Both the position numbers and the translations under genes were made by a program. Below, in pieces: positions 1-64,000 of a stretch of DNA of 64,000 nucleotides (positions within the stretch are counted from its first letter, which is position 1; each line of letters begins with the position of its first letter). The notes under the pieces were generated by a model that made no database searches, was not told where the DNA came from, and saw nothing but the letters and a program-made list of their open reading frames with translations. Source of the stretch: Dictyostelium discoideum (taxonomy: Eukaryota); NCBI GenBank assembly GCA_000004695.1, contig CM000153.2, positions 2,624,001 to 2,688,000 on the forward strand. The letters are read 5' to 3'.

Positions 1-319
1 GATTGATCCAACTCGAGTTTAATTCTAGTAGAAACTTTTCATCGATTGATTCTGATACAGTTTTAGCAACCGCTTTCAAATGTTTATCGACCATCTTCTT
101 TAGATTATTGTATAATAAATCACCATGTTTTTGTAATACCATATTGTATCCGTTTCTATACAACTCTTCAAATGAGAGATTACTTGCATTTTGTTGATGA
201 ATTTGTCTCATTGCTGTCTTTAATAATTTCCACGTTCTCTTTGGAAAATCTGGATCCGCTAATACTCCATGACTTTGTAAATTCTTGAATTGAATTTTAC
301 CATTTGGTTTTGCCATCAT
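1..319 (-). CDS. culC: Cullin-3 N-terminal region (5' part of gene; CDS continues past the window start)
   Basis: Minus-strand translation from the ATG at 319..317 gives MMAKPNGKIQFKNLQSHGVLADPDFPKRTWKLLKTAMRQIHQQNASNLSFEELYRNGYNMVLQKHGDLLYNNLKKMVDKHLKAV. The SxLSFEELYRNxYxMVLxKHGxxLY block matches the CUL3 N-terminal helix. The track ORF 3..197(+) is an antisense artefact. Confidence 0.75.
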   Translation of the reverse strand, partial: MMAKPNGKIQFKNLQSHGVLADPDFPKRTWKLLKTAMRQIHQQNASNLSFEELYRNGYNMVLQKHGDLLYNNLKKMVDKHLKAVAKTVSESIDEKFLLELNSSWIN

Positions 320-898
320 TTTTAAAAAATTATTATTATTTTTTAAAAAAAAAAAAATTTATTTTTGTTTTATTTATACTAAATTATTTCTTTTTTTATA
401 TATGTTTTTATAATTATATATTATTTACAATTTTCTTTTTTTTTTTTTTTTTTTTTTTTATTTTATTCTTTTTATATATTTATATCTATTCTACAATTTT
501 TTTGTATGTACACACATATATATATAATTAATTAATTATATCTTTATATTTTATATGATAATATTGATATTACTATTAATAATTAATTTAATTATTATTA
601 TTATTAAAAAAAAAAAAAAAAACTAATCTACAATTAACTATTATTCTAATATAAAATAATAATGGTGATAATAATAATAAAAACTATTGAGATTTTAAAA
701 GGAATCTATGCCTTCTTTTTCTATTAGTTTTTAAAAAGAAAAAAAAAAAAAAATAAAGATGTTAGAATACTTTTTTTTTGTTTTTTTCTCTTTGTTTTTA
801 TTGTTGATTAGTTTTCTATCTGTCAAATTTATAAACAAAATTATTTTTCAATTTTTTTTTTTTTTTTTTTATATTAAAAAAAAAAAATTAAAAAAATG

Positions 899-930
<32 letters not shown>

Positions 931-1157
931 TTTCGCACACTAATTTTTTTATTAATTGTTTTATTTATTTTAATTTATATTTTTTTTTTTTTTTTATTAA
1001 TATGTGGGTGTGTTGAGTGGTACTATTATCATGAATTATTATTATCATTATATTAATTATCATTATTAATTTTGATTATCTTCACATATTACTTTTTTTT
1101 TTGTTTATTATTTTATTTTTTATTATTATTTTTTTTTTTTTTATTTTTATTTTTCAT

Positions 1158-1190
<33 letters not shown>

Positions 1191-1532
1191 TTCTTTTTTT
1201 TTTATAAAATTTATGTTCCAAAACTTACAAATTAAATAAATAGTATTTGAATAAATAAAACAAATATTTGTGTTGAGTGAAAAAAAAAAAAAAAAAATGA
1301 AAAATGGAAAAAAAAAAAAAAAAAAAATGAAAAAATCAACACAAATTTTCTATTTATATGAATATTCAATGAATGTAATATTACCAATATATTTCAAAAA
1401 AATTTTTTAATAATTTCAAAAAAAAAAATTTGAAAAAAAATGAAAAAAAATGAAAAATAAAAATTTAAAAAATATAAAAAATGTAAATTTGATCATGTGT
1501 TTCGTTGTTGTTGTTTTTCACCTTGTGGCACC

Positions 1533-1566
<34 letters not shown>

Positions 1567-1736
1567 TAAATAAATAAAAAAGCAGCTGATTAAATTGCCA
1601 TAAAAATGAAATTATAAAATAAAATGTTTCGTCTGATATTATTACAATTTAGATTATTTTTATTTTTAACTTTTTTTTAGTTTCCTTATATATCAAAAAA
1701 ATTACTTTTTTTTTTATTTCTTCTTTTCCAAATATA

Positions 1737-1773
<37 letters not shown>

Positions 1774-1776
1774 TGA

Positions 1777-1957
1777 TTATTCTTGTTTATACAAAAGATT
1801 TACAAATTCCAGTATGTGTTGCTTTGAAATTTCTACTATATCACCATTTGATACCATTTCATCAAGAATAAAATGTGCTTTATCCAAATTAAACATAATC
1901 TAAATATTAATAAATAAAATTAATGAATAAAAAATTAATAAATATCATTATTATTAT

Positions 1958-1991
<34 letters not shown>

Positions 1992-2348
1992 TACATCTAA
2001 CTCACACTATATTTGCAAATATTGATTGATTATAAAGAAGAAGAGATTATGGTTCGATTAGTTTAATAAATTAAAAATTATTAAATAAATTATTATAGAG
2101 ATAAAAAAAAAAAAACTTACAACATTATCAAAACAACTATCTAAAATTTCTACATAATTATGAATGAGTTCTAAAATTGCTAATTCATTTTCAGTTGTAT
2201 CAACACCAACAATAAAAAATAATGTTGCATACTTTCTATATATGACTTTATAATCTTTATATTCTACAAATGAACACTTTTTATTATAAACAATATATAT
2301 ATTAAAATGATGAAACTTTTGTTAATATACAATACTATAGTAGGTATA

Positions 2349-2413
<65 letters not shown>

Positions 2414-2566
2414 AAATAAACTTACTTGAATTTCAGTTCTTGATAAACATTTTCTAATAATTTCACTTTCCATTGCTGGTCTTTCTTCAAATGGTATTGA
2501 TTCATAATATTGCGATAATCTAGTTTTACCCCGAATATTTACAAGTAAAAAATATTTAATAGCCAT
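1777..2566 (-). CDS. ap4s1: AP-4 adaptor complex sigma subunit, 4 exons including a 12-nt microexon
   Basis: Exons on the minus strand: 2426..2566 ([23 protein letters not shown]...SRTEIQ, donor GTAAGT); 2121..2276 ([52 protein letters not shown], donor GTAAGT); microexon 1995..2006 (TGTGAGTTAGAT = CELD, acceptor ..aaatatag, donor GTATGT); 1777..1899 ([40 protein letters not shown]). The spliced protein is 143 aa and aligns closely with human AP4S1 (144 aa), including [20 protein letters not shown] and [20 protein letters not shown]. Intron 1 carries an (AAT)n tract. Confidence 0.85.
2349..2410. repeat. (AAT)n microsatellite, about 21 units, inside ap4s1 intron 1
   Basis: Direct reading; perfect trinucleotide repeat. 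Confidence 0.95.
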
Positions 2567-2850
2567 AATTAAAATATGTTTTCGTCATCAAAATAAAAAA
2601 AAAAAAAAAAAAAAAATGAAGATTTTTTTTTTTTTCAAAAAAAATAAAAATAAAAAAAAAAAATTAAAATAAAAAAATAAATAAAAAAAAGCGATAGCGA
2701 AAATAAAATAACATTTTTGCAAACCATAAATAAAAAACAAATAAAAAAATATATTAAAAAATGTTTTTTATTTAATTTTTTTTTTTTTTAATTATAATTT
2801 TATCTTTTCCTATTTCTATTTATTATTATTTTTTTTTAAAAAATAATAAC

Positions 2851-3138
2851 TTATTTTGGTGGTTCAGTTTCTGGATCTAAATCTTTATGTTCCATACAAA
2901 CACCACAACAAATTCCTACTGCAGTATTACGAGCAAAAAATATTTGACCTGCACGGACATTACATTGGCCTGGAAATTGATCGGTACAAACAACATTCAT
3001 ACATGGGTTCTTTGGGTCAGTAATAATACTATTTAAATATGTTGAATCATAATAAACTTCTTCATTTGATAATGATAATTTGAATGAACAATATAATACA
3101 ATAGCTATTATTAAAATATTTAATAATTTAATATTCAT
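2851..3138 (-). CDS. Small secreted cysteine-rich protein (95 aa, 8 Cys), function unknown
   Basis: Complete ORF with an N-terminal signal peptide (MNIKLLNILIIAIVLYCSFKLSLS). The mature part, NPCMNVVCTDQFPGQCNVRAGQIFFARNTAVGICCGVCMEHKD, has regularly spaced Cys. Codon usage is ordinary, not homopolymer-driven. Confidence 0.5.
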   Translation of the reverse strand: MNIKLLNILIIAIVLYCSFKLSLSNEEVYYDSTYLNSIITDPKNPCMNVVCTDQFPGQCNVRAGQIFFARNTAVGICCGVCMEHKDLDPETEPPK

Positions 3139-4237
3139 TTTCCTTATTTTTTCTTTGATTTTCTCTTTATCTATTTGTTTATTTTTTGAAAATGTTTTTT
3201 TTTTTTTTTTTTTTAAAAATATTTATCAAAGAATGCAAAGAAATATTTATTTTTTTTTTAAATTTATTTTTTTATTTTAACTTTCCTTTTATATATTTTT
3301 TTTTTTTAAATTTTATAATTAAAAAATAAAAATTATTATAATAAATTTTAGACAGTTGTTACAATTGTAATATTTTTGTCATTTTACTAAAAAAACTTAA
3401 TACTCTCTCATTAATGGAAAATAACAATAATAGTAAAAATCCCAACTCATATTATGAATGCCCAAACACCATCTTGTTTTTTTCAAAAAAATAATAATAA
3501 ATGAAAAAAAAAAAAAAAAAAAACAAAAAATTAATCAAATACATTAAACAAACATATTTGCAACTTTTTTAAAATTATCCAATTTGGGTAAACAGTAATT
3601 TTATATTATGTTGTAATTAATTGTTTAATTTTTTTTTTTTTTTTTATAATTATGAATAATAAAAAAATAAAAATAAAAATAAAAATAAAAAAAAATTATA
3701 ACCACAAATTATTTTTGCATAGAACTATTGAACATATTAATATTTTTTATAATAATTAACCCTTATGTGTTTAAAAAAGGGTTAAATTTTTTGAATTTTT
3801 TTTTTTATTTCTATTTTTAAACACACATAAGCACAATTATTATTCTTTACTATATACGATTTGGATGATTCTTTTTTTTCTTTTTTTTTTTTTAATGATA
3901 TATTTTCATATTTGTTTAGTGAGGTGGTGGTGGGGTTTTTTAGTGTTTTCCAAAAATTAATAAATTTTACATTGCAATTTTTTTTTTTGTAATACAAAGT
4001 TTTAAATTAATTCCCAAGATTCTTTTTTTTTTTCAATTTATTTATACATCTTGTAAAATTTATAGTTTTTTTAATTCATATCTTTTGATTTTGTTTTTTT
4101 ATATAATTTTTTATATATTTAATTTTTTATATCCAATTATATTTTTAATTTTTAATAATACTTTATTTTATAAAAATTAAAATAAAAATAAAAATAAAAA
4201 TAAAAATAAAATAATTAAATCAAATTAATAAAAAAAA

Positions 4238-5073
4238 ATGAAATTAAAAATTAATATTAGACCAAACGAAATAATATTTTTAATTTGTATAGTTGTAATA
4301 TTTTCATTTTCATATACATTAACATATTTTGATAGTCCAATTTTTAAAGAACATTATATTACAAACAATGGTAATGATTTTGGAGTTGAAAATCATTTTG
4401 TAACTTATCATTCAACTTACAAAGAAGATATTCACAAAAGAATAATTGACCCACACCATGGATTAATTCAAGAGATTACAAAAACATTTTATCCAGTTTC
4501 TTCTCCACTTGAAAAATTATTTTCATTCTCTGATAATATTTTAATTGTTCTCATAATAGTTCAAGTAATAGTTGGTTTCTTAATATTTTTATTATCTGTT
4601 GAAAAATTAAGTAAATGCAATTATCAATTAAAATCAATATTTTCAACAAAATCAACATTTTATATAAATAATAATAATAATAATAATAATGAAGATATAA
4701 ATAATAATAATAACAATAATAATAATAATAATAATAAAAATAAAAATGATGAACGTAATAATGAAGAAATTGAAGATGAAGAAACAATTAGAAAAGAAAA
4801 AATATTAATTATTAAGAAAAAAAGAGATATTTTATTAGCAATAATTATATTCTTTTTAGTATTGTTAGGAGTTTTAACAATTATTTATGTTTCATTTATA
4901 CCATTAAATATTAGAAAAGCATTCATTGGACAACAATTTTATTATAAAGGTTCAATCGATCCATTATGTGCTGACATATCAAATGAAGGTGATCATCACA
5001 TTGGTAAATGTAAATCATTAAATGGTAGAATTGGTAATGTTAATGATAAAATTGTAAATATTGATTTTTTTAT

Positions 5074-5124
<51 letters not shown>

Positions 5125-5146
5125 TCATTTTACTTATTTATTGTTT

Positions 5147-5181
<35 letters not shown>

Positions 5182-5380
5182 GTTTGGATATTCATGGAGT
5201 TTAGATTCTGGATTATTTAATGTTAAAATTGTATTTTTCTCAACTATTTTAATTGAATTTTTAACCGGTTGTTTAATATTATTAATGAAATTTAAAAAAG
5301 ATCCAAATATTGTACCTTTAACAAAACCATCAATTGCATCACCAACTCAAATCCCACATTTATTCTGTATTGCAAAATAA
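4238..5380 (+). CDS. Multi-pass membrane protein with an internal poly-Asn/acidic insert, function unknown; proposed 2 exons
   Basis: Exon 1 is 4238..5053 and ends AAA ATT|GTAAAT. The poly(A)/(TA)n/(TTTA)n stretch 5054..5182 is read as an intron. Exon 2 is 5183..5380 (FGYSWSLDSGLFNVKIVFFSTILIEFLTGCLILLMKFKKDPNIVPLTKPSIASPTQIPHLFCIAK*). Four predicted TM helices; the C-terminus ends CIAK, which is CaaX-like. Exon 2 assignment is tentative. Confidence 0.45.
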
Positions 5381-5449
5381 AATAAAATAAAATAATCTCC
5401 CCCACATTTATTTATTTATTTTTTTATTTATAATGTTTTTTTTTTTTTT

Positions 5450-6669
5450 TTAATTTTCTTTTGTAAAAGATAAAACACCATAACTAACAGAAGAATCAGA
5501 AGATTTAATAACTTTACTTGATTGTTCATAATAGAGTGATGAGATATTATATTTAAATTGACTATTTTTTGTGATCCATAACATTACAGCAATTGGACAT
5601 CTACCACAAATTGTATTCTTTGTTTCTTTTAAATATTTTGAGAATTGAACAGGGTCACCACTTTCAATGATTTCCATTCCTTTTCTATCCAATTCTTCAA
5701 TGTATTTATAGATTGGGACCTCTTTATTCTCATATCTAGTATAACCAAATCTTTCACCCCAATGACAGAAATCTGATGAAATTACAAAAAAGTTTTCTGG
5801 ATCATCAAAATATGGTGCTAATATCTTTCCATATAACTCTTCCAAATCAATTGATAAACTTCCAACCATAATTGGTACAATACTTAATTCTAATAATCTC
5901 CTATTATATTTATTATTTATTTATTTATTTATTATTATTATTATAAAAACTTGTGTTAATATATTAAAAAAAAAAGGAATGGATGAATGAATGTATTTGA
6001 TAAATACTTTTCAGCAACTTTTGCAATATATGGTAATTGCAATTCTAAACTATGTTCATCTTCATCTACACTTTTTGTATTCCAAATGAAACTACCAGTA
6101 TCAAAGAGTTTATTTGTGGTATCTTTATCAACCTTTAAATTACCAATTGGTGTTTCCCATGTATCTAATTTAGTTAAACCACAAGTTTTCATATATACAT
6201 GATGTGATGGCCCTAAAATAAATACTCTCTTACTTTAATAATGATAATAATAATAATAATAATAATAGTAATTAGTACCAGTTAAAGATATAATTAAATA
6301 AAAAAAATAAAAAAAAATAATAAAATAAAGTAATAACTTACTAATTCTCTGGAATTAAATTAATATATGCATAAGCTGCTGCTCTACCACTGTAAGAATA
6401 ACCTGCATGTCTATTATTAATTATTAATGGTTATTAATTATTTTTAATTTTTAATGATTATAAATGATTATTAATTATTTTTAATTATTAATGATTATTA
6501 ATTATTAATAGTAAATATTTAGAAAAAGGTTACAAACATACGGTGCTATAATTGATTTGACATTTTGATTTTGACGAGAAGCTTCGCTTAACCAATCCGA
6601 TAATTGTTTCTCTAATTTCCTTGCATTGTCTAAATACCAACTACCTGCGTGTGTACAATTTCTAATCAT
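5450..6669 (-). CDS. MEMO1 homologue (AMMECR1/Memo family), 4 exons
   Basis: Minus-strand exons: 6542..6669 ([43 protein letters not shown], donor GTATGT); 6342..6410 ([22 protein letters not shown], donor GTAAGT); 6008..6232 ([36 protein letters not shown]...[19 protein letters not shown], proposed donor GTATTT); 5450..5900 ([21 protein letters not shown]...[20 protein letters not shown]...[14 protein letters not shown]...[14 protein letters not shown]). Diagnostic MEMO1 blocks are present: [63 protein letters not shown]. Confidence 0.85.
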
Positions 6670-6832
6670 TATTGACCAATTTATTAAATAAAAAAAAATA
6701 AAAAAAAAAAGAAATATTTATATACAGTAGGGAAAAAAAAAAAAAAAAGTAAAGAAAAAGAAAAAGAAATATTTATACACAATAGAGAGAAAAAAAAAAA
6801 TAAAATAAAATTAACAATGAGTGGGTGTTTTA

Positions 6833-6865
<33 letters not shown>

Positions 6866-7199
6866 TTGGATAAAAAAAAAAATTTAATTAAAAAAAAAAA
6901 AAAAAAAAAAAGAAAGAAAATGCTTGTGGTTTTGGGAATTTTGAAAGGGTGATCATCTTATTTTCATAAATTAAATTCTTGATTAAGATTTTTTTTTTAT
7001 ATTTTTTTTTTTTTTTTTTGGATACCTAAATCTCAAAAGGAATTGCCCTTTTTTTTTTTTTCTTTTTTTTTTATACACTTTTTTTAATTTTTTATTTTTA
7101 TTTTTAAATACTTTTTTTTTTTTATTTTTTATTTTTCATTTTTTTTTCTTCTATATATATATCCAATTTTATGTATATATATTTAAATATAAATTAAGT

Positions 7200-7555
7200 T
7201 TAGAACCAACCTTTCTTTTCTGGGGCTGCGGCTGGAGCTTCTTGTGGGACTTCTTGACCTGGTTGAGTACCAGACATCTTTGATTGAACTTTTTTGAAGG
7301 TTTCCATCCATTTTTGAACACATCTTTCAGCACAAACACTTTCACCAACATTTAAATCACCTTCATTATATTTACTAATACATTTTGCTGAACATGCATC
7401 TAAAATTCTAAAATAAAAAAAAAACAATTAAATGATAAAAAATAAATATAATATTCCAATTTCAATTCCATTATTTTTATTTTCTAAAATATTTACCCTT
7501 GAAACATTTTAGAAATCATTTTCATTTCCATTACTTTCATTTCAACATCATCCAT
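7200..7555 (-). CDS. tim10: Small Tim family mitochondrial import chaperone, best match Tim10; 2 exons
   Basis: Exon 1 is 7497..7555 (MDDVEMKVMEMKMISKMFQ+GG, donor GTAAAT). Exon 2 is 7200..7407 (ILDACSAKCISKYNEGDLNVGESVCAERCVQKWMETFKKVQSKMSGTQPGQEVPQEAPAAAPEKKGWF*). It carries the twin CX3C motif, and the identical block GESVC..RCV.K matches human TIMM10 (ACHRKCV...GESVCLDRCVSKY). Confidence 0.8.
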
Positions 7556-7797
7556 GATTATTTATATATATATTTGTTTGTGTGTTTTAATTTACAAAAA
7601 TTAAAAAAAAAAAAAAAAAAATTTTGAGAGGAGCATGAAAAACGAAAAAAATTTCAAAAATGAAAAAAAAAAAAAAAATAAAAAATAAAAATAAAAAAAA
7701 AAAATAAAATGTTTTGTTGTGATCTAAACAGTGTGTGTCTTTAAAATGCAATATGCAATTTATTTTATTTATTTATTTAATTAAAGAATAAAATAAT

Positions 7798-13863
<6,066 letters not shown>

Positions 13864-14153
13864 TATTTTTTTTTTTTTTTTTTTTTGGATTTATTTATTT
13901 TTTATTAAATCTATTTATTTTTGATTTTAATTATTTTTTTTTTTTTGGATTTTTTATTTTTTATTTTTTAATTTTATTATTAATCCAATGGTTTATTTTA
14001 TAAACCATAAAAAAAAAAAAATATTAAAACAAATTATTAAAATTAAGTGTTTTTTATTATTTATTTTTTTTATAGATTATAAATATAATTTTATGATTCA
14101 TGATATTGAGAAAAAAAAAAAAAAAGTAGGTTATTTCTTCAAGTTTTTGTTTG

Positions 14154-14186
<33 letters not shown>

Positions 14187-14615
14187 AAATTTTTTTTTTT
14201 GGAAAAAAAAGAAAAAAAAAAGATATTTTCGTGATAATCTGCAAAGAGAATCAGCTGTTGATACGTAACCTATTTTTTTAATTTTTTTATTTTTTATTTA
14301 TTTTTTTTTTTTTTTTTTTTATTTTTTTTTTTTTGCCAAGATTTTTACAAAAAAAAAAATTTAAGAGAAAAAACAAACATAAACTAAAATATTAATAATC
14401 AATTAAATGTGTTGTACTGTGGAAGTACTTTACAGAAAAATATTCGTGTATATATGAAGAATTAAAATAAAAAAATATAAAAAATAAAAAAAATATAAAA
14501 AATAAAAAAAATATTAAAAATAAAAAAATAAAAAAATAAAAATAAAAATAAAGATTTATTAATATAACATATATAAAATATAAATTAATTTTTAAAAAAT
14601 ATAAAATATAAAAAA
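13864..14615. promoter_or_regulatory. Shared divergent promoter region (about 750 bp) between the two giant beta-helix membrane-protein genes
   Basis: Start codons at 13863 (minus) and 14616 (plus) face away from each other across an A/T-homopolymer-rich spacer with no ORF. Confidence 0.5.
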
Positions 14616-14847
14616 ATGAATAATTTTATAATTATAATATCAATTTTTTTATTATTTTTTTCAAATCAAATTTATTCTAATCAAATTAAATTAAATGATT
14701 ATGATTATGATAATGATTTTAATGATAAAAATAGTGAAAACATTGTTCGGTATGGCTACACTTGCAGTGAGTAATCAAAAAAAAAAAAAAATAAAATAAA
14801 ATAAAAAAATAAAAAATAAAAATAGAAAATATAAAAATAAAATATCT

Positions 14848-14886
<39 letters not shown>

Positions 14887-17800
14887 TATTAGATCAGGAA
14901 ATAGTATCAAAAGATTGGGGATTTCAAAATTTATATGAAACATTTAAAAGTGAATTAAATCAAACTTTTCAATATAATATGACATTTATTCAAAGTGAAG
15001 ATTGGTTATTAGTCTATTCAAAAGATTTATCAATTTCATTTGTTACAAGTTTAAGAGAATCATTTTTCTCAACAGATGTCGTAGGTTATTATGCAATAAG
15101 GATAGAGGATAGTGGTGTATATTCTGAAGGTGATGAGCCCATGTTTACCTTTAATCAGACATTGTATACCTATTACAATACATCCTATTATTTAACATTT
15201 ACTGTATCAACTACCATGGCAAATTTTGCTATGGAAATTAATTTCAATGGATATATTTATAAAGAAATTTCAGCTTCACAAAATACATTTGATAGGACAA
15301 CCTATCAATATTATATTGATGCATCATCGTTTACGCATCCAACTACAAGTTTTGCATTACTAATAACCTATGCATTTCAAGAAGAGATTCCAGTGATATA
15401 TGTGGAGAATATTAATTTCATAAAACAACCAGGTGATCAATTGACTGAAGTGTACGTTTCAAATCAAGGTAGTGATATAATGGGTATTGGTACGGCTGAT
15501 AGACCATTTTCATCGATTCAACAAGCCATTGCATTTGCTAATATATATAATAGTTCAAAAATTATTTTAGAACCTGGATTTTATTGTGGTATGGGTAATA
15601 GTTATATAGATCCCTCTAGTGCTCAAAACCTTCAAATAATTTCTCAAGATAGTAATAATAAAGCAGTGATTTCAGGTGAAGGTCAATTAATTCAAGTTGA
15701 ATTCACATCTGTTAGCGAATATGGTTTCTCTAATAATATAACCTTTGAAAATTTAATTTTTGAAAATTCTAGTACTCGTATTGGTGGCCAATCTATTAAT
15801 ATCGAAGGTAATTGTTCACTTAGATTTATTGGTTGTGAATTTCAAGATCATTATGGTGAATCGGTAATATCAATTAATTATCTTCGATATGCAATCTTTT
15901 ATCAAACCACTTTTTATAGACATAAACAATATGCAATTCAATCGATTGGTGTTTTTGATGAATATAGCTTACTCATTGAAAATTGTATATTCAATTCTAT
16001 AAATAGTTTAAACCTTTTAAATATTGAAGCGGTTTATATAAATAATGCAATATTCAACTATGATCTCAATGAAAATACAAATACTGGACAATGTCCAATC
16101 CTATTGGATATGATAGGACGTTTAGAAATTCAAAATTCAACCATTAGTACAGCGGTTTGTGTTTACAGAACTTTACTTAATGCTGCCTATTTATCATTTT
16201 ATGGTCAACCAAGTGATATATTCACTCAATCAGCTTTCTTGGCATTAAATTCAGATATGACATTAACAGATTCTTATTTTACACACAATGGAAATCTATC
16301 TAGTAGTTTATCAGCTTTTGAAGGTTTTTTAAAACTAAGGGATACTATTTTTAATAATACCCTTTCAAAATCTTCCATTCAAGTTGAAGGTGTTGAGATT
16401 GAATTTAAAAACCTAACATTTAATGAAGAAACAAATGCTTTAATTTGTTCAGGTTCACAAGGTAGTTTACATTATATAGAATTGATAGATACTGGTTCTT
16501 TAATGACCCTTACAAAATCATCAATCTCCATATTGGGTTCAAATTTCTATGGAAATTTCAATCCTAATAATATTGTAAAATCAACACTAAGCACTATCAA
16601 TTGTTTTTTCATGGATGGTACATTTACATATTTTTCAATTATCACTTCAACCTACAAAGATTTTAATAGTACTTTTGAAAGAAATACTTTTGGATTATTT
16701 TCAACTGATGGTCCAACAAATATAACATTAACTTCAAGTTTCTTTTCAAATAATCAATATAAATCATTAATAAAATTAAATGAACTTGCAACTGCAGTAA
16801 TTACCAATTGTACATTTAGTGAAAATTATAGTTCAGATGTTGGTGGAATTATTCAAATGCAAGGATCAAGTAATGCCATTGTTTCATCGAGTTTATTCTA
16901 TAACAATTCTGGTACTTTTGGTGGTGTAGCTTATATTGGTTCTTCTTCTTCGTTAAGTTTTTATAATGTAATAGCGTTTGATAATCAAGCTTATAAAAAT
17001 GGTGGTGTAGTTTGTTTAGATAGTTCATCAGGATCACTTTTAATTAGTGGTGGTAATTTCTCAAAAAATGTTGCTCAATTAGGTTCATTTATCTATTACT
17101 ATGGTAATTCAATGAATATTCATAATGCAACCTATGGAACTGATCAAACGATTGTATTGGGTCAAGTATTTATGGATGTTGATACTGATATAGAGTCAGT
17201 GGTTGAAAGTGGTGGTTTCTATCAAATCAATATCACATTTGTCAATAATAAAAAACATCCAGTTAGTGATTATAGATTCGATAAAACTAAAAAACTTTTT
17301 CTATCACTTGGTAGTGTTGTAATGTTTTCAATTGATTTCCCAAAAGATGCTTATTTAATTATACCACCATTCCAATTGATTGGTATAATTGGTAGTAAAC
17401 AAACTCTTTATATTACTTCAGATGCTTCCACTGTAACAAGTTTTAAAATTCAATTTAGTTTTGAACCTTGTGATATAGGCTATTATCCAAATGAACAAAA
17501 TACACTATGTATACCATGTCCATACAGTACGGTTGGTACCGATGGTTTAGAATGTCAAGCTTGTCCACAAAATGCTGAATGCTTTGGTGCAACAAATATA
17601 GTTGGTTTGGATGGATATTGGATCGATTATAATAACTCTTTGACTCAAGTTTATCAATGTCCATCGGGAGTTTGCTTTTTAAATTCAACCGATTATAATA
17701 CAACTTGTGCAGATTTTAGTACTGGTGTTTTATGTGCAAGTTGTATTGATGGTTATTATAATTGTGGTTCAGGTTGTAAAGAAGAAACTTCAATAAATAA

Positions 17801-19148
17801 ATTAGTATTGGCAACTAAAATCATAATGTTTATAGTACTGGTAGTTACACAACAATTATCTAATGATGACTCGGGTTTAGTTACGATTGCACTTTACTTT
17901 TTACAAACATTGGTAGTAATTTCATCAGGAATTAAATTTAGTATACTAAATTTATTCAGTGGTGCAACATCATCACATGCTGGTAAATCCGATGGTATTT
18001 TATCATTTTTAAATGATTGTATCGGACCATATGGTTTCTATTGGAATCATTATTTTGTAATTCTTCAACCAGCTTTCCTATTATTAATTTTGGCTTTAAT
18101 TATTCTATTGGAATTTTCATTAAGAAAAACTAAAATTATTTTTAAAATACCACTTGTAAAGGATATAATTGAAACTTCAGATAAAGAATTTAGAAATCGT
18201 CAATTCTCTGCATTTGTAAAAGTTTGTATGAATTCCTATGGTCCCTTTGCCACTGAAGTTTTATTAATTCTCTTTTGTAATCAAGTTGGTTCCTATTATC
18301 TTTTAAATGCAAATCCAGAGGTTCAATGTAGTGGTGATCAATTTTATAAAGCAAAAACTGTAACATGTGCTTTAATAGTAACTCTTGCTATTTTTCCAAT
18401 TATTATCTTTGTTTTACTCTATCGTCATAGACATCGTTTAAATGATAAAGATATCGAAAGAAAGTTGGGTGTTTTCTACTTAAAGTATACACCAAAACTT
18501 TATTTTTGGGATGTAACCTTACTTTTGAAAAGACTTTCCATAGTTGCCGTCTCTTTGTTACCATTTGATTCAAAATTCCGTTCAATCTCTTTAGTTACAC
18601 TTGGTTTATTATATTTATTCATTCATTTGAAATTTCAACCATTCAGATCAGATCAAGATAATAATTTGGAAACGGTTTCTTTGGTACTTTTATTCATTTC
18701 TTGTATTTACCTTGATAATGGTTTATACGAAGATACCGAACAATACATTCTAATCATATGTATTATTGTATTCTTAATTGCTGCAATTAAATTCCAATCA
18801 AAATATTTAGTAAATGAATTCAATAAGAGTGTTTATCCAATTTTAAAAACTATTTGGAATAAAGTTTTCTCTTCCAATTCAAACAATGATCCCGATGATG
18901 ATAATAATGAATATAAAGTTGTTTATAATACCTATGGTGATGAAGAAGAAATTAATAAAGATCAACAATTTAGTTATGATTCAATGCGTAATATTATTAA
19001 AGAAGTTGATAAAAAAGGTACATTTTATAATTTTGAAAGAAAAAATGAATCTCAAGTTTCTTCAATTTCTTCAGTTTCTTATTCTTATGATGATGATGAT
19101 GATTTAATTGATGTTTTTGGTAATTCAATTTCAAAAAGAAGAAATTAA
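14616..19148 (+). CDS. Paralogous giant surface protein (~1440 aa): signal peptide, beta-helix (PbH1/Pmp-like) domain, Cys-rich module, multi-TM region and an acidic cytoplasmic tail; 2 exons
   Basis: Exon 1 is 14616..14766 (MNNFIIIISIFLLFFSNQIYSNQIKLNDYDYDNDFNDKNSENIVRYGYTC, donor A|GTGAGT). The intron is 14767..14892. Exon 2 is 14893..19148 (acceptor ttattag|ATCAGG) and joins the 1389-aa track ORF in phase. It contains repeated GG(V/I)xY..NS..F.N beta-helix rungs, the module CDIGYYPNEQNTLCIPCPYSTVGTDGLECQACPQNAECFG, about 8 TM helices and a poly-Asp tail. Confidence 0.75.
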
Positions 19149-19290
19149 AATTTTTTTATAATAAAAATAATTAATAAATTTAAATAAATTATTTAAATAT
19201 TTAAAAAAAAAAAAAAAAAAAAAAAAATAGAATAAATTATTTAAATTTTTTTATTTATTTTATTTATTTATTTTAATTTTTTAATTTATA

Positions 19291-19576
19291 TTAACAATCA
19301 TAACAACATTCTTCATTTGCATGAGGTACTTCAGTTGGATCAAGACCCATTTGTTTCATTTTAATGGCAATTTCAAATAAATAATCAAAACATTCGCACA
19401 TTGTTTTTGCTTTAACCCAATCTGGTCCCCAAACATAAACACCATGTCTTCTAACTAAAACTGCATTTGCATTTGGATATTTTTCCATTGCTTTGTGCTT
19501 AAAAAAAAAAAAAAAAAAATTAAAAAAAATTAAAAAAAAATTAAACAATCATAGTTATAAAATTAGAAATCTCCAA

Positions 19577-19616
<40 letters not shown>

Positions 19617-20175
19617 CCAATCATACAATAAAAAAAATAAAAAAATAAAAAATTTTTAAAAAAAATAATAAAGAATTAATAATTACCATTCTTTCTTTTA
19701 AATCTCTTTCATGTGGAGTATTTTCAATGATTGGAATAACTAATCTATCAAAATATTGTAAATATTTAGCATTTTCACCATGACCAGAGAGAATACCTTT
19801 AATCATTTCTTGATGAGTAATAATGAATTCAGTTTGATAGAGTAATGTCACCATAACTGCATGTTGACTATGAGTATGAATTACAGCACCAGCATCTCTA
19901 TATTTATAAGCATTGAAAAACAATGGTGTACATTGACTTGCTTTTAATTTCTTTTCAGTTGGAGGTGTTGAGATCTCATTTTCATTTTCATCCATAACGA
20001 AAATATCTTCTCCAAGGATTCTCTCTTTTTGTACACCTGATGCTGCAATATAAATCTCTTTATCACGTTTAATTGAAATACCACCACCTGTACCTGTAAC
20101 CCATCCATTACCATAAAATAATTTACATAATTCTGGTATTAAAACTCTTGGATGTTCTGAATCAAAATTTGACAT
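19291..20175 (-). CDS. mtnB: Methylthioribulose-1-phosphate dehydratase (class II aldolase/adducin fold), 2 exons
   Basis: Exon 1 is 19687..20175 ([53 protein letters not shown]...[16 protein letters not shown]...[33 protein letters not shown], donor GTAATT). Exon 2 is 19291..19497 ([58 protein letters not shown]...*). It matches human APIP blocks ([25 protein letters not shown]). Confidence 0.85.
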
Positions 20176-20493
20176 TTTATTTATTTATCCGACTTTTTTT
20201 TTTTTGTAAAATTAAAAAATAAAAAAATAAAAAAAAATAAAAAAGTGAAAGTAAAAAAAAAAAAAAAGCGAAAAATAAAAAAAAAACAAAAATTAAAAAT
20301 AAACCACATATCACACAACAGAAAATAAAAAAAATTAATTTTTTAAATAAAATAATAATTTGGGTAAGGAATTTAATAAGGAGAGCTTAATAGAAAATAA
20401 AAAAGTGAAAAAAAGAGGAGTCGCATAAAATTACTTTAATGCTGAAATTTTTTTTTTTTTAAATTTACATAATTTATTTTATTATTTTTTTTT

Positions 20494-22023
20494 TTAAGAA
20501 GATGAATCAATTGGAACACCTGGATTAATTGGAGTAATTTCACCATTAGAAACTGGTGTATAAGTATGAGTATCTACTTTTTTCTTTAATTTTCTTTTTT
20601 CAAAACAAATTCTAAAACAACAGACTATACCAGAGCATAATAAAACAAAAGCAACACCAACGAAAACAAAGTTTAAGGCGGATACAGTATTTATATATTG
20701 TTCATAGTAGTTACAATTTTTAGAAAAGGTTGGCATATATGAAAATGTTTCATCACCTCTAAAAGTGGATTTATGAGTTTTTGAACAAACAAGATAACTA
20801 TATTGAGAGGTATAAGTTTGTTGGAAGGTGAGTAAATAGCCATAAAAATTTGAACCATCGGAATTGATTATAAAACTAATATTTGAAGAGATGAGATTTA
20901 ATCTAAGACTAATGTCAGAGTTTACAGCATAGATAATACCTTGATCAGTTTGTTGTTGTTGTTGGCCGTCCAAGGAGATGGTAGAATTTGAGATTGTAGC
21001 AAAAGATTTCTCAATATCTAAAACTGGGAAGTCTTGATTCCAAGAGTTTGCTTGATAGTTGAAGACAGCCTCATTGTTTCTAAAATCAAGGAAACTACCA
21101 AAACTAATTAAGAATTGAGCACTATCAAGTGTTCCAGCGAAACTACTATCTCTAATGGTGATTTGTGAGTTTTCAAAAATAAAGAATGGTTTGGAGACAA
21201 CTAAAATGTCACTCATTTGAATGTTTGAAAATGAAATTTGAGATCCACCAATTGGGAAGAGTGTTTCACTTGCAATGACCTTTGTGAAATTACAACTATC
21301 GACAGTCAATGAAATTGGGTATTTTAGTGAGTAAACCAATGAATTTGCGAATGTTGATGTATAATAGTCATTACCAAATTGGGAATTAAAGAAACTAATT
21401 GAAATTGATGGTGTTGATGTTGCCGCGTCAATTGCCAAACTATCGGACCAACCATTATTTGCATCATCCATATCCACATATTGGCCATCGACATAAATAA
21501 GGTCAGCTACTAGTCCATATGGAATTGAAACTTGGTTAAATTCAATATTAACTTGACCGGCTTCATAATATCCGAATGGATCAATATGGATCAAACCATC
21601 AGTACGAATTCCTGTATAGGTTGGATTTACAATTTGAATACCATTGAAATAAAGATTGGTATTTGCTGGTGATGATGTCTGATAAATGTTAAACATTGGT
21701 GTTGAAAGATTGCTTACAAAGCTAACCATCTCATAACTATATTGTAACGCTGCATTAAATGTTACATTTAAAGCTGTTACATTCTGTGATGTTAAAGTGG
21801 AATAGCTTCCAACTAAGAAATTTAATACCAATGGATAAGATTCTCCATAACTATATTTATAAGAATTTAATGCACCATCAATTGTTTTACATGGTTGATA
21901 AACACCACATTGATAATTATCAATACCTGTTGATGTTGATACTGTAAGTTGGGTAGTTTGTGAATTTACAATTGAATTTAAAAATATTAAATTTATTATT
22001 AAAATTATTAAATATTTAATTTT

Positions 22024-22026
<3 letters not shown>
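20494..22026 (-). CDS. Type I membrane glycoprotein (510 aa) with a beta-helix-like ectodomain; paralogue of 24206..25720
   Basis: Complete ORF. Signal peptide MKIKYLIILIINLIFLNSIVNSQ; many NxS/T sites; a single C-terminal TM (ALNFVFVGVAFVLLCSGIVCCF) and a short basic tail. The N-terminal cap motif (QLTVSTSTGIDNYQCGVYQPCKTIDGALNSY) resembles the YVSN.GSD....P..SIQQAI motif of the giant genes. Confidence 0.6.
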
Positions 22027-22059
<33 letters not shown>

Positions 22060-22441
22060 CTATAATTATTTTTATTTTATTTTTTTTATTTTTATTATTA
22101 TTATTATTTTTTTTTTTTTGTTTAGAAAAAAAAAAATAAAAAAATACAAATATATATTATATATAAATAAAATAAATTAAAAAGTAAATAAACAAAAAAA
22201 AAAAAAAGTTGAAAAAAAAACAAAAGCAAAAAAAAAAAAAAAAAAAAAAAGTTGATTGTCTCTCAAATTTTCGCAAAGTTTTTTTTTTTATTTTTTCGTA
22301 ATATTTTGGAAAAAAATATCTCTCTTGAAAATCTGGTTGGTGGGTTGAAAAAATGTTTTACTCAAAAAAAAAGAAATTATTTCAGATTTTTTACAAGAAA
22401 TTATTATTATTATTATTATAATAACTATTATTTATTAATAA

Positions 22442-23519
22442 CTAATTTAAATAATCCTTTATTAAATCCATTGATTGTTGATAAAGTTGTTTTCCAATTT
22501 CTTTATTATAAGAAAGTGAGCTTGAATTTATGATTTTAGTATCATCAAAGTATTTTCCAGATATTGATTGATATTGATTTTCTATAGCACATTTAACGAT
22601 TGCTCTTGCACAATATTCAGCAGATTTAAAAATTTTATGATATAAACGATCCAATGGAAAAGGTAAATTAACGATTTCACTTGCGAAAATACCTGGATGA
22701 ATTGCATTTATTGTTGCTTTATTTGTAATATTTTCATTTTCAACACTATTAATTAAACTATCCAAATAATAGGTTGAATAAATTTGAGCCAATTTACTTT
22801 GACAATAAGTTTGAAAAGTATATGATGTATCATTAATTAAATTTTCTAATGAAAATCCACCCAATGAATGAACTGATGATGAAATATTTAAGATACGTGC
22901 TTGATTTTCCATTAAATTTTTAAATAATAATTGAGTCAATAAGAAATGACCTAAATAATTAGCCAAAAATTGAGTATTGAATTGATTTCCACCATTTTTT
23001 GTGATTGGATTATTCCATTTTTTATCTTCCCATAACCACATAATACCTGCATTATTAATGAGTATATCACATTTTAATTTTTTAATATTTTGAAATTGAT
23101 TAACAAACTCTTTAATACTACCAAGTGAAAGTAAATCTAATTTCATAAATTCTAATTTATCATTTTCACAATTTGAAAATTCAAATACTTCTTTAATTGC
23201 TTCCTTTGCTTTCAATTCATTTCTACAAGCAAAAATAATATGTGCTCCTAATTTTCCAATCTTTTTTGCAATTTCTTTACCTAATCCTGCATTTGAACCT
23301 GTAATAATTACAACTTTACCTTTTAAATCATATTTATCATATTCCTTTTTTTTTTTTTAAAAAAAAAAAAAACAATAATTAATTAATTTTCCAATTTATT
23401 TCAATTATTGATAAATAAAATAAAATAATTACAATATCTTTAGTTGGAGCAAATAAACCCATACCAAAATAAAAAATTATAGTAATTAAAATTACTAATA
23501 AAATAATAATATAATACAT
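22442..23519 (-). CDS. Short-chain dehydrogenase/reductase with an N-terminal membrane anchor, 2 exons
   Basis: Exon 1 is 23433..23519 (MYYIIILLVILITIIFYFGMGLFAPTKDI, donor GTAATT). Exon 2 is 22442..23344 (EYDKYDLKGKVVIITGSNAGLGKEIAKKIGKLGAHIIFACRNELKAKEAIKEV....NISSSVHSLGG...YCQSKLAQ...). It has the Rossmann TGxxxGxG motif (TGSNAGLG) and the catalytic YxxxK (YCQSK). The track ORF starts at an internal non-ATG position; the coding frame is open further upstream. Confidence 0.8.
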
Positions 23520-23550
23520 GTATTAAATTAAAAGAAAACACTTGTTTGAT

Positions 23551-23592
<42 letters not shown>

Positions 23593-23597
23593 AAAAA

Positions 23598-23642
<45 letters not shown>

Positions 23643-24205
23643 AAAAAATTAAAAAAAACTTTCTAAACAGTATTGATTTAATAAATAAAAAAAAAAGATA
23701 TTTAACAAAACAAAATAAAGAAATAAATTATTCATATATCTCAAATAAAACAAATACTAAAGTTGATAGATATTATTATTATCTTGAAAAAAAGAATATT
23801 CTTTTACTAAATTTCCAAAAACACTCAAAAATATGGGATCAACAATTACCTCACTTTTGGATATTTTCAAAAAAAAAAAAAAAATTTTTTTACGAAAAAC
23901 AAAAATAAAAAAAAAAAAACATTATGCGAAAATTTGAGACAATAACTTTTTTTTTTATTATTTTTTTTTTTTTTTTCATAATCAATTTTTTATTTACTAT
24001 TTTCCTTTTTTTTTTTTTTTTTTTATTTTCTTTTTTTTATACATGTAAATAAAATAAATAATAAATAATAAATAATAATAATAGTAATAATAATAATAAT
24101 AGTAATAATAATAATAATAATAAATATCAAATATATAACTATATATAATTTTTTTAAATAAAAAAAAAAATAAAATAAAATAAAATAAAAATAAAATAAA
24201 TAAAA

Positions 24206-25720
24206 ATGAAAATTAAAATATTATTGATTTTAATATTAAATTTAATATTTTTAAATTCGGTTGTAAATTCGCAATATGCTAGAAATTATTATGTTGCAAC
24301 CAATGGTACAGATTTTAATTCTTGTGGACAAGCAATATCACAAGCATGTGCAACACCAGTTGGTGCAGTGAATTCATTTAGAATTCAATTTGGTTATTAT
24401 TCAAGTAATGTTTATCAATTGTTAGTAAACTTTGGAAGTGGATATCAATGGAATGGTGGAAATTCATTAACATCAGTCTCTCTCAACAATTTAAATGTTA
24501 GCTTTATCGGTGCACCAGATGGATCTACATACTTTTATAATAGTTATTCCGCTTTACCATTATTTAATATAACAAGTGCAGCAACTCAAACAACCTATAT
24601 CACCTTCACCAATATTACTTATGGTACACCAAATTTTGGTTGTTATCATAATTATCAATATAATACACTCGCCGCATCATTATTATTAATTACACCAGCT
24701 TATTATTATTCAGTAAATAACTATATCCTATTCAATAATTTTACCATTAGTTGTAAAACCATTGACATCCCAATTGTGGCTACCAATGGTTATGGTTATA
24801 CTTATTTAGGACCAGCCTCAGAAGATTATAATGATTATTTCACTGGTTCCCTTTCATCCTATAACCCAAACACTTTCATAACATTCAATGGCATGTATTT
24901 CAACCAAACAGCAGCCTATTCGAAAGCTGGATATACTTTTTCATTCAGTTCACAACTTGTAAACGTTCCATTATTCCCAACAAGTGTTTCATTTGTAAAT
25001 TGTGTTTTGATTTTGGATGATGTTAATTTCTTATCAACTCAATCATTTATCAATGTTGGTCGTGGTAATTTAATCATTGATAATTCCACTTTCATCGTTT
25101 CATCATTTTCTAGCAATCCCCCACCATTCTTGAATGTTACATCTGCTCAAGTCGATATCACCAATTCAAATATAATAACCGAAGGTTATATGATTAGCTT
25201 CTTATCATGTCAAGGTTGTTTCTTTAAAGCTGACAATATCAACTATACTTCATTAAGTATAACAAGCTCCTCCGTACCATTTAGTTTCATGTATGCTTCT
25301 GCCTCTTTCTATAATTCTCGTTTAATTTCCTCTCAATACGGCGGTGTCATTAGTGCCGTTGATTCTCAACTCGCCTTAAGATCCAATATAATTTCTTCTG
25401 GAAAAACAAATTCTGTCAATCTTGATAAATCCAACGCATTCATTTATGGAAATACTTTCCCCTATTATTACAAGGTAAATTCATTATATTACAATTCATA
25501 TTCAACTGTAGTCTATTGTTCCTCTGATTCTGAATCTGATATCGTCGGTGATTTTTTAGTTGGTTCTTACACTGAAAATTGTTCAAAATATACTAAAGAC
25601 TTTAAATTAAAATGGTATTTTGGTTTCCTTGCTGTTGGTATTGTTGGTACACTTTTTATTTACATTTTCCTTGCTTCAACAATTGCTATAATTAAAAGAT
25701 GTGGAGGTGGTGATAATTAA
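24206..25720 (+). CDS. Type I membrane glycoprotein (504 aa) with a beta-helix-like ectodomain; paralogue of 20494..22026
   Basis: Signal peptide MKIKILLILILNLIFLNSVVNSQ, near-identical to that of the divergent neighbour. YYVATNGTDFNSCGQAISQACATPVGAVNSF cap motif; numerous N-glycosylation sites; C-terminal TM FGFLAVGIVGTLFIYIFLASTIAII. Confidence 0.6.
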   Translation: MKIKILLILILNLIFLNSVVNSQYARNYYVATNGTDFNSCGQAISQACATPVGAVNSFRIQFGYYSSNVYQLLVNFGSGYQWNGGNSLTSVSLNNLNVSFIGAPDGSTYFYNSYSALPLFNITSAATQTTYITFTNITYGTPNFGCYHNYQYNTLAASLLLITPAYYYSVNNYILFNNFTISCKTIDIPIVATNGYGYTYLGPASEDYNDYFTGSLSSYNPNTFITFNGMYFNQTAAYSKAGYTFSFSSQLVNVPLFPTSVSFVNCVLILDDVNFLSTQSFINVGRGNLIIDNSTFIVSSFSSNPPPFLNVTSAQVDITNSNIITEGYMISFLSCQGCFFKADNINYTSLSITSSSVPFSFMYASASFYNSRLISSQYGGVISAVDSQLALRSNIISSGKTNSVNLDKSNAFIYGNTFPYYYKVNSLYYNSYSTVVYCSSDSESDIVGDFLVGSYTENCSKYTKDFKLKWYFGFLAVGIVGTLFIYIFLASTIAIIKRCGGGDN

Positions 25721-25919
25721 TTATTAATTAAAAATAATTAAGAAAAAAAAAAAAAAAAAAAAAAATATAAATATTTATATTTTTAAATATAATTATTAAA
25801 AAAAAATTTAAAATAAAAAACTAAAATTTTGTAAAAATAAAAAAAAGATAAAATAAAAAAATTAAAAAATATTAATTCATCACTTTCTTTTATTTTTTTT
25901 TTATTATTTTTTTTTTTTT

Positions 25920-27674
25920 TTAAACTCTTTTAATTAATTTCAATGAATATTCAGTTGGTCTTACACTAACACTTAAAATTAGATTTTCTGGTAATGGTAA
26001 ACAATCAATGGAGAACATTCGATAATTTAATATTAAATTTGAAAGAAATATATGAATTTGATTCATTGCAATTGTTTGGCCAATACAATTTCTTGGTCCA
26101 ATTCCAAAGTTTAAAGTATCTGAAACTTTTGAATTTAAAAATCTATCTGGTTTAAATTCATTTGGATCTTTATAATTATTTTCATCTAAAGAAAACCCTT
26201 TAACATCCATCAAAATATTAGTATTTGCAGGAATATAATATTTATTATCACCAATTATCATTTCATTTATTGATTTTCTGAAAAAAAAATTATTATTAGA
26301 TTTTTAATATTAAATTATAATTTAATTATAATTATAATTACCTTGGTAGTGATAATGGTGCAATTGGCTTTTTTTTTTTTTTTTTTTTTTGTATAAATAA
26401 AAGTTTAATATTAGAAAAATAAATATTCCTTTTTTTTTTTTTTTTTTTAAAATTTTTATAAAAATACATACATATAATCTATTAGTTTCTTTTATAAATG
26501 AATTAAGAAATGGAGTATTGATTTTATCATTTGCAGTTATTTCTGATTTATTTAATTTTTTTAATTCTTGGAAAATAAGTTCTTGAAATTCTGGATTATT
26601 TACTAATTTTAAAATAATCCATTCTATAGTAGAACCGGTTGTATCTGTACCTGCCATTAAAAAATCAATACATATACTTTTAATATTTTCAATTTGTTTT
26701 TCATTTAAACCATTTTCATCTTCATTGATTGTCATAATTAAAGAATCTAATAAATCATTTGCTTTAAAATCATCACTTGTGAAATCAATTTCTTTAATTC
26801 TACTATTAAATTTTTCAGTGGCAATTTTTGAAAGAAAAGAATTTTTATCTAAAATTTTTGTAAATTTTAATAAAATTGGTTGAAAAATTCCAAGAAAGTC
26901 ATAAATTACATTATATACATTTAATGAATTTAATAAATTTAATATTGTTTTAAATATTAATTTGAATTCTGTTGAATCTGAATATAATTGAAATGATTTA
27001 TTTTCATTAAAAATCATTTTAAACATTACTGTTAATGTTAAACTTTGAAAATAAAATCTTGTATTATTAATAATAATTGATTTATTTCCATCATCATCAT
27101 CATCTTCTTCTTCTTCATTTTTTATACCATTTTTTTCAAAGAAATTAAAAAGTTCCTTTGATTTTAATAGAATGAAGTCATTCATATCCTTATTTAATAC
27201 TTTTTTATATGATTTCATAATTAATTCTTTATTGCTATCCCAAATATCACCATTACAACCTATAATTCCACGACTATCATCTCCTGTCATTGTTTTAAAT
27301 GTTGCGATTCTATTTTTAAAATTTTCAAAATTTTCAATATACATCTCTCTAATTAATTTATAATCACTAACTACAACATAGTACGTCCCTCCGAGCCACA
27401 TTCTAAATATTCCATGATATTTTTTACTAATAATAGGTATAGTTAAATGTGCATCCTTTCCAACCTGGTGAATGTTTCCTAAAATTGGTACTGGTGTAGG
27501 TCCTGATAAACTTAATGAATTTTGATTATCTGCTTTATAATACTATTTTTTTTATTAATACTAATTTTCTTTTCTTTTTTTTTTTTTTTTATATATAATT
27601 TTATTTTATTTTATAATTACTTTAACCGAGTAATAAAATAATATTAAAAAAAAAATGAAAAGAAGTAAATCCAT
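25920..27674 (-). CDS. Cytochrome P450 monooxygenase (~502 aa), 4 exons
   Basis: Exon 1 is 27621..27674 (MDLLLFIFFLILFYYSVK, donor GTAATT). Exon 2 is 26472..27542 (YYKADNQNSLSLSGPTPVPILGNIH...AGTDTTGSTIEW...FIKETNRLY, donor GTATGT). Exon 3 is a 26-nt mini-exon, 26342..26367 (PIAPLSLP+AG, donor GTAATT). Exon 4 is 25920..26277 (RKSINEMIIGDNKYYIP...FGIGPRNCIGQTIAMNQIHIFL...*). P450 signatures: proline-rich hinge, I-helix AGxDTT, ExxR, PxRF-like, and the heme loop FGxGxRxCxG. Confidence 0.85.
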
Positions 27675-27888
27675 TTTTTTAAAATTTTATTGTTTTTGTT
27701 ATAAAAATTTGGATAATGAATTTTTTTTTTTTTTTATACGAATAATAACAATAGAAATAAAAAAAAATTATTTTATATTGTTTTTTTTTATATTAAAATA
27801 ATAATAAAAATTATTTGATATTGTTTTATTTTTTTATTATAATGATAATTAATAAAAAATTAAAGTATAATAAAATAAATAATAACAA

Positions 27889-27951
<63 letters not shown>

Positions 27952-28370
27952 TTATTTGATATGTTTTTTTTTTTTATTGTAATTAATAATAAAAAAAAAA
28001 AAATAAAAAAAATGTTTCAAAAAATATCTATTAAGTTCATTAAAATAAGTTTTGGGCTTAATTAAGAAAAAAAAAATATTAATAAATTTAAATCAATTAA
28101 AATGTATAAGAAATAAAATTTAATTTTTTTAAATATATTATTATTTTTAATTATAATTGAATTATATTTATTTATTTTGAATTTTCCTGAGAAATTTTGA
28201 CTTTTTGACTTTTTTTTTTTTTTTTACGCTTTTTAATCTTTTTTTTTTTTTTTTTTTATTTCTTCAATTTATTTATTAAACCTGGATTTCGAACTTTCAT
28301 CTTTTGAGGTGGGATGAGGGACATAATTAATAATAATAATAATTTAAAAAATTTAATTTATTTAAAATTA

Positions 28371-28406
<36 letters not shown>

Positions 28407-28916
28407 AAAAAAAGAATAAAGTTATTTGAGATATTATAAAATAATAGTAAAAAAAAGAAAATATTAAAATTTTTTTGAAATATTCAATGGTATCTTTTTT
28501 AAATCACGTGCTTTATTGTTATAAAATAAAATTAGGAAAATAATAACGTGATTTTGATACAAAATAATTTAATTTTATTGATCGTTTATTATTATTTTTT
28601 TATATTTTAATATTTTATATCATTTAATTTTTTTTATTTTTCTTCAATTTGAAACAAATATTAACAAAAAGAAAAAATCTCAACATTATTAAATTGTTTG
28701 GGTCCACGATATAATATAATATGAAAAAAAAAAAAATATGAATTTGCTTTTTGAATTAAAAAATTATAAAAAAATTAAAATAACACTAATTTTTTATGTT
28801 GCTTTGTATTGAATAAAAAAAAAAAAAAAAAACATAATAACTTTTAAAATAAATTTTATATTTATATTAATATTTCGACTCAATGATGAGTATTTTATTT
28901 TTAAATAGTTTTACAA

Positions 28917-29325
28917 TTATTCTTCTTCTTCTGGAGCATCACCACGCTATTAGAATTAAAAAAAAGAAAAAGTAAAAGAAAAATGAAAAACAGGTTAGTA
29001 ATGGAACATATTTAAAGATAAATTCAAAAATACAGAGAAAACACATACGTATGGTGGTGGTGGTGGTGGTGGTGGGAGACCATTCCATGTTACATTGTTA
29101 TTTCCAAAGGAAATACCAGTGGATGATTTGGAGGAAACCTTGGTGGCACTTGATTTACCGGCACCAAATGAGAGTTTGGTTAAAGCGTCTAAAAAAAAAT
29201 TAATTTTTATAATTAAAATGTTAGCAATTATTTATTTATTTATTTATTTATTTTGTTGGAAGTTATTTTAATTTAATTTTAATTTTCGTCGTTTAAAAAA
29301 TATATAAATATTTACCAATTAACAT
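28917..29325 (-). CDS. Copy A of a 4-copy small gene: 59-aa Gly/Ser-rich protein ending LPPPPPPPPY-RGDAPEEEE; 3 exons with a 10-nt first exon
   Basis: Minus strand: exon 1 29316..29325 (ATGTTAATTG|gtaaat); exon 2 29049..29188 (ACGCTTTAACC...CCATAC|gtatgt); exon 3 28917..28946 (CGTGGTGATGCTCCAGAAGAAGAAGAATAA). Protein: MLIDALTKLSFGAGKSSATKVSSKSSTGISFGNNNVTWNGLPPPPPPPPYRGDAPEEEE. The coding sequence is conserved across the four copies while introns and flanks diverge. Confidence 0.65.
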
Positions 29326-29538
29326 TTTTATTTATTTATATATTTTGTGGTTTTTGATAATATTTTTAAAATTATATTAAAAGATAGAAAGTATTTTTAC
29401 AAATAGAAATAATAGTAGTATTGGTACAAATTGTTGTTTGAAATGATTAAAAAAATAAAAAAAAATTTCATTTTTATACTTTTTTTTTAAGTGTTTGTTT
29501 TTTTTTTTCAATCATTTTCCTCGAAGAAGATATTAATT

Positions 29539-29570
<32 letters not shown>

Positions 29571-29850
29571 TTTTTTTTTGTCAAAACCAATATTTGCACG
29601 TTCAAATTGATTTTAAATTTATTTTTTTTTAATATTTAGCTTGTCCAAAGATATTATTTTTTGTTCGCGACATTTAATCTTTGCAAAAAAAAAAAATTAT
29701 TCAAATTTTCAAATAAAAAAATTAATAAAAAAAAGGTTGTATTTTGATTGAAAAATGAAAATGGTGGAAATAAAAAATGTTTAGAATGGTTTAAATTTTT
29801 TTATTATTTTTAATTTTTTTTTTTTTTTTAATATTAATTTTTGATTTAAA

Positions 29851-29944
29851 TTAAAATTTTTTGTCCAATTAAAAAGTTGAGAAATTTGATATTTTATCAA
29901 TCATCATATCAAATTTCCCAACTTTTTAATTGGACAAAAAATTG

Positions 29945-29948
<4 letters not shown>
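29851..29948. repeat. Near-perfect inverted repeat (hairpin) with 32-bp arms and a 14-nt loop, about 540 bp upstream of small-gene copy A; half-copy at 31826..31880
   Basis: Left arm 29861..29892 ttgtccaattaaaaagttgagaaatttgatat; right arm 29907..29938 is its reverse complement with one mismatch. A/T-rich flanks extend the pairing. A related single arm plus loop (tgtccaataaaaaagttgggaaaa...tttgatattttatcaatcatcatat) lies at 31826..31880, upstream of copy B. Confidence 0.7.
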
Positions 29949-29979
<31 letters not shown>

Positions 29980-30789
29980 ATTTAAGTTTTTAGATATTTT
30001 TTAAAAGTAATCATGAAGATTTTTAAAAAAAGAGAACTTTTAAAAAATTGAAATTTGTTGTTTTTTAAAATCTTTATTATGTAAATTTATTTTTTAATAA
30101 AATTTTTGGGTTATGAAATTAAATAAATAAATACAAGAAATAATAAAAAATAAAAAATTAAAAAAAAAATTTACTTTTGATTTATAATTCTTTGATACCT
30201 GAATTCATAAAATGTTTGAAAATTTCTTTTAGAAAATTTATATATACCTCCTTGGAAACTTGGTATGAAAATCTGCACTACTCTACTATTTAATTATTAT
30301 TATTTGATTGTTTAAAAACATACTATTGTAACGTTGTTAATTATTTAAGATTTTGGAAGTTTTTTTAAAGTGAAATAATCATATTCATGAGAATAATTAA
30401 TAAATTGCAAAATCTCTTCATTTATTTTATTTCACACTATTCTTTTTCTCTTATGTATTACATTTCTATAACTTATAAGAATTGGTTCATGCTAAGAATC
30501 AATCAAAATTTTATGATTAACTTTATTCTTATGATAATGAATTAAATTCATAATTTGAGTAAGAGCAAGGATAACATTTTTTTTTATATTCAACAATTTT
30601 AAACAAATATTAAAAATTCCAAATACTACACGATGATGTGAAATCGTTTCACTCAAAAAAAAGAAAATAAAAAAAAAAAGTAAAAATAGAAAAAAATAAT
30701 GAAAATCAAAAATAGAAATAATTTTAAAATATATATTAAGTAATACATCGACTCCTTGATGAGTAGTTTATTTTTAAATAATTTAGCAA

Positions 30790-31186
30790 TTATTCTTCTT
30801 CTTCTGGAGCATCACCACGCTATTAGAATTAAAATAAAAGATAGAAAAAAAAAAGAAAGAGAGAAATGGGTTAGTAATGGAATATATTTTAAAGATAAAT
30901 TCTAAAATAGAGAGAAAACACATACGTATGGTGGTGGTGGTGGTGGTGGTGGGAGACCATTCCATGTTACATTGTTATTTCCAAAGGAAATACCAGTGGA
31001 TGATTTGGAGGAAACCTTGGTAGCACTTGATTTACCGGAACCGAATGAGAGTTTGGTTAAAGCATCTAAAAATTTAATTTTAATTATTAAAATGTTAGAA
31101 ATTATTATATTATTTATTTATTTTGTTGGTGGTTTAATTTTAATTTTCCTTGTTTAAAAAATATATAAATATTTACCAATTAACAT
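30790..31186 (-). CDS. Copy B of the same small gene (minus strand)
   Basis: Exon 1 31177..31186, exon 2 30926..31065, exon 3 30790..30819. Relative to copies A and C there are two synonymous changes and one Ala>Ser change; intron 2 and flanks are diverged with indels. The 3'UTR motif TAATTGYAAAYTATTTAAAAATAAA is shared. Confidence 0.65.
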
Positions 31187-32185
31187 TTTTATTTATTTAT
31201 ATATATTGGGGTTGTTGATAATATTTAAAAATTATATTAAAAAAAAAAATAGAAAGTATTTTTACAAGTAGAAGTAATAGTAGTATTGGTACAGATTGTT
31301 GTTTTGAAATGATTAAAAAAAAAAAAAAATTTTCATTTTTATACTTTTTTTTTTTATATCATCAAAACAAAAATTCTCAATAATATTAATTTTCTTTTTC
31401 TTTTCCCACACAAAAAATTTTTCGTCGCAAAGATATTTTTTTTTTCAAATTTTTAGACTCAACACCCTATTGGCCAAAAAATACATTCAAAGAAAGACTG
31501 CAAATGATTGATTTTATTGGACAACACAAAAATTGTTTTTTTGATCGTATCTCAGTGCTCTAACCAGATATTTCCATAAAAAAAAAAAAAAAGCAAACCA
31601 ATCCCCATCTTGTTTTTTTTTTTTTTTTTTTTAATTTTTTAATTATTTTTTTTAATTTTTTTTTTTTTTTTTTTTTTAATTTTGTTGCAAAGATTGGGTT
31701 GATAAAAAGATTTCAAAGAACAAAAATATTAAATGATTTAATTATTTTTATTTTTATTTTTCATTTTTATTTTTATTTTTATTTTTTTTTTATTTTTTTT
31801 TTTTTTGATATTAATTATTAATTTATGTCCAATAAAAAAGTTGGGAAAATATTAATTTGATATTTTATCAATCATCATATATGTTGCGAACTTTTTTTTT
31901 TTTTTTTTTTTTTTTTTATTGGATCAAGTATTTTGATATTTTTTAAAATAATCATAAATAAAACATTTTTAAATGTTCCCAATTTTCTTTTTTTTTTTTT
32001 TTTTTTTCTTTGTGATCATACTGAATAAAATTAAGTTTTATTTGGCATTCACAATGGAACTTTCAATTGAAATTTGTTGTGATTGAAAATTTTTTTTTTA
32101 AATAATTTTTTTATTTGAAAATTGTATGAATTCACACACAAAAAAAAAAATATCTTTGGACCGGATTTAAAATAATAAACAAAAG

Positions 32186-32217
<32 letters not shown>

Positions 32218-32482
32218 CTTTTCTTTTTTTTTTTTAATTTTCTTTTTTTTTCTTTATTTTTTTTTTTTATTATTTTATTTCTTTTTTTTTTCTTTCTTTT
32301 TTTTTTTTTCTTAGTAAGCCTGGGGCAAATTACAATTTGATTTTTCCCTGTCCTCTAAACCAAAAAAAAAAAAAATTTAAAAATTAATCGAACTGATTTC
32401 TCAAAATTGATTGACTTGCACAAAAAAAAATTTGCACAATAATTCACATAATCAATTTGAAGTTTCAAATATTGGGTTTTTG

Positions 32483-32517
<35 letters not shown>

Positions 32518-32765
32518 GTCCAATCGCACACGATCATTGAAAAAAAAAAAAAAAGAAAATAAAATTAAATTTTTTAAAAAAAAATATCTTCGAATTTGAA
32601 AAGAAAAATCAGCTAGAAAAAAAAAGTATAAAAATGAAAATTTTTTTTTTTTTAATCATTCCAAAACAACAATTTTACTCTGTACTATTACCTCTACAAC
32701 TATTTTTTTGTAACATTAAACTTAAATCAATTGTATATTATTTTAAAAAAAATAAATAAATAAAG

Positions 32766-33147
32766 ATGTTAATTGGTAAATATTTATATATAAAATTAAA
32801 ATAAAACTATCAACAAAATAAATAAATAAATAAATAATTGCTAACATTTTAATAATCAAAATTAAATTTTAGACGCTTTAACCAAACTCTCATTCGGTGC
32901 TGGTAAATCAAGTGCCACCAAGGTTTCCTCCAAATCATCCACTGGTATTTCCTTTGGAAATAACAATGTAACATGGAATGGTCTCCCACCACCACCACCA
33001 CCACCACCATACGTATGTGTTTTCTCTCTATTTTAGAATTTATCTTTAAAATATATTCCATTACTAACCCATTTCCCTCTTTCTTTTTTTTTCTATCTTT
33101 TATTTTAATTCTAATAGCGTGGTGATGCTCCAGAAGAAGAAGAATAA
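32766..33147 (+). CDS. Copy C of the same small gene (plus strand, inverted relative to A/B)
   Basis: Exon 1 32766..32775 (ATGTTAATTG|gtaaatattt), exon 2 32873..33012, exon 3 33118..33147. Intron 1 holds a conserved tgCTAACatttt branch-like element about 30 nt upstream of the ttttag acceptor. The track ORFs 32849..33061(-) and 30972..31157(+) are antisense or partial artefacts of these copies. Confidence 0.65.
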
Positions 33148-35078
33148 TTGTAAAATTATTTAAAAATAAAATACCCGTTATTGGGTCGATGTATTACTTA
33201 ATATATATAGGATTGGATTTGAGAGTATTCAGTTGTGTATTTATTATTATTATTGTAATTGTTTTTTTTTATTTTTTTCGAATGGAGGTGGTGCAACTCG
33301 TTTGTGATTTTTAAAATTTCTTTGAAATTATGGAAAAAATAAATAATAAAATTTCTTATTTGTTTGAATTGTAAATACAAAAAAAAAAATAAAAAAATAA
33401 ACGATTAATTAAATCTGTATAATTTAAAAATAAAAATTTTTTTTAATAAGTTAAAAATTAAGGTGATATTAAAACATTAACAACCTACAACACAGCCAAC
33501 CAAAAGCAAATCCACTCCCATTGGAGGACTATTTGGATAATAAGCAAATACACGATCAATAAAGGAGTTACTGGTAAAATTAGATCAATTGATTCATTTA
33601 GGTGGATATGTACAAAAATTTACCAACTGTGTCACAAATGGTAATACACATTGAAGGATCAAATTATGTTCAATCGGCTATTCTACCACATTATATACAA
33701 GCTACACATAAAGAAGACTTACTTTTCGATTTAGATTTAAACTATCTTTTCAATCTTGGTATAGTTACATTTGAGAGAGTGCTCGGATTGATTGAAACAT
33801 TGAACCAACAAGAACAGCAACAACAAAATAATATAGCAATAGTAGTACAAAAACAACAGGAAACAACTTTCACAATTTTAAAATAAATTAGAGAATCAAA
33901 TACCACCAACACCAAACTCATTGAATAAAATCTACTTCAATTGGTGAGGATGGTAAACCTTTGTACCGATGTAAAGATGTTGGTGGTGATACCTTTATGG
34001 TCCATTCAAAGGAACCATTTTAAATATTTTTTAGAAAAGTAAATCACCAATTTACTTTTTTTTAAAAAAAAAAAATTTAATCCAAAAAAAAAAAAAAAAA
34101 ATAAAATAAAATTGGATTACAATTCACTTTTTTATTAAAATTATCTCATATCTATTTAAAAAAAGAGTAGATATATTATCTATTTTTTTATCTATTTTTT
34201 TTTTTTTTTATGAGGTTACTTTTTTTTTTTATTTTTTTTTTTTGCATCTTCCAAATACAAAAGATATTTTTCAATTAAATAATAATTTTAATTTTTTTTA
34301 AATATCAAATTAAATAAAATTTTATTAAAATGTTTTTCATGATTCACAATTCTTGTGAACTTTCACTGGTGGAAATTTTTTTTTTTAGGCACTAAAAATC
34401 TTTTTTTAATTGAAATTTGTTGTGTTGGAATTTTTTTTTTTTTTTTTTTATATTAATTATTTTATTTGAAAATTGGATTGATTTTATTTTTAGCAAAGAT
34501 TAGATCTCGCACACAAAATAAAAATATCTTTGCGCACAATAAATTTAATTTTATTTATTTTATTAAATTTAATCCAATAAACTCACTCCCATTTAATTTA
34601 ACCTATTTTTTTTTTTTCTTTTCTTTTTTTTTTTTCTTTTTCTTTTTTTTTTTATTTTTAGTGAAAATTAGTTGGGCAAAATGATATATTTTGATTTTTC
34701 AATATCCTTCAAAACAAAAAAAAATAATTTAAAAAAAATAAAAATGATTTTAAATAAAAAAAAACTAAAATTATGATATTTCCTCATACAAAATATAGTT
34801 TCATCAATTTGTGTTTTTTTTAAAAAAAAAAAAAATAAAAAAAAACAAATTGTAAATTAATATCTTCAAGGAAAATGATTTAAAGAAAAACAAACACTTA
34901 AAAAAAAAAGTATAAAAATGAAATTTTTTTTTTTTTTTTAATCATTTCAAAACAACAATTTGTACCAATACTACTATTATTTCTATTTGTAAAAATACTT
35001 TCTATCTTTTAATATAATTTTAAATATTATCAACAACCCAAAAAAAAAATAAATAAATAAATAAATATAAAAATAAAA

Positions 35079-35474
35079 ATGTTAATTGGTAAAAATTAAT
35101 TTTTTAAATGAATAAAAATTAAAATTAAAATAAAACAATCAACAAAATAAATAATTAAATAAATAAATAAAATAATTGCTAACATTTTAATAATCAAAAT
35201 TAAATTTTAGACGCTTTAACCAAACTCTCATTCGGTGCCAGTAAATCAAGTGCTACCAAGGTTTCCTCCAAATCATCCACTGGTATTTCCTTTGGAAATA
35301 ACAATGTAACATGGAATGGTCTCCCACCACCACCACCACCACCACCATACGTATGTGTTTTCTCTCTATTTTAGAATTTATCTTTAAATATGTTCCATTA
35401 CTAACCTGTTTTTCATTTTTCTTTTTCTTTTTCTTTTTCTTTTTTAATAGCGTGATGCTCCAGAAGAAGAATAA
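35079..35474 (+). CDS. Copy D of the same small gene (plus strand); two in-frame codon deletions in the last exon
   Basis: Exon 1 35079..35088 (donor GTAAAA), exon 2 35211..35350 (Gly>Ser change), exon 3 35451..35474 (CGTGATGCTCCAGAAGAAGAATAA = RDAPEEE*, lacking one GGT and one GAA relative to copies A-C). In-frame indels and mostly synonymous substitutions indicate purifying selection. Confidence 0.6.
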
Positions 35475-35669
35475 TTGTAAACTATTTAAAAATAAATCAC
35501 TCATCACAGAGCCAATGTATTTCAAAATATATCATTTATTTTAAAAATAAAAATAACCCTTAATTGGGTATTCATTACAAAATATAATATATATATATAT
35601 AAATAATTTAATATTTTGATATTAATTTTATTATTGTTTTTTTTTTTTTTTTTTTTTATAAAGAGTTAA

Positions 35670-39221
<3,552 letters not shown>

Positions 39222-39611
39222 GGTTTTAATTTTTAAATTTTTTTTATTTTATTTTATTTTATATTTTATTTTTTAATTTTTATTTATTATTATTATTTGT
39301 TTTTTTATTTTTTTTATTATTATTATTTGTTTTTTTAATAAATAAATATATATATGTTTATATGTTTATATGTTTAAAAAAATTATTAATAAAAAAAAAA
39401 AATTATAAAATACATTTACACAAATAAATTTTTTTTTTTTTTTTTTTTTTTTATCTATTTTTTATTTTAAAAATTTTTTTTTTTTATTTTTTATTTTAAA
39501 AATTTTTTTTTTAATTTTAAATTTTGTTGTCCAAAAGTGTATGACACTTGTCCCACCCTTTTTTTTAATATTTTCCAAAAATAATTAAAATTTCAACAAC
39601 TTTTTTATTTT

Positions 39612-39642
<31 letters not shown>

Positions 39643-39857
39643 TTTTTTTTTTATCTGTTTACAAATTTCTTTATAACCCCTTTTTTTTTTTTTTTTTTTT
39701 TTTTTTACAATTTTTTAAATGTAATTTTTTTTTTTTTTTTTTTTACTTTCACTATCTATTTTAAAAACATTATACAAAATATTCATTTTTATAACTTTAT
39801 TTCTATTTTCGTAATTATCGTTTTAAAAAATCCCCCCAAAATTTCGAAACATAAATA

Positions 39858-39898
<41 letters not shown>

Positions 39899-40010
39899 AT
39901 TTTTTAGAAAAATGAAAACACTTTTCTAAATAAAAAAAATGGTTTTAAAAAATTTTTAGGTTTTTTTTTTTTTTATTTTATTAAATTTATTCACATAGTG
40001 TATTAAAACT

Positions 40011-41078
40011 ATGAAATTATTTATTTTATTAATATTATTAATAGGTGTATTATTATTTAATGGGATCAATGGTGATGAATATGTAAATTTCATACCCTAT
40101 TCAAATGATGAATGTGTAGGTGATGAAATTGGTATTGGATATTCAAGTTTATTATCAAAATGTTTACCTTCTATTGATTCTCAACAAAATTATTTATTTA
40201 CATTGAAACCAAAAAATGTAATAGAATGGAAAGTTTTCAAATATTCAAATAAAAATCACCACAATAACGATAGTTGCAATCTAAATAAAACTACCATTTT
40301 ACAACCATCATTTACAACTAAAATCGGATCATGTATTTCAAGTGAATATATTAATTTAGATTCAAAGATTTCATTATCTTCACCAACCCACTACAAAATA
40401 TCAATTACAAAGAATTCACCATATATTAGCGCAAAATCAATTGTTAATAGTTTTACATTTGATAAAAAATGTTCTTCTTCTTCAAATAATAATAATGATG
40501 ATGATGTTTTATTAATTCAATATTTTACAAATGATTTAAATGTTAAATTAAACAATAAAAATAAGATTTCATATCATTGTATAAACGATAAAGCATTTAC
40601 CAAAAATCAATTTGAATTTGTTGAACCAATAACTAAAGAATGTGTGCAATTTGGAAATGGTAATGCTAATGCTATTTCAAGTTTAATTAAAAATAAATTT
40701 GTGGATTTAAAATTTGGATTTGGAAGTGGAAGTGGGAGTGGAAGTGGAAGTAGTGGTGGTGAAGATTCAAGTAGTACTACTGGTAATACTGGTGATTCAA
40801 GTACTGGAAATACTGGTGAATCATCAATATCATCAAGTACAGGTGGTAATAGTGATACTTCAGGTGGTAATAGTGGTTTTTCAAGTGATACCTCAGGTGG
40901 TAATAGTGGTTTTTCAAGTACAACCGAGGTTACAACTGCTACCTCTGCAACTACTGGTGGCGCAACAAGTGGTGATGATAATGATGGAACTGGTGCAACC
41001 AATTTCATTGATTATAAACTTCCAAATCCATCACCTACCCATCACAAAATTTTTAAAAAAACATATTGTTCCAAATAA
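40011..41078 (+). CDS. Secreted/surface Ser-Gly-Thr-rich mucin-like protein (355 aa)
   Basis: Signal peptide MKLFILLILLIGVLLFNGINGDEY. The Cys-containing N-terminal domain is followed by GSGSGSGSGSSGG and tandem SGGNSGFSSDTSGGNSGFSS repeats. The overlapping track ORFs 40607..41008(-) and 40714..41100(+) are repeat-driven artefacts. Confidence 0.55.
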   Translation: MKLFILLILLIGVLLFNGINGDEYVNFIPYSNDECVGDEIGIGYSSLLSKCLPSIDSQQNYLFTLKPKNVIEWKVFKYSNKNHHNNDSCNLNKTTILQPSFTTKIGSCISSEYINLDSKISLSSPTHYKISITKNSPYISAKSIVNSFTFDKKCSSSSNNNNDDDVLLIQYFTNDLNVKLNNKNKISYHCINDKAFTKNQFEFVEPITKECVQFGNGNANAISSLIKNKFVDLKFGFGSGSGSGSGSSGGEDSSSTTGNTGDSSTGNTGESSISSSTGGNSDTSGGNSGFSSDTSGGNSGFSSTTEVTTATSATTGGATSGDDNDGTGATNFIDYKLPNPSPTHHKIFKKTYCSK

Positions 41079-41359
41079 AAAAATTAAAAAAATAAAATAA
41101 AAATAAAAATAAAATAAAAATAATTCCAATCATTATTATTATTATTTAAATAATTTTATAAAATAAAATAAAAATTATATATTTTTAAACTTTTCATTTA
41201 TTTATTTATTTATTTTTTATTTTTTTTATTTTTATTTTGAGAACAAACACACACAAAAATTTGTCATTTACAAAAAAAAAAAAAAAATTAAAAAATAAAA
41301 AAATTGTTTTTTTTTTTTTTCATATTTTTTGTGAAAATTAAGTATAATTAAAATTTAAA

Positions 41360-41576
41360 ATGAATAGAGGATTTAATAAATTTATGAATATCAATAGAAT
41401 AAATTTAAATTCAATTCTTAATTCAAAAAATTTTCAAAATCAAAAACTAATCTTTACAAAATTAAATAAACAAATTAAAAATGGTATTAACATTACATCA
41501 TTCCCTCAAATAAGAGAGTTTGCATCATCGTCATCATCATCGTCATCTCCTTCTTTTTCATTATCATCATTACTAC

Positions 41577-41658
<82 letters not shown>

Positions 41659-42157
41659 GAGAAATTATTACAAAAACAATAGAAATACCAATACTGAAAG
41701 TTTAGAAAATTGTTCATTGGGATTTAAAACTGGAGAATGGGATCAAGAAAAAAAAGATAAATATTATAAATCGGCAAAGAAATCATCATCTGTAATTTAT
41801 GCTATAATTGGTATCAATGTTGCTATTTGGAGTAAGTTAAAATAATCAATTTGTTTTAATATACCATTGAAAAAAAAAAAAAAAAAAAAAAAATTAATAT
41901 GGTTATTTATTTTTATTTTTTTTTTGTTACTAATTGAATAACAAATCAAATTAATTATTTGATTTTTATTTTTTCTAAAAATTTTAAATTAGTGTTTCTT
42001 AATAGTGATGATTCATATAGTTTTCAAAGAATGATTGGAAAGAATTTCATGTTGAGTCTTGATAATTTCAAAAGTCAACCAATAACTCTTTTGACAAGTA
42101 TGTTTGCTCACACTGATGGTTTTCATTTATTAGTAAGTATTATTATTATTATTATTG

Positions 42158-42203
<46 letters not shown>

Positions 42204-42735
42204 TACTAACTTTACCAACTCTATTATTTAAATTAGTTTAATGTAAATATTATTAGTTATTTATTTATTATTATTTATTATTTATTATTATTATTATTTT
42301 GAAATTAATTTTTTTTATTAGATGTTTGCATTATATTCATTAGGTCCAAATGTTTTATATTCGTTAGGTAGTTCAGCATTTTTTGGAATGTATATGGGTG
42401 CAGGTATTTTATCAGGTGTTGGATTTTTAGCAGTTCAAAAGTTTTATAATAGTAAAAATTATTACGATCAAAAGCGTTTACAAAATACTCGTGCCTTAGG
42501 AGCATCAGGAGCAATTAGTGGGGTTTTAATGCTGTTCGCTTGTTTATATCCAAGAATGACCCTCAATATTTATGGTATCATTCCAGTTCCAGCTGCACTT
42601 TTGGTATCTGCCTATTTCGCATACGATTTATATAATGAAGTTTTCAGAAAACAAACTGGTGTTTGTCATGTTGGTCATCTTTGTGGTGGTCTTTATGGTC
42701 TTGGTTATTATTTAGCAAATAGAAGAAGATTTTAA
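41360..42735 (+). CDS. Rhomboid intramembrane serine protease, PARL/mitochondrial-type, 3 exons
   Basis: Exon 1 41360..41831 (N-terminal Lys/Asn-rich presequence-like region, poly-Ser of about 35 residues, ..VIYAIIGINVAIW, donor A|GTAAGT). Exon 2 41993..42132 (MFLNSDDSYSFQRMIGKNFMLSLDNFKSQPITLLTSMFAHTDGFHLL, donor GTAAGT). Exon 3 42322..42735 (MFALYSLGPNV...GASGAISGVLMLFA...HVGHLCGGLYGLGYYLANRRRF*). It has the rhomboid catalytic GxSG motif (GASGAISG), the TM6 His in HVGHLCGG, and the HxxxxHLxxN TM2 motif. Confidence 0.8.
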
Positions 42736-42785
42736 AAATAAAATAAAAATAAAATAAAATAAATAAATAAAAAAAGTCAAATAAC

Positions 42786-42825
<40 letters not shown>

Positions 42826-42992
42826 TTCTTATTCTTGGTTCATAAAATAAAAATGAAATTCCTTTTGATTTTTTTCTTTTTTGATTTTTTATAAATATAC
42901 ATGTATACACACCAAATGGATATTTTATTCTATTTTATTTTATTTTATAGTCTAATGTATTATTTCTAATGTAATTATTATTATTATTGTCA

Positions 42993-43577
42993 TTATATTT
43001 TTGGAGAAGATGGTGAAGTTGGTGATGAAATTGAAGAGGATGATGACTCTGGTATTGATAATGATACATCTAAAAATTGATAATTGAAAAATAAATCATC
43101 TAAAGTTATTAAATCATCAGCAGATTTCTTATTTGAAAATACTGTTCCAATTGGTTTCGATACATATATACCCCTTGAATCTGGATAAATAAATGCAAAT
43201 TCAAATTTTGATTCTTTATGTCTTGCTAATTTATATGTTTCTTTAATTAAAATTGTAATTTCTTTTAATGTTGCATTTCTCCTAAATTAAATAAATAAAT
43301 TAATTAATAAATAAATTAAAAATTAAAAAATATAAAAAATATGAAATTACCATGTATAGATTTGAATTTCATCTTTTTCTGGTACATTTCTTGAAGAAAA
43401 TTCACTAGGACTATGAAATGAACCTTCTTTAATAAAAACTCTTAATAAGAATGGGCAGATCTTTTCCCTATTTAGTGTTGCTATTCCTAAATTACTTCCA
43501 TTGCCTGTTGAATTAATATTATTATTATTATTATTATAATGATAATTATGATGAGAGAAACCTCCCTTATTGGTCAT
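42993..43577 (-). CDS. sap18: SAP18 (Sin3-associated polypeptide p18), 2 exons
   Basis: Exon 1 43351..43577 (MTNKGGFSHHNYHYNNNNNN...REKICPFLLRVFIKEGSFHSPSEFSSRNVPEKDEIQIYTW, donor TG|GTAATT). Exon 2 42993..43281 (RNATLKEITILIKETYKLARHKESKFEFAFIYPDSRGIYVSKPIGTVFSNKKSADDLITLDDLFFNYQFLDVSLSIPESS..*). It matches human SAP18 blocks CPLLLRVFTT, ELQIYTWMDATLKELTSLVKEVYPEARKKGTHFNFAIVF. Confidence 0.85.
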
Positions 43578-43884
43578 TGGGAATATAATTTAAATAATTT
43601 TATGAAAAATAAAATTCAAAAAAAAAAAAAAAAAAAATTTATTCGAGAACGAATTGTTACTTATTTACTTGTTTATTTTTCATTATTATTTTTTTTTTTT
43701 ATTTTTATTTTTTTTTTTTTTTCATTTTTTATTTTCATTTTTTTTTTTTTTTCATTTTTTTTTTTTTTTTATCTTTTTTGAATTAATTTTTTTTTTTCAT
43801 CTTTTTGAATTAATTTTTTTTTTATTTTTATTTTTAATTTATTCAAGTTCAATTTTTTAAAAATATATATATATCCATATAAAG

Positions 43885-44401
43885 ATGTTAAAAAGTTTAA
43901 ATTTTATAAATAGAGTAACAGTATCTTCATTATCAAAAACTCGTAACTTCACATCACAAGTTAATAAAGAAACATGGGATAAATATGTTGCAAGCAATAA
44001 AAAACCAGTTGTTGTTGATTTCTTTGCTACGTATGTTTTTCTTTTTTAATTTTATTTTTGCCTATTTCTCTTATTCTTTTTAATTTTGTGTATAGATAAA
44101 AAAAAAAAATTTAAAAAAATAAAAACTAACCTAAACATTTTATTTTTATAGATGGTGTCCACCTTGTAAACAACTTGAACCAGTATTAGTAAAAGCAGTA
44201 GAAGATTATGGAAAATGTGATTTATATAAATATGACATATCTGAAGAAGAAGGATTTCACGAAAAATTTGGAATTCAATCAATTCCACATGTTATTGGTT
44301 TTCATAATAACAAAATAGTTTTCGAATTCAAAGGTGCCATTCCAGCATCCCAAGTTAAAAAACATTTGGAAAAATTTGATGAACATTTAGGCGAAAAATA
44401 A
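43885..44401 (+). CDS. Thioredoxin with N-terminal extension (mitochondrial-type), active site WCPPC; 2 exons
   Basis: Exon 1 43885..44030 (MLKSLNFINRVTVSSLSKTRNFTSQVNKETWDKYVASNKKPVVVDFFA+AC, donor GTATGT). The intron has a CTAAC branch site. Exon 2 44152..44401 (TWCPPCKQLEPVLVKAVEDYGKCDLYKYDISEEEGFHEKFGIQSIPHVIGFHNNKIVFEFKGAIPASQVKKHLEKFDEHLGEK*). Confidence 0.85.
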
Positions 44402-44955
44402 AAAACAAATAAAAAAAAAAAAAATATATTAAATAAATAATTAAAAAAAAAAAAAAAAAAAATTTGGATAATTCCTTTTTATCATTTTTTTTTTTTAATT
44501 TATATTTATATTTATTTTTAAAAAATAATACTAATAATATTAATTAAAATTAACAGTTTTTGGTGGTTAATTTTTTAAAAAACAGATTTAAAAAAAAAAA
44601 AAAACCACAAAAAAAATAAAAAAAAAATCTAATTGTTTAAAGATTAAATATAAAATTAATTATTTTATTTTATTTTTTTTATCCACCCCATCTATTTAAT
44701 TTTATCCACCAAATGTACTTTAAATGCACTAGTTATTCTAAAGTAGTTTTTTTTAATTATTTAAAAAAAAAAAAAATATATTAAATAAATTTTAAAAAGA
44801 AAAAAATAAAAAAATAAAAAAATAAATATAAAAAAACAAAAAAAATTATTTAATTCAATAAAAAAAAATTTAAAAAAATTTATTAAAGGTTATAAACAAA
44901 TCATTCCTTCTTGACTTAAATAAATAATCAGTTACTCAATTATAAAAATTTTAAA

Positions 44956-45455
44956 ATGATTAGAAATATAAGTAAAAGTATTGTAAATTTAAATTCTCAA
45001 AAAATTGCAACAAATACTTCATTTAAAGAACTTGTACTTGAATCAAAAAAGCCTGTTATTGTAGATATTAGGCCATGGTAAATTTTAAAATAAAATAAAA
45101 TTAAAAAATAGAAAATAATAAAATGTTTATTGATTTTTAAATTTTTCTTAACATTTTTTTTTATTATTTTTTTTTTTTCTTTATTTATATATATAGTTAT
45201 TATACACCAACAAAGTTTTTAAATAAAGAATTATTTGAAGCAATTAAAGAAAAAAATGATACATTTGAATTAGTAACAATTGATTTCGATGAAGAATATG
45301 AATTGGCAAAGCTTTTAAAAATTCAAAGTTTTCCAACTATAATTGGTTTTTCAAATGGTAATTTCTTAAAAAAACATACTGGTCCATTCCGTAGTAAAAG
45401 CCATATCCTTGAATTTTTAAATCACATTGAAACTGAACATAAAAAAAAATATTAA
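44956..45455 (+). CDS. Thioredoxin-like paralogue with a degenerate active site (RPCYYTPT instead of WCxPC); 2 exons, tandem to the thioredoxin gene
   Basis: Exon 1 44956..45077 (MIRNISKSIVNLNSQKIATNTSFKELVLESKKPVIVDIRP+TG, donor GTAAAT). Exon 2 45197..45455 (CYYTPTKFLNKELFEAIKEKNDTFELVTIDFDEEYELAKLLKIQSFPTIIGFSNGNFLKKHTGPFRSKSHILEFLNHIETEHKKKY*). Same fold length and the conserved ..FPT..gF.nG block as the upstream thioredoxin. Confidence 0.6.
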
Positions 45456-45584
45456 TGTAAAACTCTAAAAAAAAAAAAAAAAAAAAAAAAAAAGCTTAAT
45501 TAAATAAAAAAAAAAAAACTAATAATAAAATGTATAATATATTTTTTAAAAATTCATTTTTATTTTATTTATTTATTATTTTAT

Positions 45585-47865
45585 TTATTTATTATTATTA
45601 TTATTATTTACCACATGATTTAATAATGCGATTGAATTTGAAAAAGAGAAATTAATATTTTGACCTCTTGATCTTATATAAATGGTACGAAGATTAATTA
45701 AAATATAAATTATTAAAGATATTAATAATGTAAATAACACAATCCATGGTAATACATGCATACCAATATATTGTTGACATATACCAATTAACCATGGAAT
45801 TACGATCTCTCCTGCCACTGCACCAATAACCATATAGGATGTTGATTCACCAGTAACTGGTATCGATAAATTTTGAGGGAGAGAGAACGCAGTTGGGAAA
45901 ATTGATGCTAAACTTAAACCCAATCCAGCAGTTGATATCCAAAGTATAGCTGATGAATTTGGGAAAAATATCATTAAAAGTGTAAAGAAGAAACAACCCA
46001 ATGTATCCATAATAACCATCTTTTGAGGTGACATTACCAATGATATAAAAACTCCTGCTAATCTACCAACTGTAAAACTTCCCCAAAACATTGAATTTAA
46101 TAATGCTCCTGTTTTTTCATCAAATTTTAAATTTTCAATACTATATTAAAAAAAAAAAAAAAAATTAGTTAAAATTATAATGATAAATAATTAATAATAA
46201 TAATAATAATTACCTAAATGTACAAATCCAACCACCAAAACCACTTTCACCACCGACATAAAAAAATAAGAATACAGCTATTGCAGCTATAACTTCAATT
46301 TTTAATCTTTTTTCTGTTTTTGAACTACTGATATCATTATTATTACTATTATTAATCTTTAAATCTGTTGATTCATTAATTTTATCATTTATAGTGTTTG
46401 TAATTGCATCATCAACAATATTTGAACTGTTATTATTATTATTATTATTACTATTATCATCAATATTACCAGTGGAAGGTATTAATTCAATATCTTCTAC
46501 AACTGGTGGTTTTGCAGGTTTTAAAAATATAACAGTAAGAAAACTTGAAAGCATAACCATTGATAATACGAAATATTGAGTGAATAATGAATTTTCAGAC
46601 ATTCCTGCAACAAATAAAGGTGCAACAAAAGCTCCAAGACCAAAAGAAAAATGTAAAAGTTGCATGAATGGGTTAACTTTTTCCTTCCATACCCAAACTA
46701 TTAATGTATTTAAACTTGAATCGATTAATCCTGCACCTCCACCCTCCAACATGAATAAAAATGCTGTTAACCAAATATTCTTACTTAATGGTATTAATAA
46801 TAATGATATTGACATTAATATAACACAACCTGCAATTACTAAATTATTATTTTTAACCCTATCTAAAAACTATTTTTTTTAAAAAATAAAATAAATAATA
46901 ATAATTTAGTAAATTAAAAAATAAATAGGATATATGATTATGTAATAATAACAATAATAATAATAATAATAATAATTATTATTATTATTACTTACTCTAC
47001 AACCTAATGAAAATATAAAATAACCAAGACCTCTTGCAGAAAAAAAATAACCAACTTGATCAGTTGAAGCATGTAAATGATAAGTGAAACTATGTAATGT
47101 TGGACCTAAAGAACCAACACTAATACCTAAAGCTACAAAACAAAATAAATAAGCTGAAGTTAAGATTAATTCAGATCTATGCATTGAAGCATCAATTTTA
47201 ATCTTTTCACATTGTTCCAGTATTCTTTCATAGATATTATTATTATAGTTCTTTTTAATATATTGACTGAAAGGGGCAATATAACCACTATCATCCATCG
47301 ATGTTATAAAATCACTTTCATTCAATTCATTAACTCCATTATCATCCAATGTTAATGTAAATTCGTTAAATGATTGTTGATGTTTATTTTTAAAATTTTT
47401 ACCATATATATTATCATCATCATATTCATTATTGTCATCGCTATAACTACCAATTACATTAATATTATTATTATTATAGTTGATATTATTATTATTACTA
47501 TTATTATTCGGTATATAATTACTATTATTATTATTATTATTATTACTTCTATTAGATGATTTTATATTTTGATAATCTTCCTCTTCTTCTTCTTCTTGTT
47601 GTTCTTCTTGTTGTTGCTGTTGTTGAATATCTATTGAAGTTTTTGGTGGTGAAATTAAACTTTGACTGTCATCATTAAATTCTTCAATTTCTCCAGACAT
47701 GTTTATATCCTCTTTACTTTGATTCATTATAATGGCACCACTATTTGATCCAATGGATGCTGTACCTTCTTCTGAAAATTCACTATCATATTGGTTAATA
47801 TTATTTTCATTGCCATTACTAACGCTATTTGAATCTTCCAATCTAATGAAATCTCCTTTTGTCAT
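45585..47865 (-). CDS. Major facilitator superfamily transporter (MFSD4/NaGLT1-like), 3 exons
   Basis: Exon 1 46996..47865 (long Asn/Gln/Glu-rich N-terminal extension, then TM1-2 ..LILTSAYLFCFVALGISVGSLGPTL..GYFFSARGLGYFIFSLGCR, donor GTAAGT). Exon 2 46214..46869 (FLDRVKNNNLVIAGCVILMSISLLLIPLS...; the MFS loop motif G..(F)LDR; donor AG|GTAATT). Exon 3 45585..46140 (SIENLKFDEKTGALLNSMFWGSFTVGRLAGVFISL ... *). About 12 TM helices. Confidence 0.7.
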
Positions 47866-47889
47866 TATTGTTATGGTGTGTGGGTTGAT

Positions 47890-47925
<36 letters not shown>

Positions 47926-48550
47926 TATTTGTCTATTTTTATTTTGAATCTAAATTATTATTGTTATTATATATTATTACTATTACTATTATTATTATTG
48001 TTATTACTAATAATACTATTATAATGTAATCGATTGGAAAATAAAATATAAATTAAAAGGTCTGGTGACTAGGTGGTTGACAAAAAAATAATAAAAAAAA
48101 AATTAAAAATAAAAAAAAAATAAAAAAAAAAAAAAAAATGAAAAATTAATTTGTTTTAAAAAAAAAAAATGACACCACAGTTAGTGTGTTAACGAAAAAT
48201 TAAAAAAAAAAATAAAAATTTTTTAAGAATTTCCCGTAATAACACAATTTTGATAGATATTTTAAATATAATATTTCACCAAACAAAAAAAAAAAAAAAT
48301 TAAATTTGATAAATAAAAAAAATAATAATAACCCATCCAACAAATTAAAATGAGTATCTCAAAAAAAACCTGATTTATATTTGATCATTTTTTTTTGATT
48401 ATTCTTTTTATCCAATTATCGTAAATAAATAAATATATAAAATATTTTAAGAAATTTAGTTTTAAAATTTTTTTTTTTTTTTTTATTGCTTGATTTTTTT
48501 TTTTTTTTTTTTTTTTTCTTATTAATTCTTTTTTTTTATTTTTTTTTTTT

Positions 48551-51180
48551 TTATTTCTTATTTTTACCACCACTTGGTTTTGACTTTTTAGAAGAATCTT
48601 TTGAACGTCCAACAGTTTTTAATTTATTCTTTTGAGCTCTTAAATCTTTCTTCATACGTTTATCAACGATCTTGTATTTACCAGTACCACCACCAGCAGT
48701 TTTTGATTTTTTAGCAATCATGATGATCTTCTTTGGTTTCATATTCTTCTTATCAGTACCAGAGTAAAGTTTTTCAATGGCTTTAGATTTCTCACGATTG
48801 GACATTTCTGGATTATCAACGATACTACTTGCCTTGTCACGAGTTTTCTCCATTTTCTTACCAAGACGATACTTCTTTCTAGCCTTAGCCTCTGCGATCT
48901 TCTTGATTGGACGATCATCAATTTCTTTAATCTTTCTTCTAATTTCATCGACCATTTCTTTGGTGAGTGGAGTTTGAGCTTTATTATGACGATTTTCATC
49001 ATCAGTGAACCAATTTGGTAAACCTGTATCATTGAATGCATATTTATTAAATGAATCATCGATTAAATCTTGTCTTGATTTCTTTCTAATCAAGAATTCA
49101 CCCAATGCTTTAGTTTTAATTTTATCATCAATATCTTCATCCGAGTCTGATTCATATTCAACCTCTTCTTGAACTGGTACTTCTTCGAAACCTTTAATGC
49201 TATTTCCTTTATCATCATCATCATCTTGATCATCTTTATCATCCAATGTTGGATTCTTTTGATATTTACTCTTTTGTTTACCAAATTCAGCACTGTTTGT
49301 AGTTTTTTGTTTCTTTGTAATTGGTTGAGCAGCTTGTGGTTTTTGTTTCTTTAATTTACTAATATCAATTGGTTTATTATTTTCATCATCTTGGTCGTCG
49401 TCGCCATCTTGTTCTGGTTCGGATTCAGAATCACCTGGATTTCTATATTCAACACCACCAAATAATTCATTATCAAAAAATAATGAACTAACAGCTTGAG
49501 CATCTGGTTCTTTACGTTTATTACCAACTAATAATGGATTTGATTCTTCTTGTTCTTCAACAAATTCTTCATCATCTTCATTATAACCATCTTGACCGAT
49601 TTTATCTTTTTTAACTTTAACATCATCTAATTTTGCTGCTTTCTTTCTAATTCTTTGTTGATATAATTTATATTGTTCATCTAATTGTTGTTCAAGATAT
49701 TCATCATCATCAATTAATTTTGAATCACCATTGTTGTCATCGTCGTCATCATCGTCAGAATCATCTGAATCAAATTCATCAGAACTGATATCACTATGAT
49801 CAGCTACAATATCTTCATCAAATTCATCTTTACCCTTCATTGAATATAAATCACCATCGGTAGTTTCTTCAATTTTATCACCTGGAATATGCATTGTTAA
49901 TTCAATCTTTCTTTGATGTTTACGTTTTAATTCATTTTGTCTCTTCTTTTCTTTTCTCTTTTTCTTTTCAACCAAAGCCAAGTACTCCTTCATCTCCTCT
50001 TGCAAATTCTCTTCCATTTCTTCGGCGGTTAATTCTTTCTTTTCCTCTGGTTTCTCGGTCTCTTCCTCATCTGGATTATCCAATTTCTCTTTATAGGCAG
50101 CCATAGCTTTCTTCCATTTAATGATTTTTTGGAAATCATTTTTATTTAAAACTTTCAAATCTTTAACCAACTCTTTAATCTCTGGTGTGGTCAATTCATG
50201 TTGTTCAAAGATTTTTGCGGCTTCATCAAATTCAAAGGCATTGAAATTTGCAAGATCTTGAAGATGTTCATTACTATTGACAAAATCTGAAATGAAACCT
50301 TTTTTATACAATACTGTGACGCCATCTTCGTAACCAGCTCTATTGACTTTTTTCTTCTCTGAAAGAACATCGACTTTCTTAACTTCTTGAATCTCCTTGA
50401 AAACGAATTTTGGATCTAATAATTTTGGATCGATTCTCTTTGGATTCAAAAAGCCTTGACAAACTACGAAAATCTCTGCTGATGCATTACGTGATGATGG
50501 TGGTTTAGTAGATTCAACTTTTTTAAAGAGTTTGTTGAATACCCAAATCAATGAATTATAATCTGAGCCTCTGAAAACTTTAGTTACAAACCAACCACCA
50601 GTAGTAAGGAATTCAGTTGCCAACTTTAATGCATGTAAAGTTAATTCCGCTTGTTGATATGCATCTTGTACCCATGATGTACCCATATTTGGTGCACCAT
50701 CATGTAAACATACATCAACTTTCCATGTTTTCAATGCTTTTTTAATCTCTGTTCTACACTTTTGTGTTGTAATATCTTCTGTTAAACCAATACAATTTCT
50801 AACTTGTCTAATTGGTACTAAATCTACACCAACAATTAATGATTGAACTGGCATATATTTTGATGCAACTTGCATCCTATATAATAATAAAAATAAAAAA
50901 ATAAAAAATAAAAAATAAAAAAAAAAAAACGAGATTAATATTTATTTATTTATAATATTTATATTTTTAATAAAATAATAATAATAATAATAATAAAAAC
51001 TTACCAACCACCTGGTGCAGCACAAAGATCTAAACAAGCTTTTGCGGTACCCAAAAAATTGTATTTTTTATTTAATTGAATTAATTTGAAAGCAGCACGA
51101 GATCTATAACCTTGCTCTTTGGCCATATAGTAAAACTTATCTAAACGACCCTTGGCTAACTTCTTTTTCTTTTGACCCAT
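48551..51180 (-). CDS. AdoMet-dependent rRNA 2'-O-methyltransferase SPB1/FTSJ3, 2 exons
   Basis: Exon 1 51005..51180 ([58 protein letters not shown]+TG, donor GTAAGT). Exon 2 48551..50876 ([23 protein letters not shown]...[15 protein letters not shown]..., then a long acidic/Lys-rich Spb1_C region). FtsJ motifs: [17 protein letters not shown], DVxLHDGAPN. Confidence 0.85.
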
Positions 51181-51773
51181 TTTAGTTTATATATATGTGT
51201 ATCTATATTTATTAATACAGGAATAAATATTTAAGAAGAGAAAAAAAAAAATAAAAAAATTTTGTAAAAAAAAAAAAAATAATAAAAAAAAAAACAAATC
51301 AATTTTACGGATCCGTTCGTTTTTTTTTCTTAAAAAAAAAATTAAAAAAAATTAAAAAAAAAAAAATTCAAAAAAATAAAAAAAAAAAATTAAAAAAAAA
51401 TAAAAATTAAAATGATTAGATAATAAATAAAAGATAATTAATTTTAAATGGTTATTTTTGAACCAAATAATTCTTAACCAAAATTTTTTTTTTTTTTTAC
51501 AAAAATAATAATAATAAAAATAAAAAATGAAAATTTTAAAAAAAATGAGATTTGGTTACTTTACTTTAATTTATTTTATTTTATTTTTGTTTTTTTTTTA
51601 AAAATTTTTTTAATGAATATTTGAATAAAGATCATAAATAAATTAAACTAAATATTTAAATGAAAAATAATAAATAATAATTAAGAAATAAAAACAAAAA
51701 ATCAATAATTTAATTTTTTTTTTTTTTACATTTTATTTTTTTTTTCGAAATTCAAAAAATTTTGATTTTCTGT

Positions 51774-51775
<2 letters not shown>

Positions 51776-51826
<51 letters not shown>

Positions 51827-51834
51827 TTTTTTTT
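51776..51834. repeat. Poly(A) homopolymer of about 59 nt in the divergent intergenic region between the SPB1 and Rieske genes
   Basis: Direct reading. It is followed by further poly(T) blocks. Typical Dictyostelium promoter-region homopolymer. Confidence 0.9.
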
Positions 51835-52533
51835 TTTTTTTTTTCAATTTTTTTTTTTTTTTCATTTTTTTTCATTTTTTAATTGGGGGAAAATACCCTT
51901 CAGAGACTCAATAACCCCCCAACATCATTCGTTCGATTAAATGGTGGGAAAAAAATTAAAAAAAAACTTGGTTTTTTAAATTATAAAAATTAAAAAAAGG
52001 ACCAGCAGATTTTTTAAACCATCTTTAGTTAAAAACTGTAAGTACACACACTTTTTTTTGATTTTTTTTTTTTTTAAAAAAAAATTATTATCTGTTTTTT
52101 ATCTTTATTACAACAATATGTTCACATTTTTTTTTTTAAATATTTTTTTTTTTTTTTTTTAAAAAGAATACTTTTTTTATTTTATTTTATTTTTAATTTC
52201 ACAATCAACCACATTCATTAGAATAATAATCAAACAGCAAACAAAGTGAAAGTATTTAAAAAAAAAAAAAAAAAAAAAACAAATATTTTCATAAAAAAAA
52301 AATAAAAAAGTTAAAAAACAGTGGGAATTTTTTTTTTTTTCATATGAAAACACTATGAAAAAAAAAACAAAAAAAAAATAAAAAAATAAAATAAATATAT
52401 AATATACAATCAAAAAAAATGAAATAAATAAAAAATAAAGAGTTATATATAATAGTAAAATTGTTTAATTTTTTTTTTTTTTTTTTTTTTATTCTCAAAA
52501 CTAACTAAAATTATTATAATTTAAAAAAAAAAG

Positions 52534-53138
52534 GTCGTACATTTGCTACATACAATACAGTTAATTCTACAACATCATTCCCAACTTCACATTTTGAAAA
52601 ATATAGAGCAGAAAAGAATGAAGTTGATCCAGAGAACCGTGGATTTGCTTATTTAGTTGTAGGTGGTGCTGGTGCTGGTTTAGCAGCTATTGCCAAGAAC
52701 ACTGTTGTCACAGCATTAAGTACAATGTCACCAGGTCAAGATATTCTTGCCTTATCATCAGTTGAAGTTGATCTTAGTGGTATCCCAGAATCAACCGCTG
52801 TTGTTGTAAAGTGGAGAGGTAAACCATTATTCATTCGTCACAGATCCGCTGAAGAAATCTCTGAATCACAAGCTGTCCAATTATCAACACTCCCAGATCC
52901 ACAAGCTGATAACGCTCGTTCAAAAGTACCAGAATGGATTATTTTAGTTGGTGTTTGCACTCATTTAGGTTGTATCCCAATTTCAGGTGGTGGTGATTAC
53001 AATGGTTGGTATTGTCCATGTCATGGTTCTCACTATGATAACGCTGGTCGTATTAGAAAGGGTCCTGCCCCAATGAACTTAATCGTTCCACCATATAAAT
53101 TCATTACTTCCGATAAAATCATTGTTGGTGATGAATAA
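52534..53138 (+). CDS. Ubiquinol-cytochrome c reductase Rieske iron-sulfur subunit; last exon encoding the mature protein, 5' presequence exon not resolved
   Basis: Acceptor aaaaaaaaag|GTCGTACATTT at 52532/52534, preceded by a CTAAC branch site at 52501. Translation: ..GRTFATYNTVNSTTSFPTSHFEKYRAEKNEVDPENRGFAYLVVGGAGAGLAAIAK...CTHLGCIPISGGGDYNGWYCPCHGSHYDNAGRIRKGPAPMNLIVPPYKF...*. This contains the Rieske boxes CTHLGC and CPCHGS. No in-frame ATG lies upstream within the exon, so an upstream exon must supply Met plus presequence. One candidate donor is ..AAAAACT|GTAAGT at 52039. Confidence 0.8.
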
Positions 53139-53190
53139 ATTTAAATATTCCATTTAAATAATAATATAATAATAATAATACTTTTTCAAA

Positions 53191-53197
53191 AATACAC

Positions 53198-53262
<65 letters not shown>
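53191..53262. repeat. (AAT)n microsatellite of about 24 units, 3' of the Rieske gene
   Basis: Direct reading. Confidence 0.9.
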
Positions 53263-53639
53263 CAAAAAAAATAATACTCACAATATTTAAAAAACAATAA
53301 CTTTTTTTTTTCCAAAAACAAAATTCAATATATACATAAAATAGTGCTGTACATAAATCTTTAAATAATTTTTGGTACAGCTGTTAAATTACAAAAAAAC
53401 AATACAAAAAAAAAAAAAAAAAAAAAAAAACTCTTTAATTTACTTTTTCTTAAATAATGCGAGAGAATAAAAAAATAAAAATAAAATTTAATTAAAAAAA
53501 AAAAAAAGAAAAAAAAAAAAAATAATTGAAAATTATATTTTATCTATCTAAAAATGAGTTTTTATTGGATTTTGAACTAAAAATTTTAAAACTATTTCAG
53601 GAAATTTTAAAAATAACCGTGATTATTTAGTACTTGGGA

Positions 53640-53830
53640 AAACTGGATCGTTTTCGTTAACTTTTCTAAAATCTGGTCTTTCAACAACAGTGGTGGTATC
53701 TTTGGTTGGTTGTCCGCTTACTAATTTCCTTCAGCTTCTTTCCAGGTGCCTTTATAGTTATCACTGACTTCATATTCTTGACCAACTCTTCCTTCAACAA
53801 TTTTTTCTGGTTCCATACTAAAATTTTTTT
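53640..53830 (-). pseudogene. Small ORF with apparent internal +1 frameshift (MEPEKIVEGRVGQEYEVSDNYKGTWKEAEGN* / LVSGQPTKDTTTVVERPDFRKVNENDPVFPSTK*)
   Basis: A locally GC-richer island with coding-like codon usage. It has an ATG at about 53821 and two consecutive open frames offset by +1 at about 53735 (GGAAATTAGTAAGCGG). The putative gtaagc..ag spacing is far too short for an intron. It is either a sequencing indel or a decayed gene. Confidence 0.3.
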
Positions 53831-53898
53831 TTTTTTTTTTTTATTTTTTTGTTAAACTATTCCACTAAATTTGATACCAAAAAAGTAAATTTTCTTTT

Positions 53899-53904
<6 letters not shown>

Positions 53905-53966
<62 letters not shown>
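53905..53966. repeat. (TA)n dinucleotide microsatellite, about 31 units
   Basis: Direct reading. Confidence 0.95.
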
Positions 53967-53968
<2 letters not shown>

Positions 53969-54621
53969 CTATTTATGAATATTTGGGTTTGGAGAAAAAA
54001 AAAAAAAAAAAAAAAATTAAAAAATATAATTTGTATTTGGGTAGTACAAAAAAAATAATTAAAAAACCAAACTAAGAAAAAGAAGATTAAAAAATGAAAT
54101 TATAAATCAAAAATTTAATTAAAAAAGACCAAATTAGGAGACAAAAGATTTTATAGGAAATGTAATTAGACCATTATTTAAATAATTGTTTTGTGTTTAT
54201 ATATATGTATTTATTTTATTTTATTTTTTTTTTTAAAAAAAACCATTGCTGAAAATAATTGTTTTGTGTTTATATTTATATATTTTTTTAAAAAATTATA
54301 TTAATTTTATTAATGTTAACAAAATCTTTACCATTTTATTTTTTATTTTTTGTTTTTAAAATCTAGAGTCTTTATAAATTTTATGTATTTTTAAATTTAT
54401 TTTATTGATTTTTTTTTTTATTATTTTTTTTGATCAAAAAAAAAAATGTTTTAATTTATTTATTTATTATTATTCATCTTAATTTTTAAGGTTAAGAAAA
54501 CTTCCAATTTTATCAATTTAATTTGGAAAATATTTTCTTTTTGAATTTTAAAGATTTTGTTGCGTTCGGTTGATATTTTTTTATGTGACAAAAATTTTTT
54601 TTTTTTTATTTTTGTTTTTTT

Positions 54622-54624
<3 letters not shown>

Positions 54625-54680
<56 letters not shown>
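54625..54680. repeat. Poly(T) homopolymer of about 56 nt upstream of VAMP7
   Basis: Direct reading. Confidence 0.9.
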
Positions 54681-54682
<2 letters not shown>

Positions 54683-54889
54683 GGGATAAAACTTAATTAT
54701 TTATTTTTTTATTTTTAATTTTAATTTTTTTTTATTTTTTTTTAAAATTTTAATTATTTGTATCATTTTAAATTTTTTTTAATATTAATATATATATATA
54801 ATATTACAAATAGTAAAACAGAAAAATAAAATCAACATTGCAATTAATTTAAATATTAATAAAACACATAAGAAAAGAAATAAATAAAA

Positions 54890-56008
54890 ATGTCACAAAC
54901 TGATATCCTCTACGCCTGTGTTAGTTATAAAGGTGTTTGTTTAGTAGAACATAAAATTGCAAATGGTAATTTTATTGATTTAGCAAGAAGGTAAGAGAAA
55001 TTCAATAAAATAAAAATAAAAATAAAAAAATCTTTAAATAAATTCAATACTAATAATTTAAACTTAAATATAAAACACAACATCAATTCTAAATGATAAT
55101 TTATAAATAACTATATAAATACAATAATAACAATAACAATAACAATAACAATAACAATAATACAACAATTTATCAACTTTTTTTATCAATAGACTTATCA
55201 CAAAGATTCCACCAACAAGTAAAAAGATTTACACATCAGAGAATCATAATTTTCACTATATTTCAGAGAATGATTTAGCGTTTTTATGTTTATGTCACGA
55301 GAAATTAGGAGTTCAAATACCATCAGAATTTTTATCAGATATTAGACAACAATTCATTCGTTCATATGGACAATCATTTTCTCAAAATTCACCAACAGCT
55401 ACATACGACCCATTCATTAGAGTTTTAGAGGAACGTATGAAATATTACTCAAATCCAAAATCGAACAAAATGAATTTAGTTATGGATCAAGTATCAGAAG
55501 CTAAAGGTGCTTTAACTGATGCTATAGGTAGGTTTTTTTTTTTTTTTTTTTTTTATATGTTGTCCACATCATCAAATATTATTGTTGTGTGGGGCGTTTT
55601 TTTTTTTAAAAAATTGGAAAAGATATTTTTTTTTAATTTTTTTAAAAGGTTTTCCGACCTGTGGTTACATCATCAGACATTAACAAATTAATTATTTTAA
55701 TTTTCCAAAAAATATAGAAAAGACAATTCACAGAGGTGAAAAGATTGAAATTATTGTAGATAAAACTGAAAGACTTCAATCAGAATCATTTGTTTTTAAA
55801 AGTAACTCTGTTGCTTTAAAAAGAAAACTTTGGTGGCAAAATAAAAAATTAGCAATTGCAATTGGTTTAGTTGTTTGTGTAAGTTTACCTAAAAAAAAAA
55901 AAAAAAAAAAAAATTAAAATTAAAATCAATTACTAATTCTCTTTTCTTTTATAGATTTTAATTGCTGTAATTACCCTTGCTCTCTTAAAATATTTCAAAG
56001 TAATTTAA
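54890..56008 (+). CDS. Longin-type R-SNARE VAMP7 (synaptobrevin-like), 4 exons
   Basis: Exon 1 54890..54990 (MSQTDILYACVSYKGVCLVEHKIANGNFIDLAR+AG, donor GTAAGA). Exon 2 55193..55527 (RLITKIPPTSKKIYTSENHNFHYISENDLAFLCLCHEKLG...MKYYSNPKSNKMNLVMDQVSEAKGALTDAI+G, donor GTAGGT). Exon 3 55718..55878 (EKTIHRGEKIEIIVDKTERLQSESFVFKSNSVALKRKLWWQNKKLAIAIGLVVC, donor GTAAGT). Exon 4 55955..56008 (ILIAVITLALLKYFKVI*), with a TACTAAT branch site in the last intron. Longin domain (FHY, LCI), SNARE heptads with conserved Arg, and a C-terminal TM; this parallels human VAMP7. Confidence 0.85.
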
Positions 56009-56202
56009 ATAAATCCCTATCAAAACTTTTACACTGGAAATCAAAAAAAAAAAAAAAAAAGACTTTTTATAGAAAAAATAAAAAAATAAAATTTCAAAAA
56101 AGAAAAAAAAAATTAAAAATAAATTCTTGGATTGTACAAAAATAGTTATTTAAATTTGATTTATATTATTTTTTATTCTATTTTTTTTTTTTTTTCTTTT
56201 TT

Positions 56203-59200
56203 TTAATTATCAGTTATCATTGAATCTTTTTGACCAAAACCACCTCCACCTGGAGTAAAAATTATAATTGATTCATTTCTTTCAATGTTGATTGAGTTTT
56301 TACTACCAATATTAATATATTTTCCATTATTTTTTAAAACTAAATTTAAACCTCTTTCAGCATTTTCACCACCCATTAGTCCACGTGGTTGTAATGAACG
56401 ACGTTCTGATAGGATACTTACTGTGAAATTTTTTAAGAATTGAATTTCTCTGACTACACCATCACCACCTTTAAATTTACCATCACCACCTGAACCATAT
56501 CTAACACTAAATTCTTTAACGATTACTGGATAACGTTTTTCCATAATTTCAACATCAGTGATTCTTGTATTGGTCATATGAGATTGAACAGCAGTGAAAC
56601 CATTAAAATTTGGACCAGCACCTGTACCACCAGCAATAGTTTCATAGTAACCCAATGTTTCATCACCAAAAGTTAAATTATTCATACAGCCTTGACTATT
56701 GGCACAAGCACCAAATGCAGATAAAATAACATCGGTTAAACGTTGACTTGTTAAAACATTACCTCCTACGACAGCAGAATCAAATGATGGATTTAAAATT
56801 GAGCCTGGTGGGATTACGGTTAAAATTGGAGCTAAACAACCTTGATTTAATGGTATTTCACTCTTTACCATTGCTCTGAGACTATAGATGGTAGCAGATA
56901 GTGTAATTGACGTTGGTGCATTTGTATTGCCATATACTTCAACACCTGATCCACTCCAATCGAAAATTGCAGACTTTTTCTCACGATCAATGGTTAACTT
57001 TAATTCAATCTTTGAACCATCATCCATATAATCGGTGGAAATAAGTGTATCGAGTGGTTTTAAATTATTTGAAATTGAAATATCATATAACATATCTCTA
57101 ACAGCTAATTCAGCATTCTTTTGAATATGATACATATAGGCATGAACAACATCCAAACCATAATGATTGATTAGCTCTTGCATCAATTGAATACCTTTAT
57201 GATTTGCAGCGATTTGTGCTTTCAAATCACTGATATTATCAGAGAGATTACGTGATTTTTCAAATGTTTTTCTAACTGCCTCTTCTTGGAAATGACCATC
57301 CTTTACAATCTTTAATGACATGATTGCTGCACCCTCTTCAGAGATACTCTTTGAAAAGGGTGGCATTGAACCTGGAGTAATTCCACCAATATCTGCATGA
57401 TGTCCACGAGATGCAACGAAAAATACAATTTCACCTTTATGATAAACTGGTGTCATTACCGTTAAATCTGGTAAATGACTACCACCAGCTTGTGGATGGT
57501 TTGATAAAACTACTTCACCCTCTTTCCAATTGGAACCTAAAGTTTCAACTTGATATTTAACAGCATTTTGCATACTACCTACATGAATTGGAATTGCTGG
57601 AGCATTTGCAACTAAACCACCATCAGGACTAAATAAAGCACAACTAAAATCTAAACGTTCTTTAATGTTTGTAGAGATTGAGGTACGAATGATTATTTTA
57701 CCCATTTGTTCAGCAATACTCATAAAACGATGAGAGAATACAGATAACATAATTGGGTCTAATTCTGTGGTAACTGTTTTACTTTTACCACCACCAATTA
57801 GAATTTCAATGTTACCTGATGGTTTTAAAATATTTGCTTTACAATTTGGTTCAACCACGATTGTAGTTGTATTATCAATAATGATAGCTGGACCATCGAT
57901 TGAATCACCACCACACAATGACTTTAAAAGATAAATTGGTGTATCAATTCTACCAACAGATTCAAAATAACATTTTTGAATGGTTTCAGGTTTTAATGGT
58001 TCACCAGTTGAATCATTGATTCTAAGAGAATTTAAATCGGAGCCACGTGCGTGTACTCTAACTCTAATATCATCAATTAATAAGTCACGACCTAAAATAA
58101 GGAAACCAAATTCTCTCTTATAGTTGCTTTTAAATTCAGCTTCATAGTCATGATTATCGGGTGTTTTAATCATCATTGCTGTATCAGTACCAGAGAATCT
58201 TAAATTTAGAAAACCTTCACAAAATATTTCCTCTTCAGGGAAACCTTTATTCAAGAGTTGTTGTTTTGCATTTTCTTTCAATTGGTTTAATTGTTTTTCA
58301 AAGGTTGATTTATTCTCTTTATTATAGATTAAGGAACATGGTTCTTGAGTATCAATAACCAAATCGGCCAAACCTAAACCATAGGCACTTAAAATTCCAG
58401 AGAATCTATGAATGAAAACTTTTGGCATACCTAAATTTTGAGCGATACTGCATGAATGTTGGCCGCCTGCACCACCAAAACATGCAAGAACATGCTGAGA
58501 ACAATCGAATCCTTTTGCCTCTGTAATGTTTCTAATGGGTCTACACATTGCTTCATTTGCAACTCTAATGAAACCAAAAGCAACTTGATCCTCTGTCATT
58601 AGTGGTAAATTATTGTTTTGTTGAAATTGATTGATTTCATCGGTCAACTCTTTAAATGCCTTTTTGGTTGCCTCTAAATCCAATGGTTCATTTTGATTTG
58701 GACCAAAAATGGGTGGGAAGTATTCTGGTAATAATCTACCCAATAATAAATTTGCATCAGTAATAGCCAATTGACCATTCTTTTTATAACAAACCGGACC
58801 AGGATGTGCACCAACTGATTCAGGACCAACTAAAAATAAACCACTCTTAAAGAATAATCTACTACCACCACCTGCCGCAACTGTATGAATATCTAATTGT
58901 GGTGCTTGAATTGTTAATCCTGATATTTCAGTTTCAAAAACATGATCCAATGTTCCATTATATCTACTAACATCTGTTGATGTACCACCCATATCAAATC
59001 CAATTATTGGTTGTTGTTTAATTTCATTATTGCCATTGTTGTTTTTATGTGATTCAATTACAGTTGAAGTAGTTTTTGAATAACCAACTACACCACCAGC
59101 TGGACCTGATAAAATTGATCTAAAACCTCTAAATGAATCAACTGGACATAAACCACCATCACTCATCATAAATGAAATATCAACATCACCAATATTACTA

Positions 59201-60167
59201 TCGAATCCTTTTGTAAAGTTTTTAATATACAATTCAATTAATGGTGTCAAATATGCATCTACACAACTTGTTAAACCTCTTGGTACTGCTTTAATCATTG
59301 GCATTAATTGATGTGATAATGAAATATGCTCAAATCCAATCTCTTTTGCAATTTCACCAACTAATAATTCATGATCATGAAATGTATATGAATGAATAAA
59401 TACAACTGCAATTGATTTTATACCTTTAACAAAATATTTCTTTTTTTTTTTTTTTTTTTGTGGTATTAATAATTTTATCAATTTCTTTTTTTTTTTTTTT
59501 TTTTTTTTGACTGGATTAGGAAAAAAAAAAAAAATTGGAAAAAAGTTTTTTTTGGAAATTCTAAAAATAGAATTTTGTTTTTTTTTTTTTTAATCAAAAA
59601 ACTTACCAATAATTCAGATTTAATTTTATCTCTATTTGGAATTTCTAAAACTTTAATATAATCACCAGTTGTACCTTTTTTTAAAGAATTTGGAGACTCT
59701 AATTTGATATCATTTAAAACTTGATCATTTGTAACAATTTGAACTCTTTCATCAAGTTCAACCACAGAATTATAGATAAGTTCTGGTTTTGTAATATTTA
59801 ATTCAAATATTTTTGGTCTTGATTGATTACCAATTTGTAAGAGATCTCTAAAACCTTTTGATGTTACCAATAGTACCTTTTCACCTTTTCTCTCTAACAA
59901 AGCATTGGTTCCAACAGTTGTACCCATACGAATTGATTTAATTGCATAGGTATCAACATTTTCTTTTGATATGGATTTACCTTGAATACGTTCCAATATT
60001 CTTCTAATACCTTCACGTGGTGCATCAGAGTAATTCTCTGGATCCACTGATAATAATTTCTCGACAATATAATATGGTTCATAAGGAAATTCTGCATAAA
60101 TATCTGTGAATGTACCACCTCTATCAATATTAAATTTAATTGATTTCTTTAATTTATCAATTGTCAT
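56203..60167 (-). CDS. oplah: 5-oxoprolinase (ATP-hydrolysing), hydantoinase A/B fusion, ~1268 aa, 2 exons
   Basis: Exon 1 59598..60167 (MTIDKLKKSIKFNIDRGGTFTDIYAEF...GFRDLLQIGNQSRPKIFELNI...KSELL, donor GTAAGT). Exon 2 56203..59439 (KYFVKGIKSIAVVFIHSYTFHDHELLVGEIAKEIGFEHISLSHQLMPMIKAVPRGLT..., then the hydantoinase B half ..GGTGAGPNFNG...). The track ORF 56203..59481 begins inside the intron (MIKLLIPQKKKKKKK is not coding). Confidence 0.9.
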
Positions 60168-60449
60168 TTTGAGATTTAAAATAAAAAAAAAAAAAATAAA
60201 AAAATTTACTTGGGTATTTGTGTGAATGATAATGAAATTAATTAAAAAAAATTAAAAAAAAAAATTAAAAAAAAATTAAAAAAAAAAATTGTGAACAATC
60301 ACAAGTTTATAATATCCAAAATAAAAAAAATAAAAAAAAATAAAAAAAAAAAAAAAAAATGAAAAAAAAAAAAAAGTGTTTGAATTGAAACTTAATTTTA
60401 CTTTTATAATTATCATTACCATATTTTATTTTATTTTATTTTTTTTTTG

Positions 60450-60451
<2 letters not shown>

Positions 60452-60533
<82 letters not shown>
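60452..60533. repeat. (ATT)n microsatellite of about 27 units in the intergenic region between the 5-oxoprolinase 5' end and the ATPase 3' end
   Basis: Direct reading. Confidence 0.9.
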
Positions 60534-60547
<14 letters not shown>

Positions 60548-60548
60548 T

Positions 60549-64000
<3,452 letters not shown>

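Follow-up and report, generated by a model that had tools for sequence, protein, structure and literature searches.

Microexons of 15 nt or less are pervasively misannotated in plants, where they are conserved and lie inside protein domains (Yu et al. 2022, PMC8831610). That survey dealt with plants only, and adaptor complexes are unmentioned in its main text. The 12-nt exon that we describe here, in the ap4s1 gene of Dictyostelium discoideum, is similar to the small microexons of plants in being a tiny coding exon in a conserved domain, missed by gene finders and deeply conserved; as in plants, its flanking introns carry recognition signals. In the literature searched we found no paper linking AP4S1 to a microexon, and microexons were mentioned together with Dictyostelium only as an option of TopHat in one description of methods.

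The human orthologue AP4S1, the SPG52 gene, encodes a 144-aa protein (PDB 9u9i, chain S). It has an intron at c.294/c.295 (V98/S99), where the pathogenic SPG52 variants c.294+1G>T and c.295-3C>A are located; residues 76-98 are encoded by exon 4 (PMC6167175, PMC12110826). This intron matches intron 2 of the Dictyostelium gene. The human protein differs by having S in place of C in the motif (SELD instead of CELD), and the vertebrate exon structure discussed below was deduced from protein isoforms. Among the paralogous subunits, AP-1 sigma-1A has the segment NVCELD, identical to that of Dictyostelium AP-4 sigma. The CELD residues of Dictyostelium sigma4 correspond to C99-D102 of AP-2 sigma2, where the pocket for [DE]xxxL[LI] signals is lined by residues in contact with the dileucine motif (N97, V98, C99, L101 and L103; PMC3901399). 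AP-4 sigma4 is not known to bind dileucine signals, and the AP-4 cryo-EM paper contains no discussion of residues 99-102.

A predicted 12-nt exon in ap4s1

We analysed a 64-kb stretch of D. discoideum DNA (the window), whose first 8 kb are extremely AT-rich (11-25% G+C). The ap4s1 gene lies there on the minus strand. Its exon 1 (2566..2426) starts with the ATG at 2566, encodes M1 to Q47 and ends at a GTAAGT donor; intron 1 (2277..2425; 149 nt, GT..AG, 9% G+C) follows, with a long (ATT)n microsatellite inside. Exon 2 (2276..2121) encodes C48 to V99, has the 3' end ..LDSCFDNV and is also followed by GTAAGT. Exon 2 is separated from the last exon by a gap of 221 nt (2120..1900), not 214 nt as given in the preliminary description of this locus. 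The same description placed in the gap a 12-nt exon encoding CELD, at 1995-2006, between aaatatag and GTATGT, and here both the coordinates and the flanks agreed with the sequence. Direct reading and translation of the reverse complement of 1995..2006 gave TGTGAGTTAGAT, i.e., C100-E101-L102-D103, preceded on the minus strand by ...GCAAATATAG and followed by GTATGTAAAA... (AG before, GTATGT after). The proposed microexon (2006..1995) divides the gap into intron 2 (2007..2120; 114 nt, GTAAGT...aaatatAG, phase 0, V99/C100) and intron 3 (1900..1994; 95 nt, GTATGT plus A29 ... atatttAG, phase 0, D103/I104). The last exon (1899..1777; acceptor ...atatttAG) encodes I104 to E143 (IMFNLDK...YKQE) and ends with a TAA stop.

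All three introns are GT..AG, and their G+C content is 5-16%, in comparison to 22-33% in the ap4s1 exons. The microexon belongs to the small coding class (15 nt or less), with canonical AG/GT sites, phase 0 on both sides and the reading frame kept. When it is included, the coding sequence has 432 nt and the protein 143 aa, close to the 144 aa of the human orthologue, as had been proposed. When it is left out, the protein has 139 aa and the frame stays intact, since the length of the exon is a multiple of three. The junction sequence produced by inclusion is GATAATGTT/TGTGAGTTAGAT/ATTATGTTT, and that produced by skipping is GATAATGTT/ATTATGTTT.

The commonest Dictyostelium donor is GTAAGT, from which the microexon donor, GTATGT, differs; GTATGT is kept in D. 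citrinum and D. purpureum. Directly after this donor there is a run of 29 A (window 1960-1988, minus strand). An A-rich run is found at this place in D. citrinum and D. purpureum as well, and not in P. violaceum or H. album; the tract could be a splicing signal or mere AT-rich drift.

Several other features of the region were noted. The microsatellite of intron 1, (ATT)n/(AAT)n at about 2347-2412, has roughly 20 units and occupies nearly half of the intron; in the unspliced frame it reads as a poly-Leu tract, and a naive open reading frame at 2264..2566 thereby reaches 100 aa. A cullin-family gene (MMAKPNGKIQFKNLQSHGVLADPDFPKRTWKLLK...) occupies positions 1-319 of the minus strand, starting at about 319 and running off the window start, and the ap4s1-cullin neighbourhood is kept in D. 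citrinum, D. purpureum and P. violaceum. The adjoining open reading frame at 2851-3138 (minus strand) encodes 95 aa, hydrophobic in an N-terminal segment and rich in Cys in the C-terminal half (..CMNVVCTDQFPGQCNV..CCGVCMEH..); the product is probably a small secreted protein. Scanning the entire window for tRNA genes and Rfam families revealed no RNA gene.

The product resembles AP-4 sigma

The gene had been assigned to AP-4 sigma in the preliminary description, and our comparisons support this assignment. The 143-aa product matched the Pfam family Clat_adaptor_s (PF01217; gathering score 22.5 bits) with 154.1 bits, residues 3-140 being aligned with profile positions 2-139 of 142. For the 139-aa product the score was 132.8 bits; thus, the omission of CELD costs 21 bits. 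Among solved structures, the top match of the 143-aa protein was human AP-4 sigma-1 (PDB 9u9i_S; 1.9e-51, 177 bits), while the paralogues followed with 4.8e-37 (AP-1 sigma), 3.7e-30 (AP-2 sigma) and 8e-29 (AP-3 sigma). The named best matches of the 143-aa protein are AP-4 sigma, and the AX4 entry itself bears the name adapter-related protein complex 4 sigma 1 subunit. As judged by these similarities, the gene is an AP-4 sigma (sigma4) orthologue, nearer to AP-4 sigma than to sigma1, sigma2 or sigma3. A comparison with AP4S1 orthologues had been suggested as a check; the alignment to the human protein (9u9i_S) is ungapped across ...FSRVSELDIMFNLDK... only with CELD included.

The CELD codons are not expected in the gap by chance

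We calculated how often AG, four [S/C]ELD codons and GT would follow one another by chance in a 221-nt gap with this base composition (A 0.44, T 0.45, C 0.07, G 0.03). The expected number was 1.7e-8, and the pattern did not appear in any of 200,000 shuffles of the gap. It has a single match in the 64-kb window when both strands are scanned, and the microexon is the sole AG-N12-GT in the gap.

As a different donor or acceptor might restore ELD in another way, we enumerated the stop-free in-frame AG..GT units of up to 30 nt in the gap. There are three: CELD (12 nt), LD (6 nt, nested in CELD) and MY (6 nt). None of the alternative routes to ELD, i.e., the LD 6-mer, the MY 6-mer or reading through the exon 2 donor, is credible, and the read-through meets a stop after 20 codons. 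The LD unit, AG/TTAGAT/GT, is the only other one overlapping the motif, and using the internal AG of TGTGAG/TTAGAT as an acceptor would give a 6-nt exon adding LD only; we give this hardly any credence, as the invariant C and E would be lost and the internal AG is not conserved, D. purpureum and H. album having GAA there.

CELD residues are invariant and lie in the folded core

The preliminary description held that (S/C)ELD is universally conserved in sigma subunits, and this held for the proteins compared here. Among the 121 best matches, CELD is present at the microexon position in 114 of the 114 non-dictyostelid proteins; the seven matches that are devoid of it are all dictyostelid gene models. 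Residues C100, E101, L102 and D103 are invariant in an alignment of 40 sequences.

In the AlphaFold model of the 143-aa protein (mean pLDDT 90.1), CELD is located at a loop-to-helix junction: it ends the loop 97-100, which comes after the long helix 78-96, and begins the helix 101-106. According to this model, the loss of CELD would shorten a loop-to-helix junction of the core and remove invariant acidic and hydrophobic residues, and a 139-aa sigma4 is expected to be defective.

The exon across dictyostelids

We read the orthologous loci of seven other dictyostelids, which makes eight dictyostelid genes together with that of D. discoideum. Four of the seven have a separate 12-nt exon flanked directly by AG and GT, namely D. 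citrinum (TGCGAGTTAGAT), D. purpureum (TGCGAATTAGAT), P. violaceum (TGCGAGTTGGAT) and H. album (TGTGAATTAGAT), and these are also the species that share the intron at the V99/C100 position. The consensus of the four is AG/TG[CT]GA[AG]TT[AG]GAT/GT, with all differences being synonymous third-position changes. When the five exon 2 to exon 4 regions were aligned as DNA, AGTG[CT]GA[AG]TT[AG]GATGTA stood out as a conserved island, while the surrounding intron barely aligns. Thus, the codons and splice sites of the microexon are under purifying selection in dictyostelids.

In the remaining three species, T. lacteum, C. fasciculata and A. subglobosum, the CELD codons are fused with the upstream exon and form its last four codons (...F-E-x-V-C-E-L-D/GT...). 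Because of this fusion CELD is certainly coding in these species. The intron after D was found in all eight dictyostelid genes.

Deposited gene models

In an exact-sequence look-up, the D. discoideum AX4 reference (EAL64916.1, XP_639923.1, UniProt AP4S_DICDI) proved to be the 139-aa form. The 143-aa form is identical to KAM9942712.1, KAM9960054.1 and KAM9976898.1 ('hypothetical protein ACTFIW_007287'), which are independent annotations of three newer D. discoideum assemblies; the 139-aa form is given by two or three newer strain annotations of this species as well. No transcript-derived copy of either form was present in the protein collection, where the clusters consist of genome-annotation entries only, with no Logan or transcriptome copy.

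Seven dictyostelid models are devoid of the four residues, i.e., the AX4 reference and six others; the deposited models of D. citrinum, D. purpureum, P. violaceum, H. album and A. subglobosum are of this kind. The A. subglobosum model (P0073, locus L005) drops CELDI even though its exon runs on into CELD without interruption, while eight residues are missing from the H. album model (P0083, locus L006); in view of these losses, both models are mis-spliced at CELD. The D. citrinum model (P0003, locus L007) has in addition an extra VSSKYK at the acceptor of intron 1. The earlier expectation that automated predictors would be likely to miss the exon is thus borne out by AX4 and the six other models, but not by the three newer annotations that have 143 aa.

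The protein of 143 aa is therefore already in GenBank, the orthologous microexon is already annotated in other eukaryotes, and missed microexons are a recognised problem. The error in the AX4 and six other dictyostelid models, and the presence of a common 12-nt exon in different eukaryotic supergroups, are unrecorded in the literature searched.

Inclusion or skipping of the 12-nt exon

The explanation that we favour, and in which we have high confidence on the strength of the sequence comparisons, is that 2006..1995 is a genuine coding exon 3 of ap4s1, most likely constitutive, and that the 139-aa AX4 protein results from a gene-model error. The claim of the preliminary description that the microexon is real is backed by the chance expectation of about 2e-8, by the gain in the Pfam score and by conservation in four dictyostelids as well as in Nematostella, Sycon and Vitrella (described below). 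The counterpoints are that the 139-aa form stands in the curated AX4 reference and in some strain annotations, that the donor is not of the commonest type, and that an exon of this length can be skipped in frame, so that a minor isoform without it may exist. On the favoured explanation, the pre-mRNA would contain three short, AT-rich introns, and the removal of the two flanking ones would join ...FDNV-CELD-IMFNLDK... to yield the 143-aa sigma4. Each short flanking intron is presumably recognised as a unit (intron definition), so that an exon of only 12 nt would pose no steric problem. The CTAAT/TTAAT-like elements upstream of each acceptor could act as branch sites.

A regulated cassette, in which case D. 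discoideum would make sigma4 of both lengths, 143 and 139 aa, and the reference would represent a real skipped isoform, is unlikely in our opinion, although it is the alternative that survives best. Skipping would leave the reading frame intact, both forms are predicted among the D. discoideum strain annotations, and the vertebrate RefSeq isoforms devoid of exactly SELD (X2, 3-T4) may be real skipped transcripts. However, the CELD residues are invariant across eukaryotes and belong to the folded core in the AlphaFold model, at the loop-to-helix junction, and in three dictyostelids they are built into the upstream exon and thus cannot be skipped. For these reasons the 139-aa product would probably be non-functional. 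The 139-aa models are most simply explained by gene finders failing on a 12-nt exon.

We consider it very improbable that the AX4 model is right as it stands, in which case exon 2 would be joined to the last one with nothing in between and the CELD 12-mer would be a non-functional relic or a coincidence. A coincidence is hard to reconcile with the chance expectation given above, and a relic with an exon whose splice sites are kept and whose codons change only synonymously while the introns barely align. The curated reference protein does have 139 aa, and the models of D. purpureum and P. violaceum concur with it; nevertheless, the CELD-less models are unverified automated predictions, while the eukaryotic orthologues among the best matches all carry CELD.

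The exon beyond dictyostelids

For species outside Dictyostelia, exon structures were obtained by mapping annotated proteins onto their loci. In AP4S1 of the cnidarian Nematostella vectensis (P0120), CELD is encoded by a separate 12-nt exon at L009:3265-3276 (ttttgcAG/CELD/GTatcc). Microexons of 12 nt for CELD were likewise found in the sponge Sycon ciliatum (P0021; L011:5839-5850) and in the alveolate Vitrella brassicaformis (P0057; L010:1144-1155). In all three the upstream exon ends with ...F-x-x-V and the downstream exon starts with IMFN. These genes are similar to that of Dictyostelium in having the 12-nt CELD exon between phase-0 introns at V/C and D/I with AG/GT sites. They differ from it in that the intron at E76/N77 is retained, while Dictyostelium has lost it, and in that their introns are longer and not AT-rich; moreover, the microexon is present in their annotated models. 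In the moss Physcomitrium (L008:2077/2325), the V/C intron is present, the intron after D is absent, and CELD is fused to the last exon. The boundary of Dictyostelium exon 1 at Q47/C48 is an intron position in Physcomitrium, Nematostella, Sycon and Vitrella, and the Q/C and E/N positions are common to the non-dictyostelid species that we compared.

With the human protein as the query, we obtained at least 12 AP4S1 entries of vertebrates that are devoid of exactly SELD (139-154 aa, ten of them having 140 aa), including P0132-P0141, P0157, P0166, P0229 and P0239; some are labelled isoform X2 or 3-T4. In other vertebrate entries junk sequence either replaces SELD (VSLI, VSLM, VS, VSETLN) or comes directly after it (SELD-VSFF...). 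Since isoforms without SELD occur along with read-through junk on both sides of SELD, and since the human gene has the c.294/c.295 intron, we infer that vertebrate AP4S1 probably has a 12-nt SELD exon as well, which is often skipped or mis-modelled. In Marmota flaviventris, an intronless 435-nt copy at locus L012 (CM105172.1:73947109-73948143) encodes a full 144-aa AP4S1 with SELD; this copy, which carries the annotation of the AP-4 sigma-1 gene, is a processed retrocopy.

Age of the microexon

Because both intron positions and the 12-nt exon are found in cnidarian, sponge and alveolate AP4S1, the microexon is most likely an ancient one, dating to early eukaryotes, and not recently made. That three supergroups each gained a pair of phase-0 introns independently, and at the very same positions, is much less likely than an ancient origin. 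We lean towards a more specific reading, with reasonable but far from full confidence, in which both bounding phase-0 introns and the microexon go back to about the last eukaryotic common ancestor. The separate 12-nt exon would then have been kept in Amoebozoa (Dictyostelia), in Metazoa (sponge and cnidarian, and presumably vertebrates) and in Alveolata (Vitrella), and one flanking intron would have been lost in the moss and in three dictyostelids. Such a loss would explain why T. lacteum, C. fasciculata, A. subglobosum and the moss have CELD joined to an adjacent exon. The exon would also have been mis-modelled systematically, in at least seven dictyostelid and at least 12 vertebrate entries.

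Implications for AP-4 sigma

For the annotation of a model organism the result provides a correction, as the AP-4 sigma of AX4, RefSeq and UniProt (139 aa) is devoid of four invariant core residues. Cloning, modelling, aligning or adaptor phylogenies that use 139-aa models inherit a four-residue deletion, and the deleted segment is part of the cargo-signal pocket in AP-2 sigma2. The exon represents no new kind of element or mechanism; conserved between eukaryotic supergroups and yet overlooked by gene finders time and again, it could be used to test annotation methods that take account of microexons in organisms other than plants and animals. If its proposed age is true, few known conserved exons would be as old and as small as the CELD exon of AP4S1; given a 12-nt SELD exon in vertebrates, the human SPG52 variant c.295-3C>A would lie at the acceptor of this very microexon.

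Follow-up and report, generated by a model that had tools for sequence, protein, structure and literature searches.

Four paralogous three-exon genes, lettered A to D by position, lie in the window analysed (the whole 64,000-nt stretch of Dictyostelium discoideum DNA) and are almost certainly real, spliced and protein-coding, since relatives that lack one or both introns read through the predicted junctions and between-species dN/dS is 0.17-0.27. The genes are not new. Their products match exactly the D. discoideum AX4 chromosome-4 hypothetical proteins DDB_G0285043, DDB_G0284925, DDB_G0284927 and DDB_G0284931; A and C, which encode identical proteins, correspond to DDB_G0285043 and DDB_G0284927, each being one of the two. 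A sequence-only reading of this DNA had held that gene finders leave the four genes unreported, but all four models are already in the AX4 reference annotation, and the finding is mostly ordinary in that it re-discovers gene models long annotated as 'hypothetical proteins'. The four gene IDs were absent from the main text of the papers searched, and the copies from all supplementary tables searched.

The locus holds four copies of a Dictyostelium-restricted micro-protein gene. Every copy is preceded by a separate TATA box, T-run and conserved leader, is interrupted by two canonical introns that contain CTAAC boxes, and encodes 57-59 aa. B and C form an ancestral head-to-head pair, the orthologues of cit1/cit2 of D. 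citrinum, which was probably amplified in D. discoideum by gain of the outer copies A and D, and gene conversion among the copies may have generated the mosaic of similarity. The family may well descend from an HssA-type gene in which the Gly/Cys-rich half was swapped for poly-proline and a charged tail. The product may be a small ligand that offers a proline motif to a proline-recognition module, or competes for such a module, and is probably pulsed early in development. This explanation as a whole, which combines a coding quartet, HssA-type descent, amplification, a proline-ligand role and an early pulse, is held with moderate confidence.

Gene structure and variation among the copies

All four units of the proposed family were found with the architecture described for them, exon 1, intron 1, exon 2, intron 2 and exon 3 measuring 10, 97-127, 140, 100-106 and 24-30 nt (Table 1); exon 3 is 30 nt in A, B and C and 24 nt in D. 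The translations given earlier were reproduced exactly, although the start of unit A had been misplaced at 29316 and belongs at 29325. The orientations A(-) B(-) C(+) D(+) bear out two tandem pairs that are mutually inverted. A 6.5-kb quasi-palindrome is not supported, because only the four gene units of ~0.65-0.78 kb (about 0.7 kb each) are repeated in blastn and repeat searches; the spacers between them have only short stretches in common, at ~70% identity. The common upstream and 3'UTR blocks are real in all four units, as seen by alignment and blastn.

Table 1. Positions of the four genes and associated features in the window
Feature	Position	Strand	Description	Basis
Gene A	28917..29325	-	59 aa; protein identical to C	regular-expression splicing and translation, exact protein match
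Gene A exons	1, 29316-29325; 2, 29049-29188; 3, 28917-28946	-		
Gene A introns	1, 29189-29315; 2, 28947-29048	-		
Gene B	30790..31186	-	59 aa; Ala13Ser; DDB_G0284925	regular-expression splicing and translation, exact protein match
Gene B exons	1, 31177-31186; 2, 30926-31065; 3, 30790-30819	-		
Gene B introns	1, 31066-31176; 2, 30820-30925	-		
Gene C	32766..33147	+	59 aa	regular-expression splicing and translation, exact protein match
Gene C exons	1, 32766-32775; 2, 32873-33012; 3, 33118-33147	+		
Gene C introns	1, 32776-32872; 2, 33013-33117	+		
Gene D	35079..35474	+	57 aa; Gly14Ser; without Gly52 and one Glu; DDB_G0284931	regular-expression splicing and translation, exact protein match
Gene D exons	1, 35079-35088; 2, 35211-35350; 3, 35451-35474	+		
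Gene D introns	1, 35089-35210; 2, 35351-35450	+		
Core promoter and 5'UTR of A	29326..29479	-	GTATAAAAA TATA box (G at 29479), T-run, conserved leader	alignment, segment extraction
Core promoter and 5'UTR of B	31187..31344	-	TATA G at 31344	alignment, segment extraction
Core promoter and 5'UTR of C	32626..32765	+	TATA at 32626	alignment, segment extraction
Core promoter and 5'UTR of D	34910..35078	+	TATA at 34910	alignment, segment extraction
Repeat unit A	28808..29571	-	promoter, gene, 3' block	blastn self/arm comparison, repeat search
Repeat unit B	30686..31356	-		blastn comparison, repeat search
Repeat unit C	32540..33254	+		blastn comparison, repeat search
Repeat unit D	34822..35549	+		blastn comparison, repeat search
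B-C intergenic region	31187..32765	.	putatively ancestral, divergent (head-to-head)	blastn against D. citrinum

Every one of the eight introns is bounded by GT and AG, and in each a CTAAC box resembling a branch point lies 28-51 nt before the acceptor, which is the first AG downstream of the box. GC content is 43-44% in the exons versus 8-22% in the introns, and the 15-mer ATGTTAATTGGTAAA occurs four times, against 0.18 occurrences expected by chance. The predicted splicing joins ATGTTAATTG to ACGCTTTAACC between exons 1 and 2, and CCACCATAC to CGTGGTGATGC between exons 2 and 3.

Differences between the exons of the four copies are mostly synonymous, as had been proposed: the six variable sites comprise four synonymous and two nonsynonymous (Ala/Gly>Ser) changes, a ratio that gives p=0.03, and D has two whole-codon deletions. 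The introns are more diverged, at 1-23% plus indels versus 1.4-2.9% in exon 2. The 5'UTRs of A, B and D cluster apart from that of C, whose leader is of the cit2 type and unlike the other three, and the core promoter and 5'UTR of D are 98% identical to their counterpart in A. Intron 2 pairs A with D (95% identity) and B with C (99%), while in the 3' block B and C are closest, with 93% identity over 125 nt in the repeat search and 84% over the first 70 nt past the stop. Since the pattern of similarity differs between 5'UTR, intron 2 and 3' block, this mosaic suggests that gene conversion may have acted among the copies.

Relatives, intron loss and selection

Relatives are confined to D. discoideum itself, which has one chromosome-2 paralogue (DDB_G0271770), D. 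citrinum and D. firmibasis. When 1.84 billion representatives were searched exhaustively with HMMER, only family members were recovered. The family set thus numbers 11: four chromosome-4 copies, the chromosome-2 paralogue, two D. citrinum copies and four D. firmibasis copies. Annotation had overlooked copies in the last two species. The N-terminus of DDB_G0271770 looks mis-modelled. The gene order CfaA - large ORF - cluster - p450 - adh_short is common to all three species. By blastn, the upstream regions of B and C are orthologous to those of D. citrinum cit1 and cit2, respectively, and the B-C intergenic region shares ~67% identity over ~800 nt with that between cit1 and cit2.

The family forms a natural series of precise intron losses, with copies that have both introns, either one or neither. 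D. citrinum cit1 is without intron 1 and reads ATGTTATTCGATGCTTTAAC straight across the junction. Intron 2 is gone from cit2, fir-a, fir-b and P0006, in all of which the 10-nt exon 1 is still followed by intron 1. In D. firmibasis P0007, which is syntenic, both introns are missing and the ORF runs without a break for 174 nt. These relatives act as natural 'cDNA-like' controls that read through exactly at the two predicted junctions, which confirms both, and the series validates the micro-exon gene models. In addition, all indels in the family alignment are whole codons.

The proposal that purifying selection acts on a real spliced coding sequence was upheld by the between-species dN/dS (Fisher p from 2e-3 to 2e-6), by the divergence of exons relative to introns and by the intron losses. 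It seems very improbable that the ORF does not encode a functional protein, with its apparent conservation due to recent duplication and gene conversion, or that the product is an RNA. Such a reading would fit the presence of just six variable exon sites within D. discoideum, the signs of gene conversion and the lack of proteomic detection of the four copies in the supplementary data searched. However, frame, length and 20+ residues are retained across species at dS 0.4-1.6 with dN/dS ~0.2, independent precise intron losses leave the ORF intact, no Rfam family was matched and a candidate 3'UTR stem was not supported. The predicted protein has SSTGISFGNNNVTWNGLPPPPPPPPYR as a tryptic peptide.

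Resemblance to the HssA/2C/7E genes

The HssA/2C/7E (SigN) genes encode a Dictyostelium small-protein family (Pfam PF05710, 'Coiled') and are organised as inverted pairs; in 96 of these genes the exon-1 ORF is 13 nt in 89 and 10 nt in three (Vicente et al. 2008, PMC2257962). Both families consist of tiny Dictyostelium-only genes in which 10-13 nt of ORF in exon 1 precede a phase-1 intron at an equivalent codon. In HssA genes of D. purpureum and D. dimigraforme exon 1 is 13 nt and the intron falls in codon 5, while in the window genes the 10-nt exon 1 places it in codon 4, equivalent to PF05710 model position 5, so that the first exon is of the HssA type. The D. purpureum gene has exon 1 ATGACATTAATTG followed by GTAAATAT, versus ATGTTAATTG followed by GTAAATAT in the window, a shared donor context of G|GTAAAT. 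The two families also have in common a Ser/Lys-rich N-terminal third (xxSxG..KSS), developmentally regulated, RblA-dependent paralogues, and locally amplified head-to-head pairs, which recur here in D. discoideum, in D. citrinum as cit2(-)/cit1(+) and in D. firmibasis as fir-a(-)/fir-b(+)/P0007(+).

Because this 5' architecture (10-nt first-exon ORF, phase-1 intron, inverted pairs) matches, the family is proposed as an HssA-type offshoot, a suggestion about as likely as not. No member reached the PF05710 gathering cut-off of 21.4 bits, compared with 70-83 bits for bona fide HssA proteins; D. citrinum cit1 came closest, at 18.2 bits (E 0.0045), when cut back to its N-terminal 39 aa, without the tail. 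At full length, three of eight members matched, all below threshold (E 0.012-0.16), and the D. discoideum copies gave no match at all. The sub-threshold matches are always collinear from the N-terminus, with family residue 4 aligned to model position 5, and 0/10 N-terminal shuffles matched. An hhalign comparison of the family and HssA alignments gave a probability of 1%, at low power since the HssA side held five sequences only. The Gly/Cys/Ser-rich C-terminal half (NSIQCG ... GCN) is absent, its place being taken by the unrelated WxGL(P)8xR and a charged tail, and family proteins contain no Cys. Moreover, the window proteins are 57-59 aa long versus ~85-100 aa, the D. discoideum copies have a second intron, and no entry in the published 96-gene list (PMC2257962 Additional file 1) shows a 10//140//30 exon structure. 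Given the first exon of 10/13 nt and the phase-1 intron common to both, the large HssA/2C/7E family may have further, unrecognised offshoots whose C-terminal halves differ.

Alternatively, the proteins might be divergent HssA-type developmental products, secreted or structural peptides of matrix or adhesion as proposed for SigN, in which poly-proline is a rigid PPII spacer and not a docking motif. This appears rather unlikely. The shared micro-exon, intron phase and paired layout, the sub-threshold profile matches and the RblA-dependent activation during development of many HssA relatives, as of DDB_G0271770, agree with it; the missing Cys/Gly-rich half and the negative hhalign result (five-sequence HssA alignment) do not. 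Nor does the N-terminus, MLIDALTKLSFGAGK, resemble a signal peptide, as by inspection it contains D and K and lacks a long hydrophobic core. Timing also differs: sigN genes rise from 10-12 h, whereas the chromosome-2 paralogue peaks at 4 h.

The proline-rich core and its possible role

The invariant core of the family is DALTK...FG.N...W.GLPPPP..PP.R, or with fuller spacing DALTK-S...I-FG-N...W-x-G-L-PPPP-xx-PP-x-R, and L41, P42-45, P48-49 and R51 are invariant in 11/11 sequences. AlphaFold2 gives a mean pLDDT of 65 with a sole helix at residues 2-10, and the product is predicted to be disordered apart from this short N-terminal helix.

In the four window copies R(G)DAPEEE comes after PPPPPPPPY, whose PPPY the sequence-only reading saw as a possible PPxY ligand (WW class I), one that could recruit Nedd4-type HECT ligases or proteins with WW domains, helped by the acidic tail. 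The likeness to PPxY late-domain and Nedd4-adaptor motifs is this literal PPPY, but the Tyr is conserved in no orthologue, nor in the chromosome-2 paralogue: both copies of D. citrinum have K there, 4/4 D. firmibasis copies have W and the chromosome-2 paralogue has M, so that 7/11 members lack the Tyr, even though the motif is otherwise invariant and the gene evolves under purifying selection. A PPxY-dependent function would keep the Tyr, and such a role is therefore very unlikely.

The core appears to fit an EVH1/WH1-type [FL]PPPP or a profilin-type motif better than PPxY, and the protein is tentatively suggested to be a small ligand that binds a proline-recognition module through its proline motif, or that competes for one. 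At the level of motifs, all 11 sequences have GLPPPP without variation and ten have 8-9 consecutive prolines, recalling the hydrophobic residue and PPPP core of class I EVH1 ligands ([FLWY]PPPP with acidic flanks) and the profilin-binding FH1 tracks of formins. Acidic residues follow the prolines in D. discoideum and D. citrinum, as in class I EVH1 ligands, but D. firmibasis lacks the acidic tail. The region aligns to FDDFPPPPPPPPV, the Abi1 ligand peptide in the ENAH EVH1 structure 7lxe, with a non-significant E of 0.09. The resemblance is one of a short linear motif only; here nearly one-fifth of a stand-alone micro-protein consists of the motif, whereas in EVH1 and FH1 systems it is one module of a large scaffold. 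Against the ligand idea, this short motif lies in a (CCA)n repeat, a type of tract that can emerge and be maintained while contributing little.

A pulse of expression at 4 h is documented for the chromosome-2 paralogue only: read counts for DDB_G0271770 went from 67/113 (0 h) to 1984/2980 (4 h) and then to 40/55 (8 h), and expression in the rblA mutant during development was ~10-fold lower (Table S2, PMC3386910). By analogy, expression of the four chromosome-4 copies is probably also brief and confined to early development. A more specific joint reading, considered quite unlikely in all its parts together, would make this a young D. discoideum/D. citrinum/D. firmibasis family that arose from an HssA-type micro-exon gene by a C-terminal swap, its LPPPP/poly-proline decoy transiently titrating an EVH1/WH1 domain or profilin, and so actin assembly, in the first hours of starvation, while gene conversion and cDNA-mediated intron loss rapidly alter both the number of copies (2-4 per locus) and the introns that they contain. 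Should the WxGLPPPP..PPxR core serve for docking, proteins of ~6 kDa would offer a simple and testable means of modulating proline-recognition domains early in development. The class II SH3 pattern PxxPx[RK] is also present, as PPPP-x-R, in 10/11 members; the chromosome-2 paralogue, with PPPPAIPPMR, has Ala for the first Pro of the motif.

Splicing and coding status of the four genes

The four paralogous three-exon micro-protein genes A to D are not new, being already annotated in D. discoideum AX4, where exact matches to their proteins occur in the 5.45-Mb chromosome record. Genes A and C encode identical 59-aa proteins (DDB_G0285043 and DDB_G0284927), B corresponds to DDB_G0284925, and D encodes a 57-aa protein (DDB_G0284931). 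Reading of the sequence with regex splicing confirmed four units, and the observation made in the sequence-only reading was right overall. The architecture it described is present at all four sites; the 29316 it gives as the start of gene A marks the opposite end of that exon 1 and is 9 nt off.

In each gene a 10-nt exon 1 is followed by an intron of 97-127 nt, a 140-nt exon 2, a second intron of 100-106 nt and an exon 3 of 30 nt (24 nt in D). The modelled junctions are ATGTTAATTG/ACGCTTTAACC between exons 1 and 2, and CCACCATAC/CGTGGTGATGC, or CCACCATAC/CGTGATGC in D, between exons 2 and 3. The 15-mer spanning exon 1 and its donor occurs four times, against 0.18 expected. All eight introns have GT..AG ends, and in each of them the first AG downstream of a CTAAC box is the acceptor, the box lying 28-32 nt before it in intron 1 and 46-51 nt in intron 2. 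Given this arrangement and the branch-point consensus yUnAy/UACUAAC, the conserved tgCTAACatttt element is best read as a putative branch point. The window has a GC content of 15-31% with long A/T homopolymers, and the GC content of A-D is 43-44% in exons versus 8-22% in introns. There are no tRNA genes in the 64-kb window, and Rfam matched nothing in 27500-36500 apart from a chance miRNA-like score on a hairpin.

Location of the repeat units and genes (window coordinates for A-D) and of family copies in D. citrinum (L001) and D. firmibasis (L002, L005)
Feature	Location	Strand	Remarks
Repeat unit A	28808-29571		
Repeat unit B	30686-31356		
Repeat unit C	32540-33254		
Repeat unit D	34822-35549		
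Gene A	28917-29325	-	sequence reading and regex splicing
Gene B	30790-31186	-	sequence reading and regex splicing
Gene C	32766-33147	+	sequence reading and regex splicing
Gene D	35079-35474	+	sequence reading and regex splicing
cit1	L001 10001-10248		without intron 1, ATGTTATTCGATGCTTTAAC... read straight through; 71-nt intron 2 kept
cit2	L001 7812-8133	-	unannotated; 10-nt exon 1, GTAAAT donor and TGCTAACATTT box kept; without intron 2
fir-a	L005 2820-3077	-	intron 1 only; unannotated
fir-b	L005 4347-4605	+	intron 1 only; unannotated
P0007	L005 6001-6174		one uninterrupted ORF
P0006	L002		fourth D. firmibasis gene; intron 1 only

Related species bear on whether these models are genuine. The orthologous D. 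citrinum locus is syntenic (CfaA, large ORF, cluster, p450, adh_short) and holds two head-to-head copies, and the syntenic D. firmibasis locus holds three. In relatives without one or both introns the loss is precise and leaves the predicted reading frame intact, which validates both predicted junctions; such precise absence is the pattern expected from recombination with spliced cDNA. Moreover, every comparison between species gives a dN/dS (Nei-Gojobori) of 0.17-0.27, at dS values of 0.4-1.6, and the excess of synonymous change is significant both across species (Fisher p from 2e-3 to 2e-6) and inside D. discoideum (p = 0.03). Among A-D the exons vary at six sites (four synonymous, two Ala/Gly to Ser), the exons of D carry two whole-codon deletions, and introns diverge by 1-23%, plus indels; all length differences across the 11 aligned family sequences are whole codons. 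On account of the intron-loss relatives, the low dN/dS and the whole-codon indels, A-D are very probably real protein-coding genes, and the earlier claim of coding function is borne out. Three copies had not been called (cit2, fir-a and fir-b); each of them begins with the 10-nt exon 1, likely the reason they escaped gene calling.

Range of the family and relation to HssA/2C/7E

Only four relatives emerged when 5.8 billion proteins were searched by word index and 1.84 billion cluster representatives exhaustively with an HMMER profile: P0004 of D. citrinum, P0006 and P0007 of D. firmibasis, and DDB_G0271770 (P0005), a D. discoideum paralogue on chromosome 2. Just two other HMMER matches were obtained, both low-complexity, and neither the spliced junction nor the WxGLPPPP coding pattern turned up in two metagenome scans. 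The five D. discoideum identifiers occur in no main text of the literature searched. The annotated N-terminus of DDB_G0271770, MYIFIDALTK, resembles a translated intron 3' end (...TATATTTTTATAG/AC), and its true start is probably a 10-nt exon 1 like that of A-D (MLID...). A 72-aa model of earlier date is also on record (P0010).

The architecture of A-D is a known Dictyostelium pattern. The HssA/2C/7E (SigN) family comprises 96 genes, with an exon-1 ORF of 13 nt in 89 and of 10 nt in three (Vicente et al. 2008, PMC2257962); A-D are absent from this published list. The corresponding Pfam model, PF05710 'Coiled', gave N-terminal matches, all below its 21.4-bit cut-off, to cit1 (E 0.012, or 0.0045 without the tail), cit2 (0.017) and P0006 (0.08-0.16), and no match at all to the D. 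discoideum copies. Ten N-terminal shuffles lost these matches while those to PRIMA1 persisted. Real D. purpureum and D. dimigraforme members match the full length of the model at 70-83 bits; the HssA bait sequence served solely to retrieve them and is not evidence. Family residue 4 aligns to PF05710 position 5, in both cases the codon split by a phase-1 intron, and a D. purpureum HssA gene (ATGACATTAATTG/GTAAATAT) differs from A-D (ATGTTAATTG/GTAAATAT) only by a Thr codon, the exon-1 ORF being 13 nt in HssA genes and 10 nt in A-D. However, hhalign of the family alignment against five HssA sequences found nothing, and the Cys/Gly-rich C-terminal half of HssA is missing, so the family was not filed as a member. 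Descent from an HssA-type gene is plausible, about as likely as not.

In D. dimigraforme the annotation of the HssA-like model P0011 (L003 10001-10727) is wrong and includes an artificial 5' extension; the true first exon reads ATGACAATTTT(T)AG, in which one extra T breaks the frame. Its head-to-head neighbour (L003 9456-9780, minus strand) is also frameshifted; either the assembly has homopolymer errors here or the copies are pseudogenes.

Product, motif and expression

The 11 family sequences align unambiguously, with D4 A5 L6 T7 K8, S10, K15, I29, F31 G32, N34, W38, G40 L41, P42-45, P48-49 and R51 invariant in all of them. Predicted peptides of the product include SSTGISFGNNNVTWNGLPPPPPPPPYR and LSFGAGK, and WNGLPPPPPPPPYRGDAPEEEE is a stretch that contains L41, Y50 and R51. 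The terminal PPPY had been proposed as a PPxY ligand of WW domains. Its Tyr (Y50) is replaced by K in both D. citrinum copies, by W in all four of D. firmibasis and by M in the chromosome 2 paralogue, despite clear purifying selection on the gene, which argues strongly against a PPxY-dependent function, and this reading was rejected as unsupported.

The product is predicted to be largely disordered, AlphaFold2 giving a short helix at residues 2-10 only (mean pLDDT 65). By eye, the N-terminus has D and K and lacks a hydrophobic stretch as long as that of a signal peptide. The class I EVH1 motif is [FLWY]PPPP, and profilin binds poly-proline tracks; the invariant GLPPPP core with its further prolines would fit a motif of either type, as a lead. 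The sole motif-level match of the family profile in the PDB was the Abi1 ligand peptide in the ENAH EVH1 structure 7lxe (NVTWdGLPPPPPPPPk against GSGFDDFPPPPPPPPV); its E of 0.09 is not significant. PxxPxR (class II SH3) occurs in 10 of the 11 sequences and is likewise a motif-level lead. Pfam matches to PRIMA1, androgen receptor and Mito_fiss_reg were set aside as poly-proline artefacts, those to PRIMA1 because they survive shuffling of the N-terminus. Kinship with FNIP repeats was also rejected: the summed E of 3e-7 against Crov588 (6nyr, FNIP-like) is inflated by 11 repeats, single repeats reaching at most 6.6 bits, and is taken as a short LTxLxFG resemblance; no family member matches the FNIP models in Pfam.

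Expression of DDB_G0271770 pulses sharply at 4 h and depends on RblA, with reads in two replicates of 67/113 (0 h), 1984/2980 (4 h), 40/55 (8 h) and ≤25 thereafter (PMC3386910 Table S2), and with 189/179 reads in developing wild-type cells versus 16/17 in the rblA mutant (PMC3386910). It alone was found in the supplementary tables searched, the identifiers of A-D occurring in none, including the RblA-activated list of PMC3386910. In that study sequence shared between genes was marked non-mappable, or the genes were pooled as 'collectives', which may account for the absence of the near-identical copies from the list. The best mechanistic guess, a tentative one, is that the product would be a small disordered LPPPP/poly-proline ligand made early in development.

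Locus history and flanking elements

Repeat units A-D span ~0.65-0.78 kb at 78-87% identity, and the spacers between them share only short stretches of ~70% identity. Repetition is thus confined to the gene units, and the ~6.5-kb quasi-palindrome suggested earlier is not a true palindrome. The B-C intergenic region resembles that of cit1-cit2 (~67% identity over ~800 nt), and B/C is on this comparison the ancestral divergent pair, A and D being D. discoideum-specific additions. The 5'UTRs of A, B and D form one cit1-like group at 94-98% identity, versus that of C (cit2-like); C and D are closest in intron 1; in intron 2, A and D are 95% and B and C 99% identical; and in the 3' block the closest pair is B and C (93% by repeat search across 125 nt, 84% over the first 70 nt past the stop). 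This mosaic fits no single tree, from which we infer probable gene conversion among A-D, also between inverted copies.

Flanking genes (window 22442-27401 and 35670-41078) encode a short-chain dehydrogenase, a cytochrome P450, a 1183-aa ORF without Pfam match and a CfaA/B/C counting-factor-associated protein. Their order is that of D. citrinum and partly that of D. firmibasis, which places the cluster within a conserved syntenic block. A GC-richer island between C and D (33480-34020) holds an ORF (33602-33886, plus strand) annotated as the 82-aa hypothetical DDB_G0284929, of which four short Logan contigs carry a called 92-aa version; Pfam gives no match for it, and the D. citrinum and D. firmibasis loci hold nothing that clearly corresponds to it.

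Upstream of each of A-D lie the GTATAAAAA TATA box, a T-run and a conserved leader, which is the classical layout of a Dictyostelium core promoter. In most family copies a ATATCTTC box, possibly a shared regulatory site, is found 40-60 nt upstream of the TATA box (window 29500-29540, 32585-32600 and 34860-34880; L001 ~8340; L002 ~9830), often inside a TTC...GAA dyad (GAAGATATCTTC in D. firmibasis). Approximately 0.55 kb upstream of A, a hairpin (29855-29942) has a near-perfect 37-bp stem (-34.7 kcal/mol, DNA fold; z = -10), its CCAAT-containing arm TGTCCAATTAAAAAGTTGRGAAA flanking a GATATTTTATCAATCATCATAT core. One arm and the core recur upstream of B (31822-31890, partial) and in the D. citrinum intergenic region (L001 ~9255-9390), and the element may therefore be a conserved cis-element turned palindromic upstream of A. 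A conserved 3'UTR hairpin (C[C/U]C-loop-G[G/A]G) was rejected, with one covarying pair, 41 of 500 shuffles equal and absence from D. firmibasis. Past the D. firmibasis stops (L005 ~2750-2830, minus strand, and ~4600-4680, plus strand) lies a remnant similar to exon 3 and the early 3'UTR of D. discoideum (GGTGAT...CCAGAGAAGAATAATTGTAA; AATAATAG/AAGAAGAATAATTGTA), which suggests turnover of the C-terminal tail tied to gain or loss of intron 2.
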